Part shown: piece by piece, positions 1 to 64,000 of the stretch
Layout of the letters: every line of letters begins with the position of its first letter
Position numbering within the stretch: the stretch's first letter is position 1
Source: Parcubacteria group bacterium Gr01-1014_3
Lineage (GTDB): Bacteria > Patescibacteriota > Minisyncoccia > UBA6257 > WO2-44-18
Assembly: GCA_007376445.1 (NCBI GenBank)
Contig: VMGF01000003.1
Location: 31,024 to 95,023, forward strand
Length of the DNA: 64,000 bases
Direction of reading: 5' to 3'
Program-made: the position numbers and the translations under genes
The notes under the pieces: generated by a model
What the model saw: the letters and a program-made list of their open reading frames with translations, nothing else
Told to the model about the DNA's origin: nothing
Database searches by the model: none

Positions 1-60
1 CGAATGATGGATTCGTAATTCGTTTATTCGCTTGTTCGTATTGATTCGATATTCGTAATA

Positions 61-525
61 TTACTTCTTTTTCGTGTAGTTTAAAACTATCTTCTGCCCA
101 TCCTTCATTACTAAATTACCCAATTCAAGGCTTGGCTTCTCATCCACGGTCATTACTACATCATATCCCTCTCGCTCAATGGTTTTACCCCAAAGGCCGA
201 AAAATTCTCCCAGCAGATAGTCGCGGGCAACCTGCGCCTCAATGTGAATAGTTCCGGTGGTGTCATGCATATGGATCGGACGGTGACAGCTACCCTCCAA
301 GCCAAGGTCGGCCGGAATCGGATCATCTTCGCCATCAACCAAAATTTTCAGCACTGGATGCCAGTGTAGGGCCAGCTGCACATTCGGGAGTAAGCAAGGC
401 AAGTTCGCGACATTCACGGTACTCGCGGTGCCGTTAGATCCGCCCTTTAATTTCGGCCCAACAAAAACTACCGCCATCACCAAAACTACCGCTCCAATTA
501 CCCAATTTTGATATTTGCTCATCAT
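61..525 (-). CDS. hypothetical membrane-anchored His-rich protein (N-terminal TM helix; HWHP / HRPIHMH motifs suggest metal binding)
   Basis: ORF track; N-terminal hydrophobic helix; no family recognised. Confidence 0.4.
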   Translation of the reverse strand: MMSKYQNWVIGAVVLVMAVVFVGPKLKGGSNGTASTVNVANLPCLLPNVQLALHWHPVLKILVDGEDDPIPADLGLEGSCHRPIHMHDTTGTIHIEAQVARDYLLGEFFGLWGKTIEREGYDVVMTVDEKPSLELGNLVMKDGQKIVLNYTKKK

Positions 526-609
526 AGTGGTTTTATAGTAATATAAATCTGCTTAATGGGCAATTGCTCATTAACTTGCGGGGTGTCCCATTAGACGATC
601 CCGCAATAT

Positions 610-680
610 TGCGGGATCGTCTAATGGTAGGACGTCGCTCTCTGAAAGCGAAAATTTTGGTTCGATTCCAAGTCCCGCAG
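610..680 (+). tRNA. tRNA-Gln (anticodon CTG)
   Basis: Manual cloverleaf: acceptor TGCGGGA/TCCCGCA, D-arm GTCTAATGGTAGGAC, anticodon loop CTCTGAA, T-arm TTTGG-TTCGATT-CCAAG, discriminator G. Confidence 0.7.
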
Positions 681-738
681 CATATAGAGTTGGCTTAGCG
701 AGGAACGAGCTTAGCAACTCTTATGCCCCGCCATAGGC

Positions 739-1011
739 GTGGGCAAAAAAACTATGTACTATGTCTATATTCTTGAGTGCCAGGATAAAACGCTTTACAC
801 CGGAATTACTACCGATATCCAACGCCGTTTCAAAGAGCATAGTCTGGGAATAGGAAGCGCGTACACCAGGGCCAAAAAAGTAAATAAAGTTTTATATACC
901 GAGCAATTTAAAACAAGAAGCGAAGCTCAAAAGCGTGAAGCCGAAATCAAAAGCTGGCGCCGCGATAAAAAAATAAAATTAATAAAAAAGACCCGCAAGG
1001 TTTTACCTTGA
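739..1011 (+). CDS. GIY-YIG nuclease superfamily protein (UPF0213/YhbQ-like)
   Basis: YVYILECQDKTLYTGITTDIQRRFKEH is a classic GIY-YIG N-terminal motif. Confidence 0.8.
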   Translation: MGKKTMYYVYILECQDKTLYTGITTDIQRRFKEHSLGIGSAYTRAKKVNKVLYTEQFKTRSEAQKREAEIKSWRRDKKIKLIKKTRKVLP

Positions 1012-1026
1012 ACGGGTCTTCGTGAT

Positions 1027-1296
1027 TCAAACAGAATCCACGCACTGGCGGCAGTAAGCCGATCTGGGTTCGTCTGGGGCGAGTGCGTTGCCACAGTGAC
1101 TGCAAAATCTGTCAGCTGCGGGTTCCGGCAGTTTCGTCTTCGGCGGCTCTTCCACCTCGACTTTCACCTGCGGTGGATCATCCGCCGTGCAGTAGCTAGG
1201 ACACCAACCCTCGCCGTCCAACTCGCCACCACACCGGCTACAGTGCGTCGCGATCCATTCAACATATCCTGGTTTCGCCACGGGGCCTCCTTTCAA
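1027..1296 (-). CDS. hypothetical double zinc-ribbon protein (CxxC...CxxC x2)
   Basis: CSRCGG...CPSYC and CSHCGN...CRQC cysteine pairs. Confidence 0.4.
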   Translation of the reverse strand: MKGGPVAKPGYVEWIATHCSRCGGELDGEGWCPSYCTADDPPQVKVEVEEPPKTKLPEPAADRFCSHCGNALAPDEPRSAYCRQCVDSV

Positions 1297-1340
1297 TTCT
1301 TGGAATATTATAACTTATTTTTTAGCAACAGTCAATTCTA

Positions 1341-1376
1341 TCCCCCCCCACTTTCTCCTTCCAAACTGCTTAAGAG
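1341..1376. repeat. degenerate duplicate of the 3' coding end of the DEAD-box helicase gene (direct repeat partner of 1775..1808)
   Basis: The reverse complement reads KQFGRRKWGG, against KQFGRRKWGR* at the real helicase C-terminus; about 28 of 33 nt identical. Confidence 0.6.
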
Positions 1377-1393
1377 CATTATATAATTCAATA

Positions 1394-1738
1394 ATGTCAG
1401 AAACATTTAATCCACAATCTCAAGAGCGCCCTCCTGAAGACCCCTTGAAAAAAGAGCGGATAGAAAACGTGACCAAAGCACTTACTGAGGCTGAGGCAAT
1501 TTTTGAAGCCGAGGGCAGAGAGAAGGCAAAGTCACTTTTGCCGAGAATTTACGATGATTTAATTGTGTTAAACAAAAGAAGCAAAGAAGAGTGGGAAACT
1601 GTCTGGGTTTGGAATTCAGACGGAGATTTGACTGAAGAAGAATTTAACTCCCTGGATCATCGTAGAAGGCTATTATCCAATGCTATTGGTATTCTGACAG
1701 CATCGGGCGAAATCAGGCACGATCTAAACAAAATTTAA
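1394..1738 (+). CDS. hypothetical acidic protein lying between the two helicase-3'-end repeats
   Basis: ORF; TATATAAT -10-like box just upstream; rho-independent terminator just downstream. Confidence 0.5.
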   Translation: MSETFNPQSQERPPEDPLKKERIENVTKALTEAEAIFEAEGREKAKSLLPRIYDDLIVLNKRSKEEWETVWVWNSDGDLTEEEFNSLDHRRRLLSNAIGILTASGEIRHDLNKI

Positions 1739-1741
1739 AAT

Positions 1742-1774
1742 AAAAAAGACCCGATAGCTACCGGGTCTTTTTTA
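1742..1774. terminator. bidirectional rho-independent terminator (GACCCG...CGGGTC with A-run and T-run)
   Basis: Hairpin plus flanking A and T tracts between convergent genes. Confidence 0.7.
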
Positions 1775-3109
1775 TCTCCCCCACTTCCTTCTTCCAAACT
1801 GCTTGCTTGGGCCGGAAAAACCACTCGGGCGAGAAGATGGGCGTCCACCGCCAAAACCTGGGCGGGGTGCTTGCCCGCCGTGGCGGGGACCACCAAAGCC
1901 TGGCCTGCGACCAAAACCGGGACGGCTACCAAAACCTGGCCGACCACCTTCAAAGGCTGGCCGAGCTAACCTAACCGGCGCGCGATGCGGCGGAAGCTGT
2001 GGAACTTTAGAAAGCGGCAAAGCGCCACGCATCAGACGCTCGATATCCCGGACATCACCCTTCTGATTCGGCTCGGCAAAAGAAATAGCGTGACCCTCTT
2101 CACCGGCCCGGCCTGTGCGGCCAATGCGATGGATATAATCCTCGGCGCTTTGCGGAAGATCAAAGTTAATGACCAGCTCGATGCCTTTTACATCAATACC
2201 GCGAGCGGCGATATCCGTGGCCACCAGAATCCGATAACGTCCATTTTTAAAACCCTCCAAGGCATCCCGGCGCTGGCCAAGAGAACGATTAGAATGCAGC
2301 TCTGCTACCGTGTACCCAAAGGTACGAACTGACACGGTGATCTTTTTGGCGCCATATTTTGTGCGAGTGAACACCAAGACTGAACCTTTATATTCGCCCA
2401 ATAATTTTTCTAAAAGACGGACTTTGTCCATTTTTTCCAAAAAGAAAAGCTCGTGAGTAACTTTAGCCGCGGCGGTGCCTTGCGGAGCTACTTCCACGCG
2501 AAGTGGCAACCTCATCACCGATTTTGCCATCGATACGATACTTTCCGGCATCGTCGCGGAGAAAAGCATGGTCTGTCGCTCACGCGGTACCACGGCAAGA
2601 ATACGATTTAATTGCGGCGCGAAACCCATGTCCAACATTCTATCCGCTTCATCCAATACCAAGACCTCCACACCAGAAAGCGAGACGGTCCTTTGCTGAA
2701 TATGATCCACGATCCTGCCCGGAGTGCCGATGATAATGTTCGGATTTTTCTTTAGCATGCTCATTTGACGGCTCATTGAGTCGCCACCGATCACGATCAC
2801 GGATTTCAAACCAAGCGGGCCGGCGATCTTTTCAAAAGTTTCATGAACTTGATAAGCCAATTCCCTAGTAGGCAAAACTACCAAGCCCAACTTGCCTTTA
2901 AGCGCGGCCTGGATCATCGGGATACCAAAAGCGAGCGTCTTACCGGTGCCGGTCTGCGCGATACCCATCAAATCCTTGCCCTCCAAGGCAGACGGAATAC
3001 ACCTCTCCTGAATCGGTGTTGGGGTCGTAAAATTGAGCTTATCTAGCAACGCTAAGATATTGGGAGCGATGCCTAATTTGTAAAAACCGGAAGATTCATT
3101 CACGCCCAT
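1772..3109 (-). CDS. DEAD-box ATP-dependent RNA helicase with C-terminal Gly/Arg-rich (RPGFG) tail
   Basis: AQTGTGKT (motif I), PTRELA, VLDEADRMLDMGF (DEAD), SAT, HRIGRTGR motifs. Confidence 0.9.
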   Translation of the reverse strand: MGVNESSGFYKLGIAPNILALLDKLNFTTPTPIQERCIPSALEGKDLMGIAQTGTGKTLAFGIPMIQAALKGKLGLVVLPTRELAYQVHETFEKIAGPLGLKSVIVIGGDSMSRQMSMLKKNPNIIIGTPGRIVDHIQQRTVSLSGVEVLVLDEADRMLDMGFAPQLNRILAVVPRERQTMLFSATMPESIVSMAKSVMRLPLRVEVAPQGTAAAKVTHELFFLEKMDKVRLLEKLLGEYKGSVLVFTRTKYGAKKITVSVRTFGYTVAELHSNRSLGQRRDALEGFKNGRYRILVATDIAARGIDVKGIELVINFDLPQSAEDYIHRIGRTGRAGEEGHAISFAEPNQKGDVRDIERLMRGALPLSKVPQLPPHRAPVRLARPAFEGGRPGFGSRPGFGRRPGFGGPRHGGQAPRPGFGGGRPSSRPSGFSGPSKQFGRRKWGR

Positions 3110-3154
3110 AGTCTACCATAAAACTGGATAAAATGCACGCATTCCTATATTATC

Positions 3155-3631
3155 TTGAATAAGATGACTATTCGGATAGCAAATAAACAAGATCTTCCCT
3201 CGATCCTCAAAATGGCTTCGGAGATGATCGATTATCATCATTCGCTGGATAAGTACTACAAGCCATCCGCGGACTATAAAAATCTGGAGGAAACGATGAC
3301 TGCCGACCTCAACGATAAAGATGTCGTGTTTTTAATCGCCGAGGAAAATGGAAAGACTCTAGGCTATATCCGCGGCGTAGTGGAATCGGCGCCGGAGTAC
3401 ATCAAACCGAAAAAGATCGGCGTGGTTTTTGACGCTTTCGTGGAAGATAACGCGCGCGAAAGTGGGATCGGAAAACAGCTTTTTGAAGAACTGAAAAAAT
3501 GGTTCGCCACCAAAAAAGTTAAACACCTGGAGTTGAGCGTGGACGCCCGCAACTCCGCCGGTATCGCCTTTTGGAAAAAGCTCGGCTTCTCGGATTACAA
3601 ACTCCGCCTGCGCCAAGAACTCAATGATTAG
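3155..3631 (+). CDS. GNAT family N-acetyltransferase
   Basis: GIGKQLFEEL...ARNSAGIAFWKKLGF acetyl-CoA binding pattern. Confidence 0.75.
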   Translation: MNKMTIRIANKQDLPSILKMASEMIDYHHSLDKYYKPSADYKNLEETMTADLNDKDVVFLIAEENGKTLGYIRGVVESAPEYIKPKKIGVVFDAFVEDNARESGIGKQLFEELKKWFATKKVKHLELSVDARNSAGIAFWKKLGFSDYKLRLRQELND

Positions 3632-5171
3632 TCTTAAAAGCTGGGGCGTGCCTTTCCTGGCCCTGCTGGCGATAATCGCTTTTTTCCAGTTCGTCTCACC
3701 CAATATCCCCGAATCCGACAGCTTCTACTATATGGGCCTCGGCGCTCTTTATAGCGAACAGGGTATTTTCAACGTGGATTTCCCTTGGATCTTCCACTCC
3801 ACCATCCACACATTCTCTTCCTCGCTCTGGTGGGGGTTTGGAGTGGTGATGCTCCCTTTTTCCCTGCTACCGGACCAATTGCTAGCGATTAAAATTGCCG
3901 GCCTGATCTTCGGTTCGCTGGCGCTTTACGCCTACTATTATGTATCGCGGCGAGAAGATTTAGTGATGCCGCTTTTCTGGCCATTTCTGCTTTTCTTTTC
4001 GGCTCCCAATATCCTCTCCCGCTTCCTGATGGTGCGCCCGCAGATCATCTCCTTGCCGCTGAGCTTTTTATTGTTCTCCGGCCTGCTTAATAATCAATCC
4101 TGGCTGGTTTTCCTCGCTTCTTTTGGCATTGCCTGGTTCCATCTTAACTTTGCCTGGGTGCCGATAATGCTTTTGGTAATCGTGATGACGGCAAAATTAT
4201 TTTTCGAGAAATCTTTTAACTGGAAACCGGCTATGGCCGTGCTGAGCGGCGTACTTTTGGGCTGGGTCGCCCGCCCACAATTCTGGAACGCGGCCAATCT
4301 TTTTTATATCCAGATCTTCCAGCAAATCTTTGAGAAGCAGGGTGGCCTACCGCTTCTTTTTGGCAAAGAAAACCTCCCCCTCCCAGCCTCGATTCTATTC
4401 GGCAATTTTCTTATTATCCTAATCCTTTGGCTTGCCGTGATCGGCGTTGCCGCCTGGATGAGTTCGCGTTCCAGCCGATTTCAGTTGGGAGCCAAAGAAA
4501 AGATAACTCTTTGGACCAGTATAGCGATCTCCTCGATCTTCTTTTTGCTTTCTATTGTAGTGGCGCGCCGAGCCTATGATTTCTGGGTCGCTTTTGGCGT
4601 GCTCGCCATCGCCATGGCCTATTCGATTATTGTCCGGAACTCCACTCACCTACGTCTCCAATCGCTCGCTAACAATCTTATGATCGGCCTTTGGGCCGCG
4701 CTGGTTTTCCTGGCCTTATTCTCGGGTATTAAAATAATCGACGCCCTGAAACAAAGTTACGCGCCAAATGAACTCCAGGAAGTCTCCCTCTGGCTCAAGA
4801 GCAACTCCAAGCCAGGCGAGATCGTTTTTAATCTTCACTGGGCCGACTTCTCGCCGCTCTTTTTCTGGAATCGGAATAATTATTATGTTGGTGGCCTGGA
4901 TCCGATCTTCCAGTACTCCTATGACCCAAGTCTTTACTGGAAATTCCACTATCTTTCTACTGACCAAGTTACCAAAAAAACCTGCGGTGCTATCGAATGC
5001 ACCTCGGATCAACTCGTGGATACCTACGGTGTTTTGAAAAATGATTTTAACGCGAAATATGTCGTGCTGACTAAAAAAGAAAATCCAGCGGTCTTCCAAT
5101 ACCTCTCCTCTGACTCGCATTATGTAAAAAGTTTTGAGACTGAGAAGGAGGCGGTGTTTTTTATTAAATAA
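3624..5171 (+). CDS. polytopic integral membrane protein, possibly GT-C fold glycosyltransferase (PMT/ArnT-like)
   Basis: More than 10 predicted TM helices with a C-terminal soluble domain; family assignment tentative. Confidence 0.4.
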   Translation: MISLKSWGVPFLALLAIIAFFQFVSPNIPESDSFYYMGLGALYSEQGIFNVDFPWIFHSTIHTFSSSLWWGFGVVMLPFSLLPDQLLAIKIAGLIFGSLALYAYYYVSRREDLVMPLFWPFLLFFSAPNILSRFLMVRPQIISLPLSFLLFSGLLNNQSWLVFLASFGIAWFHLNFAWVPIMLLVIVMTAKLFFEKSFNWKPAMAVLSGVLLGWVARPQFWNAANLFYIQIFQQIFEKQGGLPLLFGKENLPLPASILFGNFLIILILWLAVIGVAAWMSSRSSRFQLGAKEKITLWTSIAISSIFFLLSIVVARRAYDFWVAFGVLAIAMAYSIIVRNSTHLRLQSLANNLMIGLWAALVFLALFSGIKIIDALKQSYAPNELQEVSLWLKSNSKPGEIVFNLHWADFSPLFFWNRNNYYVGGLDPIFQYSYDPSLYWKFHYLSTDQVTKKTCGAIECTSDQLVDTYGVLKNDFNAKYVVLTKKENPAVFQYLSSDSHYVKSFETEKEAVFFIK

Positions 5172-5203
5172 AAAGCCCGGTCGAATGACCGGGTGGTTTT
5201 TTT
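5171..5203. terminator. bidirectional terminator (CCCGGTCGAATGACCGGG + T-run)
   Basis: Hairpin with A and T runs between convergent genes. Confidence 0.65.
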
Positions 5204-6059
5204 AACTTGGAAGCTTTCTGGAAACGCCGACGGCGAATGGGGGTGTTAATGGGGCGCTATCACCAGCCGCAAACGACTTCCGGCTTGCTGGCCACGCCGG
5301 AAGTAGCTTTAAATCGAGCTCAATCGAAACAACCAACTCGGCCACCTGACTATGATCAAGTTTGTCCATACAGCCATAAGAGATTTTTTCCTCAAGAACT
5401 GAAATCCCTTTTGTGCGCATGATAAACACCTTGACCAATTCTTCGATAAAATAGGATTGCTCATATCCGTCGGGTAAATGGTCTAGCCGCGATTTCCAAT
5501 CATATCCGCCGCCAACCCACAAATGCGGCAGAATCGGCATCAGATACCAGCGAAGATCGCAGGTCTGTTTCTGCAAACGATCTGGCTGAATTCCAAAATG
5601 TACAAAACCAAATGACGCGTAAAGCATAGATACACGCCTGGGCTTCATGGGGTGCTGGCCATCGCTATCAAGGCCCAGAAAAGCGATATGCGTCTCGCGA
5701 ATAGTTTTGCCTTTCACAAAGGGGCAGGATGAATTGAGAACATCCGCGTCCCATGGGAATTTCGCCGCCGCGGCAAGCATGGTCTTATTAAACTTCACCT
5801 GGAAGTGTCTTTCCCAATCTTCCACGCCGAAGAAGTTCTCGGCCATAACGGCTTTCACGACCTTGTAGTCCATCGGCATATCCACTCCGCCACGGATCAT
5901 GCACTCGGCAACCTTTTTCGCGTACATCTTATCGGTCGCCAATCTCTCGAGGTGCTTCACTTCCATGCCCTGATCCACCAGCGCATCCATACAATTCAAA
6001 AGCAGCTTAAAGCTCATATTACCAACCGCGCGATCATCTTTCTCTGGCTTCACAGCCAC
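5202..6059 (-). CDS. hypothetical protein (285 aa), C-terminus low-complexity and GC-rich
   Basis: ORF only; 3' 100 nt unusually GC-rich, containing hairpin ACTTCCGGC...GCCGGAAGT. Confidence 0.35.
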   Translation of the reverse strand: MAVKPEKDDRAVGNMSFKLLLNCMDALVDQGMEVKHLERLATDKMYAKKVAECMIRGGVDMPMDYKVVKAVMAENFFGVEDWERHFQVKFNKTMLAAAAKFPWDADVLNSSCPFVKGKTIRETHIAFLGLDSDGQHPMKPRRVSMLYASFGFVHFGIQPDRLQKQTCDLRWYLMPILPHLWVGGGYDWKSRLDHLPDGYEQSYFIEELVKVFIMRTKGISVLEEKISYGCMDKLDHSQVAELVVSIELDLKLLPAWPASRKSFAAGDSAPLTPPFAVGVSRKLPS

Positions 6060-6109
6060 CTCCTCAAATAGTTAAAGTTCCGACTAGATATTACAATAAT
6101 AACTTGCTT

Positions 6110-6240
6110 TTGACAATATAAATTTTCAATTCGCAATTTTACAATTTTCAATCAATTTCCAAGCATGAATTTTCAAATAGTTTGAACTTTCGGTCTTGAC
6201 CCTTGAATGAAAATTGGTATTTGAAAATTGAGAATTAAAG
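6110..6240. repeat. intergenic repeat family A copy 1 (CAATTTTCAAT...GGTCTTGA...GAATGAAAATTGGTATTTGAAAATTGAGAATT)
   Basis: Near-identical blocks at 44075-44190, 47365-47516 and 50210-50290. Confidence 0.7.
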
Positions 6241-6245
6241 AACAT

Positions 6246-7154
6246 TTAAACTTTCAAATATCTTCGCACCGCAATCGTGCTAGAAACTCCGCCAAGAAAA
6301 ATACCAAATAAAAGCTGATAGCCAAACAATATCGGTAAATTACCAAAGAAGTAATTTGTCAGATTCATCTCCGGAATGAACGCGCCGACATAAGGCGAGG
6401 CCAGCGAAACTATCGGCGCCGCGATCATCAAGCTAATTACCGCGGCAATAGCTCCGTAAATAATGCCGTTCACCAGATAAGGCCCATTGATATACATATT
6501 AGAGGAACCCACCAGACGCATAATGCCGATCTCTTCGCGGTTGGAATAGATAGCGAGGCGGATGCTGTTGAAAGTCACCAAGGCGGCGATTAGCGCCAAG
6601 AACATCGTGGCTACCAAGCCAGAGTTCTGGAAGGTATCGATCAGGCGCGCCAAGCGATCAATCGCCAGGCGGTTTTCTGTATAGCTAACCTTTTCAATAA
6701 TCGAAGCCAGATTTTCATTGTCCAAATATTCCACGATGTTGGCATACTGCCCAGGATCATTCGCCTTAACATTCAACGCTGCGAGCAAAGGGTTGGCCTG
6801 CAATTCCGCGAGAGCCTGGGAAACGGTCGGATCATCTTTGTGGTCGTTTTTAAATATCTCTAAGGCCTTTTCTTGAGAAATATATTCCACGCTTTTTACT
6901 TCGACGAGACTTTCCATCGCCCGCTCTAATTTCAAAATTTCATCCTCTTTAGCTACATCTTTAAAATAAACGCTGATATCAATCTTGTCCTGAATTGAAG
7001 TCACCGCCACGCGGGAAATGGCGCTGAAAATGATCAGTCCGTTAAAAACTATCAGAGCCAAGATTAAGACAGCGATGGTGGTGATCGAAAGCCAGCCATT
7101 GCGGCTGAAGCTTTGAAGTCCAAACTTAATTATTCTCGCGAGTGTAGTTGCCAT
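6246..7154 (-). CDS. ftsX: cell division permease FtsX
   Basis: 4-TM topology with periplasmic domain; follows ftsE. Confidence 0.85.
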   Translation of the reverse strand: MATTLARIIKFGLQSFSRNGWLSITTIAVLILALIVFNGLIIFSAISRVAVTSIQDKIDISVYFKDVAKEDEILKLERAMESLVEVKSVEYISQEKALEIFKNDHKDDPTVSQALAELQANPLLAALNVKANDPGQYANIVEYLDNENLASIIEKVSYTENRLAIDRLARLIDTFQNSGLVATMFLALIAALVTFNSIRLAIYSNREEIGIMRLVGSSNMYINGPYLVNGIIYGAIAAVISLMIAAPIVSLASPYVGAFIPEMNLTNYFFGNLPILFGYQLLFGIFLGGVSSTIAVRRYLKV

Positions 7155-7158
7155 ATCT

Positions 7159-7839
7159 TTAATCTAGTATATATCTCCCACCCTCTTCATCTTTAATAAT
7201 TTTACCATTATCCAGGGTAATCACGCGGCGGCGAATCTTGTTGATGATTTCTTTGCTATGTGTCGCTAAAACCACCGTGGTGCCAAGTTCATTTATTTTT
7301 AAAAGCAGATTCACGATCTCCCAGGTATTATGCGGGTCCAAATTGCCGGTCGGCTCGTCGGCGATGATCACATCCGGGCGATGCACCATGGCGCGGGCGA
7401 TCGCCACCCTCTGCTTCATGCCGCCGGAAAGTTCGTGCGGGAAGCTATGCTGTTTATCCTTTAGGCCAACCATATCCAATACCTGCGGGACCAGCTCTTC
7501 GATCTCGTGCTCCGGACAGCCATTAACTTCCATCGCGAAGGCCACGTTTTCATACGCCGTCCTGGTTGGAAGTAGTTTAAAATCCTGGAACACGATACCG
7601 ATCTTCCTCCGAAGATCCGGTAGCTCTCTCATGCTTAGTTTATTCACCTCGGCAGAGCCGAAAAGAACCCTGCCTTGATTCGGTTTTTCTTCGGCAATAA
7701 GGAGCTTTACGATCGTGGACTTACCGGCGCCGGACTTACCCACCAAAGAAACAAACTCGCCAGGCGCGACTTTAAAGGAAATGTCGTCCAAAATCATCGA
7801 ATTGCCGTATTTTTTGGTTACTCCGTGGAAAGCTATCAT
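7159..7839 (-). CDS. ftsE: cell division ATP-binding protein FtsE
   Basis: GKSGAGKST Walker A, LSGGMKQR signature, IIADEPTGNLD Walker B. Confidence 0.9.
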   Translation of the reverse strand: MIAFHGVTKKYGNSMILDDISFKVAPGEFVSLVGKSGAGKSTIVKLLIAEEKPNQGRVLFGSAEVNKLSMRELPDLRRKIGIVFQDFKLLPTRTAYENVAFAMEVNGCPEHEIEELVPQVLDMVGLKDKQHSFPHELSGGMKQRVAIARAMVHRPDVIIADEPTGNLDPHNTWEIVNLLLKINELGTTVVLATHSKEIINKIRRRVITLDNGKIIKDEEGGRYILD

Positions 7840-7882
7840 AGTAGTAATCGCAAATATACAAATAAAAGATTAATATTGCGAA

Positions 7883-8293
7883 TTAAGCTACCGACGAATT
7901 CAAAATACGTCGATATTTAACTCCCTCTCTCGTAAAATATAGCAGAATTCCTAGCTTTAGACCAGCGCTTCGTAAATAAGTCAAAACCTGCTGAGTATGC
8001 ACATAACCAAACTTTTGAACGACTTTTAACTCCAAGAGAATTTTGTCATCTACAATAAAATCCGCAAAATACTTACCTATATTTTTAGCTTTGTATTCGA
8101 GCGGAATATAAACTTCCCGCTTAAATTCTAGGCCTTGTGTTTTCAATTCTTCAGCTAAAGCTCTTTGATAATCCTTTTCTGTAAATCCCCAACCTAATTC
8201 ATTAAAAACATCAAAAACAGCGCCTACAATTTTATAACTTAGCTCCGGTAAAATTACCTTATCAGCTTTTTCTATTTGCAATATTTTGTTCAT
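7883..8293 (-). CDS. GxxExxY family protein (PD-(D/E)XK nuclease-like)
   Basis: ELGWGFTEKDYQRAL carries the G-x-x-E-x-x-Y signature; paralog of 19019..19423. Confidence 0.8.
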   Translation of the reverse strand: MNKILQIEKADKVILPELSYKIVGAVFDVFNELGWGFTEKDYQRALAEELKTQGLEFKREVYIPLEYKAKNIGKYFADFIVDDKILLELKVVQKFGYVHTQQVLTYLRSAGLKLGILLYFTREGVKYRRILNSSVA

Positions 8294-8312
8294 AAATTCG
8301 CAATATTAGCGA

Positions 8313-9041
8313 TTACTCCAACTGTAGCTCTGCCTCCACAAACTTGTCGAGCTCTCCATCTAAAACCCGGTCCGGCTGGCGGTGCTCCACGTTTGTGCGG
8401 TGATCTTTGACCAGCTGATATGGATTCAGCACGTAAGATCGGATCTGATTCCCCCACTCCGGCTTTACTTTGGTGCGAAGCTCGGAAAGGGTTTGCTTCT
8501 GATTGGCGATCATCAACGCCAATAGCTTGGATTTCAAAAGCTGCATCGCCTTTTCCCGGTTCTGCGGCTGTGAACGCTCAGCCTGCGAAGCCGCGGCCAG
8601 GCCAGTCGGTAAATGAACAATGCGCATGGCCGTCTCGCGTTTATTTACATTCTGACCACCCGGCCCGCTGGAGCGCGACATTTCCAATTTCAAATCTTCC
8701 GGCGGGATCACGAGCTTACGATGTTCAATGTCCGGAAAGATCGGAACTATTTCCACCAGGGCAAACGAAGTATGGCGGAGTTTTTTGGAAGAAAATGGCG
8801 AAATTCGGACGAGCCGATGCACGCCCATTTCTTTTTTCAGCGTTCCATAGACAAATTCACCTTTTATTTCCATCGCGCGATCATCCACGATCGAAGTTTT
8901 CCAGCCCCGCTTTTCCGCGTACTTCAAATACATCTTAAAAAGCATATTCGCCCAATCCTTGGCGTCATCCCCGCCCACGCCGGCGTGAATAGTTAAGTGG
9001 ACTGGGCCGTGATCATATTTTCCTGTCAGGGGCTTAAACAT
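8313..9041 (-). CDS. prfB: peptide chain release factor 2 lacking N-terminal domain 1 (domains 2-4 only, 242 aa)
   Basis: SPF tripeptide (RISPFSS), GGQ motif (SGPGGQNVNK); aligns to E. coli RF2 from about residue 112 onward; ATG overlaps the stop of the upstream amidohydrolase (ATGTTTAA). Confidence 0.75.
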   Translation of the reverse strand: MFKPLTGKYDHGPVHLTIHAGVGGDDAKDWANMLFKMYLKYAEKRGWKTSIVDDRAMEIKGEFVYGTLKKEMGVHRLVRISPFSSKKLRHTSFALVEIVPIFPDIEHRKLVIPPEDLKLEMSRSSGPGGQNVNKRETAMRIVHLPTGLAAASQAERSQPQNREKAMQLLKSKLLALMIANQKQTLSELRTKVKPEWGNQIRSYVLNPYQLVKDHRTNVEHRQPDRVLDGELDKFVEAELQLE

Positions 9042-9852
9042 TGATTTTGAAAAGTTTCGCGGCGTTTTTATACATTACATATTCCATATCCGTCTTGGAA
9101 ATTCCCAGCTTTTTCACATATTTAATATATTCTTTCGGACCAGCGAGCGGCCAATCCGTGCCGAAAATAAGTTTACGGGGCGTCTGTGAATACGCGATCA
9201 GCTCCTTGATCTTCTGTATCGTCATTTTGCCATAAGGCGAGTTAAACCCGTCATGCAAAAACAAACCGGAAATATCGGCATAAACATTCGGATTCCTATA
9301 CAGAACTTCGGCGCAGTCCATCATCCAGGGATTCCCAAGATGCGCTATCACTATCTTTAGATTCGGAAAATCTACTGCCACCTCATCAACACCGAGCGGA
9401 TGCGCGTATTTCACTTTCGCGAAAGTCTTGTAGGCGAGCGTGTCTCCTGTATGGAAAATTACTGGTACGCCCAGTCGGTCGCACATTTCATAGATCGGTC
9501 GCGCGACCGAATCGCCTGGATAGAAATGCTGATAACCGAGGTAAAGTTTAACTCCGACGATCTTTTTCAGCCGGATCAAAACCTCCAGCCGATCCAAATC
9601 TTGCTTGGTGTATTCAGACACGTTCAAAGAACCAATCACATGCAGATTTGAAAGTTCTTCGGTTAATTTGATAAGCGTGTCCGTGGAGGGACCAGTGCCA
9701 TCCTCGCCTCGCCAATTCGCGATCACCAACGCGTGATCCACTTTATTCTTCTTCATCTCCGCTAAAAGAGCGCTTCTTATTTCTTCATAGGACTTTTTAG
9801 CGAACGGAGTATTTTCCAGCTTTGTTATGTGTGTGTGCGCGTCTATGATCAT
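9034..9852 (-). CDS. metal-dependent amidohydrolase (amidohydrolase-2 / TIM-barrel family)
   Basis: IDAHTH N-terminal metal-binding motif, HTGD, IAHLG motifs. Confidence 0.65.
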   Translation of the reverse strand: MIIDAHTHITKLENTPFAKKSYEEIRSALLAEMKKNKVDHALVIANWRGEDGTGPSTDTLIKLTEELSNLHVIGSLNVSEYTKQDLDRLEVLIRLKKIVGVKLYLGYQHFYPGDSVARPIYEMCDRLGVPVIFHTGDTLAYKTFAKVKYAHPLGVDEVAVDFPNLKIVIAHLGNPWMMDCAEVLYRNPNVYADISGLFLHDGFNSPYGKMTIQKIKELIAYSQTPRKLIFGTDWPLAGPKEYIKYVKKLGISKTDMEYVMYKNAAKLFKINV

Positions 9853-9854
9853 GG

Positions 9855-9927
9855 AGCCACCTCCCGGAATCGAACCGGGGACCTTTGCTTTACGAAAGCA
9901 CTGCTCTACCAGCTGAGCTAAGGTGGC
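9855..9927 (-). tRNA. tRNA-Thr (anticodon CGT), copy 1
   Basis: Manual cloverleaf on minus strand: GCCACCT...AGCTGGTAGAGC...loop TTCGTAA...TTCGATT...AGGTGGC; CCA may be encoded (9852-9854). Confidence 0.7.
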
Positions 9928-9934
9928 TTTGACG

Positions 9935-9966
9935 TTATATTATAACATTTCCCGAGTTTTTCCAAA
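9935..9966 (-). promoter_or_regulatory. sigma70-like promoter for tRNA-Thr copy 1 (TTGGAA -35, extended TGTTATAAT -10); duplicated at 10236-10280
   Basis: Minus strand reads TTGGAAaaactcgggaaatgtTATAAT 8 nt before the tRNA 5' end. Confidence 0.55.
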
Positions 9967-10075
9967 GAAAATAAGAGCAGGTGACGAGAATCGTCCGGTC
10001 ATACGACCGGACAGCCCAGTCGGATGACTGGGCGAACTCACGTCTCTACTTTACCCCGCACCTTTTCTCGATTAG

Positions 10076-10147
10076 AGCCAGAGAGAGGAGTCGAACCTCC
10101 AACCCCTCCCTTACGAAGGGATTGCTCTGCCATTGAGCTACTCTGGC
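10076..10147 (-). tRNA. tRNA-Thr-like (anticodon CGT), copy 2, flanked by 35-bp inverted repeats
   Basis: GCCAGAG..GCTCAATGGCAGAGC..loop TTCGTAA..GGAGGTTCGACTCCTCT..CTCTGGC; 27-43 mismatch. Confidence 0.6.
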
Positions 10148-10181
10148 AAATTTTATACGTGATCGAGAAAAGGTGCGGGGT

Positions 10182-10218
10182 TTACGAAAGTAGTGTTCTA
10201 CCACTGAACTATATCGGC
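10182..10218 (-). pseudogene. tRNA 5'-half fragment (acceptor, D-arm, anticodon stem-loop CTACT-TTCGTAA), no 3' half
   Basis: GCCGATATAGTTCAGTGGTAGAACACTACTTTCGTAAA then runs into inverted-repeat sequence; no complementary 3' acceptor nearby. Confidence 0.45.
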
Positions 10219-10284
10219 GTCTCTCTTTATTTAAATACTAGGTCATATTATAACATTTTGCGGATTTTTTCAAAGAAAATAATG

Positions 10285-10356
10285 AGCGGATAACGGGAGT
10301 CGAACCCGTGTCTGATCCTTGGGAAGGATCCATAATAGCCGTTATACGATACCCGC
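10285..10356 (-). tRNA. tRNA-Gly (anticodon CCC)
   Basis: GCGGGTA..GTATAACGGCTATTAT..GGATCC-TTCCCAA..ACGGGTTCGACTCCCGT..TATCCGC. Confidence 0.75.
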
Positions 10357-10359
10357 TTC

Positions 10360-10938
10360 TTAATACTCGCTATTCACCACTACTTCTTTACCATTCCAAG
10401 ATAAACTTGGCAATAAAATCATCACGCGGGCTAAGGCGCGGGCATCGGTTAGCCAGACTGCCAATTCTTTTTTCTGAAGAGTTAGCCGCCCCTCCAGCAC
10501 TTCCCTCTCCGCTTGAGGCACCAAAACCATCTTCCGAAACTCCGACAAACTCACTCCATAAAGACTCTCTACTGATTCGGCCAACTCAGGACTTTGCAGA
10601 TTCGGAGCGCTTAATTTATTTTCCACCAACTGCGCGAGATCGTTGCCCACGATCGTCTTGAGTCCGCCGTTAATTAAAATATTGTCGATCGCGCGGTTCA
10701 AAAGCTGGCGATGAAGCTCCCGCTTAAAGCCCTCGCTTTTTACATCAGTCCCCTGCGCTCCAAGAATATTTCCATAATATTGATAAGCCGCCACAAAGTC
10801 GTTATTCATTGATCTCGCCAGGATCATCTTCGCGTTCACGAACGCCACCGGATAATAACCAAAATGAACAAGGTAGTATCCGCCAAGGCCTAAAAACAAA
10901 ATTGAAAGTAGAATTATAAAGTAGTGGTTAGTTTTCAT
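10360..10938 (-). CDS. membrane-anchored protein, possibly SurA-N/PpiD-like periplasmic chaperone domain
   Basis: Single N-terminal TM, helical extracytoplasmic domain; weak similarity only. Confidence 0.35.
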   Translation of the reverse strand: MKTNHYFIILLSILFLGLGGYYLVHFGYYPVAFVNAKMILARSMNNDFVAAYQYYGNILGAQGTDVKSEGFKRELHRQLLNRAIDNILINGGLKTIVGNDLAQLVENKLSAPNLQSPELAESVESLYGVSLSEFRKMVLVPQAEREVLEGRLTLQKKELAVWLTDARALARVMILLPSLSWNGKEVVVNSEY

Positions 10939-10977
10939 TCCTTATTGTTATTGTCATAGTCATTTTGTCATCGTAAA

Positions 10978-11235
10978 TTACTGTATTTTTATTAACTTCT
11001 CCCCCGGCCGCTTATAGTCAAACTTGGCTTTTAATTCTTTGGCTAAATTCTCCGACTCGGCAAAATAATGAATATCCGATTCCAGAGTGGTGTTTTCATC
11101 ATCCAAAACCTGTATCTCATTGCCGAGCAAGTTCGCTTTGGCATCCAGCTCATTGTTATGGCCGTACAAGCGAACCAACTGGAGCGACAAGAACCCCACA
11201 AAGAGTATCGCCGCCGCCCAGATGAATAGCCGCAT
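10978..11235 (-). CDS. septum formation initiator (FtsB/DivIC-like) small coiled-coil membrane protein
   Basis: N-terminal TM followed by leucine-zipper-like coiled coil. Confidence 0.5.
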   Translation of the reverse strand: MRLFIWAAAILFVGFLSLQLVRLYGHNNELDAKANLLGNEIQVLDDENTTLESDIHYFAESENLAKELKAKFDYKRPGEKLIKIQ

Positions 11236-11299
11236 ACGTTAAGTTTAGAGAATTTTTGGGAAATAAAAAAGAGCGCTTATTCGCGCTCTTGATATTCAT

Positions 11300-12004
11300 C
11301 TAACTAGGATCTGATTTATTCTTCTTTCGGTCACGGACGAAGCGAATCACATATAATGGCGTAAACAGCAAGAACCAAAGGAATATTCCGCTGATAAATA
11401 CGACCAACATCAGCCACCATACTGCTAGCGTAACTGGCCAGAAGAGAAGCCCTAAAGCGCTAAAACCGGAAACAACCCAGAAGCCAAGCGGAGTCATTAA
11501 CCAGTCATTACTAAAATTCTCGTAGTTATTATCTTTCTGAACATCCCGCAAATCCCAACGATGATTCCTGCCATTTACAAACCAGGCATCAGGGTTTGGC
11601 GCGTGCGCCAGGCTAGCTCTATCGTGGCCTTCTTGAACAAGCGCCTCGATCATCTCGGCATTTTTTTTATCGATATCTTTCAGTCTTTGAATTGTTGAAT
11701 CGATAAATTGCCGAGCATAATCAATCTGCTTCTGTCTTCCGCCATTCAGGTAATAAGTTAAATTACGGAAAATAAAGATCAGATTCTCGACGGATGTAAC
11801 CACTGGCAGTACGGGCAGTGAAAGCATATTCTCAAACGCTCCGCTTGAACCGGAAGTCTGTCGATATTTTCGTTTGAGATCATATCTTTGATCTGCCGAT
11901 CGAACTTCTCTCGAAATCCAATGACCAAAATAAGCCGATGTCATAAATAGATATAGGCCCGCCATCAGCACCCAAAGCCATAGGTCCATTCTTTGTCCTC
12001 TCAA
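11300..12004 (-). CDS. hypothetical membrane protein (TM helices at both ends)
   Basis: ORF, hydrophobic segments. Confidence 0.4.
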   Translation of the reverse strand: MRGQRMDLWLWVLMAGLYLFMTSAYFGHWISREVRSADQRYDLKRKYRQTSGSSGAFENMLSLPVLPVVTSVENLIFIFRNLTYYLNGGRQKQIDYARQFIDSTIQRLKDIDKKNAEMIEALVQEGHDRASLAHAPNPDAWFVNGRNHRWDLRDVQKDNNYENFSNDWLMTPLGFWVVSGFSALGLLFWPVTLAVWWLMLVVFISGIFLWFLLFTPLYVIRFVRDRKKNKSDPS

Positions 12005-12030
12005 AAAGCTGGCCTAATTAAAGCACGAAA

Positions 12031-13851
12031 CTACTTTTTTAACAATTCCTTAAAAATGTTCGCGGGAATTTTTATTTGAGAGCCTTCACCGCGTTCTTTC
12101 AAGCGCTCCTTGCCACGTTGCTGCTTCTTCCAAAGCTTCATCTTGCGGGTGCGATCACCGCCATTTTTTCCGAAATCACCGAGATCTTTCTTGAGCGCCG
12201 GAATCGTCTCGCGCGCCACAATTTTACCGCCCACGACCGCCTGCAAGGCTTGAGTAAACTGCTGGGCTTGCAACAATGTCTTTAATTTCTCCACAGTCAT
12301 CCGGCCTTCCCGTTCGATCTCTTTTTTTGGAATAATTCTGGTTAAACCCGGGATCGCGTTGGCGGCCACGTGGATCTCCAGCTTCGCCACATTAGCCAGA
12401 GCATATCCGACCAGCTCATAACTCAAAGAGGCAAAACCATTAGAAACAGACTTCAATTTGTCGTCGAGATCACTGATCAGATCGGCGAGCGGCAGTTTCG
12501 CGGAAATTAAAATATTGTTGCCGAAATTCTTGGTTTCAATTTCGCTGAATCGGAAAATTTCCTTTAGCTGTAAGATCGCGCCAAGATATTTTGTCGGAGT
12601 TAATATTTCGATCTTTGAGATCGGCTCCTCCACCGCCTCCGCGTCGTTCGGAAAATCTTTCGGATTGGTGATCACCCTCCATTCACCCTTTTCTTTCACT
12701 CGATAAGCCACGGATGGGAAGCTGTGCACGGTTTCGATCTTAAACTCGCGCGCCAAACGCTCGGCGGTAATTTCAAAATGAAGCCGTCCTAAAAATCCGC
12801 CCTTGAATCCCCGGCCCAGAACTTCGTTCATATCCGCTTCAAATTTCAGCGAAGCGTCAGTGAGGCGTAGCTTTGATAGCGCTAGTTTCAATTCGTCATA
12901 TTGATCGGTATCTTCCGGATAAAATGACACGAAAACCACCGGCTTTGGCTCGCGATAACCAGGCAAAGCCATCTTTTTTACTTCCGCGGAAAGCGGTTGC
13001 TTCGAGGAAAGCAGCGTATCTCCGATTTTCAGCTTATCGGAATCCTTAATACCCGTGGCGATATAGCCGATCTCCCCGCTTTGAATAGATTTAGAAGGTT
13101 TTGGCTTCGGCGCGAAGTATCCTACTTCTTTTGCTTTGGCGGTGGTGTTGGTAGCGTTTAAAAAGATGTTGTCGTTTTCATTAAAGGATCCATTAAAAAC
13201 CCGGATATGAGCCAGGACGCCCTTGTGTTCGTCGTAATAAGAATCAAAAACTAAAGCGCGGGATAATCCGGCAATAGTTTGCGGTTCGCTCGGGGCCGGA
13301 ATTTTTTCCACGATTTTCTGCAAAAGAGTTTCCACGCCAATGCCCGTCTTTCCGGATACTTTCAAAATTTCTTCAGGATCCAAATTTAATAATAAACTCA
13401 AATCGTTTATGGCCGCTTCGATCTGATCCGGATCGGCCGCGTCAACTTTATTCACCGCGCCGATGATCGTCAGTCCGGACTTCCGGGCATTCTCAAAATT
13501 CGCCAAAGTCTGCGCCTGGATACCCTGCGTGGCGTCAACTAAAAGAACCGCGCCCTCCACGGCCGCGAGCGCGCGCGAAACTTCATAACCGAAATCAGAG
13601 TGCCCTGGCGTATCAATCAGATTCAGGACATAGGGTATAGCGTTTAGGGTATAGGACATTCTGACTGGAGCCATTTTGATGGTGATTCCTCTCTCCCGTT
13701 CCAACTCCAGCTGATCCAAAAACTGCGGCTTCATGAGCCGCTTTTCAATCGTGCCAGTGGATTCCAAGAGCCGGTCCGCCAAAGTGGACTTTCCATGGTC
13801 TATGTGCGCGATTATGCAGAAATTCCTGATGTGACTAGTCAACTGGTTCAT
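12031..13851 (-). CDS. lepA: translation elongation factor 4 (LepA) with Lys-rich C-terminal tail
   Basis: AHIDHGKST, DTPGH, NKVD GTPase motifs; LepA-specific C-terminal domain. Confidence 0.9.
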   Translation of the reverse strand: MNQLTSHIRNFCIIAHIDHGKSTLADRLLESTGTIEKRLMKPQFLDQLELERERGITIKMAPVRMSYTLNAIPYVLNLIDTPGHSDFGYEVSRALAAVEGAVLLVDATQGIQAQTLANFENARKSGLTIIGAVNKVDAADPDQIEAAINDLSLLLNLDPEEILKVSGKTGIGVETLLQKIVEKIPAPSEPQTIAGLSRALVFDSYYDEHKGVLAHIRVFNGSFNENDNIFLNATNTTAKAKEVGYFAPKPKPSKSIQSGEIGYIATGIKDSDKLKIGDTLLSSKQPLSAEVKKMALPGYREPKPVVFVSFYPEDTDQYDELKLALSKLRLTDASLKFEADMNEVLGRGFKGGFLGRLHFEITAERLAREFKIETVHSFPSVAYRVKEKGEWRVITNPKDFPNDAEAVEEPISKIEILTPTKYLGAILQLKEIFRFSEIETKNFGNNILISAKLPLADLISDLDDKLKSVSNGFASLSYELVGYALANVAKLEIHVAANAIPGLTRIIPKKEIEREGRMTVEKLKTLLQAQQFTQALQAVVGGKIVARETIPALKKDLGDFGKNGGDRTRKMKLWKKQQRGKERLKERGEGSQIKIPANIFKELLKK

Positions 13852-13903
13852 AAAGACACCTTATTATATACTATATCCTTAGGGTCTAAAAGACCTATTT
13901 TAT

Positions 13904-16231
13904 ATGGAAAAAACAGGTGAAGTTGCTCTAGCCCGGACTTTAGGTTTGGGCTCTATCGTTCTCTTGGGGGTAGGCGCCCTTTTAGGCGGCGGTCTTCACG
14001 TTCTCCTCGGTCCCGCCATCGGACTTTCCGGTCCGGGTATGTTTATCGCCATGATTTTGGGCGGCTTGATCGCTCTTTTGAACCTTCAGATGTATGTGGC
14101 TCTCGGCACCACCTTCCCCGAAGCCGGAGGCGGTTATCTCTGGGTCCGAAAGGGTCTCGGCAATTTCCAGGGTTTCCTCGCTGGCTGGCTTTCTTGGTTC
14201 GCGCATCTTGCGGCCGGAGGTCTCTACGCGCTAGGTTTCGGTTTTTATGTCCATGAATTACTCACTACCTTCCGAATCGACATTGGCATCAGCCAGGATC
14301 TGCTCCAAAAAATCACCGCCATCGCCGTTATTTTAATTTTCGGATACCTAAACTGGCGGGGATCAAAAATGAGCGGCAGTACGGAAAATATCATCACCGT
14401 AATTCTTCTCGCCATCCTCGGCGCCTACGTACTTTTTGGTAGCGCGCAAATATTAAGCTTTGATCAACCTCTTCAAAACTATCTTCCGCTTTTGCCAAAT
14501 GGAATGCTGGGCATAATCATGGCGGCCGGTTTGTTTTATATCGCTTTTGAAGGTTCTGAAATTCAAGTACAGGCAGGTGAAGAAACGAAAAATCCCCAGC
14601 AAACTATCAAGCGTGGCCTCTTTATGTCCTGGGGAGTTGTTACCGCGCTATACATACTGATTGCGCTGATTATCGTAGGCGTGGAAAACTGGCAAACGGT
14701 ATCGGGCTATGGTGAAAGCGCCATCGTGGAAACCGCGGCCAAGTTCATGCCATTCGGCCGGTTCTTGCTGGTATTAAGCGGCCTGCTTGCCAACATAGCC
14801 GCCCTTAACGCTACTATCTATTCTTCCAGCCGAGTTTCCTTTGCTCTGGCTCGCGATAAGAACGTCTGGTCTCGTCTCGCTGAAATTCACTTAACCAACT
14901 TCACGCCTCATCTTTCGGTCATCGGCTCAGTACTCTTAATGATAGTGATGGTGGTCTCCCTTCCGCTGATCGACGTGGCTAGCATGGCCAGCTTGCTCTT
15001 TATTTTGTTATTTCTTCAGCTGAACATCGCCGGCATCAGCATTCATTATAAATGGCCAGATACCAAGTGGTATTATAAGATCCCATTTTTCCCGGCCACT
15101 CCTCTTATCGCCACCGCTTTTTACATTCTATTGGCCTTTACGATGCTGAGCGTCAATTTGGTCGCCTGGGCCGTCACCGCTTTTTGGGTTCTGCTGGGAT
15201 TCGTGAATTATTTCGCCTACACTGAAACTCGTAGCCGCGAAGATTTTGAAACCGGAATCGTTTATGAGGAAGCTGTCCGAATCGGCCCCAAGACCGGCAA
15301 GCGCATCCTTTTGCCGCTCGCCCCTGGTTTAGCTTGGGAAGAAATTAGAAATTTGAGCGAGGTAGCTTTCGCGCTCGCGAGTAAATTCGATGGAGAATTA
15401 ATTATCGTTCGCGTGCATGAGGTTCCGCCGGCCATGGCCCTACACCCGAACGCGGTGGGCAAAACCACGCTGGACCAGGAAAAAGAATTATTTGAAAAGC
15501 TCCAGGATCTGGTCACCGAGTACAACGTTAAAACCGGTCCGGCGAAAAAAGACATCAATTTTCACAGCCTGATCCTGATCGGCCGCGACGTGGTGGATGT
15601 GATCTTGGATGTAATTAAAATGGAAGATTGCGATCTTCTGATGATGAACTGGCAGGGCTACACGCAGGCGAAAGGCGCCATTTTAGGCCGCCGTATTGAC
15701 CGCGTCCTCCGTGAAGCCAAGTGTGACTTATTGGTTATTAAAAATCCGAAACCAATCAACTCTATCCTGCTCGCTATACATCCATCAGCCAAGAGTCCGT
15801 ATTTGGAACTCATGGGCGAGATTGCTACCGGCTTAATAGATTTCTACAAATCCAAGATCGAGCTTTTCAGCGTGATCGCGCAAAATGTGCCGGCTTATCT
15901 CAAGCCCGATCCGACCATGGCATTGAAGCGCTTACAAATGAAGCGTAAAGATTTCGCCAACATTATTTATGCCTCCGAAAAATCCGTAGTCAGCGGAATT
16001 CTCAAAGAAGCTGAGCAGAAGCAATCAGATCTGATCATCGTGGGCGCTTCGCTACCAAAGATTTTAAAAGAGATCCGTTTCGGCACGGATGCCGAGATGA
16101 TTGTAAAACTAGCCAAAACTTCAGTCATGATCGTGCGCGGACATCAGGGTCCGGCTGAGAATTTTATCCGTAATCTGCTTCATAAGTTTTCCACACCCAA
16201 GGAGCTTCCGGAAAAACCTCCGGTGGTATAA
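13904..16231 (+). CDS. APC-family amino acid permease fused to two C-terminal universal stress protein (UspA) domains
   Basis: 12-TM permease core followed by two USP-like alpha/beta domains. Confidence 0.75.
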   Translation: MEKTGEVALARTLGLGSIVLLGVGALLGGGLHVLLGPAIGLSGPGMFIAMILGGLIALLNLQMYVALGTTFPEAGGGYLWVRKGLGNFQGFLAGWLSWFAHLAAGGLYALGFGFYVHELLTTFRIDIGISQDLLQKITAIAVILIFGYLNWRGSKMSGSTENIITVILLAILGAYVLFGSAQILSFDQPLQNYLPLLPNGMLGIIMAAGLFYIAFEGSEIQVQAGEETKNPQQTIKRGLFMSWGVVTALYILIALIIVGVENWQTVSGYGESAIVETAAKFMPFGRFLLVLSGLLANIAALNATIYSSSRVSFALARDKNVWSRLAEIHLTNFTPHLSVIGSVLLMIVMVVSLPLIDVASMASLLFILLFLQLNIAGISIHYKWPDTKWYYKIPFFPATPLIATAFYILLAFTMLSVNLVAWAVTAFWVLLGFVNYFAYTETRSREDFETGIVYEEAVRIGPKTGKRILLPLAPGLAWEEIRNLSEVAFALASKFDGELIIVRVHEVPPAMALHPNAVGKTTLDQEKELFEKLQDLVTEYNVKTGPAKKDINFHSLILIGRDVVDVILDVIKMEDCDLLMMNWQGYTQAKGAILGRRIDRVLREAKCDLLVIKNPKPINSILLAIHPSAKSPYLELMGEIATGLIDFYKSKIELFSVIAQNVPAYLKPDPTMALKRLQMKRKDFANIIYASEKSVVSGILKEAEQKQSDLIIVGASLPKILKEIRFGTDAEMIVKLAKTSVMIVRGHQGPAENFIRNLLHKFSTPKELPEKPPVV

Positions 16232-16392
16232 TAAGAGTAATCCCACCTTTAGATTCCAGATCAAATAATTGATCACGGGAGGTCGAATCGCTCCAGCCCT
16301 TGGGCTGACGGCTGAGACCACCCACCTAGCTTTCGCTGGGTCGTCTAAGGCGGGGTTACAAAGCTCCCTCTTTATCGAGGGATTTTTGTTTC

Positions 16393-16459
16393 CAGGCAGT
16401 AGAAGTTCGCCAAGGCCATTAGGGCCTCTGGGCTCATCGGGCGAACTTTCACTGCCTGG
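16393..16459. ncRNA. conserved long hairpin motif copy 1 (CCAGGCAGTAGAAGTTCGCC...GGCGAACTTTCACTGCCTGG) in the leader of the exonuclease gene
   Basis: Same stem with compensatory substitutions recurs at 40489-40554. Confidence 0.45.
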
Positions 16460-16515
16460 TTTACAAGGTCATTATTTTTCTATAAGATTGCGGCGTACCT
16501 TGAAAAGGAGAAAAT

Positions 16516-17163
16516 ATGAACCCCCATGTAAACCGAATCGCATTCGTGGACATAGAAACCACCGATATCAAATACTTTAAGTTATTGAATCCTGCCAGAG
16601 AAGACCTCACGCCGTGGGCGGAGATTTGTGAGATTGGAATTGTCGTAGCCACCCCCGACCTCCAAATTATCGAAGAATTTGAAGCCAAGACAACTCTCCG
16701 GTTCCCAGCTCGGCTCGATCCGCGAGCGCAAGCAGTTAATGGGTATGACGAAAAAGACTGGGAACATTCGCGTGATATCGCCGATGCCTTGCAGGCTTAC
16801 GGCCGGCTAATGGAAAGCGCTGGTGGCTGCCTGTTCGCTTCGCAAAATCCAACCTTTGACCGCACGATCTTAGAGATCGCCTGCATTCAGCATATGGTCA
16901 AAGTTAAGATCGATTATCATTCACTCGATGTCTGGACTCATTCATTCGCCACTCTGAGTGCGAAAGGATACAAGCTGGAAAATTACGGCCTAAATTCCGT
17001 GGCCAAGTTCCTGGGTATGAACGAAGAGCCACTGCCGCATCGAGGACTGACCGGCGCCAGATATGCCTGGGAAGTTACTAAGCGAGTCCGCGAGTTGCCG
17101 ATGAAAGCTGCTGGTATTGTTGGTTCGCCGATTGGTTGCCTGGGGACGCCGACCAATGAGTAA
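16516..17163 (+). CDS. DEDD-family 3'-5' exonuclease (DnaQ/RNase T-like)
   Basis: FVDIETTD Exo I motif, second acidic motif and H-x4-D Exo III region. Confidence 0.7.
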   Translation: MNPHVNRIAFVDIETTDIKYFKLLNPAREDLTPWAEICEIGIVVATPDLQIIEEFEAKTTLRFPARLDPRAQAVNGYDEKDWEHSRDIADALQAYGRLMESAGGCLFASQNPTFDRTILEIACIQHMVKVKIDYHSLDVWTHSFATLSAKGYKLENYGLNSVAKFLGMNEEPLPHRGLTGARYAWEVTKRVRELPMKAAGIVGSPIGCLGTPTNE

Positions 17164-17641
17164 GAAAAAAAGGCGCGAAAAGATCGATCCTGATGTCGCG
17201 AACGCGGCCGATATGAATATGGCCCAGCTGATTCTGCGCAGAAAAGCAGAGGAAAAAGAACTGAGCGAATGTGTTTTCTGCCAAGTTGTCCGCGACAGGA
17301 AAAGAATGATCATCGATTTTAAACATCTTTTTTTGATGAAAGACGCCTTTCCGGTGGTTCAAGATCACTTGCTTATCGTTAGCAAGGAACATCTGCCCGG
17401 CTGCCTGGATCTTCCCGAAACTGCCTGGCTGGAAATCCCGGAGCTGATCAAAGCCGGACTCGGCATGACTAAGCACTACGATCCATCGATTACCGGTTTT
17501 AACCTTGGGCATAACAGCGGCCCGGACGCCGGACAAACTGTCCCACACTGCCACTTTCACCTGTTCCCCCGCCGCAAAGGAGATGTAAAAAATCCCCGCG
17601 GCGGAATCAGAAACTTTAAAACTCCAATTGTTCCTTATTAA
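17156..17641 (+). CDS. HIT (histidine triad) family hydrolase
   Basis: HCHFHLFPR histidine triad near C-terminus; start moved to internal Met overlapping previous stop. Confidence 0.7.
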   Translation: MSKKKRREKIDPDVANAADMNMAQLILRRKAEEKELSECVFCQVVRDRKRMIIDFKHLFLMKDAFPVVQDHLLIVSKEHLPGCLDLPETAWLEIPELIKAGLGMTKHYDPSITGFNLGHNSGPDAGQTVPHCHFHLFPRRKGDVKNPRGGIRNFKTPIVPY

Positions 17642-17645
17642 CCAA

Positions 17646-17700
17646 AACCCGGTCATCGACCGGGTTTTTTTATATAAAAAAACCGGCTTTTAAGCCGGTT
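17646..17700. terminator. pair of rho-independent terminators (AACCCGGTCATCGACCGGGTT + T-run; AACCGGCTTTTAAGCCGGTT)
   Basis: Two hairpins with A and T tracts between convergent genes. Confidence 0.7.
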
Positions 17701-18397
17701 TGGATTCGCTTCGATCGATCCTCCAGTAATCGTTAGCGATCGTGTTCTGATAGAAGTCGATAATGACTTTCATGGGTTTGTCGGCTAGATTCTTGAGCGT
17801 GTCAGTCATTTCTTTATCGAGACTGCGTCCGCTGACGCGATACAGAAGACGATCTCCTGCCGCTAGGTTAAGGAGCTTAAAGTTCTTATAGTCATTTTCT
17901 GATGTTTGGCATATCGCGCAAGCTCGGTAGCTTGGATAAGCGTCATCATAATCATTGGACGATGATCCTTCGTACGCGGAATATCCTACCAAGAAGCGGT
18001 GAGGGCAGTACTCCTCCTGGAATACTTTCTGGCATTCATCATATCGCGATGCGGCGTCCTCGGCCTCTTTCACCGTGATATCTTTTCTCTCCATATCGGC
18101 GGCGAATTTCAGCAGCTCGCTTCTCTTTGCCGTGAACTCTGGCGAAAAATCCAGGAACAGTAGCAGATTCGCCTCAATCCGCGATTGCTGATTTTGGCTA
18201 TCATTCACCTTATCGTGAAAAAGCTTCAGTCTGCTTTTCAAATCCACGATCGCGGCCTCGACAGAGCGAACAACCCGAGAATCCCGGCGAATCTTACTCT
18301 TAGTTGTCCTTAAGGCCATCTTCAAAGTTTTTCGCTGATTAGCGCTGTGCCGCCCAGGCATACTTTTCATCCGATCCTCCTTCAAAATACTTCGCAT
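17690..18397 (-). CDS. hypothetical protein (235 aa; charged N-terminus, CxxC pair)
   Basis: ORF bounded by terminators. Confidence 0.45.
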   Translation of the reverse strand: MRSILKEDRMKSMPGRHSANQRKTLKMALRTTKSKIRRDSRVVRSVEAAIVDLKSRLKLFHDKVNDSQNQQSRIEANLLLFLDFSPEFTAKRSELLKFAADMERKDITVKEAEDAASRYDECQKVFQEEYCPHRFLVGYSAYEGSSSNDYDDAYPSYRACAICQTSENDYKNFKLLNLAAGDRLLYRVSGRSLDKEMTDTLKNLADKPMKVIIDFYQNTIANDYWRIDRSESKPA

Positions 18398-18411
18398 AGA
18401 ATACCATAACC

Positions 18412-18440
18412 AAAACCCCCGGTCAATTGACCGGGGGTTT
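18412..18440. terminator. bidirectional terminator AAACCCCCGGTCAATTGACCGGGGGTTTT
   Basis: Perfect 10-bp stem with A and T runs. Confidence 0.75.
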
Positions 18441-18461
18441 TAATAAAACATTAAATTCAAA

Positions 18462-18974
18462 CTACTCTAAAATACCATCAAGGTTTACGTCGTATAGAAT
18501 CGCCTCTGAAACAAGGCGGTAACGCGCGAGATCGTCTGATTTGAACCAAAGATTGATCTCCGCCTTAGCCTCCTCGGCGTTGCCGGAAGCATGAACGATG
18601 TTCCGCACAGCTCGGTTATCGGCGTCAGCGAGTTGATAAGAGTCCACGGTATAGTCGCCACGAATCGTGCCAACGTCCGAAGAGAGTGGCTCGGTGCCGC
18701 CAATCAGCTTTCGAACTATGCCGATCGCGTGGGCGCCCTCCCAAGCCATTGCCACTACCGGCCCGCTGGTCATGAGCCTTTTAAGATGTCCGAGCACTGG
18801 GTCTTTCATTTTGGCGTAATGCTGACCGATCGTTTCCGCGTTCGGCGTGACTAATTTTATGCCAACTAGCTTTAAGCCAACCCTCTCCAGGCGACCAATC
18901 ACCGCTCCGATAAGACCACGCTGAACACCATCGGGTTTTATTAATACTAAGGTTTGTTCTTGTTTAAGCTTCAT
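18462..18974 (-). CDS. ndk: nucleoside diphosphate kinase
   Basis: NIVHASGNAEEAKAEINLWF active-site His region. Confidence 0.9.
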   Translation of the reverse strand: MKLKQEQTLVLIKPDGVQRGLIGAVIGRLERVGLKLVGIKLVTPNAETIGQHYAKMKDPVLGHLKRLMTSGPVVAMAWEGAHAIGIVRKLIGGTEPLSSDVGTIRGDYTVDSYQLADADNRAVRNIVHASGNAEEAKAEINLWFKSDDLARYRLVSEAILYDVNLDGILE

Positions 18975-19018
18975 AGGGTTACGAATAACGAATTTATACT
19001 AATTAACGAATAATCGAA

Positions 19019-19423
19019 TTATAATTGATTTATAATCCTCTTGAATACCACGCCATCATTACTGAATGTAATCAAAATTGCAAGCCGTAAATTATTTAAT
19101 TTTAAATATTCGAGAACCTGATCAATGTGGGACTTAGAAAATCGTAGGCCACGCTTTATTTCTACAATGATTTTGTCATCGACTAAAAAATCTAAAAACT
19201 TTCTGCCAACAACCTCGTCTTGATACTTTATCGGACAATTAACTTGTTCAAGAAAGGATATTCCAGAACCTTTTAATGCCTGAGCCAGTGCCTTTTGATA
19301 ATATTTCTCGAGCAGACCCGGTCCGATTTCATTGAACACATCAAAAGCCCGGCCGATAATTTTATAGCTCAACTCTGGATAAATAAGATCATCTCTTTTT
19401 AAAACCGAAGCCTGTTTAATCAT
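19019..19423 (-). CDS. GxxExxY family protein (PD-(D/E)XK nuclease-like), second paralog
   Basis: EIGPGLLEKYYQKAL signature; flanked by inverted CGAATAACGAAT / ATTCGTTATTCG repeats. Confidence 0.8.
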   Translation of the reverse strand: MIKQASVLKRDDLIYPELSYKIIGRAFDVFNEIGPGLLEKYYQKALAQALKGSGISFLEQVNCPIKYQDEVVGRKFLDFLVDDKIIVEIKRGLRFSKSHIDQVLEYLKLNNLRLAILITFSNDGVVFKRIINQL

Positions 19424-19462
19424 AGATTCGTTTATTCGTATATTCGCCCGATTCGTTATTCG

Positions 19463-20896
19463 CTACTTGGTGATTTTCAGGTGTAGCTCTTTCATCTGCT
19501 TGTCGTCAACATCGGATGGGGCGTCCATCATCAGGTCTCGGCCATCGCCGGTTTTGGAAAACGCGATCACTTCGCGGATGTTTGGTTCATTCAACAGAAT
19601 CATCATCAAGCGATCAAAGCCGATTGCCGCTCCACCATGCGGAGGCACGCCATAAGAGAACGCGTCCATCATGTGGCCGAACTTATCGATCACCACCTTT
19701 TCTTCATAGCCAAGTAAAGTAAACGCTTTCTTCAAAAGATCCGGCAAGTGGTTACGGATGCTCCCACCGGCGATCTCAAAACCATTCAAAGCAAGGTCGT
19801 ACTGCATCGCCATCACATCTTTCAATTTGTCATAGTCATTGTCATTGGTCATATCTGGCAGTTTTTCTCCGTATGGCATACTGAACGGATTGTGGCCGAA
19901 GTCCCATTTTTTTCTCTGCCCTGAGCCCGCCTGCCCCGCCGCGGCGGTGGCCGAAGGGTCCTTCACCTCTTCGTAGAACGGAAAATCAATCACCCAGACG
20001 AAAGCTAGTTCGTTAGGATCATTTTTATCCTTTCGGAAATCCGGCTTATCGTTGCCATACTTTTCCATCGCTTCTTTATAGGAAATTCGCGGGAATGGAG
20101 CTTGCTGGATTTTCTTTTCCGGAAATTCACGCGTGACCAACTCGATCATCAAACCCTCGAGCACCGCCAAAACATCTTCGCGATTCACAAAGCTCATCTC
20201 TAAATCGATCTGTGTAAACTCCGGCTGGCGATCGCCGCGGGTATCCTCATCCCGGAAGCAACGAGCCACCTGAAAATATCGCTCCAATCCAGCCACCATC
20301 AAAAGCTGTTTATATTGCTGGGGAGACTGCGGAAGCGCGTAAAACTTGCCAGGGTACAATCGAGACGGCACTAAATAATCCCGAGCGCCTTCCGGCGTAG
20401 ACTTTGAAAGAATCGGAGTTTCCACCTCCACAAAATCCTGGCCTTTCATATATTCATCAATAAAGCCGAGGGTTTTACTTCGCAAGCGCAAATTCCTCTG
20501 CATTCTGGCTCGGCGTAAATCTACATAGCGGTATTTCATCCGGGCCTCCTCGCCAATCTCCGAACCATCCGTATCCACCGCGATCGGTGGAGTTTTCGCT
20601 TCGGAGTAAACTGATACTTCTTTTGCCAATATCTCGATCGTGCCGGTAGAAATATTCGGATTGACCATATTCGCCGGGCGAGCGTTGACCTGACCGGTGA
20701 TTTTCACCACCCACTCCGGGCGAAGCTTGTCAGCTTGCTCGTATAAATCTTTTAAAAAGACGACCTGAACCACGCCGCTCCGATCCCGAAGTTCAATAAA
20801 AATAAGTTTGCCGTGATCCCGGCGTACATGCACCCAGCCGGAAATTTCTACCTGCTCGCCGACTTTATTTACTAAGTCTCTGATAAGAGTTCGCAT
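19463..20896 (-). CDS. aspS: aspartyl-tRNA synthetase (bacterial type, likely non-discriminating)
   Basis: OB-fold N-domain, class II motifs, GAD-like insertion, GGAAIGFDRL motif 3; start placed at internal Met. Confidence 0.9.
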   Translation of the reverse strand: MRTLIRDLVNKVGEQVEISGWVHVRRDHGKLIFIELRDRSGVVQVVFLKDLYEQADKLRPEWVVKITGQVNARPANMVNPNISTGTIEILAKEVSVYSEAKTPPIAVDTDGSEIGEEARMKYRYVDLRRARMQRNLRLRSKTLGFIDEYMKGQDFVEVETPILSKSTPEGARDYLVPSRLYPGKFYALPQSPQQYKQLLMVAGLERYFQVARCFRDEDTRGDRQPEFTQIDLEMSFVNREDVLAVLEGLMIELVTREFPEKKIQQAPFPRISYKEAMEKYGNDKPDFRKDKNDPNELAFVWVIDFPFYEEVKDPSATAAAGQAGSGQRKKWDFGHNPFSMPYGEKLPDMTNDNDYDKLKDVMAMQYDLALNGFEIAGGSIRNHLPDLLKKAFTLLGYEEKVVIDKFGHMMDAFSYGVPPHGGAAIGFDRLMMILLNEPNIREVIAFSKTGDGRDLMMDAPSDVDDKQMKELHLKITK

Positions 20897-20921
20897 TGAT
20901 AATGAGTTTATCAAATAATCG

Positions 20922-21374
20922 CTACTTTGTCTCTTTTTTGATGACTTCCAAAATTCCAGAAATAACCTCACTTACCATCGCTCGCTCTCTAGTATTACCG
21001 TCTTTGTCCTTCACGTTTTCAAAAAGTAACTTGTCCCCGACTTTAATTAAATTCCGCAAATCTTCCTTTTCTTCTTTTGACAAACCCCGACCCGCATTAT
21101 TGCTATAGCTCTTCATGTCAAAATCGCCGGCTACCCAGCGAGCTATAAATTCTTCAGATTTCTCCAGATTACCCGAGTGGAACCATTCATCTTTTACATT
21201 TACCAACGGTCGTCCTTTTTCTCTGCCAATTAAGGTGATCTTATAAATAGTTTTGTCGTTTCCGCCAGTCGTCTCTATCGAAACGCGATCCCCGTTTACT
21301 AATTCACGTAAATCTACCTGTTCGATATTTTTTTCTTTTTCAGCCCTAGGCAGTTCCGGCTTCTCGAATTTCAT
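20922..21374 (-). CDS. hypothetical protein (150 aa)
   Basis: ORF only. Confidence 0.4.
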   Translation of the reverse strand: MKFEKPELPRAEKEKNIEQVDLRELVNGDRVSIETTGGNDKTIYKITLIGREKGRPLVNVKDEWFHSGNLEKSEEFIARWVAGDFDMKSYSNNAGRGLSKEEKEDLRNLIKVGDKLLFENVKDKDGNTRERAMVSEVISGILEVIKKETK

Positions 21375-21636
21375 AAATCAATCATATCTTTTCAAAACAT
21401 CTCCGTCAAAATACCCACGCACTAATTTTGCTTTTTCAATATTTAAACTTTTATATCTTTAAGTCTTATCTAAATTAAAACAGCGATACGCTAGGGATCA
21501 CGGCTATTCGCCGCCCGCGTATCGCTGTTTATATATCTGCAAAATTAGTACGGGGTTATCGTTTTGTAACTAAAATTCCTTCGCTTTTAGCTTGGAATTT
21601 TAGACAAAGCCGATAAAAAAGACCCCAATTAGGGGT

Positions 21637-21843
21637 CTACTTCTTATGTTTCGCTTTCCATTTCTGATATCGTTTCTGGACCGATTTGTTATTCCAAAGC
21701 CGGAAATACATTTCTTTACCCAGGGCGGTTCCCCGCTTGATCTCATCCAGCACGCTTCCGCCGCCCATCTGAATACCCAGCTCGCCCTTCGCGTCGGTCG
21801 CGATAAATTCCAAAAAATCCTGATCGGGAGACCAGTAACCCAT
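21637..21843 (-). CDS. small hypothetical protein (68 aa) with terminator hairpin at its 3' end
   Basis: ORF; AGACCCCAATTAGGGGTCT hairpin at 21614-21632. Confidence 0.3.
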   Translation of the reverse strand: MGYWSPDQDFLEFIATDAKGELGIQMGGGSVLDEIKRGTALGKEMYFRLWNNKSVQKRYQKWKAKHKK

Positions 21844-21875
21844 GTCGTTTCTCCTTAAGAACTGAAAATACTATA

Positions 21876-22796
21876 TCACTGCCTTACTAACTTTAAAACT
21901 CCGCCGCTCCAACTCGAACCCATCGTCCCCTTCTCCAGGGTAGTGAAGATCTGCGCCCCCGCGGATTTGAGACGAGCGAGCGCTGCCGGCGTGGGGTGGC
22001 CGTAAGTATTTTTGCCAACTTCGATGATCGCGGCCTTCGGTTTTACCGCGGCTAAAAATTCCGCGCCGCTGGAAAATCGAGAACCGTGATGCCCGACCTT
22101 CAAAATATCCGCCGATAGATCGTATCTTTTCATCAACTCGTTTTCGACATTAAAGCCAATATCTGCCGTAAATAAGATCTTGAAGTTCTTGTCGCGAAGC
22201 ATAGTCACCAAGCTGGTGTCGTTTAGCTCGCTACTTAATAGATCACCGCTATTCGGAGAAAGAATGCCTAAGGCCGTATCCTCGTGAATTATCCGATCTT
22301 CCTCCGCTAATTGAATATACGGAACGCCCCGATTCTGAAGCTCGTTGATTAGAGTCTGATAAGCTCCGGCAGTGCCTTTTCTGCCATTCCCAATAAACGC
22401 TCCGACTTCATAATTTTTCAGCACATCAATAAACCCTCCGAAGTGGTCTAACTGGGGATGGGTCATCAAAAGCATATCGATATACCGGTCCTGGGGCGGT
22501 AAGACTTTGGCCAGCGCCGTTAACACTTTGCCATCCGGATTCCCAGCATCGATCAATAACTTCGGGCCACCAGGAAAAATAATCAGCTGGCTATCCCCTT
22601 GCCCGACATCCAGAAAATAAATTCTGGCACTATCACGCGTGATAGTGCTTGCTTGGATAATCTGATACCAGACAATTCCGTCCAGCAATAATAACGCCGC
22701 TACAATATATAAAACCCAGTTAGACTTTTTTGCTTTGGAATTTTTGTTCAGCATAATAGACAAGTCCAATAAGCGCGGCCCAATAAAGCACGCCAT
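21876..22796 (-). CDS. comEC: ComEC C-terminal metallo-beta-lactamase domain protein (split from N-terminal part)
   Basis: HxHxDH-type MBL motifs (HPQLDH, HHGSR); likely starts at internal Met near 22754. Confidence 0.7.
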   Translation of the reverse strand: MACFIGPRLLDLSIMLNKNSKAKKSNWVLYIVAALLLLDGIVWYQIIQASTITRDSARIYFLDVGQGDSQLIIFPGGPKLLIDAGNPDGKVLTALAKVLPPQDRYIDMLLMTHPQLDHFGGFIDVLKNYEVGAFIGNGRKGTAGAYQTLINELQNRGVPYIQLAEEDRIIHEDTALGILSPNSGDLLSSELNDTSLVTMLRDKNFKILFTADIGFNVENELMKRYDLSADILKVGHHGSRFSSGAEFLAAVKPKAAIIEVGKNTYGHPTPAALARLKSAGAQIFTTLEKGTMGSSWSGGVLKLVRQ

Positions 22797-24153
22797 AGAA
22801 CCAATTAAAGTTCACTACTTCGAATACTCCGCCTAGCTTAGAAAACCAGTCGATGACCGTCAACTCGTAAGTAAGGAGTATGCTGACCAGCCAAGCTAAC
22901 GCCTGCGCCAACCAGCCAGAGATCACGGCCGCGAAAGCCACCATAAATCCAAAAAACATCGTGAGCGGTATGGCGGAAAGTAAAAGCATATTGGTCAACA
23001 AACCCATCGCGGAAACTGTGCCGAATGAACTTAATAAAATCGGGAGCACGGCCAGCTGCGCGGAAAGGGTGGCAAAAAGATTCTGCCGCCAGTTCAGGAT
23101 TCCCGGCTCCTCTTTCGCGCGGACAAGCTTTCGTAATGCCGGAGCCAGATAAACGATTCCTAAAAGCGCAGCGAAGGAAAGCTGGAAGCCAATATCCCAC
23201 ACCAACACTCTCGGATTCGCGAGCACCATCAGGAGCGCGGCAAGCGCGAGAGCGTTCCGGAAATTGTGGATCCGCCCGATCTGGTTCGCGAGTAAAAGCA
23301 AAGAAGCCATGATCGCCGCCCGCACCACCGAGGCTTCGGCTCCCGTCATCACCACGAAGCCAAGAATGATCACCACGGTCAGGACGAAAAACGTCCGCCG
23401 CGAGACCCGGCCCGCTAGAGCTAGGCCAATAGCGTCAATAATAATCGCCACGTTGTACCCGGAGAGCGCGACTAAATGAGAAGTGCCAGTCAAACTCAAC
23501 TTTTCCCGGAATTCTTTGGTGAAGCCGGAGGTATCGCCCAGAATTAACCCGGAAAGAAAAGCGGCCCGCTCTGGCGAGAGGACTTTATAAAATGAATCCC
23601 GCACAAAATCCCGTATCGAAAACAATCCCCGCTTCAGCCAAAAACCTTCATTCTCCCCGGTTGGCGTAATTTTCGGATTCCGCATTCGCGCCACAATGCC
23701 ATTTTTCAGATAGGAATTTTTATATTCCTCCGGAATCTCTTCTACCTTGCCATCAATTTTCAAAACATCGCCATATTTATATGCCGGGTATTTCGAGGTG
23801 AATATTTTAAGCCTGCCGTTATATGACTCGCGAATCGCCATAATTAACTCCTGACTCTCCATTCCCTGCTCGGCTTTGGCCACAAACCCGGTCAGTTCCG
23901 CCTTTTGTCCGACCGGTAAATTACTGGACAGGCGGAACTGGTCGACGATGACAACATGACCATAACCAATGACCAGAAAAATGCTTAATGCCGCCATCCA
24001 ATAACGTCCCAGAAGTAAAAACAGCGCGCCCAGTAAAAGCGTGATTCCGATAATTATCCAGAACCTACTTCCCCATTCTTGAAACACGCTTGCCAGAAAT
24101 ACCCCAATCAAAAATAAGCTGGAGGAATAGAAAAATATAGAGCCGGGTTTCAT
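22720..24153 (-). CDS. comEC: ComEC N-terminal part (DUF4131 + competence/Rec2 membrane domain)
   Basis: Polytopic membrane domain typical of ComEC; overlaps the downstream MBL ORF in a different frame. Confidence 0.7.
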   Translation of the reverse strand: MKPGSIFFYSSSLFLIGVFLASVFQEWGSRFWIIIGITLLLGALFLLLGRYWMAALSIFLVIGYGHVVIVDQFRLSSNLPVGQKAELTGFVAKAEQGMESQELIMAIRESYNGRLKIFTSKYPAYKYGDVLKIDGKVEEIPEEYKNSYLKNGIVARMRNPKITPTGENEGFWLKRGLFSIRDFVRDSFYKVLSPERAAFLSGLILGDTSGFTKEFREKLSLTGTSHLVALSGYNVAIIIDAIGLALAGRVSRRTFFVLTVVIILGFVVMTGAEASVVRAAIMASLLLLANQIGRIHNFRNALALAALLMVLANPRVLVWDIGFQLSFAALLGIVYLAPALRKLVRAKEEPGILNWRQNLFATLSAQLAVLPILLSSFGTVSAMGLLTNMLLLSAIPLTMFFGFMVAFAAVISGWLAQALAWLVSILLTYELTVIDWFSKLGGVFEVVNFNWFYGVLYWAALIGLVYYAEQKFQSKKV

Positions 24154-24193
24154 TGCGGCAAGTATAGCCAGCTAAACCACAAACAGTCAAAAA

Positions 24194-24418
24194 TTACTTC
24201 TTATTCCCAATAGCAATATAGAGGATCGCGCGCTTTATAAGTTCTATGATAACAGCTCCAATACCACCACCGAATATAATCGCCCCCATAGCCAACAAAA
24301 TTCCCTCCTCCCAAAGAGCTAAAGTTAAACCAAAAACCCAAATTGCCAAAAAAACGTAGGCTCCAATATATACAACCTTGAGGACGCGATACCAAATTTT
24401 AGCCTCTAAATCTTTCAT
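24194..24418 (-). CDS. small membrane protein (2 TM)
   Basis: ORF, hydrophobic. Confidence 0.3.
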   Translation of the reverse strand: MKDLEAKIWYRVLKVVYIGAYVFLAIWVFGLTLALWEEGILLAMGAIIFGGGIGAVIIELIKRAILYIAIGNKK

Positions 24419-24420
24419 TT

Positions 24421-24819
24421 TTACTTTCTACGAAAACCTCCTATTAAAATGTAAGCTGTCAGTGCCCAAACTGGCACAATCCCAAAAGTTAATGGATCTT
24501 TCACTGCCCTGCTAGCCCAAAGATACATCCCATCAGAAACAAGGACAATCGGGCCGAACACCCACCAAACAATAACCAGCAATGCCAATATTTCGCCAAT
24601 TCTTCTTAGAGGCGTGCTTTGAACTAAGCCTAACCTTCGCTTCTTCGCCGATCTATATGCAAGGGAACCTAAGGTCATGATGAAGCCAATTATTGGGGTA
24701 TTGCCAGGATATGACCCATTAACAACGTTAACCAGACTGATAATCCCCAATATGCCCACGGCCAAGGCGATAGTTGAGCCAACAAACCTTTTATCGAAAC
24801 CAGTAGATTTTATTTCCAT
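24421..24819 (-). CDS. small membrane protein (3-4 TM)
   Basis: ORF, hydrophobic. Confidence 0.35.
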   Translation of the reverse strand: MEIKSTGFDKRFVGSTIALAVGILGIISLVNVVNGSYPGNTPIIGFIMTLGSLAYRSAKKRRLGLVQSTPLRRIGEILALLVIVWWVFGPIVLVSDGMYLWASRAVKDPLTFGIVPVWALTAYILIGGFRRK

Positions 24820-24853
24820 GTATCTTTACATTATAGCATTAGTTCTAAATAAA

Positions 24854-25369
24854 TTAATCTTGATTTTCTTTAGAATACTGCCACAAAGCCTTATCAACTG
24901 TTCTAATATCCAAGCCAACATTTTTTGATATTTCACGAATATAAATAAAATATTTTTTCCAGTATTGAAAAGTATAACTAGCCGGAGGCTTACCCCAGCC
25001 AATAGACCATAGGACTCGAAAATCTAGAACTGGGTATTGTTCCGGAAATGCAAAATGTAAAATTACTGACGCCATAGGCCAGGAAACTCCATTTAAACCA
25101 AGCAAGCTGGAAATGCGAGCCTGTTCGGTTTTGGCTGATAAGCTAAATTTAGTAATCTCTATGACTGCCTCCGGATCATTATTCTTACAATGCCTAACTA
25201 TACGCGGTGCCTTCCAATGTCCGATTTTGATTAGCTCATCGATATTCAAATATCGCCGATTGAATAAAATCTTTTTTAGTTCGGCCTCAATCATCTTGTC
25301 CTTAACGCTGGCCTTCTTGTCGTATTTTTCAGCATATTCAATTAGTAATGCCTTATTATTTATATCCAT
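24854..25369 (-). CDS. hypothetical protein (171 aa)
   Basis: ORF only. Confidence 0.4.
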   Translation of the reverse strand: MDINNKALLIEYAEKYDKKASVKDKMIEAELKKILFNRRYLNIDELIKIGHWKAPRIVRHCKNNDPEAVIEITKFSLSAKTEQARISSLLGLNGVSWPMASVILHFAFPEQYPVLDFRVLWSIGWGKPPASYTFQYWKKYFIYIREISKNVGLDIRTVDKALWQYSKENQD

Positions 25370-25376
25370 TTGAGTT

Positions 25377-26573
25377 TTATTTAATTATTCCCCCGCCAAG
25401 CATCGTACCTTTCTTATCATAAAAAACTGCCGATTGGCCGGGGGCTACAAATTTCATCGGACGATGAAATTTTAGTTCACCAGTTTTAAGTTTAAAGTTT
25501 AAAGTTAGAACAGCGGGTTGAAGAGGCTGGCGGTAGCGGACGCGGGCGGAAACCGGAATAGCTGTAAGATTGCCGCGGCGCTTTGCGCCTCGCAATGACA
25601 GGGGTTCGAAAAATAAATTAACATCGGTTAATACGACTTCTTTCCGGTAAAGTGCCGGGTTGTCTTCGCCTTCGGCGACGACCACGATATTTTTCTTTAT
25701 ATCTTTACTGGCCACATAAAGCGGCTTGTCGCTACCGCCGACGCCAAGGCCGTGGCGCTGGCCGATCGTATAGAAATGGGCGCCGTGATGCTCTCCTATC
25801 TCGTTGCCGTGAATATCTAGGATTGCTCCCTTCTTCGGCTTAATGTATTTCGCCAAAAAATCCGGCAAAGAAACCTGACCCAAAAAGCAGATGCCCTGCG
25901 AATCCTTTTTCGTGGCATTGTGCAGGCCAAACTTTTCAGCCAGTTTTCGAACCTGCGGCTTTGTGTAATCCCCAACCGGGAACAAACAGTGCTTCAACTG
26001 CTCGGGCTTGAGTGTCCACAAAAAATAAGATTGATCCTTGTTCTTGTCCTTAGCGATCGCTATCATTCTAACTTTCAACTTTGAACTTGGAACTTTTAAC
26101 TCGCGCAGTAGCGCGTAATGCCCCGTCGCCACGAAGTCCGCGCCCATCTCCAGGGCTTTTTTATAAAATAAACCGAATTTAATTTCCTTGTTACACATCA
26201 CATCCGGATTCGGCGTGATCCCTTTTTTATATCCATCCACCATATACTTCACCACTAGGTCTTTATATTCCTGCTCGTAATCAAAAGCGTAAAACGGGAT
26301 ATTCAGATGCTCCGCCGCCCGGCGCGCGTCTTCGGCGTCCTCTGCGGCACAACCATCCACATTGAAACACTTCAAGTGAACTCCCACGACATCGTAGCCT
26401 TCCTTTTTCAGCAATGCCGCGGCTACGGACGAATCAACGCCGCCTGACATACCTACAAACACCCTTCGGCTTGGTTCGGCTACGCTCACCACGAGTCGCT
26501 CAGGGTAAACTATTTTTTGCTTAGAGTTCTTCTTCACGGAATATATTTTACGATAAATTTTCCAAATTGGCAA
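25377..26573 (-). CDS. mnmA: tRNA-specific 2-thiouridylase MnmA, with two in-frame low-complexity insertions
   Basis: VGMSGGVDSSV PP-loop, catalytic Cys region, YFLW motif. Confidence 0.9.
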   Translation of the reverse strand: MPIWKIYRKIYSVKKNSKQKIVYPERLVVSVAEPSRRVFVGMSGGVDSSVAAALLKKEGYDVVGVHLKCFNVDGCAAEDAEDARRAAEHLNIPFYAFDYEQEYKDLVVKYMVDGYKKGITPNPDVMCNKEIKFGLFYKKALEMGADFVATGHYALLRELKVPSSKLKVRMIAIAKDKNKDQSYFLWTLKPEQLKHCLFPVGDYTKPQVRKLAEKFGLHNATKKDSQGICFLGQVSLPDFLAKYIKPKKGAILDIHGNEIGEHHGAHFYTIGQRHGLGVGGSDKPLYVASKDIKKNIVVVAEGEDNPALYRKEVVLTDVNLFFEPLSLRGAKRRGNLTAIPVSARVRYRQPLQPAVLTLNFKLKTGELKFHRPMKFVAPGQSAVFYDKKGTMLGGGIIK

Positions 26574-26590
26574 AATTAAAAACCGCCCCG

Positions 26591-26848
26591 TTATTGGGGC
26601 GGTTCGTGTTGCGTGGCACCAGGAGAGCCCACTTCTGGCTTTCTCTGAATACGTTCTTTCTCGTCTTGCCTACAGAGATCAATCATGACTAATCCGGTAA
26701 CTGGCCCGAATGCAGTCATTAATATCAAAAGCACAAATGACCCTATTGGTTGTTGTCGGAAGGAAGCATGCAGATAACGGCAAAGCCTTCCGGCACACCA
26801 TGCGCCAGTCCACAGCCACCAGGCCAGGGAAATGTAGAGGTAGATCAT
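26591..26848 (-). CDS. small membrane protein
   Basis: ORF, 2 TM; terminator hairpin CCGCCCC-GTTATT-GGGGCGG at its end. Confidence 0.35.
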   Translation of the reverse strand: MIYLYISLAWWLWTGAWCAGRLCRYLHASFRQQPIGSFVLLILMTAFGPVTGLVMIDLCRQDEKERIQRKPEVGSPGATQHEPPQ

Positions 26849-27108
26849 TGTTCCTTCGTGTTCTCGTTGAATGGCCAGATCTTTTTTATGTCCATCACAA
26901 TCAGAAACCAGAAAAGTGACATAATCGCGGCCTGGAGAGTCGAGCCTGTTTGATTATCCCAACGACACTCTAAGCCAAAGCCGACCCGCTTAGCCAGCTC
27001 ATCCTGTTGTTTATAATCGAATCCGATAAGATAAACCGCCATCAGGAAAAAGTTGGTGGTGTAGCCCCACATGAGCCACCACAGCGACTCTGACCAATCC
27101 CAGCCCAT
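26845..27108 (-). CDS. small membrane protein (Trp-rich)
   Basis: ORF, 2 TM, overlapping stop/start with downstream gene. Confidence 0.35.
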   Translation of the reverse strand: MGWDWSESLWWLMWGYTTNFFLMAVYLIGFDYKQQDELAKRVGFGLECRWDNQTGSTLQAAIMSLFWFLIVMDIKKIWPFNENTKEQ

Positions 27109-27204
27109 ATGACCTCCTTTTTAAGTTCTGTGCAAATTATATCATATTAAATATAAATTGTCAAAAGATTGCTTAGCGGCGAACTTTTCGATACACTATT
27201 CCAT

Positions 27205-27780
27205 ATGTCGCTTACTTATAATGAACTCAAACCTGGCGCTGTCTTCATGTATGAGGGTCAGCCGTATGAAGTCTTGGAATTCGAGTTTTTGCGCATGCAA
27301 CAGCGTAAACCAGTGGCGCAGACCAAGATCAAAAACCTAGTGACGGGTAAAATTTTGGAACGAAATTTCCATCAAAACGAAACCTTTGAAGAAGCGGAGA
27401 TCGAAAAGCACCAGATCAAATATATGTATAATAGCCGCGGAGAATACTGGTTCTCCGAGCCGAAGGATTCATCCAAGCGCTTCTCAATAAAAGAAGAGGC
27501 TTTGCCACCGGCGGTTAGATTTTTGAAAACAAATACCGAAGTTACGGCCAACAAGATGGGAGATGAGATCATCAGCGTGCAGGTACCGGTCAAAGTTGAG
27601 TTAATGGTCAAAGAGGCTCCTCCGGGCGGCAAAGGCGATACCGTGACTGGCGGTGATAAGAAAGTGGTGCTGGAAACCGGCGCGGAAGTTACCGTTCCTA
27701 TGTTCGTGAATACTGGGGATATTATCAGGATCAATACCGCGACGGGGCAATATACAGAAAGAGTTGAGAAGTCCAAATAA
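27205..27780 (+). CDS. efp: elongation factor P
   Basis: KOW-like N-domain (VFMYEGQPYEVLEF) and two OB domains. Confidence 0.85.
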   Translation: MSLTYNELKPGAVFMYEGQPYEVLEFEFLRMQQRKPVAQTKIKNLVTGKILERNFHQNETFEEAEIEKHQIKYMYNSRGEYWFSEPKDSSKRFSIKEEALPPAVRFLKTNTEVTANKMGDEIISVQVPVKVELMVKEAPPGGKGDTVTGGDKKVVLETGAEVTVPMFVNTGDIIRINTATGQYTERVEKSK

Positions 27781-27784
27781 AAAA

Positions 27785-27805
27785 CCGCTCAGTGAGCGGT
27801 TTTTT
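27785..27805. terminator. terminator CCGCTCAGTGAGCGG + T-run (bidirectional, shared with tgt)
   Basis: Hairpin and T tract. Confidence 0.7.
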
Positions 27806-29012
27806 ATTTGGACTTGGCTAACTTTTCTCGAATCTTTCGGAATAGATTTTCCATAAACCAAAGGTTATGAGCGGTAGCCAAGATCGGGCCAAGCATCTCC
27901 CCTGCGCGGAAAAGATGAGCCAAATATGAACGGCTATAGTTTTTACAGGTATAGCAGCCGCACTTTTTGTCGATCGGATTTTTGTCTTCCAGATTTTTAG
28001 CGAGTTTTAAATTAAATCTTCCACCCTCCACCAAAGCCGCGCCATTCCTGGCCAGCCGGGTCGGGGCCACGCAATCAAAAGTATCCACGCCGGCCATTAC
28101 GGCTTTTTCTATATCCTCCGGAGAGCCGATGCCCAAAAGATGCCGAGGTTTTTCCTCTGGTAAAAGCGGCATAATCCAGTCCAGGATTTTATACATATCC
28201 GACTTGATCTTGCCCATCGCGCCGCCAATACCCACACCATCAAAACCTAAATTGCCGATTACTTTGGCTGATTCTTTGCGCAGATCCTCAAATACACCAC
28301 CCTGAATCACGCCATATAAAGCCTGCCGCCCAATGGGATTGGGCGAGCCTCGCCCAGAATGGGCGGGCTTTTTGTGTTTGAAAGCTTCCAGACAACGGAC
28401 CGCCCAGCGATGCGTGCGCTTCATAGAGCGCTTGGTATATTCATAGTCGTGAAGCGGAGAGGTGCACTCATCAAAAGCAAAAATTAAATCAGCGCCAAGA
28501 TTTTCCTGAATTTGGATAGATTTTTCCGGGCTGATGAAATGGCTCGAGCCGTCGATATGCGAGCGGAACTCCACGCCCTCCTCGCTGATCTTGGTCAGTT
28601 TCTCTTTTTTAGGAATCGCGTGCTCCGCCTCGCCCTCGCGTAAGACCCCGGTCTTTTCTCCGGGGAAAATATTGGCAACTTTACCCACGCCATGCTCCAG
28701 GGCCGCGCCTAAACTGAATACCTGAAAACCGCCGCTGTCCGTCCAGATCGGCCGGTCCCAATTCATAAACTTATGAAGTCCGCCCATTTTTTTAACTATC
28801 TCATCGCCCGGGCGGAGATAGAGATGATAGGTATTACAAAGCAAAGAATCAGAGCCGATTTCTTTAAGTTGATCCACGGTCAGGCCCTTGATGGCCGCCT
28901 GTGTGCCAACCGGAATAAAAGCCGGCGTATGGATCACTCCATGCGCGGTTTTTATAATGCCTAATCTTGCTCGAGTCCTATTTGATTTTTTAATAATTTG
29001 AAAGATTCCCAT
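27804..29012 (-). CDS. tgt: queuine tRNA-ribosyltransferase
   Basis: ARLGIIKTAHGVIHTPAFIPVGT N-terminus, catalytic Asp region, CCxC...H zinc site. Confidence 0.9.
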   Translation of the reverse strand: MGIFQIIKKSNRTRARLGIIKTAHGVIHTPAFIPVGTQAAIKGLTVDQLKEIGSDSLLCNTYHLYLRPGDEIVKKMGGLHKFMNWDRPIWTDSGGFQVFSLGAALEHGVGKVANIFPGEKTGVLREGEAEHAIPKKEKLTKISEEGVEFRSHIDGSSHFISPEKSIQIQENLGADLIFAFDECTSPLHDYEYTKRSMKRTHRWAVRCLEAFKHKKPAHSGRGSPNPIGRQALYGVIQGGVFEDLRKESAKVIGNLGFDGVGIGGAMGKIKSDMYKILDWIMPLLPEEKPRHLLGIGSPEDIEKAVMAGVDTFDCVAPTRLARNGAALVEGGRFNLKLAKNLEDKNPIDKKCGCYTCKNYSRSYLAHLFRAGEMLGPILATAHNLWFMENLFRKIREKLAKSK

Positions 29013-29015
29013 AGA

Positions 29016-29092
29016 TGTAAATTTTCAATTTTAAATTTTGAAATTTTAATTTAAATTAAAATTTATAATTTCAAATTTTAAATTATTGAGTA
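29016..29092. promoter_or_regulatory. AT-rich palindromic leader element family B copy 1 (contains perfect palindrome AAATTTTAATTTAAATTAAAATTT), directly upstream of tgt
   Basis: Near-identical blocks upstream of rplL (35869-35951) and rnc (46806-46876); no Shine-Dalgarno. Confidence 0.6.
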
Positions 29093-29102
29093 ACAGAAAA
29101 AA

Positions 29103-29651
29103 CTATTTCCTAACCACTACCGGTTTCACTTTGGTTAAATCCACGATCTTGGAACCCTTGGTCTTACGGTTAATACCGGCAAAAATGACCGCGTCAATTA
29201 AGTTGGCCTTTTCGCCGAAAACTTCCTTGTAGGTACGAGGATCACTGATCGGTTTCTGGCCGGCGATATTCGCGCTGGTAGCCACGATCGGTTTATCGAA
29301 ATGCTGGAATAACTTTTTAATTTTAGCATTCTTGGAAATGCGGAAAGCCGCGGATTTCTTTTGGGTAACCAGCGGGGAAAGATTCTTAGCTTTGAAAATA
29401 AAGTTGGTCGGCACCTTCGCGGACTTCACGATCTTCTTCGGCTTATCGGTCACGATCGCGTAGTCCATGAGCATGTTGATATCTTTGACCAGAAGCGGGA
29501 AAGACTTGCCGATCGGGCGATTTTTAATGCGATAAACCTTCAAAACTGCCACTGGATTGGTGGCATCACAAAATAGGCCATAAACGGTCTCGGTTGGGTG
29601 AATAACTACCCCTCCGGCGTTCAAAATTTGAGCAATTTTAGAGGCATCCAT
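29103..29651 (-). CDS. tsaC: L-threonylcarbamoyladenylate synthase (TsaC/YrdC)
   Basis: HPTETVYGL motif, YrdC fold length. Confidence 0.85.
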   Translation of the reverse strand: MDASKIAQILNAGGVVIHPTETVYGLFCDATNPVAVLKVYRIKNRPIGKSFPLLVKDINMLMDYAIVTDKPKKIVKSAKVPTNFIFKAKNLSPLVTQKKSAAFRISKNAKIKKLFQHFDKPIVATSANIAGQKPISDPRTYKEVFGEKANLIDAVIFAGINRKTKGSKIVDLTKVKPVVVRK

Positions 29652-29705
29652 AGTATTCGCATATTATACTAAAAAACCGCCCCTTTGTAAAGGGACGGTT
29701 AAATA

Positions 29706-30191
29706 TTAATCAAGCATCTTAGCAGTAACCAAATTATAGAGAGCGTGGGCAAAAGTCGTGATGACCAACGCTCGCAGCTGGAAAATCCGGCTACGGTAGC
29801 TGTCCACCGAGCAAGCTTTGATAAAGAACAAGCAGAGAATAAATCCGCCACAACCCTGGAGAAGAATATTGTAGGTATGTCCATGCCCGAGGCCGAACGC
29901 GACCGAGGCAATCGCGGACATCAACAGCAGAACCGGAATATAAATCTTTTTCCAGAAAAAGATTAACGGACCAAGAGGTAGCAGACGGAATGACAATTCT
30001 TCTTTGAAAGCGGAGGTGACTAGATCTATGATGCCAAAACCGTGGCCTTGAATTTTCGCGAACACACCGGCATAGTCCAGCATAGCCAAGGCCAGGAAGG
30101 ACCATCCAGATATTGCCAGCCAGGCGTTTATCGACAAAAAGAAGCTGGCCTCAAAATTTGCCGGCTCAGTACGCAACCAATGTTTCAGCAA
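29706..30191 (-). CDS. CPBP family intramembrane metalloprotease (CAAX protease-like, short)
   Basis: FGLGHG and FAHALYN motifs typical of CPBP/Abi. Confidence 0.55.
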   Translation of the reverse strand: MLKHWLRTEPANFEASFFLSINAWLAISGWSFLALAMLDYAGVFAKIQGHGFGIIDLVTSAFKEELSFRLLPLGPLIFFWKKIYIPVLLLMSAIASVAFGLGHGHTYNILLQGCGGFILCLFFIKACSVDSYRSRIFQLRALVITTFAHALYNLVTAKMLD

Positions 30192-30292
30192 AAACCAACA
30201 CTAGCCAACATATCGCTGTGCGTTCCGAATGTATCGGCCCACGACTCACCTCTCTTTTTAAAGTACTAAATAATTATAACCAATTTATCCGG

Positions 30293-30364
30293 TGGTCTCA
30301 ACGGGAATCGAACCCGTGTTTTTGCCGTGAGAGGGCAACGTCCTAGCCGCTAGACGATAAGACC
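30293..30364 (-). tRNA. tRNA-Glu (anticodon CTC)
   Basis: GGTCTTA..GTCTAGCGGCTAGGAC..TTGCC-CTCTCAC-GGCAA..ACGGGTTCGATTCCCGT..TGAGACC; TATAAT -10 at 30376-30381 with TTGAAG -35. Confidence 0.75.
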
Positions 30365-30381
30365 ATTACTCGCGTATTATA

Positions 30382-31614
30382 CTAAATTTGCTGGATTTCT
30401 TCAACGATCTTATCCAGCTGAATTCCGTGGGAAGCTTTAACCAAAACCATATCCCCTTTCTTGATCAACTGCTGAACAGCGAGCTTAGCTTCATCGGCTG
30501 TTTCATACATATGAATACTCTTCTTTGGAAGTCCGGCTTTATGAGCGGCTTCGGCAATAAACTTTGCCCTAGCTCCAACCGTCACTAAAATATCAAAAAC
30601 TTTCGCCGACAACCGGCCGATCATCTCGTGCGCTTCGATGGTGTATTTACCAATTTCCAACATATCTCCCAGCACACCGATCCTGCGCGTGGCCCGGAGA
30701 GATTTCGCTGTTTCAATCGCCGCGCGCATGGAAAGGGGCGAGGCGTTATAGGTGTCGTCAATTACATATGAACCCTTCACGCCCGGGATCATCTTCATCC
30801 GATGCGCTGGCGCTTGATAGTAGCTCAAAGCTTCGGCTACCCGCACCAGATTCATTCCGAAAGACAGGCCGACTGCCGCCGCGGCGGCGGCGGCATAACC
30901 CTGGGTTTTGCCAAAAACACCCTCCATCCGGACCGGCACAAAGTTGCTTCCATGCTCAAGCTTGAAGGTGATGCCGAGCGGTCGGCGATTCTCGCTGCGA
31001 TTTTCAAAGTTAGTAATCCGTACCTGCGCCCCGTCGCCATATCCATAAGTCACCACATTAGCGCGAGTCCGGTCTTTCATATCAAAAACCGCCTCATCGT
31101 CATAATTCAAAACAGCGAATCCAATCGTCGGCAAAGTTTCCACTAAACGAGACTTCTCCCGAGCCACCGCGTCCGGACCGCTGTAATACTCCACGTGCGT
31201 CGGAATATCTCCTATGGCCGTCACCACGCTAATCTGTGGTTTTACGATCTCCAATAAATACTTAATATCCCCCGGCCGGTCGGCGGCGTACTCCAAGATC
31301 AATATCTCCGGATAGGTACCGGAAAACATCAGCCGTAAAAATGACCGGCAGATCACCTTGATCCAAAAAATAAGACCACCAGTCTGATCCCAATCACCCA
31401 AAACCGTGAGCGGAAGCCCGATCTCATTATTGAAATTACCACTGGAAGCCCGCACCCGGCGGATACTTCGCATCACCGCCAATATCGCCTCTTTAGTGGA
31501 GGTCTTGCCAACGCTTCCGGTTATGCCAATCACGCCCGGCTGATATTTCTTCACCGTCCAGATCGCTAGAGTACGCAATATCCATTTTAAAAATTTTAAT
31601 TTAAGCGCTTTCAT
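30382..31614 (-). CDS. murF: UDP-N-acetylmuramoyl-tripeptide--D-alanyl-D-alanine ligase
   Basis: GITGSVGKTSTKE Mur ligase P-loop; position in mraZ cluster. Confidence 0.85.
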   Translation of the reverse strand: MKALKLKFLKWILRTLAIWTVKKYQPGVIGITGSVGKTSTKEAILAVMRSIRRVRASSGNFNNEIGLPLTVLGDWDQTGGLIFWIKVICRSFLRLMFSGTYPEILILEYAADRPGDIKYLLEIVKPQISVVTAIGDIPTHVEYYSGPDAVAREKSRLVETLPTIGFAVLNYDDEAVFDMKDRTRANVVTYGYGDGAQVRITNFENRSENRRPLGITFKLEHGSNFVPVRMEGVFGKTQGYAAAAAAAVGLSFGMNLVRVAEALSYYQAPAHRMKMIPGVKGSYVIDDTYNASPLSMRAAIETAKSLRATRRIGVLGDMLEIGKYTIEAHEMIGRLSAKVFDILVTVGARAKFIAEAAHKAGLPKKSIHMYETADEAKLAVQQLIKKGDMVLVKASHGIQLDKIVEEIQQI

Positions 31615-31617
31615 ATT

Positions 31618-33201
31618 TTATTGGGCAATCGGAACATCCGGCGGAATATTGTAATAGTTTAAAATAAACTGGGCCAATTCACGAAACGCGGGAACTACGG
31701 TCGCGCCGGCTAATCTAGCCTGCGGCTTATCAACTTTGATCAGCACGGTGAATTTCGGATCAGTAGCAGGGGCAAAACCGACATATGTGTGTATAAAATT
31801 ATCGCCATAACCGCCTTTTATCAAATCTGCGACCTGAGCAGTTCCGGTTTTCCCGGCTATTCGATAATTTGGAATGTGCGCGATCTCCGCTTTGTCCACC
31901 GCCGAGATCATCATATTTGTCACCTGATGGGCAGTCTCCGCGCTGATAACATTCTCCATGGCTAGCGGCATTTCATCCTGGTTCAGATATGGCCGCATCC
32001 GGATACCATCGTTAGCGATCGCGGAGATCGCGGAGATAAGCTGGATCGGAGTCACGGCCACGCCCTGACCGAAAGAAGCGGTAGCGAAGTTAATGTCCCG
32101 AGAACTAGTTTTTAAGTTCCTTAAATTACCAGAAATTTCACCTGGCAGTTTAATGCCAGTCGGCTCGTCAAGGCCGAATTTCAAAAGATAATTATAAAAA
32201 ATATCATGGCCCGTCGTCCGTTCCGCGAAGGCCGCGCCGGTGTTCACGGATTCTTCGATAACACCCGTCATCGTAAGCTTACCGTGAGCCTTCAAATCCC
32301 AGTTCCTGATAGTTTTTCCGTTTACGATCAACGAGCCGGAATCATAAAAGGTTGTGTCCGGAGTGATCTTGCCGCTATCAATACCCGCCGACATCGTGAT
32401 CACCTTGAAGACCGAGCCAGGCTCGTACAGGCTCTGAATATTCGGATTTAAAAAGGTTTTAATATTTGATTTGGAATAGTTATTCGGATCAAAATTCGGG
32501 TAGCTCCCCATCGCTAAGATCTTACCGGTGCGTGGATCTTGCACGATCACGCTTCCGCTCGGCGCGTTGAATTTTTTGATAGTATCCTCCAGAACTTTTT
32601 CCGCCTGCGATTGGATATTGCGATCGATGGTTAAGTGAATATCGTCATCTTGCAACTTCTGATTGTAGTAAGACTCCAAGCCATAGCGGCCGCCAATGCC
32701 GTCATTTTTGTCACTAGATCCCACGAATCCCAAAAGCTGGGCGGCTAAATTTTCAAAAGGATAAAAGCGGAACATCTCGGACTCGATATGGATTCCTCGA
32801 ATGCCCAATTCCTTAATTTTCTCAACCTGGGTATCGGTGGCCTTAGCTTCTAATAGCGCGTATTGGCTATTGGGTTTAGATAAAATGGTTTGTAACTTTC
32901 CAACTTCAATCCCTAAAACTGGAGACAGCGCGGTGGCGGCTTCGGCCGCGTCATCAATTTCTATTGGCACGCCGTAGATCACCGGATATTCCTTGTTGAG
33001 GGCCACTGGAATCTCGTTGCCATTGCGATCAGTAAAATAAATTCCCCGGCGTTCGGGGTTCAGTATGCTGCCCAAGTTTCCCCGGGCCGCGGCTTTTGCT
33101 AAATAGTATCCGGTCTTATCGATCTGAAGATCATACATATTAAAAGCCAGCGCGGAATAGCTGACGATGATCAGGCCGATAATTATCCAGTACCTAAACA
33201 T
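31618..33201 (-). CDS. ftsI: penicillin-binding protein 2 / FtsI transpeptidase
   Basis: Membrane anchor, dimerisation domain, transpeptidase motifs SxxK (SVFK), SxN, KTG(T). Confidence 0.85.
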   Translation of the reverse strand: MFRYWIIIGLIIVSYSALAFNMYDLQIDKTGYYLAKAAARGNLGSILNPERRGIYFTDRNGNEIPVALNKEYPVIYGVPIEIDDAAEAATALSPVLGIEVGKLQTILSKPNSQYALLEAKATDTQVEKIKELGIRGIHIESEMFRFYPFENLAAQLLGFVGSSDKNDGIGGRYGLESYYNQKLQDDDIHLTIDRNIQSQAEKVLEDTIKKFNAPSGSVIVQDPRTGKILAMGSYPNFDPNNYSKSNIKTFLNPNIQSLYEPGSVFKVITMSAGIDSGKITPDTTFYDSGSLIVNGKTIRNWDLKAHGKLTMTGVIEESVNTGAAFAERTTGHDIFYNYLLKFGLDEPTGIKLPGEISGNLRNLKTSSRDINFATASFGQGVAVTPIQLISAISAIANDGIRMRPYLNQDEMPLAMENVISAETAHQVTNMMISAVDKAEIAHIPNYRIAGKTGTAQVADLIKGGYGDNFIHTYVGFAPATDPKFTVLIKVDKPQARLAGATVVPAFRELAQFILNYYNIPPDVPIAQ

Positions 33202-33491
33202 TAATTTCTGGCTAGATAATCTGGTCGACGTTCTTTAACCAATCCCAGCTTGCTAACTAAAAGGTCCGCGTCCTCAAGGTCTAGCAGGCTGTAAACCTGA
33301 TTTTTGAGCGACGCGTTCTTAGTCCGAATTTCTTCCACCGCCTCCTGCTGTTTAGCGATCAAATGATCCAAGCTCACGCTCTGGCTATAAGCAATGATGC
33401 TAAATACCGCTTCAGCGAGGAAAAGGACGGCGAAAAAGGCCGCAAAGAGATTGATCCTGAATTTTTGTTTATTTGGTTCGATGAATGTCAT
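33201..33491 (-). CDS. ftsL: cell division protein FtsL-like
   Basis: Small bitopic coiled-coil protein between rsmH and ftsI. Confidence 0.5.
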   Translation of the reverse strand: MTFIEPNKQKFRINLFAAFFAVLFLAEAVFSIIAYSQSVSLDHLIAKQQEAVEEIRTKNASLKNQVYSLLDLEDADLLVSKLGLVKERRPDYLARN

Positions 33492-33492
33492 T

Positions 33493-34383
33493 TTAGATAA
33501 GCTGTGCCGCCCGTAACTTAGCCGAGCGCGACCTTGGGTTGGTCATAATTTCTGGGTTGGTGGCAATAATGGGTTTTTTTGTCAGGGTTTTCAGTTTCCC
33601 GGATTTTTCGAGGTCACGGAAAGAGTTTTTAACGATCCGGTCTTCCAGGGAATGGAAAGAGATAATGGCGACCCGGGCGCCTGGCTTCAGGATTGTTTCC
33701 AGATTATTTAAAGCTTGCTGTAGATTCTCTAATTCCCGGTTGGCGTAGATGCGGAGCGCCTGGAATGTCCTGGTGGCCGGATGAATACGCCCGCGTTCGT
33801 AGTTTTCCGGAACTGCCGCCTTAACTATTTCGGCCAGCTGCTTGGTAGTCTCGATAGATTTCTTTCTGCCCGCCGCTTTAATGGCCTTGGCAATCTTTGG
33901 CGCGTAACTCTCTTCGCCAAACTCGCTGATGATTTTCGTAAGCTCGGCCTCGGAAAGTTCTTTTAAAATTTCTTGGACTGATTTTGAAGTGGCGCTATAA
34001 GTCATGATCAGCGGCTCGTCGGACTGGAAGCTGAATCCCCTGCCTCCGCCGATCTGTTCGGAAGAAAATCCCAGATCCAAAATCAACCCATCGGCTTTGT
34101 GTAATTTTTTACTTTCCAAAATCGCCGGAAGGTCGGCGTAATTCTCGCCGGTCTTTTCCCAGTCTATTCCCAATACATGCCCGGTGAGACCAACTTTTTC
34201 CCGCAGTGCCGCGGTGTGGCCCTCAGCTCCGGCTGTGCCGTCAATAAAAAATTCTCCCGGCTTCGGATCCAGAACTTTAATAACCTCGTCGAGCAGAACT
34301 GGAACATGTTTAGAATTAGGAATCATGAATAAGGAATTATGGTTGATTAGTTTTATTTGTTTGGGGTGATTTTGAAAATTCAT
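33493..34383 (-). CDS. rsmH: 16S rRNA (cytosine1402-N4)-methyltransferase
   Basis: MraW family SAM-binding motifs (DGTAGAEGH). Confidence 0.9.
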   Translation of the reverse strand: MNFQNHPKQIKLINHNSLFMIPNSKHVPVLLDEVIKVLDPKPGEFFIDGTAGAEGHTAALREKVGLTGHVLGIDWEKTGENYADLPAILESKKLHKADGLILDLGFSSEQIGGGRGFSFQSDEPLIMTYSATSKSVQEILKELSEAELTKIISEFGEESYAPKIAKAIKAAGRKKSIETTKQLAEIVKAAVPENYERGRIHPATRTFQALRIYANRELENLQQALNNLETILKPGARVAIISFHSLEDRIVKNSFRDLEKSGKLKTLTKKPIIATNPEIMTNPRSRSAKLRAAQLI

Positions 34384-34394
34384 AATTCTTGATT

Positions 34395-34826
34395 CTAAAT
34401 TCCTAATTCTCCGAGCTTCTCAGCGATATCGTCGGATGAAGCTTCGGTTTTTGATTTGTAAGATTTCCAACTTGCCTCATCCCAGATTTCGATTCGGTCA
34501 TACAGACCCGCGAAGATTGCCTGTTTTTTTAAAGACGCGTAGTTTCTCAAGTATTCTGGAATTAAAATTCTTCCCTGATTATCAAACTCAACTTCGCTCG
34601 CGCCCGCGAGCATCAAACGAGCGAATGCCCGAGAATCGGATTTCATAAAAGACATGCCGGCAATTTTGGCGGTTAATTTTTCCCAGCTTTCTTTTGTAAA
34701 TACAAACAAGCAGTGATCCAATCCGCGCGCGATAATTGCTCCATCGCCAAGCTGCGGCCGAAATTTAGCCGGTAAAGCTACGCGTCCTTTATTGTCTAAA
34801 CTATGTGTATATTCGCCGATGAACAT
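34395..34826 (-). CDS. mraZ: transcriptional regulator MraZ
   Basis: Duplicated DxxxR motifs, MFIGEYTHSLDNKGRVALP. Confidence 0.9.
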   Translation of the reverse strand: MFIGEYTHSLDNKGRVALPAKFRPQLGDGAIIARGLDHCLFVFTKESWEKLTAKIAGMSFMKSDSRAFARLMLAGASEVEFDNQGRILIPEYLRNYASLKKQAIFAGLYDRIEIWDEASWKSYKSKTEASSDDIAEKLGELGI

Positions 34827-35033
34827 TTGAGCTTATTATTTTAAAAGTTATCCCCAGAAACGGCTGTTATCCCCACCTTTATCCACCTTTCACCACTTAA
34901 CATCAATATACCCCACTCCTCCTCTTAAGGTAAAGCTGAAGTTGTGGATAATTCCCCACACTTAAAATAGGCTTAAATTTAGCGGGTTGACCGCTTTAAA
35001 TTAGCCGTGTAAATTGCTTATAAGTTCGATCGG

Positions 35034-35105
35034 GGGCATTTAGCTCAGTGGTAGAGCGTTCCGTTCACATCGGAAAGGTCACAGGTTCGATCCCTGTAAT
35101 GCCCA
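35034..35105 (+). tRNA. tRNA-Val (anticodon CAC)
   Basis: GGGCATT..GCTCAGTGGTAGAGC..TTCCG-TTCACAT-CGGAA..ACAGGTTCGATCCCTGT..AATGCCC-A; TTGACC-17-TAAATT promoter at 34987-35015. Confidence 0.8.
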
Positions 35106-35146
35106 CAAAAAATAAAAAAACCACCCCGCTTAGGGTGGTGTGAGTT

Positions 35147-41864: not shown

Positions 41865-44048
41865 CTATTCCAGTTTTACGGAGAGTAATCGCGAAGTTCC
41901 ATCGCTTCCCATCGTAACGCCATACATGATATCCGCCGATTCCATGGTGGCGCGATTATGCGTGACAATAATAAACTGAGTTTTGGAAGAAAAATCTTTA
42001 ACCAGTTCCGCGAACTTTCGCGCGTTGCGTTCGTCCAGGGCGGCATCTACTTCATCAAGCACCAAAAACGGCGGTGGACTGACGGAAATCAAGGCAAACA
42101 AAACCGCCACGGACACCAAGGCCTTTTCTCCGCCAGAAAGCATTTCGAGGCCACTGATCTTTTTGCGAGGAATACTGATGCCCATCTCAATGCCACCGTG
42201 GTCGAATTTATGGTCCTCCTCCCTTTCCGCCGCCCCCTGCCTACCGGCAGGCAGGTCCTCCACCATCGCTTCCTCGGCTTCACTTATAATTTTCTTTTCT
42301 TTTTTAACCAGAGTTAGCTTTGCTGATCCGCCGTCGAAAAGCAGTTTGAAATATTTATTGAATTCTTCGTTGATGGACTTGAGCGCGCTGTTAAATTCTC
42401 CGTGAATTTTCTCATCCAAGTCATTAATAAGTAAGGCGAGATCGGCTGAAGCTTTTTTCAAATCTTCATTTTGCGCGGACAAAAAATTGTAGCGTGATTC
42501 AGTTTCCTGCGCTTCTTTAACTAGCGCCGGATCAAGATCACCAATACCAGCCAACTCCGCGCGCAGCTTGAACATCCGCTTCTCCATCTCGGCGAAATCG
42601 CTAGTCTTTCCGCCCGAGGCGGATCCTCGTTGGGAGGAAAATTCATGCAATCGGCGGCCAGATTGCATCGCCAGGTTTTCCAGTTCTTTCCGGCGGATCT
42701 CTACTCTTTCTCTTTCAAATAAAATTTTATTCTTCTCGGTATCCAGACGCGCCATCTCATCTTTTTTCTGCTCGACTAATTCAAAGGCTCTCCGGAAAGT
42801 GCCGGTGAACTGCTTGAGCGTGTCGTTGAGGTGGCTTTCCGCCTCCCTAAGCTTATTTAAATCAGCGTCCACCGTCTGAATATCCGCCATCGCCTTTTTC
42901 TTAGCACTATCCAATTCAGCGATCTTTTCATCCCGGCCGGAATTATCTGCCTGCAAGCTGTCATCGATACGCTTGATCAGCTTTTGCAAAAGCGACTTCA
43001 CTGCGCCAAAATCGCCTTCATTTAATACCGCGCCAATCGCGCCCTTCACTTCCTCAAGCAGTTTCACCGCCTCCGCGGCTTTAATTTCGCTCTTCGGCTG
43101 AGCCGCCAAAAACTCCATCTGCGCCTCCAAACGGCCAAGTTCTTTTTGAAGTAAAGATTTCCGGTTTAGAACATCGCTCTGCTGTTTTTTAAAATCGTTG
43201 AATCCTTTGTCGTCGGAAGGCTGAGCTTTTTCTACTTTATGTAATTCTTCCTGTAATTTTCTTAATTCTTGATTCTTGATTCCTACTTCCTGATTTATTT
43301 TTTGGATCTGCGGTTCAATGGCGGAAAAATCCGATTCGATCACGCCGAGTCTTCCGCTGAAATAATTTTCCTCCAAAGTTCGCAATTCTTTTTCGACTTC
43401 GGCATGCTTTTCCCAACGCGTGGTCTGGCGTCTTAATAACCGAAGATGTGGCAGTATCTCCTGCACCATCGCCTCCACCTTATCGAGGTTGATCTTGGTA
43501 TTCTTCAGTTTATTCTGCGCCTCATGCTTTTTGAGCTGATACTGACGAAGGCCGAGTACCTCTTCGATCATCTCGCGCCGTTCTTCCTGGCTAGCCCGCA
43601 CGAATAGATCGCTACTGCCCTGGTTTATGATAGAAAACCCTTTTGTGCCGAGGCGGGCTTTGGCAAAAAAATCGATAATGTCTTTTAAGCGGACCTCCGA
43701 GCCATTTAATAAATATTCCGAAGTGCCATCGCGGCTAATCTTGCGGGTAATCGCGATCTCGGTGTAATCAATGGGAAAAAACCGGGTGCTGTTGTCGAAA
43801 ACAATGGTCGCCTGCGCCATACCAACACGCGGGCGCTCCGGCGTGCCAGCGAAGATCAGATCTTCCGCTTTGGCGCCACGGATATTTTTCGCTTCGCGTT
43901 CACCCAAAAGCCAACGCAAAGCGTCGATGACATTCGATTTACCAGAACCATTCGGACCAACAATAGCCGTGATTCCAGCCGGAAAATCGAGCGTGGTTTT
44001 GGAAACAAATGACTTAAAACCCACCAGCTCTAACTGCTTAAGTAGCAT
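41865..44048 (-). CDS. smc: SMC-family chromosome segregation ATPase (short, 727 aa)
   Basis: N-terminal Walker A GPNGSGKSN, long coiled coil, C-terminal LSGGEKALVSVAVLFAL...LDEVDAALDE. Confidence 0.8.
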   Translation of the reverse strand: MLLKQLELVGFKSFVSKTTLDFPAGITAIVGPNGSGKSNVIDALRWLLGEREAKNIRGAKAEDLIFAGTPERPRVGMAQATIVFDNSTRFFPIDYTEIAITRKISRDGTSEYLLNGSEVRLKDIIDFFAKARLGTKGFSIINQGSSDLFVRASQEERREMIEEVLGLRQYQLKKHEAQNKLKNTKINLDKVEAMVQEILPHLRLLRRQTTRWEKHAEVEKELRTLEENYFSGRLGVIESDFSAIEPQIQKINQEVGIKNQELRKLQEELHKVEKAQPSDDKGFNDFKKQQSDVLNRKSLLQKELGRLEAQMEFLAAQPKSEIKAAEAVKLLEEVKGAIGAVLNEGDFGAVKSLLQKLIKRIDDSLQADNSGRDEKIAELDSAKKKAMADIQTVDADLNKLREAESHLNDTLKQFTGTFRRAFELVEQKKDEMARLDTEKNKILFERERVEIRRKELENLAMQSGRRLHEFSSQRGSASGGKTSDFAEMEKRMFKLRAELAGIGDLDPALVKEAQETESRYNFLSAQNEDLKKASADLALLINDLDEKIHGEFNSALKSINEEFNKYFKLLFDGGSAKLTLVKKEKKIISEAEEAMVEDLPAGRQGAAEREEDHKFDHGGIEMGISIPRKKISGLEMLSGGEKALVSVAVLFALISVSPPPFLVLDEVDAALDERNARKFAELVKDFSSKTQFIIVTHNRATMESADIMYGVTMGSDGTSRLLSVKLE

Positions 44049-44074
44049 ACCTTAATTCTAAAACACAAAACTCC

Positions 44075-44190
44075 AATTTCCAATTATCAATTTTCATTCA
44101 ATACGCAATAACCAAACTTTAAACGGTTTAAAAATTGGTTCTTTGAAAATTCAATGAAAATTGCAAAATTGAGAATTGAAAATTAAAGGA
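44075..44190. repeat. intergenic repeat family A copy 2
   Basis: CAATTTTCATTCAAT ... ATTCAATGAAAATTGCAAAATTGAGAATTGAAAATT inverted arms. Confidence 0.65.
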
Positions 44191-44194
44191 GCCC

Positions 44195-45991
44195 CTATGG
44201 GGCTCCGTCAACTATCGCTTCGACTTCTCGTCCATCCAGCGTTTCTTTTTCCAGAAGAGCTTTCGCTATTTTTTCAAGCTTATCCTGATTATCTTTAATC
44301 AACTTCACTGCTAGCTCATAAGCCTCGTCCAGAAGCTTTTTCACTTCCGCGTCAATGATCTGCTTAGTCGCTTCGGAACAATTCATCGTGTCGGAGGTAA
44401 TGTTCAAGAACGCCGCCCGAGTCACAAAAACTTCCTTTCCGACCTTGTCGCTCATGCCATACTCACACACCATAGCTCTCGCAACTCGGCTTGCTTCGCG
44501 GAAATCAGATGAAGCGCCGCTACTTTCGGAATTGAACTTGTACATCTCACCGGCTCGGCCACCCATCATCACCGCCATCTGCGCTAACATCATTTCCTTG
44601 CTTTGAATATGAACGTCTTCGTCCGGAAGCATCCACGTCGCGCCACCCGATGGTCCGCGCGGAATGATCGTCACGATGCGGACAGGATTTGATCCTTTAT
44701 TCCGCAAAAGCGTGGTGATCAGAGCGTGGCCGCCTTCATGATAAGCCGTAATAGCTTTTTCCCGGTCGGGAATAAAATTCTTCGATGCCGCGCCCATCAT
44801 CACTTTAATGATCGCCTCATCCAGATCCGCGCTATCAATCGCGGGTTTTTTCTTACCAACCGCGGCAATTGCCGATTCGTTCATAACCGCGGCCAAGTCA
44901 GCGCCAGAAAACCCGGAAGTGCCCTTAGCAACTCTTTGCAGGCTCACGTCCGGAGCTAATTTCTTACCCTTAGAATGAACCAAGAGAATTGCTTCTCTTG
45001 ATCTAACGTCGGGACGAGCAATTAATATCTTTCGATCTAGCCGGCCAGGCCGGACAATTGCTTCGTCAAGCGATTCTGGGCGGTTCGTCGCCGCCAGAAC
45101 TACCACTCGGTCAGAACTGGAAAAACCATCCATCTCGGTCAAAAGCGAGCTCAAAGTTTGATTGTATTCCTCATGCGTCATGCGCATTGTCCGAGTGCTA
45201 GCAACAGTATCCAATTCATCAATGAAGATGATACAGGGCTGACTCTTGCGGGCTTTCTCAAACATTTCACGGACTCGGCCAGCGCCAACGCCAACGAACA
45301 TTTCCACGAACTTAGAGCCATCCATGCTGATAAAAGCCATATTGGATTCCCCGGCCGTAGCTTTGGCCAGCAAAGTTTTGCCGTTACCAGGAGGTCCAAC
45401 TAGAAGAACTCCTCGCGGAACCTTAGCGCCAACGTCAGTATACTTTGTCGGATTATCAAAAAAATCGACGATCTCTTTCAACTCCTTGATCGCTTCATCG
45501 CAACCGGCCACGTCAGAATATCTCTCCTTCGGTCGCTTTGCTTCGCCGATCTTAGTCTGATCCATGGCCATCTGCCGCTGACGTTTATTGATCCAGAGCA
45601 TCGCGGCGATCAGCAGTAAAATCGGACCAAAGATAAACAACAGGGTGAAGATAATACTCCAGCCCCACCAGGCAGCTTCGGTCTTTTGGCGAGTTACGGG
45701 TATGCCTTTAGCGACCGCTTTCTCCACGAGATCGTTCACGTCAAAAACGGTAGACCGGAATTTATTGCCGTCTGTATATTCGCCTGTCGCGATGGCCGAC
45801 TCCACGTTAACCGCTAACGACTTAACATTTCCATCATTGATTGCCTTATAAAGCTCGGTGACCGTGATGTCCCGCGCTGCTTCCGTAATCGGAACACGCA
45901 CAACTATCATCGAAAGGGCTATCATGATCAGCGAAGCTATAAAAAATATCCGTAAGAAAGCTCTCAGCGGTGAAGGCGGTTTATTTTCCAC
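44195..45991 (-). CDS. ftsH: ATP-dependent zinc metalloprotease FtsH
   Basis: GPPGNGKT Walker A, AAA SRH, HEGGHA zinc motif. Confidence 0.9.
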   Translation of the reverse strand: MENKPPSPLRAFLRIFFIASLIMIALSMIVVRVPITEAARDITVTELYKAINDGNVKSLAVNVESAIATGEYTDGNKFRSTVFDVNDLVEKAVAKGIPVTRQKTEAAWWGWSIIFTLLFIFGPILLLIAAMLWINKRQRQMAMDQTKIGEAKRPKERYSDVAGCDEAIKELKEIVDFFDNPTKYTDVGAKVPRGVLLVGPPGNGKTLLAKATAGESNMAFISMDGSKFVEMFVGVGAGRVREMFEKARKSQPCIIFIDELDTVASTRTMRMTHEEYNQTLSSLLTEMDGFSSSDRVVVLAATNRPESLDEAIVRPGRLDRKILIARPDVRSREAILLVHSKGKKLAPDVSLQRVAKGTSGFSGADLAAVMNESAIAAVGKKKPAIDSADLDEAIIKVMMGAASKNFIPDREKAITAYHEGGHALITTLLRNKGSNPVRIVTIIPRGPSGGATWMLPDEDVHIQSKEMMLAQMAVMMGGRAGEMYKFNSESSGASSDFREASRVARAMVCEYGMSDKVGKEVFVTRAAFLNITSDTMNCSEATKQIIDAEVKKLLDEAYELAVKLIKDNQDKLEKIAKALLEKETLDGREVEAIVDGAP

Positions 45992-46111
45992 GTACCATCT
46001 CCTTTCATTTTCAATGAACCTTACAATTCAAACACTAACTTTAGCCTCGGTCAAAGCACTAGAACACAGAATTTTACAATGACAATATGACGATGACCGA
46101 TGAAAAATAGC

Positions 46112-46804
46112 CTACTCCTCCCATTTCGTCAGAGCCTGCTTGGCCGCGTCTACTTCCGCGTCTTGCTTCGCCTGCCCGCTACCGGTAGCTAAGTGCTTTT
46201 CACCGATATACACGCCAACCCGGAAAACTTTCTGGTGATCTGGACCGCTCTCTTCGAGAACTTTATAGATCGGCGTGATCTTGAATTCGCTCTGCGCCTT
46301 TTCCTGTAAGTTGCTTTTCGCGTCTTTGATCAGTCCTTTTTTGAAAACTTCTTCGAGATGCTCCAATACGAAAGTCACTACGAATTTCTTAGCCGGCGCG
46401 TAGCCGTCGTCTAAATAAATCGCGCCGATAACCGCCTCGATCGCGTTCGCCAAGATCACATCCCTGGCGCGGCCGGTATCTTTTGCTTCTCCGCGGGACA
46501 TCAGCACGTATTTTTCAAGATCAATGGATTTCGCCACCGTGGCCATCATCACGTAATTCACCAGCGCCGCGCGGATCCCGGTCAGCGGGCCCTCTTTATA
46601 ATCTGGGTACCTATTATATAGCTCCTCGGTGACGATCAGCTCCAGCACCGCGTCGCCCAAAAACTCCAGCCGTTCGTTGTGAGGTACTTCCCACTTTGGG
46701 TTTTCATTTAAATACGAGCGGTGCGTCAAAGCCTCCTTCAAAAGGTCTTTGTTCTTAAAAACATAATCTACGTTTTTTTCAAACGTTTTAATATTTTGTA
46801 ACAT
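46112..46804 (-). CDS. rnc: ribonuclease III
   Basis: ERLEFLGDAVL catalytic signature; C-terminal dsRBD. Confidence 0.9.
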   Translation of the reverse strand: MLQNIKTFEKNVDYVFKNKDLLKEALTHRSYLNENPKWEVPHNERLEFLGDAVLELIVTEELYNRYPDYKEGPLTGIRAALVNYVMMATVAKSIDLEKYVLMSRGEAKDTGRARDVILANAIEAVIGAIYLDDGYAPAKKFVVTFVLEHLEEVFKKGLIKDAKSNLQEKAQSEFKITPIYKVLEESGPDHQKVFRVGVYIGEKHLATGSGQAKQDAEVDAAKQALTKWEE

Positions 46805-46805
46805 C

Positions 46806-46876
46806 AGACAAATTTTAAATTTTTAATTTTGAAATTTTAAATTAATTTAAAATTTTTAATTTATAATTGAAAATTA
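46806..46876. promoter_or_regulatory. AT-rich palindromic leader element family B copy 3, directly upstream of rnc
   Basis: TTTAAAATTTTTAATTTATAATTGAAAATTATT core. Confidence 0.6.
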
Positions 46877-47350
46877 TTTTTCAGCCGCTTTCTCTTTCTT
46901 CTCCCTCTTCGGCTCCTCTTTCAAGTCGCCTGAGGCGATCATCTGCTTATAAACCGTGCCAAGCACGCCATTAATAAATTTACCGGAATTCGGACCGCCG
47001 TAATTTTTCGAAATCTCAATGGCTTCATTAATCGCCACCTTCGGTGGAACTTCCTCATGATCGGCATACATCAGCTCATAAAGTCCGATACGAATGGCAT
47101 TGCGGTCAATAATCGCGATCTGCTCAAGCGGCCAATCCGGCGCGACCTTCGTGATTATCTCGTTCAGGTCTTTTAAATGTTCAACTATCCCCTTTACTAA
47201 ACGCCAGGCAAAATCCGGCTCATCGATACCCGGAGCGAACTCCAGTAAGTTCCTCTCAACGATCTTGATAAGGTCATTCTTCTGACTATAAAAATCCCAC
47301 TCGTACAAAGATTGTAGGACTACGGAACGCGCTAGTTGTCGAGTAGCCAT
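46874..47350 (-). CDS. nusB: transcription antitermination factor NusB with Lys/Glu-rich tail
   Basis: NusB fold signature. Confidence 0.85.
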
Positions 47351-47364
47351 GTTTTTATTATTAC

Positions 47365-47516
47365 AGAAAAATTCTCAATTTTCAAATACCTGTTTTTGAA
47401 TTTCCAAATATCAATTTTGCAATTTTCAATCAATTTACAATGAATTAATTTTCAAAACCATTGATCCTTAGGTCTTGATGATTGAATGAAAATTGGTATT
47501 TGGAAATTGAAAATTA
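47365..47516. repeat. intergenic repeat family A copy 3 (longest)
   Basis: Aligns along about 110 nt with copy 1 at 6128-6240. Confidence 0.7.
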
Positions 47517-47766
47517 CTTAGAGGATCCGTAGTGGGCGCACTGTGGGCAGGTTTTGTGCGACAAAACCGGACCCTGGCAATTCGGGCATACGGAAATATT
47601 CAGCTTCTTGAGGGCCATATGCGAACGCCTGCGCCCCGTCTTCCCTTTTGAATGATGTTTTGTTGGTACACCTCCCATAAATTTATTAGTTAGATTATAT
47701 AGCTATTTCAGATTTTCGTCAACTTTGACTTTCAAATACACCGAGGCGTAAAATTAAGGGAGTTGT

Positions 47767-48891
47767 TTGAAATGGAGATCAACCGTGCAGAGCAGCAAAC
47801 TCTACCTCGCTTTAATATTTACTTCATTAATAGTAGCCTGCTCGAAAAAACCAATACCGCAAACTCCTATCGCGAGTGTTCCGGTGGTTAACTCGGTTCC
47901 TAAACCCTTACCGCCTCAACCAAAAACTCCTGGCGAAATTTTTGAAGAAGCAGATTATCTTGCTTATATCACCATCGAATTCCTGCTTGACCCGAAAAAC
48001 CCCGCCACCTACCGGCGAGGAGTCGGCTCCGGCTCGCTGTTTGAATTCGAAAAAAATCTTTACGTACTGACCGCGGCCCATCTCAAACCGCCATTTGGCG
48101 AGATTCAAAGCGTCTGGGTCAGACTGAAAGACAAAGAATATTACGAAAAACATCTGGAAGCTGAATTTGTGGCCTATGATCGGGTGCTAGATGTCGCCAT
48201 CTTGGGTTTCAAGGAAAAGTTTGAATATAAAGGAAGGCTTGCCAACTTCGGTAAATCCGCGACGCTCAAGCAGGGCGATGTAGTGGCCGCTCTCGGAGCG
48301 CCAAATCAGATACCGGACTGCTTTTCCGGCGGCCTGATCGAAAATCCTTTCGTTGGAATGGATGAAGGCACGGACCATCCCGGACTGATCTTCTATAGCG
48401 CCACGGTAAGGCCCGGTAATTCTGGTGGTCCCTTGTTGGATCAGTATGGCGAATTGGTAGGTATCAATATCCGAATCTTCGGAGGCAATCCCGGCAACTG
48501 GAGCGCTCAAGCGGTGCCGATCGATGACATTAAAAATCTTATCCCGAAGATCATGGCCGTCGGCTCGGACTGGCCGCACATGATCCTGCCGATGACGATC
48601 CTCAACGGCTGGGACATCACTCCATACGGCTATGAACGCTTGGGACTGAAAGCCCCGGATAAACCCGGGCTGGTAATTATGAAGATTCCCGCTGTCTTCG
48701 CCGAAAAATATAAAGACTTTAAGGTTGGCGATCTGATCCTGAAGGTGAACGGAGAAAAAATCGTTAATGCCGGCCGCTTCATTCATCAGATCATGACCGA
48801 CGTAGAGTTGCCGGACAGCGTTGAGCTCTTGATCGAACGGGACGGAGAAACCCTGACGCTTAAAGCCCCCCTGATGCCGTTTTTTAAATAA
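47767..48891 (+). CDS. trypsin-like serine protease with C-terminal PDZ domain (HtrA/DegP-like lipoprotein), paralog 1
   Basis: TTG start with AAGGGAG RBS; lipobox LIVAC; LTAAHL (His), DVAIL (Asp), GNSGGPL (Ser); PDZ GLVIMKIP...GDLILKVNG. Confidence 0.8.
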   Translation: MKWRSTVQSSKLYLALIFTSLIVACSKKPIPQTPIASVPVVNSVPKPLPPQPKTPGEIFEEADYLAYITIEFLLDPKNPATYRRGVGSGSLFEFEKNLYVLTAAHLKPPFGEIQSVWVRLKDKEYYEKHLEAEFVAYDRVLDVAILGFKEKFEYKGRLANFGKSATLKQGDVVAALGAPNQIPDCFSGGLIENPFVGMDEGTDHPGLIFYSATVRPGNSGGPLLDQYGELVGINIRIFGGNPGNWSAQAVPIDDIKNLIPKIMAVGSDWPHMILPMTILNGWDITPYGYERLGLKAPDKPGLVIMKIPAVFAEKYKDFKVGDLILKVNGEKIVNAGRFIHQIMTDVELPDSVELLIERDGETLTLKAPLMPFFK

Positions 48892-48973
48892 ACCTGACCC
48901 TCTCTTGCGATTTCGCGAGGGAGGGTTTATTCTTTGTGAAGTTTTCGGAACCTTGAAATAAAGGAGGTCTCTA

Positions 48974-50182
48974 ATGAGACGAATCGTGGCTGTCGCCGGA
49001 CTGCTTGTTTGTGTTGCTATTATGACCGGATGCATCCCAAGTTTCTTGAAGCCGACCTATAGCAACTTCGCTGAAAATCTTGCGTTGGACCAAGACACTT
49101 CGTTTGGATGTGACGACGCCAAGGATGGCTTAGCCAAGCCTGAAAAAACTGCCGAAGAAATCTATCAATGCGTTAACGTAGTTCATCTTGAATTGGTGGT
49201 TGGATTAAGCCGGGAGGCCGGAAGCGCGGCGGGATTCGTTGTGAAATACAACAACAAACCGCACATTCTGACCGCGGGCCACGTTAACACGACCAACGTC
49301 AAATTCAAGGCAATCTATGCTTACTTCAGCCAGGGCCATCAGAGGCCGGAAGAAGTTGAGATCGTTGTTTCGGATAATTTCCTGGACTTTGCCTTGCTCC
49401 GATTCAAAGATCCGAAGTTCGTCTACGATGGCCCATACGCGGTACTTGGCTGTTCTAGCGGCTTGAGTGTTGGGCAAAAAGTATACGCGCTTGGGTCTCC
49501 GCTCGGATTCCGATACTACTTTTCGGAAGGGATCATCGGAAAGATCGAGCAGGGCATGGATCATGACGGAATTCTCCAGCCGGAGATCATCATGCATGGC
49601 GCCACGATCAATCCAGGAAATTCCGGCGGACCGCTGGTTGATAAGTATGGAAGAGTAGTCGGCATCAATGTGATGGGCATCAGCGGGGGTTTCTCTCCGT
49701 TCCGTCCGTCGATAGTCACTACTATGCCGGTCGCGATACCGATCGATGATGTGAAATCTGTGGTCATGCGTACCAGAAAAGGCGGACCTGTTGAGCATTC
49801 CTATCTCGGACTCAAACTCTGGGACACGCGCGACCTCAATCCGTTGGACTACGAACAGCGCGAGGTGACAATTCCCGACCGAGATGGCCTGATCGTTTTC
49901 CTGATGGCAAAGAATTCGCCGGCCGCGAAATCGGGCCTTCAAAAGGGCGATCTGATCCTGGAATGCGACGGTAAAAAGTACGACCGCACCTGCGAGATCG
50001 CCAAGCGCGCGCTTTTCGAGACCGAACCCGGAACCGAAATGGAATTTAAGGTTCTGCGGCAATACACCGGTTATCAGATTGTTGAAACCAATGAAAAAGG
50101 TATGGCTGTGTACAAGACCGCTTATACCAAAATGAAGAATCCAGCCGTCCTGACCATCAAAGTCAAGCCGGAGGTTAGGTAA
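48974..50182 (+). CDS. trypsin-like serine protease with PDZ domain (HtrA-like lipoprotein), paralog 2
   Basis: Lipobox IMTGC; LTAGHV, DFALL, GNSGGPL; C-terminal PDZ. Confidence 0.8.
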   Translation: MRRIVAVAGLLVCVAIMTGCIPSFLKPTYSNFAENLALDQDTSFGCDDAKDGLAKPEKTAEEIYQCVNVVHLELVVGLSREAGSAAGFVVKYNNKPHILTAGHVNTTNVKFKAIYAYFSQGHQRPEEVEIVVSDNFLDFALLRFKDPKFVYDGPYAVLGCSSGLSVGQKVYALGSPLGFRYYFSEGIIGKIEQGMDHDGILQPEIIMHGATINPGNSGGPLVDKYGRVVGINVMGISGGFSPFRPSIVTTMPVAIPIDDVKSVVMRTRKGGPVEHSYLGLKLWDTRDLNPLDYEQREVTIPDRDGLIVFLMAKNSPAAKSGLQKGDLILECDGKKYDRTCEIAKRALFETEPGTEMEFKVLRQYTGYQIVETNEKGMAVYKTAYTKMKNPAVLTIKVKPEVR

Positions 50183-50209
50183 ACAATCGTCCCCGCAAAT
50201 GCGGGGACT

Positions 50210-50290
50210 TTTAATTTTCAATTCTCAATTTTGCAATTTTCAAATTTGGAAATTGAATGAAAATTGGTAATTGGAAATTGATAATTGGTG
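50210..50290. repeat. intergenic repeat family A copy 4 (short)
   Basis: CAATTTTGCAATTTTCAAATTTGGAAATTGAATGAAAATTGGTAATTGGAAATTG. Confidence 0.65.
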
Positions 50291-50324
50291 TTGTATAGTC
50301 TTGGTAGTTACTTGAAAGGGCTCA

Positions 50325-51068
50325 TTGGTGGAGAAAATTCTCTCGATCACGCTTGCGCTGATCTTCTGTCAGGCCTGTACTCCCGCGGAGATCCAGCCAC
50401 TACCCGATCCCCTAGCGAATTTGCCGGTCAAAACCGCCCAGCAGATCTACGACGAAGCTGATTATTTCGTGATGATTGAAGGAAGCCGGTACGCCGATGG
50501 CGATTTTCAATCCTTCAAGCTTTCCGGGTTTTTGCTTCAATACGCCGACACCTACTATATAGTTACCGCCGGGCATATCAAAAAACCCGGACAGATCATC
50601 TCCGAACCTCTCCGTGTAACTTTGAAAAATGAGACGAACCGTTACTATCACGCCAAAATTCTCGCGATAGATAATGACTATGACGTGGCAATCCTGAAGA
50701 TCGGTTCGGACGCCTTCGATTTTCGCGGCAATATCGGCAAGTTCGGGAACTCCGACTTGGTTGAATTAGATGATCCAGTAATATCCATCGGGAATCCGCC
50801 CGGACACGACTGGCATCTTTCCACCGGAAAAGTGTTAAGTCGGAACTATCGCAACTATAAAAACGTCGCCAAGCATATTCAGCATTCCGCCTGGGGCGGC
50901 CATGGCAGTTCCGGCGGCCCATTACTCAACCGTTACGGTCAGATCATCGGCATGAACATTTCGATGAAGACCGCCAGCATCGACGAAACGAGCTCGAACC
51001 GGATCAACGCTCTTCCCGCGAAATATATTCAAAGATTTTTAGAAAAGGTTTTGCAAAATCCCCACTAG
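50325..51068 (+). CDS. trypsin-like serine protease without PDZ domain, paralog 3
   Basis: Signal peptide; VTAGHI, DVAIL, GSSGGPL triad. Confidence 0.7.
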   Translation: MVEKILSITLALIFCQACTPAEIQPLPDPLANLPVKTAQQIYDEADYFVMIEGSRYADGDFQSFKLSGFLLQYADTYYIVTAGHIKKPGQIISEPLRVTLKNETNRYYHAKILAIDNDYDVAILKIGSDAFDFRGNIGKFGNSDLVELDDPVISIGNPPGHDWHLSTGKVLSRNYRNYKNVAKHIQHSAWGGHGSSGGPLLNRYGQIIGMNISMKTASIDETSSNRINALPAKYIQRFLEKVLQNPH

Positions 51069-51148
51069 ATGGGGATTTTTTTAATTTTATATATTCTGTT
51101 TCCAGAAAGTAGTTGTCCGAGCAAGAAAAATTTAGTAAAATTCTAGCA

Positions 51149-54100
51149 ATGCCTCGCTTTACTCATCTACATACGCATAGCCACTATTCGTTGCTTGATG
51201 GCCTCACCCAAATTAACGATCTCGTAAAACGCGCCAAGGAACTCGGCATGGATTCGCTCGCGGTCACCGACCACGGCAACCTTTATGGCGCCATCGAATT
51301 CTACAAAGCGGCCAAGGCCGCCGGAATTAAACCAATTCTGGGCGTGGAGGCGTACATAATGCCCAACACCAACGGTAATTCGACTACGACAGAACGCTAT
51401 TATCACCTGATCATTCTTTGTAAAAATCTGACCGGCTGGAAAAATCTTTTGAAACTCATCACTCATGCTAATTTGGAGGGCTTCTATTATAAGCCGCGCA
51501 TCAATAAGGACTTTTTACGCAAACACAGCGAGGGCCTGATCGCGCTTTCTGCCTGCCTCGCCGGAGAAGTCTCCAGAGCGATCATGGCAAATAAAATGCC
51601 GGAAGCAGAAAAGATCGCGCTGGAATATCAGGATATTTTTGGAGCGGGAAATTTCTATCTCGAAGTCGGCCATCACCCCGGCATCAAAGAAACCATAAAA
51701 GCCGGCGCGGGCTTGATAGAGATCTCTAAAAAAACCGGCATTCCTCTCGCCGCCACGCAAGACATCCACTATCTCAAAAAAGAGGACGCCAAATACCATG
51801 ATATTCTCCTCGCCGTCCAAACTGGAAATAAATTGAATGACCCCGATCGGCTGACTCTCAAAGACGATGACTTCTCGATGCGTTCCCCGGAAGAAATGGC
51901 CAGTTTCTTTACTCACATCCCGGAAGCTATTGAAAATACCGCCAAGATCGCCGATATGTGTAATATCGAACTCGAACTCGGCAAGATCCAACTCCCAAAA
52001 TTCGCCGTGCCTGTCGATAAGAGCGCGCAAGATTATCTCAAGCAACTTATCGAAGAACGCACCAGTAAACGCTACGCCGTATTAAATGAAGTCGTACAGC
52101 AGCGCATATCTTACGAACTTAGCGTCGTTGAAAAGATGGGTTTTGCCGATTATTTCTTGATCGTCCAAGACTTCATCAACTGGGCTAAAGATCGTGGCAT
52201 CGTGGTGGGGCCGGGCCGTGGTTCGGCCGCGGGAAGTATCGTGGCCTACATTCTTGGCATCACTGACGTCGACCCGATCAAATATGAACTACTCTTTGAG
52301 CGTTTCTTGAACCCGGATCGTATTCAGATGCCTGATATCGACATTGATATTGCTGACCATCGCCGAGGTGAAGTACTCGCCTATCTCACGCAGAAATATG
52401 GAGACGATCGCGTCGCCCACATCATCACCTTCGGAACCATGGCCGCCCGCGCTTCTATTAGAGACGTAGGCCGCGCTTTAGATATCAGCCTCGCCTTTTG
52501 CGATCAGCTAGCCAAACTCATCCCTTTCAACCAAGACCTGGACGAAGCCCTTAAAAGCACCAGTGAGCTGGCCACGCTTTATCGCACCAACCCAGACGCG
52601 CAACGCATCATCGACGCCGCCAAAAAATTGGAGGGCGTGGCTCGCCATGCTTCCATGCACGCCTGCGGTATCGTGATTTCCAATGAACCGCTCATCAATC
52701 AGCTCCCGCTCCAGCGCGCGCCACAAGACGAAAATTCTATTTTGACTCAGTTTGAAATGCACACCGTAGAAGACCTCGGACTTTTAAAAATGGACTTGCT
52801 CGGTCTAAAAAACCTGACCATCATCGAGAATGCCCTAGTTCTGATCAAGGAAAATCACGGCGTGGATCTTGATATACATAAACTTCCGGAATGGGACGCA
52901 AAAACCGAGAAGCTGCTTCAGGCCGCCGACACGACCGGCGTGTTTCAATTTGAATCTTCGGGTATGCGGAGATATATGAAAGAGATCAAGCCATCGGAGC
53001 TTGAAGATCTGATCGCTCTCGTGGCTCTCTACCGCCCTGGCCCGATGGACCTGATCCCGGATTACATTCAAGTCAAACACGGCCTCAAGCAGGTTAAATA
53101 TCTTCATCCGAAACTCGAACCGATCTTGAAAACGACCTACGGCGTGGGTATTTATCAGGAGCAGATGATGCGTATCGCTCGCGACCTCGCCGGCTTCACT
53201 CTCGCCGAAGCCGACACTCTCCGTAAAGCCATCGGTAAGAAAATTAAAGAACTCCTGGATAAGCAGGAAGAAAAATTGATTAAAGGTATGCTTGCTAATG
53301 GAATTGAACCCGCCACGGCCAAGGCCATCTGGGAACTCTTCCCCCCATTCGCCCGCTACGGCTTCAACCGCTCCCATGCCGCCTGCTATGCCCTGATCGG
53401 TTATCAGACCGCCTACCTGAAAGCTAACTATCCAGTTGAACTAATGACCGCCGTACTCAACGCCGATTCCGGCGACACTGACCGCATCTCTTTCTTAATT
53501 ACCGAATGCCAAAAGATGGGCATTCAGATCCTCCCGCCAGATATCAATAAAAGCTCCGCTAGATTCACGCCTGAAGACAAAAATATTCGTTTCGGTTTAG
53601 CGGCCATTAAAAATGTGGGTGAAAATATCGTGAAGCTTCTGATTGAGGAGCGTCAGCGCGGTGGACCATTCCCCGATCTCGTTTCTCTGCTTCAGCGCGT
53701 GCAGAATCGCGACTTAAATAAAAAATCGCTGGAAAGTCTGGCGAAGTGTGGCGTCTTTGATTCGCTCAATATTGAACGCAACCAGATCGTCGCCAATCTC
53801 GAAGATATCGTAAAATTCAGCTCACTCGTGAAGAAAACCGGCCAAAGCACCCAGATGGGACTTTTTGGAAATACCATCTCCAGTAAATCACTCAAACTCG
53901 CTCCCGCCGCCGCGGCTGGCACACAAGAGCGCCTGCTTTGGGAAAAGGAACTGCTCGGCCTCTACTTATCCGATCATCCGCTGAATAGTTATAAAGAAAA
54001 ATTCCGCTCGGCGGGAATCCGCGATATTAAAGATGTAATGACCAGCGCGAATCCGGCCACGCCGAATACGATGTATAAGATCGGCGGCTTAGTTTCCAAA

Positions 54101-54310
54101 GTTCAAAAAATAGTAACCCGCCTCGGCCAACCGATGGTCTTCGTGAAGGTGGAAGATATGAATACCACGCTGGAAGTCGTCGTCTTCTCCGACACGCTCG
54201 CGAAAAACCCCGACATCTGGCAAGAAAATAAGATCTTAGTCATCAATGGCAAAATGTCCTGGCGCAACGGCGAGCAGAAACTCATCTGCAATAGCGCGAC
54301 TGAAGTATAA
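51149..54310 (+). CDS. dnaE: DNA polymerase III alpha subunit (short form)
   Basis: PHP domain HTHSHYSLLDG, polymerase core, OB-fold; start placed at ATG. Confidence 0.9.
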   Translation: MPRFTHLHTHSHYSLLDGLTQINDLVKRAKELGMDSLAVTDHGNLYGAIEFYKAAKAAGIKPILGVEAYIMPNTNGNSTTTERYYHLIILCKNLTGWKNLLKLITHANLEGFYYKPRINKDFLRKHSEGLIALSACLAGEVSRAIMANKMPEAEKIALEYQDIFGAGNFYLEVGHHPGIKETIKAGAGLIEISKKTGIPLAATQDIHYLKKEDAKYHDILLAVQTGNKLNDPDRLTLKDDDFSMRSPEEMASFFTHIPEAIENTAKIADMCNIELELGKIQLPKFAVPVDKSAQDYLKQLIEERTSKRYAVLNEVVQQRISYELSVVEKMGFADYFLIVQDFINWAKDRGIVVGPGRGSAAGSIVAYILGITDVDPIKYELLFERFLNPDRIQMPDIDIDIADHRRGEVLAYLTQKYGDDRVAHIITFGTMAARASIRDVGRALDISLAFCDQLAKLIPFNQDLDEALKSTSELATLYRTNPDAQRIIDAAKKLEGVARHASMHACGIVISNEPLINQLPLQRAPQDENSILTQFEMHTVEDLGLLKMDLLGLKNLTIIENALVLIKENHGVDLDIHKLPEWDAKTEKLLQAADTTGVFQFESSGMRRYMKEIKPSELEDLIALVALYRPGPMDLIPDYIQVKHGLKQVKYLHPKLEPILKTTYGVGIYQEQMMRIARDLAGFTLAEADTLRKAIGKKIKELLDKQEEKLIKGMLANGIEPATAKAIWELFPPFARYGFNRSHAACYALIGYQTAYLKANYPVELMTAVLNADSGDTDRISFLITECQKMGIQILPPDINKSSARFTPEDKNIRFGLAAIKNVGENIVKLLIEERQRGGPFPDLVSLLQRVQNRDLNKKSLESLAKCGVFDSLNIERNQIVANLEDIVKFSSLVKKTGQSTQMGLFGNTISSKSLKLAPAAAAGTQERLLWEKELLGLYLSDHPLNSYKEKFRSAGIRDIKDVMTSANPATPNTMYKIGGLVSKVQKIVTRLGQPMVFVKVEDMNTTLEVVVFSDTLAKNPDIWQENKILVINGKMSWRNGEQKLICNSATEV

Positions 54311-54347
54311 AAAAGCACCCATTTCTGGGTGCTTGCTAGTCACTATT

Positions 54348-54917
54348 CTAGTATTCCGCTCTTGCCTTGTCCTGAGCTGGCGGAAGAGGCTTCCCTTGAA
54401 TCGGTTCGGCCTTTTCTCTCAACTTCCGCTTCATTTCGCGAAGCGCGAGAAGCTGAACCACATCAACACGACCGATGGTCTTAATCAAATCATAAGTCTC
54501 TTGGTCAAGGTGAATGTAACGAACATCCTCCCCTTGACCAACATAAACACGAAGAACTCGCTTCTTATCCCATGCGTATGTCGCACTCACTCTCGCGTTC
54601 ACATAGCTCACGAGCTGTTCGTCGGTAAGCGTTGGTCCCTGTGCCGCCTCATCGGCTAGCCGATGAGGCTTGATGCAGTCCTCATCATAGGCCTGATAAA
54701 TGGCAAGTCCCAGCCCTGAAACTACAACAGCAATAATGAGTATTGGCACCAATGACGCAAGAAGCTTCATTGAAAAAATCCTCTTAAAAATACTCGGCCG
54801 GCGAAGCTTCACAAGCTCCGCCTCTTGCTCTCCGTTCTTCGCCTTAAGTCCCTCAATCAAATGCTCGCACTCCTCCATCGTCATACCTTGATCGCCGACC
54901 TCTACATCATCAGACAT
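54348..54917 (-). CDS. hypothetical membrane-anchored protein carried on the dnaE 3'-end insertion
   Basis: ORF with single TM. Confidence 0.4.
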   Translation of the reverse strand: MSDDVEVGDQGMTMEECEHLIEGLKAKNGEQEAELVKLRRPSIFKRIFSMKLLASLVPILIIAVVVSGLGLAIYQAYDEDCIKPHRLADEAAQGPTLTDEQLVSYVNARVSATYAWDKKRVLRVYVGQGEDVRYIHLDQETYDLIKTIGRVDVVQLLALREMKRKLREKAEPIQGKPLPPAQDKARAEY

Positions 54918-55015
54918 TTGCCGCCTCCTTGCCCCGCCATCGGCGTGGGCTGAAAAAAGGTTGTAAACTAACTGCTGGATATGTTAACCAATTTCCTTGA
55001 ATTTGTCAAATCATC

Positions 55016-55047
55016 CCACCCCACTATCACATGTGATAGTGGGGTGG
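55016..55047. promoter_or_regulatory. 32-bp perfect palindrome CCACCCCACTATCACATGTGATAGTGGGGTGG overlapping the promoter (TATAAT at 55048-55053) of the HTH gene
   Basis: Palindrome immediately followed by TATAAT and an 11-nt leader. Confidence 0.7.
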
Positions 55048-55064
55048 TATAATATTCATTACTT

Positions 55065-55544
55065 ATGATAATCAACAATAAAAAGCTGATTGGTAAATCA
55101 GCAGAAGATTGGACCGAGAAACTTTGGCTAAAGTTAATAGAAAAAGTTAGTCAAACAAATAATGAAGAGGCCACGAGAAAACTGATTGAGCACCTACTTA
55201 GCGCTGATGAGAAAAAGATGATCGCAAAAAGACTCGGTGTTATTGCGCTAATAAAATCTGACAAGTCTTATAAAGAAATCAGTGAAATTCTATGGTTGTC
55301 CCCCAATACCATCAGCACGATCAAAAAGAACATTTTAGGAAATGATGGAAATTATAAGAGTTATCGTAAATTTTATGGCGGGCCGAAAAAATGGAGCGCG
55401 GATATAAAATACGAAAAACCTTTTTGGGAAGACTTCAATCTATTAGAATTTATTGACGATTTGCTTCCGAGATATAGGGGTATAGGACTATTGAGCTCGC
55501 CGGACGTTGCCGCGAATCATACATATCGCAGAAGGCGAAAATAA
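55065..55544 (+). CDS. helix-turn-helix DNA-binding protein (sigma region-4 / TrpR-YerC-like HTH), probable regulator binding the flanking palindromes
   Basis: LSADEKKMIAKRLGVIALIKSDKSYKEISEILWLSPNTISTIKKNI HTH. Confidence 0.5.
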   Translation: MIINNKKLIGKSAEDWTEKLWLKLIEKVSQTNNEEATRKLIEHLLSADEKKMIAKRLGVIALIKSDKSYKEISEILWLSPNTISTIKKNILGNDGNYKSYRKFYGGPKKWSADIKYEKPFWEDFNLLEFIDDLLPRYRGIGLLSSPDVAANHTYRRRRK

Positions 55545-55557
55545 GGCCTCAATCAAT

Positions 55558-55585
55558 CAGCCACTATCACATGTGATAGTGGCTG
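55558..55585. promoter_or_regulatory. 28-bp perfect palindrome CAGCCACTATCACATGTGATAGTGGCTG downstream of the HTH gene
   Basis: Third copy of the palindrome family. Confidence 0.7.
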
Positions 55586-55592
55586 GAAAATA

Positions 55593-55671
55593 AAGTCCTG
55601 GTCGTAAGCGGGAAAATGAGCTGGCGTAACGGCGAACAGAAACTCATCTGTAATAGCGCGGTGGAAATATA
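55593..55671 (+). pseudogene. duplicated 3' end of dnaE (encodes KVLVVSGKMSWRNGEQKLICNSAVEI*), direct-repeat partner of 54231-54310, with its own terminator at 55668-55700
   Basis: About 85% nucleotide identity to the real dnaE 3' end. Confidence 0.65.
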
Positions 55672-55684
55672 AATGCTCCGGTAA

Positions 55685-56086
55685 TTACCGGAGCATTTTT
55701 TTATTTAGAGCTTCTTCGAGCAAACCCACAACGCAATCATACCCACCCTTTTTTGCCCAAAAAATCGCAATACTGTCCCCGGCACGAGGATCGGCGCCAT
55801 GGGAAAGCAATATTCTCACAAGCTCATAATTACCCGCATTGGCCGCACAGCTTAAAGCATAGTCGTTTTGAGCGTGTACGTTTGCGCCGTTTTTTAAAAT
55901 GAATTCGGTCAGCTCGGAATTTCTGGTCAAAAGCCAGACTTCCCAGTCTTCTCGTTTTCGATCATGTATGGTCATAATTACTTCTTCGAGTGACGCCGAC
56001 GCACCGAAAGCTTCCAAGAAATCGGCGCGGGCTTCTACGCATGCACCCATAACTTCAAGTTCTTTGAGGGTAATGATTTTTTGCAA
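55685..56086 (-). CDS. ankyrin-repeat protein
   Basis: ALSCAANAGNYELVRILLSHGADP repeats. Confidence 0.7.
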   Translation of the reverse strand: MQKIITLKELEVMGACVEARADFLEAFGASASLEEVIMTIHDRKREDWEVWLLTRNSELTEFILKNGANVHAQNDYALSCAANAGNYELVRILLSHGADPRAGDSIAIFWAKKGGYDCVVGLLEEALNKKMLR

Positions 56087-56185
56087 AGTGCCTCCTATGC
56101 GAATTGCGTTTCATATTATAAATTAAAAATTTTACTATGTCAAATTCTTTCAAAGCGCGGAGTTCCCTGTTAGAATAATCTACAT

Positions 56186-57907
56186 ATGAAAGAGAATGGG
56201 TCTCTCGAAAATATACGGCACTCGCTCGCCCATCTTTTGGCGGCGGCGGTTTTGAAAAAATACCCGGACGCTAAACTCGGCATCGGTCCGGTGATTGAGA
56301 ATGGATTTTATTATGATTTCCTCCTGCCAGCCGCTCTGACCCCGGAAAATCTCAAAGAATTTGAGAAAACGATGAGGAATCTGGTAAATCAGAAGCTCCC
56401 TTTCTCTGGCAAAGAAGTCAGCGCCGCGGAAGCCAAAAAACTCTTCAAAGATCAGCCATTCAAGCTAGATCTCATAAAAGAATTCGCTAAGGATAAAAAA
56501 CCAATGACCGTATATTCAACCGGCGAGGTCTTTATGGATCTCTGTCGCGGCGGTCATGTGGAAAGTACATCGGAAATCAACGCCGAATCCTTCAAGCTCG
56601 ACAAACTCGCCGGCGCTTATTGGCGCGGTGATGAGAAAAAGCCACAACTCCAGCGTATCTATGGCTTGGCTTTCGCCTCGAAAAAAGAGCTCGAAGAATA
56701 TGTAAAAATGCGCGAAGAAGCTATTAAGCGCGATCACCGCAAGCTCGGTAAAGACCTCGAGCTCTTTTCGATCATTGATGAAATTGGTCCTGGCCTTCCC
56801 CTCTTTTATCCAAAAGGCGCGCTTCTCCGCCGCTTAGTAGAAAATTATATTATTCAGCTTCAGGAACAACGCGGCTATGAGCCGATCTGGATTCCCCACA
56901 TCACCAAAGGCGAGCTTTATAAGATCTCCGGCCATCTGGATAAATACGACGCCATGTACCCGCCGATGAAGCTCAAGAACGAAGCGGATTATTATCTGAA
57001 ACCGATGAACTGTCCGCACTTCATGATGCTTTATAAAACCCTGCCGCATTCCTATAAAGAGCTTCCAATCCGCTGGACCAGCACTACCACCAATTATCGC
57101 TATGAAAAATCCGGCGAACTCTCCGGCTTAACCCGCGTCCGCTCGCTCACCCAGGACGACTGCCATGTCTTCGCCCGGCCCGATCAGATCTCCGGAGAAA
57201 TAAATCTTATGCTGGATATGATCGCGGAAGTATACGAAAAATTCGGCTTTAAGGATTTCTGGGTCCGCATCTCCACTCATGATCCGAAAGATAAGACGAA
57301 ATACATCGGTGATCCGAAAATCTGGGAAGAATCGGAGGCGACTCTGACAAAGCTAATCGAAAATCGCGGCTGGAAACACGAAATCGGCGTGGGCGAAGCG
57401 GCTTTCTATGGACCGAAGCTGGATTTCATCTTCAAAGACGTTCTCGGCCGCGAATGGCAACTCTCCACCATTCAGCTGGACATGAACCTGCCGGAAAGAT
57501 TTGAATTGGAGTACGTCGGTGAAGACGGAAAGAAACAAAGGCCCGTGGTCATTCACCGCGCCATCCTCGGCTCTACAGAACGCTTCCTCGGAATTTTGAT
57601 AGAACATTTTGGCGGCAACTTCCCTCTCTGGCTCGCGCCGGTGCAGATCCGCATCATCCCTATCGCCGACCGGCATCTGGATTACGCCAAGAAAGTCGCC
57701 GCTCAACTCAAAGATTATCGAGTAGAGATTGCCGGCGAAAGCGAAACTATGGGTAAAAAAATCCGCGCCGCGGAGATGCAAAAAATTCCATTTGTCTTAA
57801 TCATGGGCGATGAAGAAGAAAAATCCGATACTGTCAGCGTGCGTGAAGGTCACAAGGGTGATCAGGGCAAGATGACAATAGCCGATCTCCTAAAGAAGTT
57901 AGTATAA
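56186..57907 (+). CDS. thrS: threonyl-tRNA synthetase lacking the N-terminal TGS domain
   Basis: HSLAH editing motif at the N-terminus, class II core, anticodon-binding domain. Confidence 0.9.
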   Translation: MKENGSLENIRHSLAHLLAAAVLKKYPDAKLGIGPVIENGFYYDFLLPAALTPENLKEFEKTMRNLVNQKLPFSGKEVSAAEAKKLFKDQPFKLDLIKEFAKDKKPMTVYSTGEVFMDLCRGGHVESTSEINAESFKLDKLAGAYWRGDEKKPQLQRIYGLAFASKKELEEYVKMREEAIKRDHRKLGKDLELFSIIDEIGPGLPLFYPKGALLRRLVENYIIQLQEQRGYEPIWIPHITKGELYKISGHLDKYDAMYPPMKLKNEADYYLKPMNCPHFMMLYKTLPHSYKELPIRWTSTTTNYRYEKSGELSGLTRVRSLTQDDCHVFARPDQISGEINLMLDMIAEVYEKFGFKDFWVRISTHDPKDKTKYIGDPKIWEESEATLTKLIENRGWKHEIGVGEAAFYGPKLDFIFKDVLGREWQLSTIQLDMNLPERFELEYVGEDGKKQRPVVIHRAILGSTERFLGILIEHFGGNFPLWLAPVQIRIIPIADRHLDYAKKVAAQLKDYRVEIAGESETMGKKIRAAEMQKIPFVLIMGDEEEKSDTVSVREGHKGDQGKMTIADLLKKLV

Positions 57908-58133
57908 GGGCTTCAGCGGCCGTTTTTTCTTCGCCCTCGGCGCGCCGCTCCGACTTAAGTCGGAGACCGATTATAGGATAGTCCAGCCGGCGCGCCTCCC
58001 CACGGCCCCGCTAAAAGCGGAGCCTCGCCGTTGGCGGGGCGTGGCGGGATGTTCCGAAAAATTAATTGGCCTCCGCTTTGTTAAATAAAGGAAATTATAT
58101 ATAGAAAAACCCCGTCCTTTCAAGGGCGGGGTT

Positions 58134-58550
58134 CTAAATTGTTATCACAGTTTTGCCGATCACGGTCTTATCTGCCCGAATCAGCTTCAATTCGATCCGG
58201 ATGACTTTTCCATTTTGGACTTCAGCTTCGAGCTCAATATCTTCACCTCGAGAATCATCTAGTACCCGCCACTTCCCGTCAATTAAGGCGGATACGGCTT
58301 TGTTCTCTTCATCCTTGAAACCCCAGGTCTTAAGGACAACCTCCTTACCTAACGGCTCAAAAGCCACGCCGCAAATATCCGGATTAGTGGGATGCTCATA
58401 GAAGTAAAAATGCCCCCACCACGGAAAAGATCCGATTTTGTCTTTGTATGACGGGATAGGTCTTTCCTCGTCGGTATTCCAAAAAGCGTTTAATTTCGGA
58501 TAGCCTTTCCAGCTTGAAAAATCCGGCGGCTGTTTGTCCTGATTACTCAT
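58134..58550 (-). CDS. hypothetical protein, paralog of 60661..61143 (PDF[ST]SWK...WGxK family)
   Basis: Shared motifs PDFSSWK, FPWWG/PFWCG, LKTWGFK/LKIWGLK. Confidence 0.5.
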   Translation of the reverse strand: MSNQDKQPPDFSSWKGYPKLNAFWNTDEERPIPSYKDKIGSFPWWGHFYFYEHPTNPDICGVAFEPLGKEVVLKTWGFKDEENKAVSALIDGKWRVLDDSRGEDIELEAEVQNGKVIRIELKLIRADKTVIGKTVITI

Positions 58551-58581
58551 CGACCACCTCTTTTGGAGAACTACTTTCAGT

Positions 58582-60033
58582 CTACCTCGTTGCCAGAAGC
58601 TCCTGCAAGATTTTCCGGATCACCTCCGGATTCCCCCTCCCCTTCAAGGCCGCCATGGTTTTGCCCACCAAAAACTGCAGGGCGTTCATTTTGCCTTTTT
58701 TATAATCTTCGATCGCTTTCGGATTTTCCGTTAGGACCTGCTCAGCGGTCGGGCGGATGCTTCCCTCGTCGGAAACTTGGCCAAGATTCTCCTGCTCCAT
58801 CACCGCGCTCGGATCCAGGCCGGTTTCAGACATCTTCGCGAGCACATTCTTCGCGCCCCGGCTGGAGAGTTTATCATTGGCGATCAGCTCGACAAGATCA
58901 GCAAAATTCTCCGGGTCAATCTTGAGATTGGAAAAGGAAGTGTCTGTTTGCGACATAATTCCACGGAGATCACTGGTAAGATAGTTGTATAAAAGCTGAG
59001 TCTTCTCGGGCAATTTTGCCGAATCTCCCGCCGTGGCGGGCAAGTCCGCGGCTAATTCTGAAACTGCCTCCTCGAAGTACTCCGCCATCGCCCGATCCGC
59101 GGCTAAAATATCCGCCTGCTCCGATTTCAATCCGAATTCCTTGGCAAACCGAAGACGCTTCGCGGATGGCAACTCCGGAATATCTAATTTTAAAGATTTC
59201 AAATCAAAATGGCTCATATCGAGCGGTGGCAAATCCGGCTCCGGGAAATAGCGATAATCATGCGCCGACTCTTTCAGGCGCTGCGAAACGGTTTTATTAT
59301 GGACATCATCCCAGCCGCGGGTTTCTTGCACTACCTTGCCGCCGGACTCTAAAACTTCTTCTTGCCGTTTTATCTCATAATCAATCGCCCCCTGAACGGC
59401 TTTAAAAGAATTGATGTTTTTTACTTCTACCTTAGTGCCGAGCGTACTGCCAGAACTGATGGAAACATTGGCCTCCACCCTCATCTGCCCTTTATCCATA
59501 TCCGCGTCAGAAACGCCCAAATAGCGCAAAATTAGCTGTAATTCCCTGGCAAAGGCCACCGCCTGCTCGGCATTCTTGATATCCGGTTCGGTCACCAATT
59601 CCATCAAAGGAACGCTCGCTCGGTTCAAATCAACGAGCGAAGATTTCTTATCATCAGCGTGAAGTAGCCGACCAGTATCCTCTTCCAAGTGAATACGGGT
59701 CAGGCGGACGCCATTTAATAAACCGCCGAAAATCAGAGGCAGATCATATTGAGAAATCTGATAGCCCTTCGGAAGGTCAGGGTAAAAATAATTCTTGCGG
59801 TCGAATTTAGAAAACTGTGGAATATCTCCGTTCAATGCCATGCCAACTTTCAAAACTGCTTCCACGGCTTTTTTGTTGATCGTCGGCAAAGTCCCCGGAT
59901 GGCCGGAGCAGATCGGGCAGATATTCGTGTTGGGGTGCTTTTCCATCGGGTCATTCAAGCACTCGCAGAACATCTTGGTCGCGGTCTTAAGTTCGGCGTG
60001 TATCTCCAAGCCGATTGTGGGTTGATATTTCAT
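58582..60033 (-). CDS. gatB: Asp-tRNA(Asn)/Glu-tRNA(Gln) amidotransferase subunit B
   Basis: MKYQPTIGLEIHAEL N-terminus, YqeY-like C-terminus. Confidence 0.9.
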   Translation of the reverse strand: MKYQPTIGLEIHAELKTATKMFCECLNDPMEKHPNTNICPICSGHPGTLPTINKKAVEAVLKVGMALNGDIPQFSKFDRKNYFYPDLPKGYQISQYDLPLIFGGLLNGVRLTRIHLEEDTGRLLHADDKKSSLVDLNRASVPLMELVTEPDIKNAEQAVAFARELQLILRYLGVSDADMDKGQMRVEANVSISSGSTLGTKVEVKNINSFKAVQGAIDYEIKRQEEVLESGGKVVQETRGWDDVHNKTVSQRLKESAHDYRYFPEPDLPPLDMSHFDLKSLKLDIPELPSAKRLRFAKEFGLKSEQADILAADRAMAEYFEEAVSELAADLPATAGDSAKLPEKTQLLYNYLTSDLRGIMSQTDTSFSNLKIDPENFADLVELIANDKLSSRGAKNVLAKMSETGLDPSAVMEQENLGQVSDEGSIRPTAEQVLTENPKAIEDYKKGKMNALQFLVGKTMAALKGRGNPEVIRKILQELLATR

Positions 60034-60099
60034 TGCTTCTAGTATAAAATAGATGAACTCTTTGATAAAGGTCGCCAGAGACGACCAAGGAGGCAGCTA

Positions 60100-60630
60100 G
60101 TGATTATTACCGTTGGCGGCCACATTGGCTCGGGTAAGAGCACGGCCTGTAAGATTCTAAGGGAGCGTTATCTGCTTAATTACAGTTATTCTTACACCGG
60201 CCAGATCTTCCGGGATATGGCCGAGGAGCGTGGACTATCGATTGAAGATTTCTACGCGCAGATGAAAGCGGATCCAGATGGTGAAAAGGCCATCGATCTC
60301 CGTCAGGCGGAGCGGATGAACTCCGAAAACTACCTGATCGTGGACGGCCGGATGGCCGCCTTTCAAAAGACAGTATTCGACATGAAGCGTGTTCTCCTGA
60401 CTGTTAATCCAGAAGAAGGCGCGCGGCGTACTATGCTCCGTGAAAAGAAAGGCAAGTCGCTGACGCAAACGTTGGCGGACAATATCAAGCGCGCGAATGA
60501 CGAACGGGCGCGATACAACAGCCTTTATAACATCAAAGACTTCCTTGATCCTCGGCATTACGACGTCGTGATCGACACCACGAAGATTCCGGCCTATGAG
60601 GTAGCGCACCGGGTCTACATGGCGCTGTAA
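60100..60630 (+). CDS. cmk: cytidylate kinase-like P-loop NMP kinase
   Basis: MIITVGGHIGSGKST P-loop. Confidence 0.75.
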   Translation: MIITVGGHIGSGKSTACKILRERYLLNYSYSYTGQIFRDMAEERGLSIEDFYAQMKADPDGEKAIDLRQAERMNSENYLIVDGRMAAFQKTVFDMKRVLLTVNPEEGARRTMLREKKGKSLTQTLADNIKRANDERARYNSLYNIKDFLDPRHYDVVIDTTKIPAYEVAHRVYMAL

Positions 60631-60660
60631 AAAATCAAAACCCCGACATATTGTCGGGGT

Positions 60661-61143
60661 TTATTTATTATCTGTTGGCGGTAAACCGGTCAAATCTCTC
60701 GGAATGACAACGCGGATAACCTCAGCGTCAGCCCTTCTCCGATCCAGGATCCTCACCGCGCACGCGAAGACGCTAATGGGTTTTTTGTCCTTATTTCTGA
60801 AAACGGTAGTCAGTACACCCACATAATCTTTACCGGAAAAAAATTCCCAATCCTTGCCGCGTAAGATCGCGTAACCATTATAATACTCTTCCGTTTTTAA
60901 TCCCCATATCTTTAGCACCTGGCCATATCCAAAAATTTCAATCGCTATGCCATCCGCGCTTCCAGAAGGGTCCTCGTATGTAGTTTCATAACCGCACCAA
61001 AATGGATTTTCGCCGTCTCCTTCATCGGGAGATTTTTTGAGAAAGTCGGGTCTATTAGGGGCGTAGAAAAATGACTTTCTTTCGATTAATTTCCAGGACG
61101 TGAAATCCGGCACCGGGCTTTTAGCCATTTTGGTTTCCTTCAA
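60661..61143 (-). CDS. hypothetical protein, paralog of 58134..58550
   Basis: See paralog motifs above. Confidence 0.5.
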   Translation of the reverse strand: MKETKMAKSPVPDFTSWKLIERKSFFYAPNRPDFLKKSPDEGDGENPFWCGYETTYEDPSGSADGIAIEIFGYGQVLKIWGLKTEEYYNGYAILRGKDWEFFSGKDYVGVLTTVFRNKDKKPISVFACAVRILDRRRADAEVIRVVIPRDLTGLPPTDNK

Positions 61144-61200
61144 ATTACTGACAATAAATTAACAAAAAATCCCCCCGTTGTAAACGGAGGGATTCGAATC

Positions 61201-61722
61201 TTACATGTCCCCGATCCAGGGACGAAGCCATTCGTAAACAGCGTCAAAGTCCATCGGATCACCCTGTGGGCGCTCCATCGTGAAGACCTGCTCCTTCTCG
61301 ACAATCGACATGATCCACTCTTCCTCATGCGGCTTCAAGAGAAGCACGGTGATATCGAGAGCATGCGAGTGAGAAATTTCCGCCTGCGTGTTGCTGCCAA
61401 TATAGCCATGGGACTTGGACTGGCCTTCCAGCGCAGTCGGATTAAAAACAAGGCAGAGGCCGCCCAGGGTACGGGTTTTGCGCAGCTTGCTGAAATGGCT
61501 GAGCACCATACCCGGCACCTTCGCCTTGTAGGCTGAAGATTTCATGCGAAGACGCTCCGGCTTCCGGATGAACTTCTTCCGATGGCGTCGGAAATTCGGT
61601 TGAAAAACCAGAACCCCGCGTTTTTGGAGATAGCTCACAAAACTATCAATCGAAGCCTTATATCTTTGACTGGCGCAAATCACCAGAGGTCGCTTCAAAC
61701 CCAATGGAAACTCCTTAAACAA
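61201..61722 (-). CDS. hypothetical protein, possibly Rossmann-like nucleotide-binding
   Basis: ORF only. Confidence 0.35.
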   Translation of the reverse strand: MFKEFPLGLKRPLVICASQRYKASIDSFVSYLQKRGVLVFQPNFRRHRKKFIRKPERLRMKSSAYKAKVPGMVLSHFSKLRKTRTLGGLCLVFNPTALEGQSKSHGYIGSNTQAEISHSHALDITVLLLKPHEEEWIMSIVEKEQVFTMERPQGDPMDFDAVYEWLRPWIGDM

Positions 61723-61783
61723 CTAACCATAAACTAACGAAAAATTTATTGATTGTCAATAAAAAAACCAGTCAAATGACCGG

Positions 61784-62335
61784 TTAAATCTTATTATAAA
61801 CGATATCCACTTTTTCCATTTTCGAAAGCACTCCGCCGGGGCCCTGCAGGCGAGACAAGGTTTTAACGAGAATATCCAGCAGGATTTTGGGGTCTGGGTG
61901 ATTCACCACCTCGACCTCTTTTCGTTCACACAAACCCCTTACGAAATCATTGTAAGCAGAGTTCGTAGAATTCCGATATGACCCCACGAAAACTATCCGC
62001 TTCACGCCCATTTGGAGCATGCTTTTGACGCAGTCGATACAGGGCGTGGCCACCACGTAAGCCGTCGCGCCATTGATGTCAGCGACCGAATTATCAATCG
62101 CGTTCCGCTCGCCATGCTGAGTGCGTTTGCAATGCCCTTCGATCATCAGATGACCGACGTCATCACAAGTATCCGCGCCCGCTACCGAACCGTTATATCC
62201 CGCGCCGACGATCTTATTGTTCTTCACTAAAACGCAGGCAGTCCGTAAACGATCGCAACTTCCCCGCGAAGACATGACCGTGGCCATCAGCAGAAAAAGT
62301 TCGTCCCAGCTCGGCTTATCCGTGGCGTCGCTCAT
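61784..62335 (-). CDS. dCMP/cytidine deaminase family protein (ComEB-like)
   Basis: HGERNAI and PCIDC zinc-binding motifs; AGGAGG RBS. Confidence 0.85.
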   Translation of the reverse strand: MSDATDKPSWDELFLLMATVMSSRGSCDRLRTACVLVKNNKIVGAGYNGSVAGADTCDDVGHLMIEGHCKRTQHGERNAIDNSVADINGATAYVVATPCIDCVKSMLQMGVKRIVFVGSYRNSTNSAYNDFVRGLCERKEVEVVNHPDPKILLDILVKTLSRLQGPGGVLSKMEKVDIVYNKI

Positions 62336-62412
62336 AAAACCTCCTAAGAACTTCTGGGATTGTACAAAATAAAAACCGCCCTCGCAAGTACATTCAGTAC
62401 ACTTTCTAGCGA

Positions 62413-62547
62413 GACAATAATCATTTTTCGGAACATGTCGGAGCCCAGACAGCTTGGTTTTTCGCGAAGCGAAAATGTCTGGGCGAGAGAGAAGAAAATC
62501 CGGCTGCTAGAGCCGGATTATTCTGTTTCCGAAAAATGATTATTGTC
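62413..62547. ncRNA. about 135-nt structured element: 23-bp outer inverted repeat (GACAATAATCATTTTTCGGAAAC) enclosing three inner hairpins; lies where rplA/L1 leader would be expected
   Basis: Perfect outer stem plus inner hairpins CCCAGACA...TGTCTGGG, TTTTCGCGAAGCGAAAA, AATCCGGCTGCTAGAGCCGGATT; no ORF. Confidence 0.45.
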
Positions 62548-62552
62548 GAAGC

Positions 62553-62981
62553 CTACTTCTCGATTACCTCGATGCCCATATTCCGGGCGGTGCCGGCGAT
62601 GATCCTCATCGCGGCGTCGATATCGTGAGCATTCAGATCTACCATCTTCTTTTCCGCGATCGCGCGGACATCGGCCTGAGTAACTTTACCAACTTTCTTC
62701 TTGTTCGGTTCGCCGGAACCCTTTTCAATACCAGCGGCTTTTTTCAATAAAGAAGAAGCCGGGGAAGTCTTTAGCTTGAAATCAAAGGTACGGTCTTCGT
62801 AGATCGTAATTACAGCCGGCACTACATCGCCGATCATGTCCTTGGTCGCTTCATTGAACTTCTTACAGAAGTCCTGAATGTTGATACCGTGCGGACCAAG
62901 CGCCGTACCGATTGGCGGGGCTGGATTAGCCTTCCCGGCGTCAATTTGTAGCTTTAAAGTTGTCTTAATAGGCTTTGCCAT
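62553..62981 (-). CDS. rplK: 50S ribosomal protein L11
   Basis: [35 protein letters not shown]. Confidence 0.9.
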
Positions 62982-62999
62982 TTTGTTTGTCTATTATAC

Positions 63000-63539
63000 T
63001 TATAATTTTTGAACCTGTAAAGAATCAAGCTCTACTACCGTATCGCGGCCGAAGATGCCTACTAAAACCTTAACTTTGCCTTTTTCCTGGTCAACTTCGG
63101 AAACTTTCGCGTCATAATCCTTAAAAGGACCATCGGTGATCTTCACGGTCTCCCCGACTTGTAAATCCACGTTGAATTTCGCCTCCTTGCCGGCGCCTAT
63201 CCTACCCATCAGCCCATCGATCTCCGCCTGAGACAATGGAGTAGGCGTGGTGGAATCAGAACCTACGAATCCGGTAACACGAGGAGTGTTGCGAACCACA
63301 TACCAAGAGTCCTCGGTCAGAACCATTTCAACCAAAACATACCCCGGATAGATCTTCTCTTCCGCGGTGCGACGCTTGCCGTTTTTTATTTTGATCTTGG
63401 TTTCCTTCGGAACGATGATGTTGAAGATCTTGTCGTTCATTGCCAAAGAATCAACGCGCTGCTTTAAATAACGCGCCACCGCGTCTTCATAACCAGAATA
63501 AGTATGTACTGCGTACCAATGACGTGCTTTATCTACCAT
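63000..63539 (-). CDS. nusG: transcription termination/antitermination factor NusG
   Basis: NGN domain (WYAVHTYSGYE) and KOW domain. Confidence 0.9.
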   Translation of the reverse strand: MVDKARHWYAVHTYSGYEDAVARYLKQRVDSLAMNDKIFNIIVPKETKIKIKNGKRRTAEEKIYPGYVLVEMVLTEDSWYVVRNTPRVTGFVGSDSTTPTPLSQAEIDGLMGRIGAGKEAKFNVDLQVGETVKITDGPFKDYDAKVSEVDQEKGKVKVLVGIFGRDTVVELDSLQVQKL

Positions 63540-63558
63540 AAAAGTTTAATTTATAAAA

Positions 63559-63744
63559 TTAAAGTAATAATTTACCAAGTAGAAACGTAAAGATATAATC
63601 TAAAACCCCCAAAAACATCGCCACTACGAGCGACATTGCCACGACCGAAACAGTCATGCGCATGGTTTCATTCGCGCTCGGCCAGTTCACCCGCTTAAAC
63701 TCCTGCTGGGATTCCTGTAAAAATGATTTGACTTTGCTTAACAT
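63559..63744 (-). CDS. secE: preprotein translocase subunit SecE
   Basis: Single TM small protein immediately upstream of nusG. Confidence 0.8.
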   Translation of the reverse strand: MLSKVKSFLQESQQEFKRVNWPSANETMRMTVSVVAMSLVVAMFLGVLDYIFTFLLGKLLL

Positions 63745-63771
63745 AGTATTGCTATTTTATAACTTAAAACC

Positions 63772-64000
63772 CTAGATGTCAAGGTTTTTCACGTATTGCG
63801 CCCGGCTCTGAATGAACTGCTTACGAGGCTCCACTTCATCGCCAAGAAGAATATCGAATAGCCTGTCGGCTTCCTTCGCGTCCTCAACAATCACCTTTCT
63901 TAGGAGGCGGTTGGCCGGATTCATCGTAGTTTCCCAGAGCTGAGCTGGATTCATTTCACCAAGACCCTTATAGCGCTGAATGGAAATTCCCTTAACTTCA
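63772..64000 (-). CDS. gyrB: DNA gyrase subunit B, C-terminal end (gene continues beyond window)
   Basis: [13 protein letters not shown]...[24 protein letters not shown] matches GyrB C-terminus. Confidence 0.75.

What the first reader, a model, noticed from the sequence alone, without database searches (positions are those of the whole stretch)
8313..9041. Release factor 2 lacking domain 1 and the programmed frameshift, translationally coupled to an amidohydrolase
The prfB ORF (242 aa) carries SPF and GGQ but starts at the equivalent of E. coli RF2 residue about 112 (GKYDHGPVHLTIHAGVGGDDAKDW). Its ATG overlaps the TAA of the upstream amidohydrolase (ATGTTTAA). The upstream frame space is fully occupied by that amidohydrolase, so no domain 1 and no +1 frameshift site can exist. 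Domain 1 contacts the L7/L12 stalk and RF3. A natural RF2 without it, in a genome that still uses UGA stops, would be a notable minimal termination factor.
Basis: partly seen in the sequence, partly recalled or inferred. Interest (0 to 1): 0.6.

Follow-up and report, generated by a model that had tools for sequence, protein, structure and literature searches.

The report
Natural release factor 2 without domain 1
This Parcubacteria genome, like a whole clade of its relatives, encodes a conserved stop-codon release factor RF2 that has lost its N-terminal domain and its self-regulating frameshift, showing that bacteria can live with a stripped-down termination factor.

Summary
ORF 8313-9041(-) encodes a 242-aa RF2 with SPF and GGQ. 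It matches the prfB profile only from position 109 of 353. Its ATG overlaps the stop of an upstream amidohydrolase. It is not an artefact: the 120 best database relatives are nearly all 239-255 aa, start at the same place, have different upstream neighbours, and dN/dS is 0.03.

It is the positional orthologue of prfB. Short, partly truncated and full-length RF2 genes of related Patescibacteria all lie in tRNA-Thr(CGU)-prfB-ftsE-ftsX. In 80 species genomes I found four states:
- full length with the canonical CTT TGA C +1 frameshift
- full length without the frameshift
- a roughly 42-aa remnant of domain 1
- no domain 1, a single clade that includes the window

Lineages without the frameshift use UGA stops about half as often (12-13% against 26%); the window has 1-3 per 64-72 genes.

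In a related complete chromosome RF1 is also only 243 aa, as are its 120 closest relatives.

The amidohydrolase coupling is a local insertion. Not shown: that no second prfB exists in this genome, that RF3 is absent, and any biochemical activity. I found no published description.

The parts
8313..9041 (-). prfB orthologue encoding a 242-aa RF2 made of domains 2, 3 and 4 only; no domain 1, no +1 frameshift site
   Evidence: AlphaFold model: pLDDT 84.6, TM 0.85 to E. coli RF2 1gqe. 100% identical to TSC88839.1 of Parcubacteria group bacterium Gr01-1014_3.
8793..8801 (-). SPF tripeptide (S81 P82 F83), the RF2-type stop-codon 'anticodon' motif
   Evidence: Read. Invariant in alignments A1 and A2.
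8652..8660 (-). GGQ motif (G128 G129 Q130), the peptidyl-tRNA hydrolysis motif
   Evidence: Read. Invariant in A1 and A2.
9034..9041 (-). 8-nt overlap ATGTTTAA between the RF2 start codon and the amidohydrolase stop codon; no Shine-Dalgarno-like sequence upstream
9034..9852 (-). Amidohydro_2 family gene (272 aa), a lineage-specific insertion between tRNA-Thr and prfB
   Evidence: Pfam PF04909, E 1e-35. Present only in the closest relatives L092-L095, there with a GNAT gene. Absent in L001-L023.
9852..9927 (-). tRNA-Thr(CGU), the conserved upstream neighbour of prfB in this bacterial group. Its last base is the A of the amidohydrolase ATG.
   Evidence: Synteny in about 45 of 52 loci.
9934..9974 (-). 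Promoter-like box (TTGGAAAAA ... TGTTATAAT) upstream of tRNA-Thr. It is repeated at 10242-10282 and conserved in L005 and L013.
   Evidence: the copy at 10273-10245 passes the consensus scan. Function not shown.
7883..8293 (-). GxxExxY / PD-(D/E)XK_3 gene inserted between prfB and ftsE in this genome only
   Evidence: Absent in the related loci.
6246..7839 (-). ftsE (7159-7839) and ftsX (6246-7154), the conserved downstream partners of prfB
   Evidence: The same order is seen downstream of short and full-length RF2 genes.

Best explanation
The ORF is this organism's housekeeping prfB. One clade of Paceibacteria-type Patescibacteria (Harrisonbacteria, Jorgensenbacteria and relatives) deleted the roughly 110 codons for domain 1. 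With them went the ORF1 / CUU-UGA +1 frameshift site that autoregulates RF2 in related lineages. What remains is the decoding superdomain (domains 2 and 4, with SPF) and the catalytic domain 3 (with GGQ). This core should bind the A site at UGA and UAA and hydrolyse peptidyl-tRNA as usual. It cannot make the domain-1 contacts with the L11 / L7-L12 stalk or with RF3, so release of the factor from the ribosome must be spontaneous or driven by RRF and EF-G. Expression no longer depends on frameshift feedback. The gene appears to be transcribed from the promoter of the adjacent tRNA-Thr(CGU). Here it would be translated by coupling to an inserted amidohydrolase gene; in relatives translation starts 2-10 nt after the tRNA. 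Shown: the anatomy, conservation, purifying selection, positional orthology, the graded series of domain-1 loss, and the association with lower UGA use. Inferred: that it is the only RF2, its activity at UGA and UAA, RF3 independence, and the mode of expression.
For: Identity as RF2: prfB profile 109-352 of 353 at 315 bits, against 189 for prfA and 73 for prfH. SPF and GGQ are invariant. The best solved relatives are RF2 chains of B. subtilis, T. thermophilus and E. coli, aligned from residue ~119. The model superposes on E. coli RF2 1gqe with TM 0.85.

Not an artefact: of the 120 best homologues, 116 are 239-255 aa with the same start; four are called longer (261, 272 and 306 aa among them), and the 306-aa one runs into a translated tRNA gene. 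Upstream genes differ or are on the opposite strand, with only about 165 nt of spacer. The domain-1 HMM finds nothing within 10 kb of any short locus or in the window.

Functional constraint: dN/dS 0.03 against 94-96% identical relatives.

Orthology: full-length RF2s of relatives (63% identical; P0121, P0276, P0295, P0365, P0382) occupy the same tRNA-Thr(CGU)-prfB-ftsE-ftsX slot.

Ancestral state: 31 related species loci carry ORF1 ending ...RRLGGRL* at CTT TGA C, followed by domain 1 in the +1 frame. The short genes form one clade in an NJ tree.

UGA is still used as a stop: 38 of 324 genes in short-RF2 loci.

Precedent: domain 1 is dispensable for codon recognition and peptide release in vitro, and truncated RFs support slow growth (Mora et al. 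2003, as summarised in PMC1586002).
Against: The rest of the genome was not available, so a second prfB cannot be formally excluded. The window holds 64 kb of a 142-kb contig from an incomplete MAG. No prfA or prfC is in the window, so the RF1 and RF3 status of this organism is unknown. UGA is very rare in the window (1-3 genes), which could mean RF2 contributes little here. The score is below NCBI's equivalog cut-off. The stop-codon comparison counts genes and is not corrected for phylogeny; it tracks loss of the frameshift as much as loss of domain 1. There are no biochemical data for any member.
Confidence: 0.8

Rival explanations
1. The ORF is an accessory RF2-like paralogue, for example a ribosome-rescue or specialised release factor in the manner of PrfH or ArfB. 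A normal full-length prfB would be encoded elsewhere in the genome.
For: Other natural class-I RF homologues without domain 1 (PrfH, ArfB) are accessory factors. The genome outside the window could not be searched. NCBI names many members only 'release factor-like protein'.
Against: It sits in exactly the slot that full-length prfB, with or without the frameshift, occupies in sister lineages: tRNA-Thr-prfB-ftsE-ftsX. It keeps SPF rather than an altered motif. It scores 315 bits on prfB against 73 on prfH and 47 on ArfB. There is no rtcB neighbour. It is 63% identical to full-length orthologues. No locus of the 80 species genomes showed a second RF2 gene within 10 kb.
Confidence: 0.1
2. The gene is an RF2 in decay. 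UGA is being abandoned as a stop codon in this lineage, a step towards the UGA reassignment seen in Gracilibacteria and Absconditabacteria. The truncated gene would be a remnant under relaxed selection.
For: UGA ends only 1 of 64 ORFs of at least 100 aa in the window, or 3 of 72 ORFs of at least 80 aa, at 47% GC. Lineages without the frameshift use UGA about half as often as frameshift-bearing relatives (12-13% against 26%, GC-matched).
Against: dN/dS is 0.03, and all catalytic and decoding motifs are invariant across a deep clade. UGA still ends about 12-17% of genes in other short-RF2 genomes. RF2 also reads UAA. There are no in-frame TGA interruptions of window genes.
Confidence: 0.07
3. 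The short ORF is an artefact: an assembly error, a frameshift error, or a mis-called start.
For: A single MAG contig. prfB genes are often mis-called because of the programmed frameshift, as the called lengths of 287-370 aa among relatives show.
Against: Independent assemblies from many studies give the same gene. The upstream DNA is a different gene, a tRNA, or opposite-strand coding sequence. Upstream of every short-class gene there is no domain-1 signal in any frame, whereas full-length relatives score E 1e-14 to 1e-34.
Confidence: 0.01

Closest known systems
Canonical bacterial RF2 (prfB, TIGR00020; e.g. E. coli 1gqe, B. subtilis 6szs)
   Same: Domains 2, 3 and 4, the SPF and GGQ motifs, 43-45% identity over residues ~119-362, and the same compact fold (TM 0.85). 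The prfB-ftsE-ftsX neighbourhood is kept in its full-length relatives.
   Different: The whole N-terminal helical domain 1 (about 110 aa) is missing. There is no ORF1 or CUU UGA C +1 frameshift. A 10-residue shortening of a domain-2 hairpin is shared with the nearest full-length Patescibacteria RF2.
Engineered N-terminally truncated E. coli RF1 and RF2 (Mora, Zavialov, Ehrenberg and Buckingham 2003, as summarised in PMC1586002)
   Same: The same architecture, lacking only domain 1. The engineered proteins keep codon specificity and peptide release in vitro but lose stimulation of RF3 nucleotide exchange.
   Different: Those are laboratory constructs that support only slow growth. This is a natural protein conserved across a clade and under strong purifying selection.
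PrfH / RF-H (TIGR03072; PDB 9mor), the RtcB-associated release factor homologue
   Same: A natural class-I RF homologue that lacks domain 1 and is translationally coupled to an upstream gene.
   Different: PrfH has an altered decoding motif and is always paired with rtcB. Here SPF is retained, there is no rtcB, and the PrfH profile scores only 73 bits against a cut-off of 167. The match to the PrfH structure's sequence is 54 bits, against 200-212 for RF2.
ArfB / ICT1-type GGQ rescue factors
   Same: GGQ catalytic domain.
   Different: ArfB lacks the decoding domains 2 and 4 and has a C-terminal tail. Only residues 108-141 of this protein match the ArfB profile.
243-aa RF1 of Minisyncoccia / Paceibacterota (L025 4313-5044; P0390-P0509)
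   Same: The same truncation point (MTTNKIILEIRAGAGGDEA...), and the same bacterial group. It is named only 'PCRF domain-containing protein' or 'peptide chain release factor 1' in databases.
   Different: It carries a PxT motif and matches the prfA profile (363 bits). It occurs even in genomes whose RF2 is still full length with the frameshift (L025).

Membership tests
RF2 (prfB) | PCRF plus RF-1 domains forming domains 2-4 | tested here: met
   Pfam PF03462 (E 1e-31) and PF00472 (E 2e-34). Fold match to 1gqe and 2ihr.
RF2 (prfB) | SPF tripeptide (rather than the PxT of RF1) | tested here: met
   S81-P82-F83, invariant in 48 aligned relatives.
RF2 (prfB) | GGQ motif | tested here: met
   G128-G129-Q130, invariant.
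RF2 (prfB) | N-terminal helical domain 1 | tested here: not met
   The profile match starts at position 109 of 353. No domain-1 HMM hit in the window or in flanking DNA.
RF2 (prfB) | Score above the NCBIfam TIGR00020 cut-off (370 bits) | tested here: not met
   315 bits. The deficit is what the missing 108 profile positions would contribute.
RF2 (prfB) | Programmed +1 frameshift at CUU UGA (common but not universal in prfB) | tested here: not met
   No ORF1 or CTTTGA site in the window or in any short or partial locus. It is present in 31 full-length relatives.
RF2 (prfB) | Orthology with recognised prfB genes | tested here: met
   The same tRNA-Thr(CGU)-prfB-ftsE-ftsX position as full-length relatives. 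63% identity to P0121. The short genes are nested among full-length Patescibacteria RF2 in the tree.
RF2 (prfB) | UGA- and UAA-dependent peptide release on the ribosome | not testable with these tools
   Requires biochemistry.
PrfH (RF-H) | Match to TIGR03072 above cut-off, and an rtcB-family gene immediately upstream | tested here: not met
   73.5 bits against a cut-off of 166.65. The upstream gene is an Amidohydro_2 protein, a tRNA or an unrelated gene.
ArfB | Stand-alone GGQ domain with a C-terminal tail, about 140 aa | tested here: not met
   Only residues 108-141 match; 47 bits against a cut-off of 100.
RF1 (prfA) | PxT motif and a prfA profile score higher than the prfB score | tested here: not met
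   SPF is present. prfA scores 189 bits against 315 for prfB.

The most novel reading that the evidence does not exclude
Loss of RF domain 1 is a property of a whole bacterial class rather than an oddity of one gene. On this reading Paceibacteria-type Patescibacteria terminate translation with a domain-1-less RF1. In two independent clades RF2 is also partly (about 42 aa left) or completely truncated, so organisms like the one in the window would have no class-I RF domain 1 at all. That would imply termination and factor recycling fully independent of RF3 and of the stalk contact. The loss of RF2 domain 1 removes the frameshift autoregulation, goes with a halving of UGA stop usage, and leaves prfB expressed as a leaderless-like message fused to a tRNA-Thr transcript.
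Probability: 0.55. Interest if true: 0.75.

Novelty: new variant of a known kind. Interest (0 to 1): 0.62.

Why it matters
Domain 1 of class-I release factors is the part that touches the L11 / L7-L12 stalk and RF3. Its dispensability has so far rested on engineered E. coli truncations. A natural, strongly conserved RF2 without it, and in relatives an RF1 without it, shows that a large group of bacteria with small genomes runs termination on the minimal decoding-plus-catalysis core. It also provides ready-made proteins for testing RF3-independent recycling.

The series full length with frameshift, full length without, remnant, none lies within one syntenic locus. That gives a rare stepwise view of how an autoregulatory frameshift and a protein domain are lost. 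It also ties that loss to stop-codon usage in the radiation that contains the UGA-reassigned lineages.

Practically, these genes fall below NCBI's prfB and prfA cut-offs and are labelled 'release factor-like' or 'PCRF domain-containing'. Genome surveys may therefore wrongly score RF1 or RF2 as absent in Patescibacteria.

Tried and rejected
Nothing was found; the only translational GTPase is LepA.
- A domain-1 HMM search of all six frames of the window and of the short-class loci gave no hit.
- I tried to extend the contig beyond the window by exact-protein look-up of the two terminal ORFs. Both were 'not on record', probably because the called starts differ. The rest of the 142-kb contig stayed out of reach.
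- I tried to link a short RF1 to a short-RF2 genome. Only L025, whose RF2 is full length, carries RF1 within 10 kb, and contig lengths in the two hit lists do not coincide. The RF1 state of the window's organism therefore remains inferred.
- Cluster look-up of other short RF2-like representatives (P0165, P0172 and others) was uninformative. One Chloroflexota cluster has called lengths of 233-314 aa, most likely frameshift mis-calls.
- Six literature searches found no description of truncated RF1 or RF2 in the candidate phyla radiation or Patescibacteria. Burroughs and Aravind 2019 (PMC6514570) does not mention it.
- UGA reassignment was rejected. The three TGA-terminated ORFs end sensibly, and the apparent gene gap at 21.4-22.7 kb is an artefact of my overlap filter.

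Full report
**1. The observation**

The minus-strand ORF 8313..9041 encodes 242 aa. It carries S81-P82-F83 (8793-8801) and G128-G129-Q130 (8652-8660). Pfam finds only the C-terminal half of PCRF (profile positions 95-194 of 194) and a full RF-1 domain. NCBIfam matches prfB TIGR00020 at positions 109-352 of 353 with 315 bits. That is well above prfA (189), PrfH (73) and ArfB (47), but below the 370-bit prfB cut-off.

Against solved structures, residues 5-240 align with E. coli RF2 residues 119-362 and B. subtilis RF2 residues 119-362. The protein therefore begins at about E. coli residue 115, at the boundary between domains 1 and 2. The ATG lies inside ...AAT GTT TAA of the Amidohydro_2 ORF 9034..9852. 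An AlphaFold model (pLDDT 84.6) superposes on the compact crystal form of E. coli RF2 with TM 0.85.

**2. Not an artefact**

The protein is identical to TSC88839.1 of Parcubacteria group bacterium Gr01-1014_3. Of the 120 best relatives in 5.8 billion proteins, 116 are 239-255 aa and 70-96% identical, and they share the N-terminus MFKPLTGKYD. The four called longer are likely mis-called starts; one runs into a translated tRNA gene.

In other members the upstream neighbour varies: a DUF1653 gene, an opposite-strand ileS about 165 nt away, a small opposite-strand ORF, or an unrelated 638-aa gene.

I built a domain-1 HMM from 82 full-length relatives. It scores E 1e-14 to 1e-34 upstream of full-length genes. 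It finds nothing upstream of any short gene, nothing within 10 kb of them, and nothing in the 64-kb window. Against relatives that are 94-96% identical, dN/dS is 0.03.

**3. It is the orthologue of prfB**

The nearest 50%-identity cluster representative, P0121, is a full-length RF2 of 347 aa with domain 1, 63% identical to the window's protein. Its relatives come from Wolfebacteria, Liptonbacteria and Paceibacterota. They lie directly upstream of ftsE-ftsX, exactly like the short genes.

ARAGORN on 52 loci shows a wider conserved string: tRNA-Gly(CCC) - tRNA-Thr(CGU) - prfB - ftsE - ftsX - tRNA-Gln. It holds whatever the form of RF2. Positional orthology is the main argument that the short gene is the organism's RF2 and not an extra paralogue.

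**4. A graded series**

A scan of one genome per GTDB species returned 80 loci. I classified them with my own scripts.

| State | Loci | Notes |
|---|---|---|
| Full length with +1 frameshift | 31 | ORF1 ends ...RRLGGRL* at CTT TGA C and is preceded by a G-rich, SD-like stretch; domain 1 continues in the +1 frame |
| Full length in one frame | about 5 | L008, L011, L034, L051, L064 |
| About 42-aa N-terminal remnant | 29 | Corresponds to E. coli residues ~25-63 (the helix with the PDFW motif); starts where the post-frameshift frame would start; Nomurabacteria-like |
| No domain 1 | 21 including the window | Harrisonbacteria, Jorgensenbacteria and unnamed Paceibacterota |

In an NJ tree of the shared C-terminal region, the fully truncated genes form one clade. 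The remnant-bearing genes form another, separate clade. Each is sister to full-length genes. Domain 1 was therefore reduced at least twice, and no truncated gene keeps the frameshift site.

**5. Stop-codon use**

Counts use a crude ORF set (ORFs of at least 100 aa).

| RF2 state | TGA share, all loci | TGA share, loci at 40-50% GC |
|---|---|---|
| Full length with frameshift | 25.5% (126 of 494) | 26.6% |
| No domain 1 | 11.7% (38 of 324) | 12.9% |
| Remnant | 13.2% (56 of 424) | 12.2% |
| Full length, no frameshift | about 10% | not compared (1 locus) |

For the GC-matched comparison of frameshift-bearing against fully truncated loci, Fisher p = 1e-4, or p = 0.017 without the window. The window itself has 1 TGA in 64 ORFs, or 3 in 72 with an 80-aa threshold.

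These counts are not phylogenetically independent. They track loss of the frameshift at least as well as loss of domain 1. TAG stays at 23-32% in all GC-matched groups. UGA remains a stop codon. One TGA sits in an ATGA gene overlap (26845-27108), and one is followed by a second stop (37360-37965).

**6. RF1**

Locus L025 comes from a complete 888-kb chromosome (OY970382.1). Its RF2 is full length with the frameshift. Five kb away lies an RF1 of only 243 aa. It has a PAT motif and GGQ, and matches the prfA profile at positions 112-349 of 361 with 351-363 bits. A divergent response-regulator gene starts 30 nt upstream of it.

The 120 best relatives of this RF1 are 231-253 aa (all but one partial sequence 239-253), begin MTTNKIILEIRAGAGGDEA, and sit on contigs of up to 899 kb. 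Domain-1-less RF1 therefore seems to be the norm in this class, and the short RF2 is a further step in one clade. I could not determine the RF1 or RF3 state of the window's own genome.

**7. Expression**

In seven short-RF2 loci the ATG lies 2-10 nt after the 3' end of tRNA-Thr(CGU), which leaves no room for a Shine-Dalgarno sequence. A promoter-like box lies just upstream of that tRNA and is conserved between the window, L005 and L013.

In the window an amidohydrolase gene has been inserted at this junction. Its ATG shares a base with the tRNA, and RF2 is now reached through the ATGTTTAA overlap. The closest relatives have amidohydrolase-GNAT-RF2 with the same kind of overlap. No terminator-like site separates amidohydrolase, RF2, the GxxExxY gene, ftsE and ftsX. 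The amidohydrolase coupling is therefore local history, not part of the mechanism.

**8. Mechanism and comparison**

The retained core is what recognises the stop codon and hydrolyses peptidyl-tRNA. Baranov et al. 2006 (PMC1586002), summarising Mora et al. 2003, report that N-terminally truncated E. coli RF1 and RF2 keep codon specificity and release activity in vitro. Those constructs fail to stimulate nucleotide exchange on RF3 and support only slow growth. The same paper notes that RF3 is non-essential and missing from small genomes.

The most likely reading is a functional, RF3-independent RF2 (confidence 0.8). An accessory paralogue (0.1), a decaying gene (0.07) and an artefact (0.01) fit the data poorly.

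The protein fails two formal prfB criteria: domain 1 and the NCBIfam cut-off. It is best described as a truncated orthologue of RF2, not a member of PrfH or ArfB. Six literature searches found no description of it. I therefore rate it a new variant of a known kind, of moderate to high interest.

Noticed in passing
L025 4313-5044 (-) (complete chromosome OY970382.1); proteins P0390-P0509: RF1 is only 243 aa (PAT motif, GGQ, prfA profile positions 112-349 of 361), with a divergent response-regulator gene 30 nt upstream. Its 120 closest relatives are 231-253 aa (all but one partial 239-253). Domain-1-less RF1 looks like the norm in Minisyncoccia / Paceibacterota, even where RF2 is full length.
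   Followed up: partly
L038, L043, L045, L047-L050, L054, L057, L059, L062, L068, L069, L071-L075, L077, L080-L088, L090: A second, independent clade (Nomurabacteria-like) has RF2 with only a roughly 42-aa N-terminal remnant of domain 1. The remnant corresponds to E. coli residues ~25-63 and starts where the post-frameshift frame would begin. There is no frameshift site.
   Followed up: partly
window 9850-9975; L005 9919-10003; L013, L014, L016, L020, L021, L023: The prfB start codon (in the window, that of the inserted amidohydrolase) lies 0-10 nt after the 3' end of tRNA-Thr(CGU). A conserved promoter-like box sits just upstream of the tRNA. This suggests a tRNA-mRNA co-transcript and leaderless-like translation, reminiscent of mitochondrial tRNA punctuation.
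   Followed up: partly
window 9928-10290 (-): A second tRNA-Thr(CGU) copy (10075-10147) sits between perfect 20-nt inverted repeat arms (10053-10072 and 10162-10181). It is nested at the anticodon-loop position of a third, degenerate tRNA-Thr-like sequence whose T loop carries an insertion of about 40 nt. A 41-nt promoter-like direct repeat lies at 9934-9974 and 10242-10282. None of this is conserved in L005 or L013, and it is unexplained.
   Followed up: partly
whole window: Stop-codon usage is strongly skewed for a 47% GC sequence: TAA 50, TAG 19, TGA 3 among 72 ORFs of at least 80 aa. TAG is far more common than TGA, the reverse of what I recall as typical for most bacteria.
   Followed up: yes
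window 8313-9041, residues ~50-57; P0121: The domain-2 hairpin is 10 residues shorter than in B. subtilis or E. coli RF2 (SIVDDRAMEIKG against [22 protein letters not shown]). The shortening is shared with the nearest full-length Patescibacteria RF2.
   Followed up: no
L092-L095; window 7883-8293: The cargo around prfB varies between close relatives. At 94-96% RF2 identity the relatives have amidohydrolase-GNAT-RF2-ftsE. The window has lost the GNAT gene and gained a GxxExxY / PD-(D/E)XK_3 gene between RF2 and ftsE.
   Followed up: partly
window 21876-22796 and 22720-24153 (-): Two long ORFs overlap by 77 nt in different frames: a large membrane protein (not scanned; it looks ComEC-like) and a 306-aa ORF that looks like a metallo-beta-lactamase part. 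This is either a split or frameshifted comEC or two genuine genes.
   Followed up: no
P0081, P0063; ORF1 strings of L033, L049, L069: Several database RF2 entries with 'N-terminal extensions' are gene-calling artefacts that translate the upstream tRNA-Thr gene (peptides such as VAEHYFRKVETWVRFP).
   Followed up: partly

Follow-up and report, generated by a model that had tools for sequence, protein, structure and literature searches.

A tRNA-Thr(CGT) gene interrupted in its anticodon loop by a stem-bounded tRNA-Thr(CGT) cassette in a Parcubacteria genome

In a genome assigned to Parcubacteria group bacterium Gr01-1014_3, an outer tRNA-Thr(CGT) gene is split in its anticodon loop by a 127-nt insert that itself contains a complete tRNA-Thr(CGT) gene between inverted arms. 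The insertion is precise when compared with an intact homolog, the outer gene has decayed, and equivalent nests recur in the tRNA-Gly(CCC) genes of related genomes. With moderate confidence we favour the reading that the insert is a self-compensating cassette, expressed from a captured promoter and recurrent in the clade. The literature searched holds no published description of such a nested-tRNA architecture. Below, the window is the whole stretch of DNA analysed (64,000 nt), and L numbers denote related loci.

Anatomy of the Thr nest

The tRNA cluster lies on the minus strand throughout, and ARAGORN and Rfam agree on three complete tRNAs. In minus-strand order it consists of tRNA-Gly(CCC), promoter copy A, a twice-interrupted outer tRNA-Thr(CGT), promoter copy B and a second intact tRNA-Thr(CGT) (Table 1). 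The components listed in the initial annotation were recovered by ARAGORN, Rfam, repeat analysis and the sequence itself at the places it had given, or no more than a few bases away. Among them is the promoter duplication, in which 41 nt are directly repeated (9934-9974 and 10242-10282); its copies are 85% identical and carry a promoter-like match of TTGAAA and TGTTATAAT. The outer tRNA would be transcribed from copy A, and with it the inner one. Both complete Thr genes, the inner 'type B' gene without an encoded CCA and the downstream 'type A' gene, have a full cloverleaf, the pairs G1-C72 and C2-G71 and the anticodon CGU (ARAGORN drawings, Rfam full length), and judged by these features both appear to be functional tRNA-Thr genes. 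Searches of the region with Rfam, at the gathering threshold and at E up to 10, gave nothing beyond the three tRNAs and chance microRNA-like matches on the hairpins.

Table 1. Features of the Thr nest in the window, and GIY-YIG ORFs in the window and at related loci
Feature	Coordinates	Strand	Evidence or remarks
tRNA-Gly(CCC), intact, un-nested in the window genome	10284..10356	-	ARAGORN; Rfam tRNA 54.9 bits
Promoter copy A (promoter-like)	10242..10282	-	-35 TTGAAA 10273-10268; extended -10 TGTTATAAT ending 10247
Outer tRNA-Thr(CGT), putative pseudogene, 5' part	10181..10218	-	Sequence GCCGATATAGTTCAGTGGTAGAACACTACTTTCGTAAA; matches intact L016 tRNA-Thr
Cassette left arm CCCCGCACCTTTTCTCGAT	10162..10180	-	Perfect inverted repeat
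Spacer, 14 nt, CACGTATAAAATTT, left arm to inner tRNA	10148..10161	-	Unpaired in predicted fold
Inner tRNA-Thr(CGT), 'type B', cassette cargo	10076..10147 (lower end called at 10075/6)	-	ARAGORN; Rfam 61.3 bits, full length
Cassette right arm ATCGAGAAAAGGTGCGGGG	10054..10072	-	Perfect complement of left arm
Outer tRNA continued	10033..10053	-	Collinear with intact L016 tRNA-Thr after insert removal
Two-hairpin insert, 41 nt, in outer T loop	9992..10032	-	Missing from L016 homolog
Outer tRNA end: T-loop ATT, T-stem 3' CTCGT, degenerate acceptor CACCTGC + TC	9975..9991	-	
Promoter copy B (promoter-like)	9934..9974	-	Direct repeat of copy A
tRNA-Thr(CGT), 'type A', intact, CCA encoded	9852..9927 (lower end called at 9852/5)	-	ARAGORN; Rfam 64.8 bits
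GIY-YIG ORF, window	739-1011		
GIY-YIG ORF, L010	9749-10024		
GIY-YIG ORF, L245	7244-7525		

The 127 nt of the cassette divide into 72 nt of tRNA-Thr(CGT) and 55 nt of non-tRNA sequence, with arms of 19/20 bp around the full tRNA, and TAAA (tRNA positions 36-39) is duplicated at both cassette junctions. An inverted repeat of more than 35 bp had been reported here. The repeat is real but shorter, with 20 perfect base pairs (10053-10072 and 10162-10181) to which CTACTTT/AAAGTAG adds 7 bp across a 5-nt bulge, 27 bp in total. The stable hairpin expected of it was borne out: for the 148-nt unit a stem plus cloverleaf is predicted, at -75.1 kcal/mol (z = -10; 0/200 shuffles equally stable), and the duplex of the arms reaches -37 kcal/mol, a stability attained by none of 1000 shuffles. 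Moreover, the 19-mer of the arm, with up to 3 mismatches allowed, is expected 0.01 times in the 64-kb window and was found exactly twice, as the two arms themselves. Given this rarity and the fold stability relative to shuffles, a chance origin of the inverted arms is excluded.

Beyond these two arms the 64-kb window has no further copy at ≤3 mismatches, the 9-mer core of the arm is absent from 34 related loci, and viral contigs gave no exact match to the arm. The arms contain nearly no G-U pairs and show no strand asymmetry; because they are almost entirely Watson-Crick, this comparison does not separate constraint at the RNA level from constraint at the DNA level. The cassette has no ORF and encodes no enzyme. 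There is no GIY-YIG ORF between 9928 and 10283, where only a spurious 89-aa ORF on the plus strand crosses the region.

The outer 5' part comprises the 5' strand of the acceptor, the D arm, the 5' strand of the anticodon stem and the loop up to position 39, and ends in TAAA, the left copy of the duplication. It is the sole orphan D-arm motif of the 64-kb window. On the far side of the cassette, the outer gene resumes with the right TAAA, the 3' strand of the anticodon stem (A)GTAG, the variable AGAC, the 5' strand of the T stem, GTGAG, and TTCG, the first four bases of the T loop. What had been described as a tRNA 5' half (10218-10181) is indeed such a fragment, but not only a half, since the 3' part follows at 10053-9975.

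We repaired the outer gene in silico by removing the 127-nt unit with one flanking TAAA, plus the 41-nt insert in the T loop. ARAGORN at default settings calls the result a tRNA-Thr(CGT). Compared directly as a spliced sequence, rather than through a MAFFT alignment across the inserts, it is identical to the uninterrupted syntenic tRNA-Thr(CGT) of L016 at 64/72 positions, and at 52/53 over positions 8-60, the stretch that covers both junctions. Both junctions in the window are base-precise relative to L016. The earlier idea that a repeat-flanked tRNA unit broke into a tRNA gene at its anticodon loop is thus supported, in that removal of the inserts restores an L016-like tRNA-Thr(CGT).

Left uncut, the outer gene is missed by Rfam and by ARAGORN, the latter with introns either allowed or disallowed; in particular, ARAGORN allowing introns of 0-400 nt finds no intron-containing tRNA, the result that had been named as decisive against a disruption, and a degenerate 3' half does exist downstream. 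The gene is homologous to a functional tRNA, is interrupted twice and has a canonical cloverleaf out of reach. Because its acceptor strands pair at only 4/7 positions (GCCGATA versus the degenerate CACCTGC), we regard it on sequence grounds as a pseudogene. Removal of the 41-nt insert restores the T loop TTCGATT. The insert consists of the two stem-loops noted earlier, at 10032-10015 and 10012-9993 (CCCAGTC-ATCC-GACTGGG, then GTCCGGTC-GTAT-GACCGGAC), and belongs to a family of hairpins, CCRGTC-N4-GACYGG, seen 5 times in the window where 0.22 copies are expected. It also resembles two-hairpin modules that lie 5' of GIY-YIG genes in L009, in L245 and at 690-745 of the window. The segments 9975-9991 and 10050-10033 are predicted to form a Y-shaped structure (-43.6 kcal/mol, z = -6.6) followed by UUAUUUUCUUU, and on this model the outer 3' remnant may act as a terminator. 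As for a split or permuted 3' half elsewhere, TATCGGC, the strand that would complement the outer acceptor, occurs 17 times in the window versus 10 expected, and near the locus only as the complement of the outer 5' half itself.

Related loci and nested tRNA-Gly(CCC) genes

Seven distinct relatives in which the tRNA-Thr lies inside the DNA retrieved (L008/L017, L009/L010, L016, L019, L025, L030 and L032/L033) share the flanking genes and have a single tRNA-Gly(CCC) and a single tRNA-Thr(CGT) each, at Gly-to-Thr distances from 3 nt to ~2.4 kb. We read this arrangement as ancestral. The tRNA-Gly(CCC) of the window is syntenic with that of all relatives. A motif of the TTGAAAAA..TAATAT type, resembling promoter copy A, lies 5' of tRNA-Thr(CGT) in relatives, and similar promoter-like motifs were seen wherever the upstream sequence of relatives was inspected. 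The inner 'type B' gene is closest to the sole tRNA-Thr(CGT) of L018 and L008, where it has no flanking arms, and 'type A' is near-identical to the sole tRNA-Thr(CGT) of L009, L025, L030 and L032. The suspicion that one of the two Thr genes had been misassigned can therefore be dropped: both are ordinary tRNA-Thr(CGT) types, each the only such gene at the locus in different relatives.

In L019/L020/L026 and in L016, it is the tRNA-Gly(CCC) that is nested, with outer halves around an inner tRNA-Gly(CCC). These nests measure 127 and 129 nt and duplicate CAAG, again at positions 36-39. Their arms, ~20-21 bp in L019 and L016, begin with CC(C)G and finish with CGGG. Beyond the terminal CCCG/CGGG, arm sequences are unrelated between elements and complementary within each: cognate arms pair at -34 to -37 kcal/mol (0/1000 shuffles as stable), non-cognate pairs at -2.6 to -16.7 kcal/mol. 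Such non-conserved arms would be unusual for ends recognised by a transposase, and count against a mobile cassette. Degraded or variant Gly nests are present in L012, L030/L031 and L247. Three independent assemblies contain the L019 nest, and two contain the L030 nest. The position of a given allele also turns over, the GCAGGTG-type tRNA-Gly being the inner gene in L016 and L247 and the outer gene in L030. All the Gly nests could stem from a single ancient event, in which case only two independent insertions, one Gly and one Thr, would be represented.

The one relative found in a genome collection with the downstream amidohydrolase as query (55% identity) has no tRNA nearby and the gene is not syntenic there, and exact look-ups of window proteins matched only fragments of the same organism. 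In viral contigs the junction 14- and 15-mers had 90 and >120 matches, none with a tRNA D arm upstream, and are for that reason taken as chance. BLAST of the nest against phage genomes matched only an ordinary tRNA-Thr.

Other split tRNA genes of the clade do have small GIY-YIG ORFs beside them (Pfam E = 1e-13 to 1e-20; Table 1). At L009/L010 (Gly) and L245 (Thr) the ORF has a tRNA 5' fragment on one side and the complete tRNA on the other. The GIY-YIG ORF of the window adjoins tRNA-Gln, directly upstream of which there is an 18-bp perfect inverted copy of that gene's 5' end (588-605). A GIY-YIG ORF within or adjoining the insert was thus seen at L010, L245 and 739-1011 of the window and not at the Thr nest, an absence that counts against the reading we propose. 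No transposase gene was seen near any nest, and stand-alone GIY-YIG nucleases would be the leading candidates for the insertion enzyme.

Proposed reading and its rivals

The reading we favour can be put as a sequence of steps. The locus would hold a dead tRNA-Thr(CGT), 'type C', split between positions 35/36 and 39/40 of its anticodon loop, the exact point being ambiguous because TAAA is duplicated. The splitting insert would be the 127-nt cassette, with a functional 'type B' tRNA-Thr(CGT) within its 19-20-bp inverted arms, and would be tolerated because it brings a working copy of the very tRNA it destroys. The outer gene's own promoter (copy A) would transcribe the inner tRNA. In the precursor RNA the arms would pair into a long stem, so that the inner tRNA could fold as an independent cloverleaf and be freed by RNase P and 3' processing enzymes, with the outer halves as by-products. 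Freed from selection, the outer gene would then decay, losing acceptor pairing and gaining the two-hairpin T-loop insert, and its 3' remnant would by now be terminator-like, ahead of promoter B. More generally, a recurrent process in the Parcubacteria clade would insert tRNA copies bounded by a stem into the isoacceptor gene, each time at the same position of the tRNA, most likely at the DNA level and dependent on a nuclease or transposase supplied in trans. The cassette of the window may itself be mobile; its single-copy arm counts against this part of the proposal. More tentatively, and with belief leaning against it, the nests might form an undescribed class of minimal, enzyme-free, stem-bounded 'replacement tRNA' cassettes, site-specific at anticodon-loop positions 35-39, whose lineages would serially invade each other across Patescibacteria, driven by GIY-YIG nucleases that cut tRNA genes or by insertion at the RNA level. 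An insert of such a class would kill its own isoacceptor gene and take over its promoter.

One-off products of double-strand-break repair or recombination, without a dedicated mobile cassette, are an unlikely explanation. Divergent tRNA alleles acquired from related lineages might recombine via conserved blocks in the D loop, anticodon loop and T loop, and tRNA genes might be broken, perhaps by GIY-YIG nucleases, and then mended by end joining or by fold-back synthesis, which would make inverted arms anew at each event. Each element has arms of its own that pair almost wholly by Watson-Crick rules, as expected if they were copied at birth. The inverted tRNA-Gln copy upstream of its gene in the window has a counterpart in L022, which carries an inverted copy of the tRNA-Gly 3' end, and the outer genes are chimeric, the 5' and 3' parts of L016 coming from different tRNA-Gly types. 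The varied length of the retained 5' fragments (9, 11, 13 and 34 nt) and stray 3' fragments, e.g., one adjoining tRNA-Gln in L008, also have the look of repair. Accidents, however, would be less regular than what is seen in the window, L019 and L016, with their common insertion point, 4-nt duplication, CCCG/CGGG ends and sizes of 127, 127 and 129 nt, and would hardly leave junctions as exact as those of the window relative to L016. We give very little credence to an assembly artefact, i.e., strain variants of tRNA-Thr concatenated or folded back by the metagenome assembler. The window does come from a metagenome-assembled genome, a single assembly spans its whole nest, an independent contig from Logan, of the same organism, ends at window 10189, inside the outer anticodon stem, and the Logan contig L034 ends inside a tRNA-Gly gene at the locus. 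Against this, the first of these contigs equals the window over all 191 aligned end bases, a stretch that runs from the stop of the gene upstream through tRNA-Gly and promoter A to nucleotide 30 of the outer tRNA. Perfect arms of 20 bp, a target duplication of 4 nt and junctions exact to the base are not what a chimera would give, and equivalent nests are found in independent assemblies from different projects (L019, L020, L026; L030, L031; L016; L012; L247).

The initial annotation had also raised a nested or permuted precursor. In its functional form, a tRNA-encoding intron, both tRNAs would mature, with the arms holding the outer halves together, as in the split tRNA genes of Nanoarchaeum, until the inner tRNA is removed and the halves are trimmed and ligated. 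Some features do suit it: the geometry resembles a split tRNA, a 5' part being followed by the complement of the sequence that precedes the 3' part, and the anticodon loop is where group I introns of Patescibacteria sit, at 35/36 and 36/37 (PMC13011429). The outer halves of L019 are fully compatible (acceptor stem 7/7), and the outer acceptor strands of L012 and L030 are perfectly complementary though the middle of the gene is lost. Nevertheless we hold this alternative to be improbable. The window has the 4/7 acceptor and a second insert, of 41 nt, in the T loop, and none of the six distinct nests examined could yield a canonical outer tRNA by cassette removal alone. No bulge-helix-bulge is formed, with 8 unpaired nt on the 5' strand and 3 on the 3' strand right next to the long stem; no group I core was detected in a cassette with only 55 nt of non-tRNA sequence; and the intron mode of ARAGORN came back empty. 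The outer tRNA shares its anticodon with the inner one and is therefore redundant, and no tRNA splicing endonuclease is known in Bacteria, both of which also count against it. A rarer variant of the replacement-cassette reading above has the stem allow both nested tRNAs to mature; if true, it would give Bacteria their first case of tRNA splicing that depends on protein.

In the genome-reduced Patescibacteria, tRNA genes are usually single-copy and essential. If the self-compensating cassette is real, it would give selfish DNA a compact route into an essential gene without splicing, destroying a tRNA while supplying a working copy, and would explain why closely related lineages have different body sequences for the same tRNA. 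Annotation and completeness estimates would be affected, as interrupted genes escape tRNA finders and seeming duplicate isoacceptors arise. The reading also ties the turnover of tRNA genes, in a way open to test, to the numerous small GIY-YIG genes that stand alone in these genomes. Should the stem-bounded design prove a general processing module, it would offer a natural template wherever tRNAs are to be expressed from foreign transcripts.

Comparison with known systems

Group I introns occupy tRNA anticodon loops in the same phylum, at 35/36 in Asn and Asp and, in a divergent form, at 36/37 in Thr(GGU) (PMC13011429; bioRxiv 10.1101/2020.01.27.920355). Like the cassette, they are anticodon-loop inserts in tRNA genes that standard tRNA finders miss, and given the 4-nt ambiguity the window junction can also be written as 35/36. 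Unlike them, the 127-nt cassette with its 72 nt of tRNA has no room for a ribozyme core, the P3-P9 catalytic core being recognised by covariance model and the typical length being ~200 nt or more. Rfam Intron_gpI gave no match in window 9700-10500 at E up to 10, nor in six related loci at E up to 0.5. Group I introns have U ahead of the 5' splice site and G as their last base. Within the 4-nt ambiguity of the cassette, one register ends the insert in G (..GGGG/TAAA) but has G35 (Thr) or C35 (Gly) ahead of it, another has U36 ahead of an insert that ends in A (..GGGGTAAA), and no register combines U before with G last. Finally, the interrupted gene is degenerate, and function would come from the cargo tRNA rather than from splicing; joined exons pair 4/7 in the acceptor and need the second, T-loop deletion.

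Bulge-helix-bulge introns interrupt tRNA genes in Archaea, and Randau and colleagues reportedly found in 2005 that Nanoarchaeum equitans has split tRNA halves with complementary leaders. The 5' part here likewise ends in the anticodon loop, and a long helix can join the halves. The differences are the bacterial host, halves that lie on one transcript with a tRNA between them, and the degenerate outer tRNA. In place of two 3-nt bulges 4 bp apart there are 5 or 8 unpaired nt on the 5' side and 0 or 3 on the 3' side, all abutting the 20-bp helix; the figure of 8 and 3 applies if only the canonical 5-bp anticodon stem is formed.

Genomic islands and prophages, as Williams is said to have described in 2002 (Nucleic Acids Res), use tyrosine integrases to enter tRNA genes and restore the tRNA with a copy that the element brings along. 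Shared with the cassette are the target in the anticodon loop, a classic crossover sublocation, the retention of tRNA function by the element and the displaced fragment that remains. Islands, however, span kilobases, carry an integrase gene and repeat the 3' segment of the tRNA directly, whereas the cassette is 127 nt long, has no ORF, has inverted terminal repeats and a 4-nt duplication as its sole direct repeat, and carries a whole independent tRNA. In being small and non-coding, with perfect terminal inverted repeats of 19-20 bp and a short target-site duplication fixed at 4 nt (TAAA in the window, CAAG in L019/L020/L026 and L016), it resembles a MITE or other transposon with terminal inverted repeats. 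MITE families, in contrast, comprise many copies whose conserved ends match those of a parent that encodes a transposase. No further copy of the arm was seen in the window, 34 related loci and viral contigs, and no transposase gene near any nest; the cassette has one copy per locus, unrelated arms, a functional tRNA as cargo and an isoacceptor gene as target.

Free-standing GIY-YIG homing endonucleases are known from tRNA gene regions, as with SegB of phage T4 (PMC13096335), and the term 'fractured genes' has been used for genes that a free-standing homing endonuclease gene has split (PMC2677866). No stem-bounded whole-tRNA insert is described in those systems, and the Thr nest of the window differs in having no endonuclease gene, the candidate GIY-YIG proteins of the clade being known from sequence. 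What the clade shares with them is the small GIY-YIG gene beside or inside a tRNA gene (L009/L010, L245 and the tRNA-Gln of the window), the duplicated tRNA fragment at L009/L010 and L245, the inverted 5'-end copy at tRNA-Gln and a locus at which alleles turn over.

Organization of the cluster and the interrupted tRNA-Thr gene

ARAGORN and Rfam call three complete tRNAs in the cluster, and a 41-nt direct repeat lies upstream of both the outer tRNA-Thr gene (promoter A) and copy 1 (promoter B), which confirms the tRNA cluster with a duplicated promoter described in the initial annotation. The inner tRNA is bounded by two inverted arms, whose 19-mer, expected 0.01 times by chance, is found in the window only as these two arms. 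The arm helix consists of 20 bp and a 7-bp CTACTTT/AAAGTAG pairing with a 5-nt bulge between them, and together with the cloverleaf it folds stably at −75.1 kcal/mol (z = −10). The hairpin proposed initially is thus real, but its length of more than 35 bp was an overcount.

Features of the tRNA cluster and related elements (window positions unless a locus is named)
Feature	Positions	Strand	Remarks
tRNA-Gly(CCC)	10284-10356	−	ARAGORN and Rfam
41-nt direct repeat, 85% identical	9934-9974 and 10242-10282		TTGAAA and extended −10 TGTTATAAT
Outer tRNA 5' part GCCGATATAGTTCAGTGGTAGAACACTACTTTCGTAAA	10218-10181	−	tRNA positions 1 to 39, upstream of left arm
Perfect 20-bp inverted repeat	10053-10072 and 10162-10181		around inner tRNA
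Inner tRNA-Thr(CGT), type B	10076-10147	−	ARAGORN; Rfam 61.3 bits
41-nt insert, two tetraloop hairpins	10032-9992	−	T loop of outer gene
tRNA-Thr(CGT) copy 1, type A	9852-9927	−	ARAGORN; Rfam 64.8 bits
tRNA-Gln(CTG)	610-681	+	region 588-1011
GIY-YIG ORFs	739-1011; L010 9749-10024; L245 7244-7525
CCRGTC-N4-GACYGG hairpins	5177-5192, 9995-10010, 10016-10031, 18419-18434, 61768-61783

TAAA flanks the arms on both sides, and the sequence past the right-hand TAAA reads GTAG AGAC GTGAG TTCG, the 41-nt insert, and then ATT CTCGT CACCTGC TC; without the cassette, the junction of the outer gene would read CTACTTTCGTAAAGTAGAGACG. Removing the 127-nt cassette, one TAAA and the 41-nt insert in silico leaves 72 nt, which ARAGORN at default stringency calls as tRNA-Thr(CGT), with 4/7 of the acceptor stem paired and two G-U pairs in the T stem. 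With introns allowed, ARAGORN makes no call on the native interrupted sequence, so the complete intron-containing tRNA considered earlier is not found. At the syntenic site of one relative, L016 (L-numbers are loci or contigs, mostly from relatives, and include Logan contigs), tRNA-Thr(CGT) is uninterrupted and identical to the spliced outer gene at 64/72 positions, and at 52/53 over positions 8-60. Because this last stretch crosses both junctions, the two inserts entered a tRNA-Thr allele of 'type C' with single-base precision. Most of the divergence from L016 falls in the 3' acceptor strand (CACCTGC where TATCGGC is expected), so the outer gene is a pseudogene. The view that a tRNA gene was disrupted at its anticodon loop by a repeat-flanked tRNA unit thus holds, since splicing restores an L016-like tRNA-Thr(CGT); the tRNA 5' half reported with it is present, but it does not stand alone, as a degenerate 3' part follows. 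The cassette was inserted precisely and carries a sound tRNA with the same anticodon; the gene that it interrupts is degenerate.

The nearest match of the inner type B gene is the tRNA-Thr(CGT) that L018 and L008/L017 have as their only one, without flanking arms, and copy 1 hardly differs from the only tRNA-Thr(CGT) of L009, L025, L030 and L032. Because each type is the only such gene in some relatives, neither is misassigned, as had been suspected for one of the pair. The genome has next to each other three tRNA-Thr allelic types that relatives have singly.

Nested tRNA-Gly(CCC) genes at the same locus in relatives

The window LepA (12031-13851) is 100% identical to the LepA of Parcubacteria group bacterium Gr01-1014_3, and the next best relatives share only 75% and 71% with it; the window therefore belongs to the chromosome of a Patescibacteria (CPR) metagenome-assembled genome that has no near relative among sequenced genomes. 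Relatives were reached through LepA homologs, exact-protein look-ups and a scan of metagenomes for the SurA_N-like protein, whose gene lies directly upstream of the tRNA cluster; the closest homologue of this protein found outside the source organism, in L012, has 87% identity. The gene order is conserved: permease, LepA, DivIC-like, SurA_N-like, tRNA-Gly(CCC) and tRNA-Thr(CGT), prfB. The two tRNA genes are adjacent in some relatives and up to ~2.4 kb apart in others, with one of each per relative wherever both lie inside the fetched DNA, and a similar promoter-like motif precedes the Thr gene in those relatives whose upstream sequence was inspected.

In several relatives it is the tRNA-Gly(CCC) of this locus that is nested. 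Three independent assemblies (L019, L020 and L026) share one nest, in which the outer 5' side (GCGAGAT..CAACC, a 20-nt palindrome, TTCC[CAAG]) is followed by the arm CCCGGTAGCTACAAGAAAGATT, a complete inner tRNA-Gly(CCC), the complementary arm and the outer 3' side ([CAAG]GTTG GGGC GCCGG TTCGATT CCGGT ATCTCGC); the outer acceptor is 7/7 complementary. L016 has the same CAAG duplication and junctions as L019 with quite different arms (CCGGGGAGTGAAAGTGCGAG), and its outer tRNA-Gly is chimeric, the 5' and 3' parts coming from different tRNA-Gly types. The Gly nests of L012, L030/L031 and L247 are further decayed or depart from this layout.

The layout is repeated at one and the same tRNA position: the duplicated tetranucleotide, TAAA in Thr and CAAG in Gly, always corresponds to tRNA positions 36-39, the inserts start with CC(C)G and finish with CGGG, the three well-preserved elements measure 127, 127 and 129 nt, and the anticodon is always common to the inner and outer gene. 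Between cognate arms the pairing energy is −34 to −37 kcal/mol, a stability reached by 0/1000 shuffles; non-cognate arms pair far less stably (−2.6 to −16.7 kcal/mol). A motif scan finds orphan tRNA D arms only at nested or split loci (exactly one in the window, at 10195-10211), except for one match in L034, which lies in a tRNA-Gly truncated where the contig stops. Serial replacement is indicated by the GCAGGTG-type tRNA-Gly, which L016 and L247 carry as the inner gene and L030 as the outer one.

Hairpins, GIY-YIG genes and other insertions

Broken tRNA genes in the clade also occur beside hairpins and GIY-YIG genes. In L009/L010 a 34-nt tRNA-Gly 5' fragment breaks off within the anticodon, and after it come two hairpins, a GIY-YIG ORF and a full identical tRNA-Gly; in L245 a 13-nt tRNA-Thr 5' fragment precedes two tetraloop hairpins, a GIY-YIG ORF and a full tRNA-Thr. 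The 41-nt T-loop insert of the outer gene resembles these two-hairpin modules. In the window, tRNA-Gln has an 18-bp perfect inverted copy of its 5' end directly upstream (588-605, spacer ATAT) and is followed by two GC-rich hairpins (~690-745) and a stand-alone GIY-YIG ORF of 90 aa (Pfam E = 3.5e-20), a layout like that of the hairpin and GIY-YIG cassettes by which tRNA genes are split in L009/L010 and L245. The hairpin family CCRGTC-N4-GACYGG is over-represented in the window, with 5 copies against 0.22 expected from shuffling; the copies at 9995-10010 and 10016-10031 make up the T-loop insert, and the one at 5177 has an A-run/T-run context like a bidirectional terminator.

Other tRNA fragments and hairpins were seen in relatives. 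L022 (4085-4340) has tRNA-Gly(CCC), a ~165-nt hairpin-rich insert that starts with an inverted copy of the tRNA 3' end (GGGGATACGAGA), and a duplicate of that 3' end (TCTCGTATCCCGCTCCA), probably the 3'-side counterpart of the 5'-fragment duplications. In L008 (15440-15566, minus strand), the 3' fragment (T arm and acceptor strand) of a different tRNA-Gln allele lies 20 nt past tRNA-Gln, a likely relic of tRNA allele replacement. A 33-nt hairpin (CGTTTTGTA..ACAAAACG) and its adjoining junction are ~96% identical between two distant genomes (L012 ~1236-1268, L030 ~7660-7692) while the outer and inner tRNA-Gly around it differ, which suggests independent horizontal transfer of the hairpin. The ~190-nt long imperfect palindrome (GGCGGGCCTGGTATTCTGGAA ... 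TTCCAAAATACCAAGCCCGCC) between the SurA_N-like gene and tRNA-Gly in L032/L033 (7660-7860) may be another hairpin-type insert at the same hotspot. Two independent Logan contigs, L004 (window ~10189) and L034, end near the tRNA anticodon region, one inside the anticodon stem and the other just past the loop; this may reflect strain (within-sample) heterogeneity or a hairpin-related coverage drop.

Protein genes around the locus vary as well. The Amidohydro_2 gene (9034-9852, minus strand), whose ATG overlaps the terminal A of the CCA encoded by copy 1, is missing here in all syntenic relatives, where prfB comes after the tRNA; its closest homolog (55%) lies elsewhere in the genome of a relative (L001), and the gene was apparently inserted at the 3' end of the tRNA in a lineage-specific event. 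A 234-aa ORF (11300-12004, minus strand) with no Pfam entry recorded for its product separates lepA from the DivIC-like gene, which directly follows LepA in syntenic relatives. A PDDEXK_3 gene between prfB and ftsE/ftsX is present in the window (7883-8293, beside prfB), L008 and L009/L010 and absent from L030, L032, L245 and L247. Several LepA homologs (P0022, P0057, P0058, P0099, P0101, P0112 and P0113), 740-810 aa long, have an added PDDEXK_3 (PF13366) nuclease domain, which the window encodes in this separate gene.

Proposed expression and insertion route, and known systems

The window feature is a real, unusual tRNA-in-tRNA arrangement of a pseudogene plus its replacement, and belongs to a process of turnover that recurs at the clade's Gly(CCC)-Thr(CGT) locus. 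Promoter A would now drive a ~300-nt precursor in which the arm helix could keep the inner cloverleaf apart from the outer halves homologous to it; the inner tRNA would be freed by RNase P and 3' processing. A Y-shaped fold is predicted for the outer 3' remnant with the two hairpins (−43.6 kcal/mol, z = −6.6); UUAUUUUCUUU comes next, and together they could stop transcription ahead of promoter B. The arms are mostly Watson-Crick paired, which suggests an origin or homogenisation at the level of DNA. The most concrete candidates for the insertion, by association only, are GIY-YIG nucleases that would act on tRNA genes.

No account of a tRNA lying within the anticodon loop of its own isoacceptor gene turned up in full-text literature searches. 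Group I introns were recently described in Patescibacteria tRNAs (PMC13011429), but the nest differs from them and a group I intron is ruled out: no core is detected, the length of the insert is insufficient and the exons have degenerated. The lack of a bulge-helix-bulge motif rules out an archaeal-type intron or split tRNA, and the lack of both an integrase and a 3'-segment direct repeat rules out an integrase-borne island. The terminal inverted repeats and the fixed 4-nt duplication look transposon-like and are common to the nest and MITEs; however, MITEs are multi-copy with conserved ends, whereas the arms here are not conserved between elements, no second copy was found in the window, the related loci or viral contigs, and no transposase was seen near any nest. 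That the nest forms a distinct, undescribed class of element is possible but less likely, and we place it with the known kinds of small insertion elements or tRNA-targeting elements that preserve tRNA function.

Follow-up and report, generated by a model that had tools for sequence, protein, structure and literature searches.

The two matching hairpins of the window (the whole 64-kb stretch of DNA that was analysed) are mobile insertions. Each is missing from the corresponding site of a close relative and is flanked by a short duplication of target DNA. Both belong to a family dispersed through Patescibacteria (CPR), whose stems covary and whose arms are also found at the ends of cassettes encoding a GIY-YIG nuclease. 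Probably the window hairpins are non-autonomous, MITE-like elements of Patescibacteria, ORF-less derivatives of these GIY-YIG cassettes, with the nuclease as the presumed mobiliser.

Copy 1 (68 nt; 16392-16459, + strand) consists of the arms CCAGGCAGTAGAAGTTCGCC (16392-16411) and GGCGAACTTTCACTGCCTGG (16440-16459) around a 28-nt loop (16412-16439) that contains a small hairpin of its own, and copy 2 (66 nt; 40489-40554, + strand) of CCAGGAAGTAGAAGTTCGAT (40489-40508) and ATCGAACTTTCACTTCCTGG (40535-40554) around a 26-nt loop (40509-40534) containing GCTCGCGAAGCGAG. A sequence-only reading of this DNA had proposed two matching hairpins with a 20-bp stem, and they are present at both sites, although copy 1, for which that reading gave the correct end, starts one base earlier, at 16392. 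The stem is 20 bp in both copies and the two loops are unrelated. What had been seen as an identical asymmetric bulge is indeed common to both stems, but is a tandem mismatch (A.C beside G.T) at stem positions 10-11, because arm one reads TAGTAGAAGTTC and arm two (inward) TAGTGAAAGTTC. Paired substitutions between copy 1 and copy 2 were found in the outer and inner stem as first reported (GGCAG/CTGCC vs GGAAG/CTTCC; CGCC/GGCG vs CGAT/ATCG). An 18-nt arm pattern has four matches in the window, one for every arm of the two copies, where shuffles predict 0.07, and the folding energy on either strand is -32 to -40 kcal/mol (z -5.5 to -7.4). The covariance model (R1) scores 63.6 bits for copy 1 (E 2e-17) and 62.5 bits for copy 2, and a search of the 64-kb window with filters off found no third copy. 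No family matching the hairpin was found in Rfam at gathering or permissive thresholds. Intrinsic termination was considered and rejected, as the T run of copy 2 is on the non-coding strand for both neighbouring genes and copy 1 is followed only by TTT; a terminator scan near both copies called other hairpins and not these.

The copies are oriented alike on the + strand. Copy 1 lies between two + strand genes, for a permease/Usp protein (13904-16231) and an RNase T-like exonuclease (16516-17163), and copy 2 between two - strand genes, rpsP (40615-40941) and a KH-domain gene (40150-40452), confirming that their orientation relative to the genes is opposite. Copy 2 sits 15 nt downstream of a promoter-like site of the KH gene (TTGACG-17-TATAAT; 40570-40598, - strand) and is therefore expected to be transcribed in the KH 5′ leader. 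Copy 1 follows a terminator-like hairpin, abuts the exonuclease gene's -35-like hexamer (TTTACA) and is probably not in a leader at all; of the two 5′ leader positions originally suggested, only that of copy 2 is thus probable.

At the KH site, L089 (GCA_040960315.1; KH protein 97% identical) has the same promoter sequence and leader and no hairpin. Its empty site is TTTAAAAAGGTCGC, where the window has TTAAAAA, the element (CCAGG...CCTGG) and AAAAAGGTCGC. Comparison with L089 places the target-site duplication (TSD) of copy 2 at 40484-40488 on the KH-gene side (TTTTT on the + strand, AAAAA on the gene strand) and at 40555-40559 on the promoter side (TTTTT). The rpsP-KH spacer is also without the hairpin in the more distant L090, L093, L096 and L098, and no copies were found in 150 kb of syntenic DNA from these four relatives. 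The exonuclease site is empty in L183 (protein 79% identical), which has GATTTTTGTTT followed directly by ACAAAATG; the window has GATTTTTGTTT, the element (CCAGG...CCTGG) and TTTACAAGG. Here the L183 comparison gives a left-hand TSD of TTT at 16389-16391 (or GTTT with the boundary moved by one base) and a right-hand TTT at 16460-16462, which also starts the -35-like hexamer. The hairpin is missing from this site in L180 and L182 too. From the filled and empty sites, the element boundaries are the exact stem ends and 3-5 bp of an A/T run were duplicated, these lengths being based on one close relative for each copy and lying within homopolymer runs. Right flanks of family members often repeat 'N4+CC', and derivation of the CCNGG outer stem from the target, or a longer duplication, was therefore considered; the empty sites, however, assign the CC of the window copies to the element itself.

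The KH and exonuclease genes have a hairpin in common because the same mobile element inserted twice, and the sequence-only reading of a conserved motif of two leaders does not hold: the orthologous leaders (KH in L089, exonuclease in L183) lack the motif and the window has filled sites with TSDs. The shared hairpin carries no information on co-regulation of the two genes, which removes a false lead.

L087 (1-1136; sample ERZ27284375) contains an identical KH gene, leader and hairpin, and beyond the outer edge of the hairpin its DNA is wholly different, with no match in the window. An A in the first arm of the window copy is a T in L087, where, in addition, a 12-nt part of the left flank (TCGCGACCTTTT) reverse-complements the right flank. 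The difference points to rearrangement or recombination involving the element, or to a chimeric assembly.

The GC-rich, hairpin-dense stretch noticed upstream of copy 1 is real but lies outside the element, as a conserved, structured and non-coding region of its own (16240-16391, + strand), made up of a ~117-nt four-way junction, a terminator-like hairpin (16365-16382) and a T run, and is conserved in L180, L182 and L183, all of which are without the element. Consensus folding of the four sequences (alifold) gave 42 pairs, eight of them compensatory (fold z -4.8), and a conserved TATAAT lies just upstream in the alignment of relatives. Rfam returned only a sub-threshold match to 6S for this region (15.8-20.4 bits, threshold 46.4). 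The region may be an unclassified small RNA gene or leader.

A collection of species-representative genomes, scanned only with the 10+10 base core (GTAGAAGTTC-N20-50-GAACTTTCAC), yielded 86 loci. The extended stem is complete at about 72 of them, which are nearly all from Patescibacteria (Yanofsky-, Lipton-, Specht-, Doudna- and Harrisonbacteria, Paceibacteria and 'Saccharibacteria'), while ~14 non-CPR matches are without the stem and their number fits chance expectation. Often there are several copies per MAG, with 4-6 exact-core copies on separate contigs (e.g. in CAIKUK01, CAYTBY01 and CAYSDF01), and covariance model R1 added ~8 more diverged copies on the loci. A relaxed hairpin pattern had 0 matches in viral contigs.

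The 72 distinct copies aligned (A2) are 54-81 nt long. From the outside in, the arms consist of CCNGG, a conserved core (reading (T/A/C)AGTAGAAGTTC in one and (T/A/C)AGTGAAAGTTC in its partner) and three covarying pairs, and the variable loop is 20-50 nt; conservation of the core among these copies is partly ascertainment, as the core was fixed by the search pattern. In the 19-pair stem 98% of cells are paired, with double-sided changes at eight of the ten positions free of the search pattern, and the covariation score is 0.317, compared with 0.085 in shuffles and at most 0.053 with slid partners. Where the stem is free to vary, G.T and A.C are about equally frequent (15 and 14). The covariation first read from two copies as the mark of a selected structure thus holds over 72. 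The search for homologs, on which that reading had been staked (none, or only unpaired ones, would have spoken against it), found homologs with pairing kept, and these point to a mobile element and not to a regulatory RNA. The alternative it had allowed, that the element acts at the DNA level and tolerates either orientation, fits the data.

Direct repeats flanking the copies are usually about 4 nt, and repeats of at least 5 nt were found at 36 of 76 copies (shuffled controls had a mean of 6 and at most 14). A crude ORF call places 66 of 78 copies between genes, and there is no preferred orientation with respect to co-directional neighbours (21 same, 15 opposite). A neighbouring ORF ends at the element's own TAG in 15 copies, indicating insertion into the 3′ ends of genes, and in the dockerin-like genes of L015 and L031 the old reading frame resumes past the right-hand repeat. 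As in MITEs, the elements are small and non-coding, with terminal inverted repeats, TSDs, presence/absence polymorphism, dispersed copies (two in the 64-kb window) and a longer coding relative with the same ends. The presence of the family in many Patescibacteria lineages can mislead RNA-motif discovery, assembly and gene calling, as the elements supply stop codons and N-terminal extensions.

Regulation of the KH and exonuclease genes in cis by the hairpin as a conserved RNA (a leader hairpin, an attenuator or a protein-binding RNA) is largely refuted by these observations and is extremely improbable. A stable fold on either strand, strong covariation and the location of copy 2 just 3′ of a strong promoter-like site would all suit such an RNA. 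However, its position is not conserved, the same leaders of close relatives being without it, and it has no fixed gene orientation, either in the window or across the family, where neighbouring genes elsewhere are unrelated. The flanking duplications, the position of copy 1 upstream of a -35-like hexamer, the lack of G.U enrichment over A.C and the lack of an Rfam family likewise argue against it.

Loops of many copies (in the window 40518-40531; also L011, L015, L052 and L030) contain one or two short hairpins closed on GAA, GTA or AAA triloops, e.g. GCGAAGC, an unusually stable DNA mini-hairpin. A subfamily (L001, L016-L019, L027, L034 and L053) has a conserved second loop hairpin (ACAATTTGC...GCAAATTGT) with compensatory changes of its own. 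In L017, L021 and L043 the left flank of the hairpin abuts DNA resembling a tRNA 3′ end (T-arm-like GGTTCAAATCC..., then ..CCGA-CCA directly followed by GG), where the CCA of the putative tRNA would make the first stem bases.

A 90-aa ORF adjoins the hairpin in L015, L031, L082 and L026. The product of this ORF (87-90 aa in different cassettes) is a GIY-YIG domain (Pfam PF01541, E 2.5e-17) of UPF0213-like type, with the UPF0213 proteins 1ZG2 and 1YWL as nearest solved relatives (E 2e-7 and 5e-6). It has the GIY-YIG catalytic motif, with invariant residues Y6, Y17, G19, R27, H31 and E63 (alignment A5), and no DNA-binding domain beyond the catalytic fold. Scanning metagenomes with an alignment of this protein gave 573 relatives, from which 80 loci were kept, and arms of the hairpin family enclose the ORF in most of the closer ones. 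The window itself contains no GIY-YIG gene.

Complete cassettes (36 distinct; 294-363 bp, ~310 bp) have the layout N4, CCAGGTAGTGAAAATTCGA, ~8 nt, ATG...stop, 0-5 nt, TCGAATTTCTACTACCTGG, N4. A perfect duplication of 3-4 nt, mostly TATG, ATG or TGGA, flanks 29 of the 36 (4 nt in 24 of them). In 31/36 the host ORF begins with the right-hand repeat, and the (T)ATG duplication coincides with the start codon; the hosts checked are rpoB, secA, secD, rplJ, recO and genes for an FtsX-type permease, a polysaccharide-synthesis epimerase and an ICMT-like methyltransferase. In 12 cassettes the left-hand host ATG is in frame, through the arm, with the GIY-YIG ORF, which may explain homologs of 98-101 aa in the protein database. 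The arms, ~270 bp apart, are 94% paired and covary, and all 36 have the tandem mismatch at positions 10-11; at variable positions G.T and A.C occur three and seven times, respectively. The ORF is found in both orientations relative to the asymmetry of the mismatch (25 vs 11 cassettes). Of 13 hairpins in GIY-YIG loci, 9-10 are within ~130 nt of the ORF, and in L110, L106 and L135 a neighbouring hairpin and cassette have arm sequence and 4-nt flank in common. At most GIY-YIG loci (about 70/80) there is no ORF-less hairpin nearby. L115 (1290-1320) and L116 (1530-1560) have a 31-nt mini-hairpin with a CAAAG duplication in frame inside the GIY-YIG ORF, adding 12 codons and no stop.

Coding members of the hairpin family carry only a GIY-YIG gene. 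No full-length IS with these arms was detected by a solo-arm scan of all loci, which gave chance coding matches (L073) and one partial arm 3′ of a GIY-YIG gene (L015), and only GIY-YIG ORFs were seen beside or between arms in an unsystematic inspection of ~840 kb of loci.

It is unlikely that the hairpin is instead a MITE moved by another transposase, with the GIY-YIG ORF as a secondary, homing-endonuclease-like parasite of hairpin loops. GIY-YIG proteins are known as homing endonucleases and not as transposases, and the two ORF orientations, the many GIY-YIG loci without a nearby ORF-less hairpin and the bare catalytic fold would all agree with a parasite. Against this, in the loci inspected, though unsystematically, only GIY-YIG ORFs were seen with these arms, and the cassette is extremely compact with conserved junctions between arm, start codon, stop codon and arm. 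At many unrelated genes the cassettes are flanked by 4-nt duplications of their own, which argues for transposition and not homing into a hairpin. The two orientations could also reflect repeated entry of the ORF into hairpin loops. A classical homing endonuclease gene was rejected as an explanation of the cassette, given the many unrelated targets, the 20-bp inverted arms and the 3-4 nt duplications.

Under the preferred explanation, in which the GIY-YIG protein would be the mobilising enzyme and would act in trans on ORF-less copies, the small nuclease would act on single-stranded DNA and recognise its folded arms, with the invariant tandem mismatch, roughly a helical turn inside the element boundary, serving as a landmark. 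It would cut both the element ends and the target in a staggered manner. We infer that the ends are read as a folded structure because pairing, and not sequence, is kept at ten stem positions, together with the invariant mismatch. Folded single-stranded DNA is the presumed substrate because G.T is not above A.C, whereas a constraint on RNA would favour wobble pairs; pairing of cassette arms across ~270 bp would need a single-stranded form, which is a predicted state. Against this explanation, the window contains no GIY-YIG gene, most GIY-YIG loci are without a nearby ORF-less hairpin, the ORF has two orientations relative to the mismatch, the window copies are not inserted at an ATG, and we know of no bare catalytic-domain protein of 90 aa that performs transposition. 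An effect of the window copies on expression may be supposed, copy 2 in particular being predicted to add a stable hairpin near the 5′ end of the KH mRNA.

More tentatively, the ~310-bp cassette is possibly a DNA transposon that is autonomous with a single protein, a bare GIY-YIG nuclease domain; its ends would be recognised as a mismatched hairpin, its cuts would be staggered by 4 nt and its target would be the host start codon. Targeting of start codons would let the cassette borrow the translation signals of the host gene, and the window hairpins would be its miniature non-autonomous offspring. If this is true, the cassette represents a new class of prokaryotic transposable element, and, if it is autonomous, we know of no smaller autonomous transposable element. 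If the nuclease drives mobility, the chemistry of transposition would be one not described in bacteria, and so small a nuclease guided by structure would deserve attention for its mechanism and possibly as a tool. Searches of the open-access literature found neither the repeat nor a bacterial transposon that combines a GIY-YIG protein, inverted repeats and target duplication; a description may exist elsewhere. The hairpin is a new family of a known kind (MITE), and its coding relatives may be an extremely small new type of transposon.

It is somewhat unlikely that, alongside mobility at the DNA level, an advantage in RNA that makes insertion less costly keeps the stem paired. When closed, the stem would loop the insert out of the mRNA and bring the ribosome-binding site of the host next to the duplicated ATG or, alternatively, would create an RNase III site. 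Such a benefit would help to explain how essential genes tolerate a cassette at the start codon, and cassettes are found exactly at the start codons of essential genes that must stay expressed. Closure of the stem exactly at the element boundary, a distance of ~270 nt between cassette arms that is easily bridged in RNA, and equally good folding of both strands are also consistent with it. On the other hand, G.U is not above A.C at variable positions of hairpins or cassettes, and many copies are intergenic or at the 3′ ends of genes, where there would be no such benefit. Further support for the RNA-level reading comes from rRNA genes of CPR, in which GIY-YIG-encoding insertions and, separately, many short ORF-less insertions matching neither group I nor group II introns have been described (PMC11270868). 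These insertions are compatible with the hairpin/cassette family, which may explain them.

Like the Correia elements of Neisseria, the Rickettsia palindromic elements, ERIC/IRU and RUP, the hairpin is a small, non-coding, multi-copy element that folds through its terminal inverted repeats. Such MITEs and palindromic repeats of bacteria also have TSDs, are present or absent between relatives and are sometimes inserted in gene ends or in frame. However, in contrast to bacterial MITEs, the CPR hairpin is much smaller (54-81 nt), its partner with the same arms encodes only a GIY-YIG nuclease and not a DDE transposase, and its arms covary, in place of sequence conservation, around an invariant tandem mismatch.

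The cassette has the catalytic domain of GIY-YIG homing endonuclease genes (I-TevI, T4 seg) and, like them, is a selfish gene precisely inserted beside or inside conserved host genes. Those enzymes have added DNA-binding domains, and their genes have no terminal inverted repeats or TSD and occupy one cognate site via repair, whereas the cassettes have inverted arms, 4-nt duplications and many unrelated targets. In size and in having the catalytic domain only, the cassette protein resembles UPF0213/YhbQ-type proteins (1ZG2, 1YWL), which, to our knowledge, are encoded by uncharacterised single-copy genes with no reported mobile context. Penelope-like retroelements are also transposable elements with a GIY-YIG endonuclease, there used for integration, but are eukaryotic and kilobases long, encode a reverse transcriptase and move through RNA.

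Mobility via DNA hairpins recognised by structure, as we infer for the CPR element, and miniature ORF-less derivatives are also features of IS200/IS605, PATE and REP/RAYT. These differ in their Y1 HUH transposase, in the absence of a TSD and in having a separate hairpin at each end where the CPR element pairs end to end. It is very unlikely that the hairpin belongs among them, either as a REP/RAYT-type element or as a PATE-like derivative of IS200/IS605, with a Y1 (HUH) transposase moving it in single-stranded form. In favour, the element is a hairpin whose arm contains a conserved GTAG, pairing and not sequence is conserved, and an RNA-type wobble signature is missing, but REP/RAYT and IS200/IS605 families insert without target-site duplication, and duplications are the rule in the hairpin family. 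Moreover, the GTAG is within the stem and not at its foot, and the loci inspected, though unsystematically, had only GIY-YIG genes beside or between arms.

Integron attC sites resemble the CPR element in folded single-strand recognition (presumed for the latter), in structure taking precedence over sequence, in conserved unpaired or mismatched bases and in a variable central loop; the CPR element differs from them in having a target duplication and, apparently, in being without an integrase or cassette-array context. The attC consensus has R′′/L′′-L′/R′ boxes (RYYYAAC...GTTRRRY). An attC reading was set aside, as the arms (..GAAGTTCG.. / ..CGAACTTTC..), judged by eye, do not fit the box consensus.

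Other repeats are present in the window. AT-rich repeats with units like AATTTTCAATTTTGCAATTTTCAA occur in both orientations in at least seven places (6109-6237, 29016-29087, 35843-35951, 44048-44194, 46807-46878, 47370-47517 and 50203-50306). A 26-nt perfect palindrome (AGCCACTATCACATGTGATAGTGGCT) is found four times (37352-37377 and 55559-55584, which are identical, 55019-55044 and 22625-22650) and could be a terminator or a protein-binding site. Between apt and rpsP, just upstream of rpsP, a 32-nt inverted repeat (40967-40998 and 41038-41069; 91% complementary, 39-nt spacer) forms a large hairpin. Two 61-nt stretches (41795-41855 and 62485-62545), consisting of GAGAGAGAAGAAAA, a small hairpin and TTATTCTG.TTCCGAA, are 74% identical and may be another repeated non-coding motif. 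At 9852-10356 (- strand), two copies of tRNA-Thr(CGT) are followed by tRNA-Gly(CCC), with repeated 41-nt spacers.

Follow-up and report, generated by a model that had tools for sequence, protein, structure and literature searches.

Heptanucleotide repeat arrays, probably of slippage origin, lie in frame in the mnmA and trmD genes of a Parcubacteria genome

Among the long simple repeats of many bacteria, those with a heptanucleotide unit are reported to be the most abundant, and a slippage or polymerase-contact origin has been proposed for the heptamer excess, the function being mostly unknown (Mrazek et al. 2007, as summarised in PMC4679880 and PMC4692102). These prokaryotic heptanucleotide long simple-sequence repeats (SSRs) are tandem 7-nt units with few copies per array, like the arrays reported here. 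They are described mainly from Burkholderia, cyanobacteria, Actinobacteria and Xanthomonas, whereas ours come from Parcubacteria. The literature places units that are not a multiple of three mostly in non-coding DNA, while about half of the arrays found here lie in long open frames, including those of conserved housekeeping enzymes. The TAACTGA repeats of marine Beggiatoaceae and cyanobacteria (PMC4679880) are short heptamer arrays as well, with 2-6 copies each, and are found mostly between genes, close to start codons; in some ORFs, arrays in reverse orientation encode a 7-aa repeat, LSVISYQ, by the same three-frame reading that we see here. That family uses a single specific unit across genomes, and its in-ORF cases are in hypothetical proteins. 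In contrast, the arrays of our lineage have many AT-rich units and patched stop codons, and they recur at orthologous hot spots of MnmA, TrmD and RsmH. Xanthomonas and Nostoc have GGGAATC / GGGGAYT repeats (PMC4692102), which are also heptamer arrays, with about four units preferred, sometimes in inverted pairs and near ORF ends. Unlike these, the arrays here have a G+C content of about 24% and cannot form G-quadruplexes.

Phase-variable contingency loci, as in Haemophilus and Neisseria, are surface or restriction genes in which long, perfect repeat tracts cause ON/OFF switching. Like them, our arrays place non-multiple-of-three units in reading frames, where a one-unit change would shift the frame; unlike them, ours are short, imperfect and located in essential tRNA-modification genes, and the phase-variable pattern was not found in them. 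Rickettsia palindromic elements (RPEs; PMC10969869) are similar in that repeated DNA is tolerated in frame at structurally permissive sites of unrelated housekeeping genes. However, RPEs are discrete palindromes of about 150 bp with a conserved peptide, whereas the segments here are 25-35-nt arrays without element ends, and the matches of the four segments in the DNA analysed showed no RPE-like or MITE-like discrete element. The Borg tandem repeats (PMC9879509) are likewise rapidly evolving nucleotide repeats that add new peptide segments. In the Sm-protein example, by which we make the comparison, whole amino-acid units of 4-17 aa are repeated, while here 7 nt are read in three frames. Our literature search for heptamer repeats or in-frame palindromic elements in Patescibacteria or the candidate phyla radiation found no paper.

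The window, that is, the whole 64-kb stretch of DNA that we analysed, contains two genes with two such arrays each. The first is mnmA, encoding tRNA 2-thiouridine(34) synthase (25377..26573, minus strand, longest ORF), which hosts the arrays S1 and S2 and a perfect 11+2+11 palindrome, AAATTTCATCGGACGATGAAATTT (25449..25472), encoding KFHRPMKF. Its product is 100% identical to the tRNA-specific 2-thiouridylase of Parcubacteria group bacterium Gr01-1014_3, keeps the invariant PP-loop SGGVDS and resembles MnmA over its full length, matching solved homologs in the PDB at E about 1e-85 (7e-85 for residues 35-397 against 2hma and 2der). The second is trmD, encoding tRNA m1G37 methyltransferase (38077..38739, minus strand), an ORF that also carries an S1 and an S2 array. 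Full-length similarity to TrmD was found here too (E about 1e-56 for residues 1-218 against the solved structure 3ky7), Pfam PF01746 is matched and the source's own name agrees. For comparison, we sampled about 1.4 Mb of related Parcubacteria DNA, as loci centred on rsmH and mnmA, and by 'coding' we mean within open frames, not gene calls. Two of the loci (L140 and L141) are independent assemblies of the source organism; they are identical to the window and do not span mnmA or trmD. To see whether units co-vary within a genome, we looked for mnmA and trmD of the same relative; the rsmH-centred genome scan gave trmD in 10 loci and mnmA in 0.

Performing tandem repeat analysis (TRF), we find that all four segments have a period of 7, with 3.6-5.0 copies and 81-94% matches. 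All are on the minus strand. The mnmA S1 array (26070..26101) has about 4.6 units of AAAGTTN and encodes LKVPSSKLKV; mnmA S2 (25482..25506) has about 3.6 units of TAAACTT with 94% matches and encodes TLNFKLKT. The trmD S1 array (38491..38524) has about 4-5 units of AAAAGTT with 90% matches, and trmD S2 (38152..38185) has about 4.9 units of AAAACTT. The autocorrelation of the four segments peaks at lags 7 and 14. It reaches 0.72-0.79 at lag 7 (0.77 for mnmA S1), compared to 0.42-0.56 and 0.07-0.26 at lags 6 and 3, and a DNA period that is a multiple of 3, as in a triplet or codon slippage repeat, was not found in any of them. The first-pass annotation of this DNA had the sequences, the encoded peptides, their positions in the two genes and the perfect palindrome right, but it had taken the unit for a hexamer, and the unit is a heptamer. 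None of the four arrays has more than two consecutive perfect units.

The heptamer explains the peptides. Both mnmA S1 and trmD S1 fit best to a perfect (AAGTTAA)n array in identical phase, which translates to KLKVKS*KLKVK. The in-frame TAA of this array is patched to TCA in mnmA S1 and, by a single T-to-A change, to AAA in trmD S1; in mnmA S2 and trmD S2 the corresponding TAA has also become AAA, so that each of the four arrays has a substitution abolishing the in-frame stop of its perfect version. Three heptamer units make 21 nt and span all three frames, giving a single cyclic heptapeptide whatever the frame. Same-unit arrays therefore necessarily encode the same peptide, and a shared unit alone accounts for the KLKVxSxKLKV similarity between two unrelated enzymes. 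The near-identical peptides that had been reported, about 80% identical at the nucleotide level, are real (24/29 nt in frame between mnmA S1 and trmD S1), and they are a mathematical consequence of one shared 7-nt unit.

AlphaFold2 models place all four segments at hairpin tips or loops, as the first reading had expected for surface loops. The mnmA S1 array is predicted to lie at a beta-hairpin tip, flanked by the strands E155-160 and E167-172 (pLDDT 85-94), and mnmA S2 at the tip of a C-terminal barrel hairpin between E352-359 and E364-374 (pLDDT 95-96). In TrmD, S1 is modelled as a helix-strand loop (residues 75-82, between H64-74 and E83-94) and S2 as a flexible linker (coil residues 184-198, pLDDT about 60). 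All four had been called insertions. Compared to solved homologs, the term is only in part correct: the added length is 8 to 13 aa for trmD S2, 5 aa for mnmA S1, 1 to 3 aa for trmD S1 and about 2 aa for mnmA S2, the last being essentially no insertion.

The mnmA S1 array is common to relatives at 65-69% identity, including L146, and over both S1 arrays, of mnmA and trmD, the relatives that share them are at 65-76% identity; being shared with such diverged relatives, they are old and not recent in this genome. Every relative, even one that has no array, has a basic loop at TrmD S1 (70-90% identity). In comparison, trmD S2 is missing in L008, L021, L005 and L002 and found in L143 and L145, where the peptide is conserved and the codons are changed synonymously. 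Across the relatives, orthologous arrays differ by unit, phase and perfection. At the mnmA S1 site, L147 carries (AAGTCAA)4.6 with an offset of 1 nt and equal length. Other units at the array sites of MnmA are (AAAATTC)4 in L062, (AAAAATC)4 in L082 and (GAAATCC)4 plus (AACCTAC)4 in L124, and patched stops recur there, with TAG changed to TCG in the (GTCATTA)4 of L060 and TGA to TGG in the (GAAAATT)4 of L070. The arrays that relatives have in these loops encode quite different peptides, such as VISHSSLVIRN, KSEIRNPKSETN and KIQNSKFKIQN. At the TrmD sites, L143 has (AGTATCA)4 and (AAAAGTT)2, L145 has GAATTAA/GAATAAA units, and other units are also present in L011 and L031. Of about 80 MnmA loci, all stay in frame except two, which contain in-frame stops and were left out; every TrmD gene that we examined is in frame too. 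Orthologs have arrays of different units, some of them perfect, at the corresponding loop positions, and this indicates turnover in place.

Period-7 arrays are the dominant tandem repeat in the window and in the about 1.4 Mb of related Parcubacteria DNA. A count over 906 kb gave 145 of them, while third-order Markov shuffles gave 33.7 (about 4-fold fewer), and periods 14 and 21 were likewise enriched. With strict criteria, the density per 100 kb is 8.1-10.9 for period 7 and at most 1.6 for any other period, while two E. coli control stretches gave 0 period-7 arrays per 100 kb. Open frames of 200 codons or more contain about half of the arrays (87/178), with the A-rich strand in the coding sense in 68 cases vs 17. 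Two further in-frame cases in the window, both on the minus strand, are a (CTATACC)-like array in lepA (13630..13655; TRF period 7, open frame with LepA domains by Pfam) and a (GAATCAA)-like array in an SMC-family gene (43259..43282; TRF period 7, 94% matches). The nearest sequence relatives of the four coding arrays are three intergenic (AAAATTN)n arrays: one of about 10 units at 29018..29084, found by TRF and fitting (AAAGTTN)3 with 3 mismatches, one 3' of rplJ (35877..35938; L145 also has a similar heptamer array after rplJ) and one in the nusB/rnc gap (46810..46880), the latter two detected by TRF and pattern match. The units vary widely across and inside genomes and are more alike within one locus than across loci. 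About 13% of the arrays elsewhere are at most one change away from AAAAGTT, and the probability that all four would be so by chance is roughly 2e-3 (post hoc). This excess sharing of AAA[G/C]TT and the likeness of units within a locus are not predicted by plain slippage.

Most likely, such arrays arise by slippage and are then filtered by selection. We assign a probability of roughly 70% to the reading that the four segments are heptanucleotide SSRs of this kind, 3.6-5 units of AAA[G/C]TTN in frame in mnmA and trmD, slippage-born and selection-filtered. They have the head-to-tail 7-nt copies of such repeats, and the class is over-represented compared to both chance and other unit lengths. Slipped-strand mispairing or unequal exchange of 7-nt units would create and homogenise the arrays, and selection would retain the in-frame, stop-free versions at hairpin tips and loops. 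It would mostly favour the A-rich strand as the coding sense, giving a hydrophilic peptide rich in Lys, Asn and Ser, and once fixed, the array peptides may fall under ordinary purifying selection. The earlier suggestion of a slippage-prone motif expanding in tolerant surface loops fits the period of 7, the loop sites and the other units of relatives.

The arrays are not the only repeated DNA at these sites. In 16 related loci, the MnmA S1 site contains, in frame and in either orientation, a GC-rich palindromic element of about 130 nt with strong covariation; in this window, the element is in an intergenic position. In relatives it behaves as a discrete dispersed palindromic element; it matched no Rfam family, resembles the RPEs where it occurs in MnmA and may be a Patescibacteria counterpart of Rickettsia palindromic elements. 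Copies of family A have GCTCGCT on either side. One idea was that the palindromic element, by inserting and excising repeatedly, had left the arrays behind as 7-bp target-site duplications; we dropped it because L091, L083, L078 and L095 lack matching flanks. It is rather unlikely, in our estimate, that a lineage-wide active process writes repeated DNA in frame into housekeeping surface loops, with the heptamer arrays and the covarying element as its possibly linked products. The machinery of the element might then, for example, use the arrays as landing pads or binding sites, or produce them as by-products. If true, such a process would drive the evolution of protein surfaces in these reduced genomes, rather than being a passive outcome of slippage.

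A discrete mobile micro-element of about 30 nt, copied in frame between mnmA and trmD as the first-pass annotation had proposed, seems improbable to us. The AAA[G/C]TT units common to the four arrays and their greater closeness within than between loci would agree with it, as would the true palindromic element that 16 related loci have at MnmA S1, which gives the mobile-element idea some ground at the level of the clade. The window also has dispersed AT-rich palindromes with heptamer-array arms: E1 (50200..50295), with arms of inverted arrays, (CAATTTT)n ... (GAAAATTG)n, and three more at about 44060-44195, 6110-6245 and 47370-47520. Between the four copies, arm identity is 91-100%, and the arms fold into long hairpins; an Rfam search of the window returned tRNAs only. 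However, the best window matches of each coding segment are the other three, over the repeat unit only, and the segments show no flanking repeats, terminal inverted repeats or target duplications. Moreover, mnmA S2 adds essentially no length, the S1 arrays are old, and orthologous sites with different units at equal length argue for turnover in place rather than insertion.

Selection at the protein level could by itself have produced Lys-rich amphipathic hairpins or loops in both enzymes, for example for tRNA binding, with the DNA repeat as a by-product of codon preference; we hold this to be improbable as well. The two enzymes are both tRNA-binding proteins, TrmD S1 is a basic loop even in array-less relatives, the trmD S2 peptide is kept despite synonymous change and the coding strand is preferentially A-rich. 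But a peptide-driven DNA period would be 3 or 6, whereas the peaks are at 7 and 14. In addition, the perfect arrays contain a stop codon that has since been patched, the same loops of relatives encode quite different peptides, and this class of arrays is abundant in non-coding DNA too.

The arrays might instead be nucleic-acid signals within the coding sequence, such as promoter or UP-like elements, sites for proteins that bind 7-nt repeats (cold-shock or S1-type), or an RNA duplex between S1 and S2, and this we regard as quite improbable. Intergenic arrays lie directly 5' of -35/-10-like hexamers, for example TTGGAA-17-TATAGT ahead of the gene at 50325, and for CspB of B. subtilis, binding to direct repeats of a heptamer has been reported (PMC4679880). 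Within the two genes, however, promoter-like matches are at chance level (4 vs 3.3 and 3 vs 2.7), and we reject internal promoters in mnmA and trmD; the promoter-like site of the sigma-factor gene is about 76 nt away from S2 and outside trmD, past its stop codon. The mnmA S2 array matches S1 in inverted orientation over 21/23 nt, but this complementarity is not maintained in L146, L147 and other relatives, and a long-range S1-S2 RNA duplex is also rejected. Compensatory changes were seen in the adjacent mnmA palindrome, where both-sided changes keep the pairing in L146 (GATCG/CGATC), L100 (GACG/CGTC) and L147 (AAC/GTT); the palindrome is missing from most other relatives. In trmD S1, ten consecutive codons are identical to those of L144, while elsewhere codons agree at just 49% of identical residues, which hints at a possible DNA-level constraint or exchange. 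The wide variety of units argues against a single sequence-specific reader.

Low-complexity chance with no common cause, which the earlier reading had named as a possible refutation, is very improbable even for short, AT-rich segments with a BLAST E of only 0.012 between mnmA S1 and trmD S1, as (AAAGTTN)3 with at most 3 mismatches has 14 matches in the window vs 0.13 expected in shuffles, three or more AACTTT per 40 nt occur at only two places in 64 kb, namely the mnmA and trmD segments, and period-7 arrays exceed the Markov shuffles about 4-fold and the E. coli control by far.

Near-identical peptides in unrelated enzymes now follow a simple rule of a 7-nt unit, three frames and patched stops. 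Parcubacteria join the bacterial lineages that are dominated by heptanucleotide repeats, and half of these persist within genes, essential tRNA-modification enzymes included. In annotating and modelling proteins of the candidate phyla, low-complexity loop segments born from DNA are to be expected. MnmA, TrmD and RsmH, with their orthologous hot spots, lend themselves to testing why 7-nt units are preferred.

The two host genes, mnmA (25377..26573, minus strand) and trmD (38077..38739, minus strand), matched solved structures over their full length in this candidate-phyla-radiation bacterium, Parcubacteria group bacterium Gr01-1014_3. Each gene carries two short segments, S1 and S2, coding for Lys-Leu-Lys peptides, and the peptides quoted in the first-pass annotation are exactly those coded by the four DNA segments. 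The likeness it reported between the S1 segments also held, with 24 of 29 nt identical, in frame. Three AACTTT motifs within 40 nt occur at just two places in the 64 kb, namely the mnmA and trmD sites, and (AAAGTTN)3 with up to three mismatches matched 14 times, where shuffles predict 0.13; the clustering at these sites is not chance.

The annotation had read the repeat as a hexamer. Running Tandem Repeats Finder (TRF), we instead obtained a period of 7 for all four segments (3.6-5.0 copies, 81-94% matches), and self-similarity peaked at lags 7 (0.72-0.79) and 14, falling to 0.42-0.56 for lag 6 and to 0.07-0.26 for lag 3. Fitting a perfect array to each segment, we found that (AAGTTAA)n fits both S1 segments, with unit and phase in common. 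A perfect array in this phase would read KLKVKS*KLKVK; the in-frame TAA is replaced by TCA in mnmA and by AAA in trmD, where this is the sole departure over the 27-nt core. For the two S2 segments the best-fitting arrays are (TAAACTT)n and (TTAAAAC)n; here, too, AAA stands in place of TAA. A 7-nt step shifts the reading frame by one, so every frame of a heptamer array gives one and the same cycle of seven codons. Whenever two coding strands carry arrays of one unit, the encoded peptides must be the same, which explains the peptide similarity between two unrelated enzymes. A codon-level amino-acid repeat was rejected, since a DNA period of 7 cannot come from selection on a peptide repeat.

Measured against solved homologs, the segments are insertions only in part. 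The differences in length are +8 to +13 aa for trmD S2, +5 aa for mnmA S1 and +1 to +3 aa for trmD S1, and mnmA S2 (about +2 aa) is essentially no insertion. AlphaFold2 models from 53-sequence alignments agree with the proposed surface-loop location, placing mnmA S1 and S2 at the predicted tips of hairpins E155-160/E167-172 and E352-359/E364-374, trmD S1 in a loop between H64-74 and E83-94, and trmD S2 in a low-confidence coil (residues 184-198). The clade's TrmD is short (203-246 aa, mostly 210-230), ending a few residues past the KWR motif, while most solved TrmD chains matched have about 245-275 aa. A promoter-like TTGCCA-17-TAAAAT (26545-26573) sits where the longest mnmA ORF begins; since the deposited protein has 386 aa rather than 398, translation probably starts downstream of the TTG at 26573. 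The octamer GCGATCGC, known as HIP1 in cyanobacteria, has five copies in the window, one directly adjoining mnmA S1 (26049-26056).

We aligned 120 homologs per protein and compared the DNA of 10 trmD genes, about 80 mnmA genes and five selected close relatives. The S1 site of MnmA is hypervariable; its smallest form is a minimal hairpin (VRLIGNNLFEAKD) and its largest inserts reach about 80 aa. Heptamer arrays of other units make up many of the inserts: (AAAATTC)4 in locus L062, (AAAAATC)4 in L082, (GAAATCC)4 in L124 (with (AACCTAC)4 at S2), (GTCATTA)4 plus (CAATTAC)4 in L060 with TAG patched to TCG, and (GAAAATT)4 in L070 with TGA patched to TGG. The window's own mnmA S1 array is shared by L146 (MnmA 65% identical), and L147 has a perfect (AAGTCAA)4.6 of equal length, offset by one base. 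At TrmD S1, L144 carries (AAAAGTT)5, L143 (TrmD 90% identical) carries (AGTATCA)4 followed by (AAAAGTT)2, and L145 carries GAATTAA/GAATAAA units. As relatives share S1 arrays or hold other units at the same sites, the arrays are old and turn over in place. The TrmD S2 array is confined to the nearest relatives, in which the peptide is kept while codons vary synonymously, suggesting that fixed arrays can come under protein-level constraint.

A third array hot spot in a housekeeping enzyme is RsmH, which has in-frame heptamer arrays around residues 60-100 in several relatives (L010 10011-10036 and 10210-10235; L032 10201-10224; L042 10220-10236; L037 10174-10195); in the window, the rsmH start is closely preceded by an array (34377-34410). 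The TrmD of relatives holds small GC-rich inserts in frame, PAKGEARPAG (coded by palindromic GGCGAGGCTCGCC) and PSTSLRAG (L145 trmD, 4033-4770), which are another class of in-frame repeated DNA; the S2 linker of a relative's TrmD, P0177, has a similar AKGEAR motif.

Surveying 906 kb (59 related loci plus the window), we found 7 to be the commonest TRF period, with 145 arrays where third-order Markov shuffles gave 33.7; enrichment extended to periods 14 and 21. Under strict criteria (at least 3.5 copies, at least 80% matches), period-7 arrays numbered 8.1-10.9 per 100 kb and every other period at most 1.6, and two 50-kb E. coli K-12 stretches had no strict period-7 array. Among 178 arrays of at least 3 copies, 87 lie inside open frames of at least 200 codons. 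In 68 of these the A-rich strand is the coding one, against 17, which suggests a filter for hydrophilic peptides. The window's lepA and SMC gene hold further in-frame arrays. Twelve arrays in the window are intergenic, among them four dispersed AT-rich palindromes (50200-50295, 44060-44195, 6110-6245, 47370-47520) with inverted heptamer arrays, (CAATTTT)n ... (GAAAATTG)n, as arms; arms are 91-100% identical between copies and centres are variable. Three of the four lie just upstream of hexamers read as -35/-10-like (TTGGAA-17-TATAGT, TTGTCA-17-TAATAT, TTGAAA-16/17-TAATAA). Long, partly palindromic intergenic (AAAATTN)n arrays of 8-10 units lie between a sua5-like gene and tgt (29018-29084), after rplJ (35877-35938; L145 has a similar array 3′ of rplJ) and between nusB and rnc (46810-46880).

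The 24-nt palindrome inside mnmA (25449-25472) is perfect as described, with two 11-nt arms and a 2-nt centre, and its peptide is KFHRPMKF. Six of its base pairs come from the two KF pairs, AAATTT being self-complementary. Two-sided changes maintain the inner five pairs in L146 (GATCG/CGATC), L100 (GACG/CGTC) and L147 (AAC/GTT); most other relatives compared lack the pairing. Perfect palindromes whose stems reach 10 bp or more number about 27 in the window and about 1 in shuffles; by their sequences, most resemble intergenic terminator-type hairpins. A 20-nt perfect palindrome, CACTATCACATGTGATAGTG, occurs in three exact copies and one with 2 mismatches (37355-37374, 55022-55041, 55562-55581, 22628-22647; 0 expected). 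It could be an operator or form a further small repeat family; at 37350-37379 it resembles a terminator located after the sigma-factor gene.

An in-frame GC-rich insert of 130-190 nt with a very stable fold occupies MnmA S1 in 16 related loci. Aligning 15 sequences, we obtained a palindromic three-way structure of about 130 nt with compensatory changes at 28 of 33 pairs: a long stem closes it, one hairpin has a CUCCAGCGG-like loop, and another contains an unpaired ACCAAGC followed by CUCCGAGA. A covariance model found 39 copies in 1.47 Mb (e.g., L086 6417-6546; L095 2126-2258; L061 1245-1383, antisense). The window copies, at 62416-62546 and 41739-41856 (minus strand) and, weakly, 57879-58023 (plus strand), are intergenic, as are most other copies; within MnmA both orientations occur. 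The element had no Rfam match and resembles Rickettsia palindromic elements (reviewed in PMC10969869). No firm link to the heptamer arrays emerged.

What, then, are the arrays? A phase-variable contingency locus was rejected, given imperfect arrays, housekeeping genes and an intact frame in nearly all homologs examined. The propagating micro-insertion element offered by the annotation did not survive either: similarity between mnmA and trmD ends at the repeat unit, and the four segments lack element ends, so a discrete mobile element was rejected. In the genomes of many bacteria, heptanucleotide repeats are reported to be more abundant than any other long simple repeats, and contact of about 7 nt with the polymerase, favouring slippage, has been proposed as an explanation (PMC4679880, PMC4692102). 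TAACTGA repeats of Beggiatoaceae and cyanobacteria lie partly inside ORFs, encoding LSVISYQ repeats (PMC4679880), and Xanthomonas has GGGAATC repeats (PMC4692102). Our literature search returned nothing on heptamer repeats in Patescibacteria. We file the mnmA/trmD arrays as a new member of this known kind, with slippage as the probable origin. The four coding arrays share AAA[G/C]TT-type units more than expected from the diversity of units across the clade: elsewhere, about 13% of arrays differ from AAAAGTT by at most one change, and units resemble each other more within a locus than across loci. In addition, trmD S1 matches L144 identically over 10 codons, compared to the same codon at just 49% of identical residues elsewhere, which leaves room for DNA-level bias, constraint or exchange at the arrays. 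Beside known heptanucleotide repeats, the Parcubacteria arrays are unusual in their frequency in coding sequence, their patched stop codons and their orthologous hot spots in essential enzymes.
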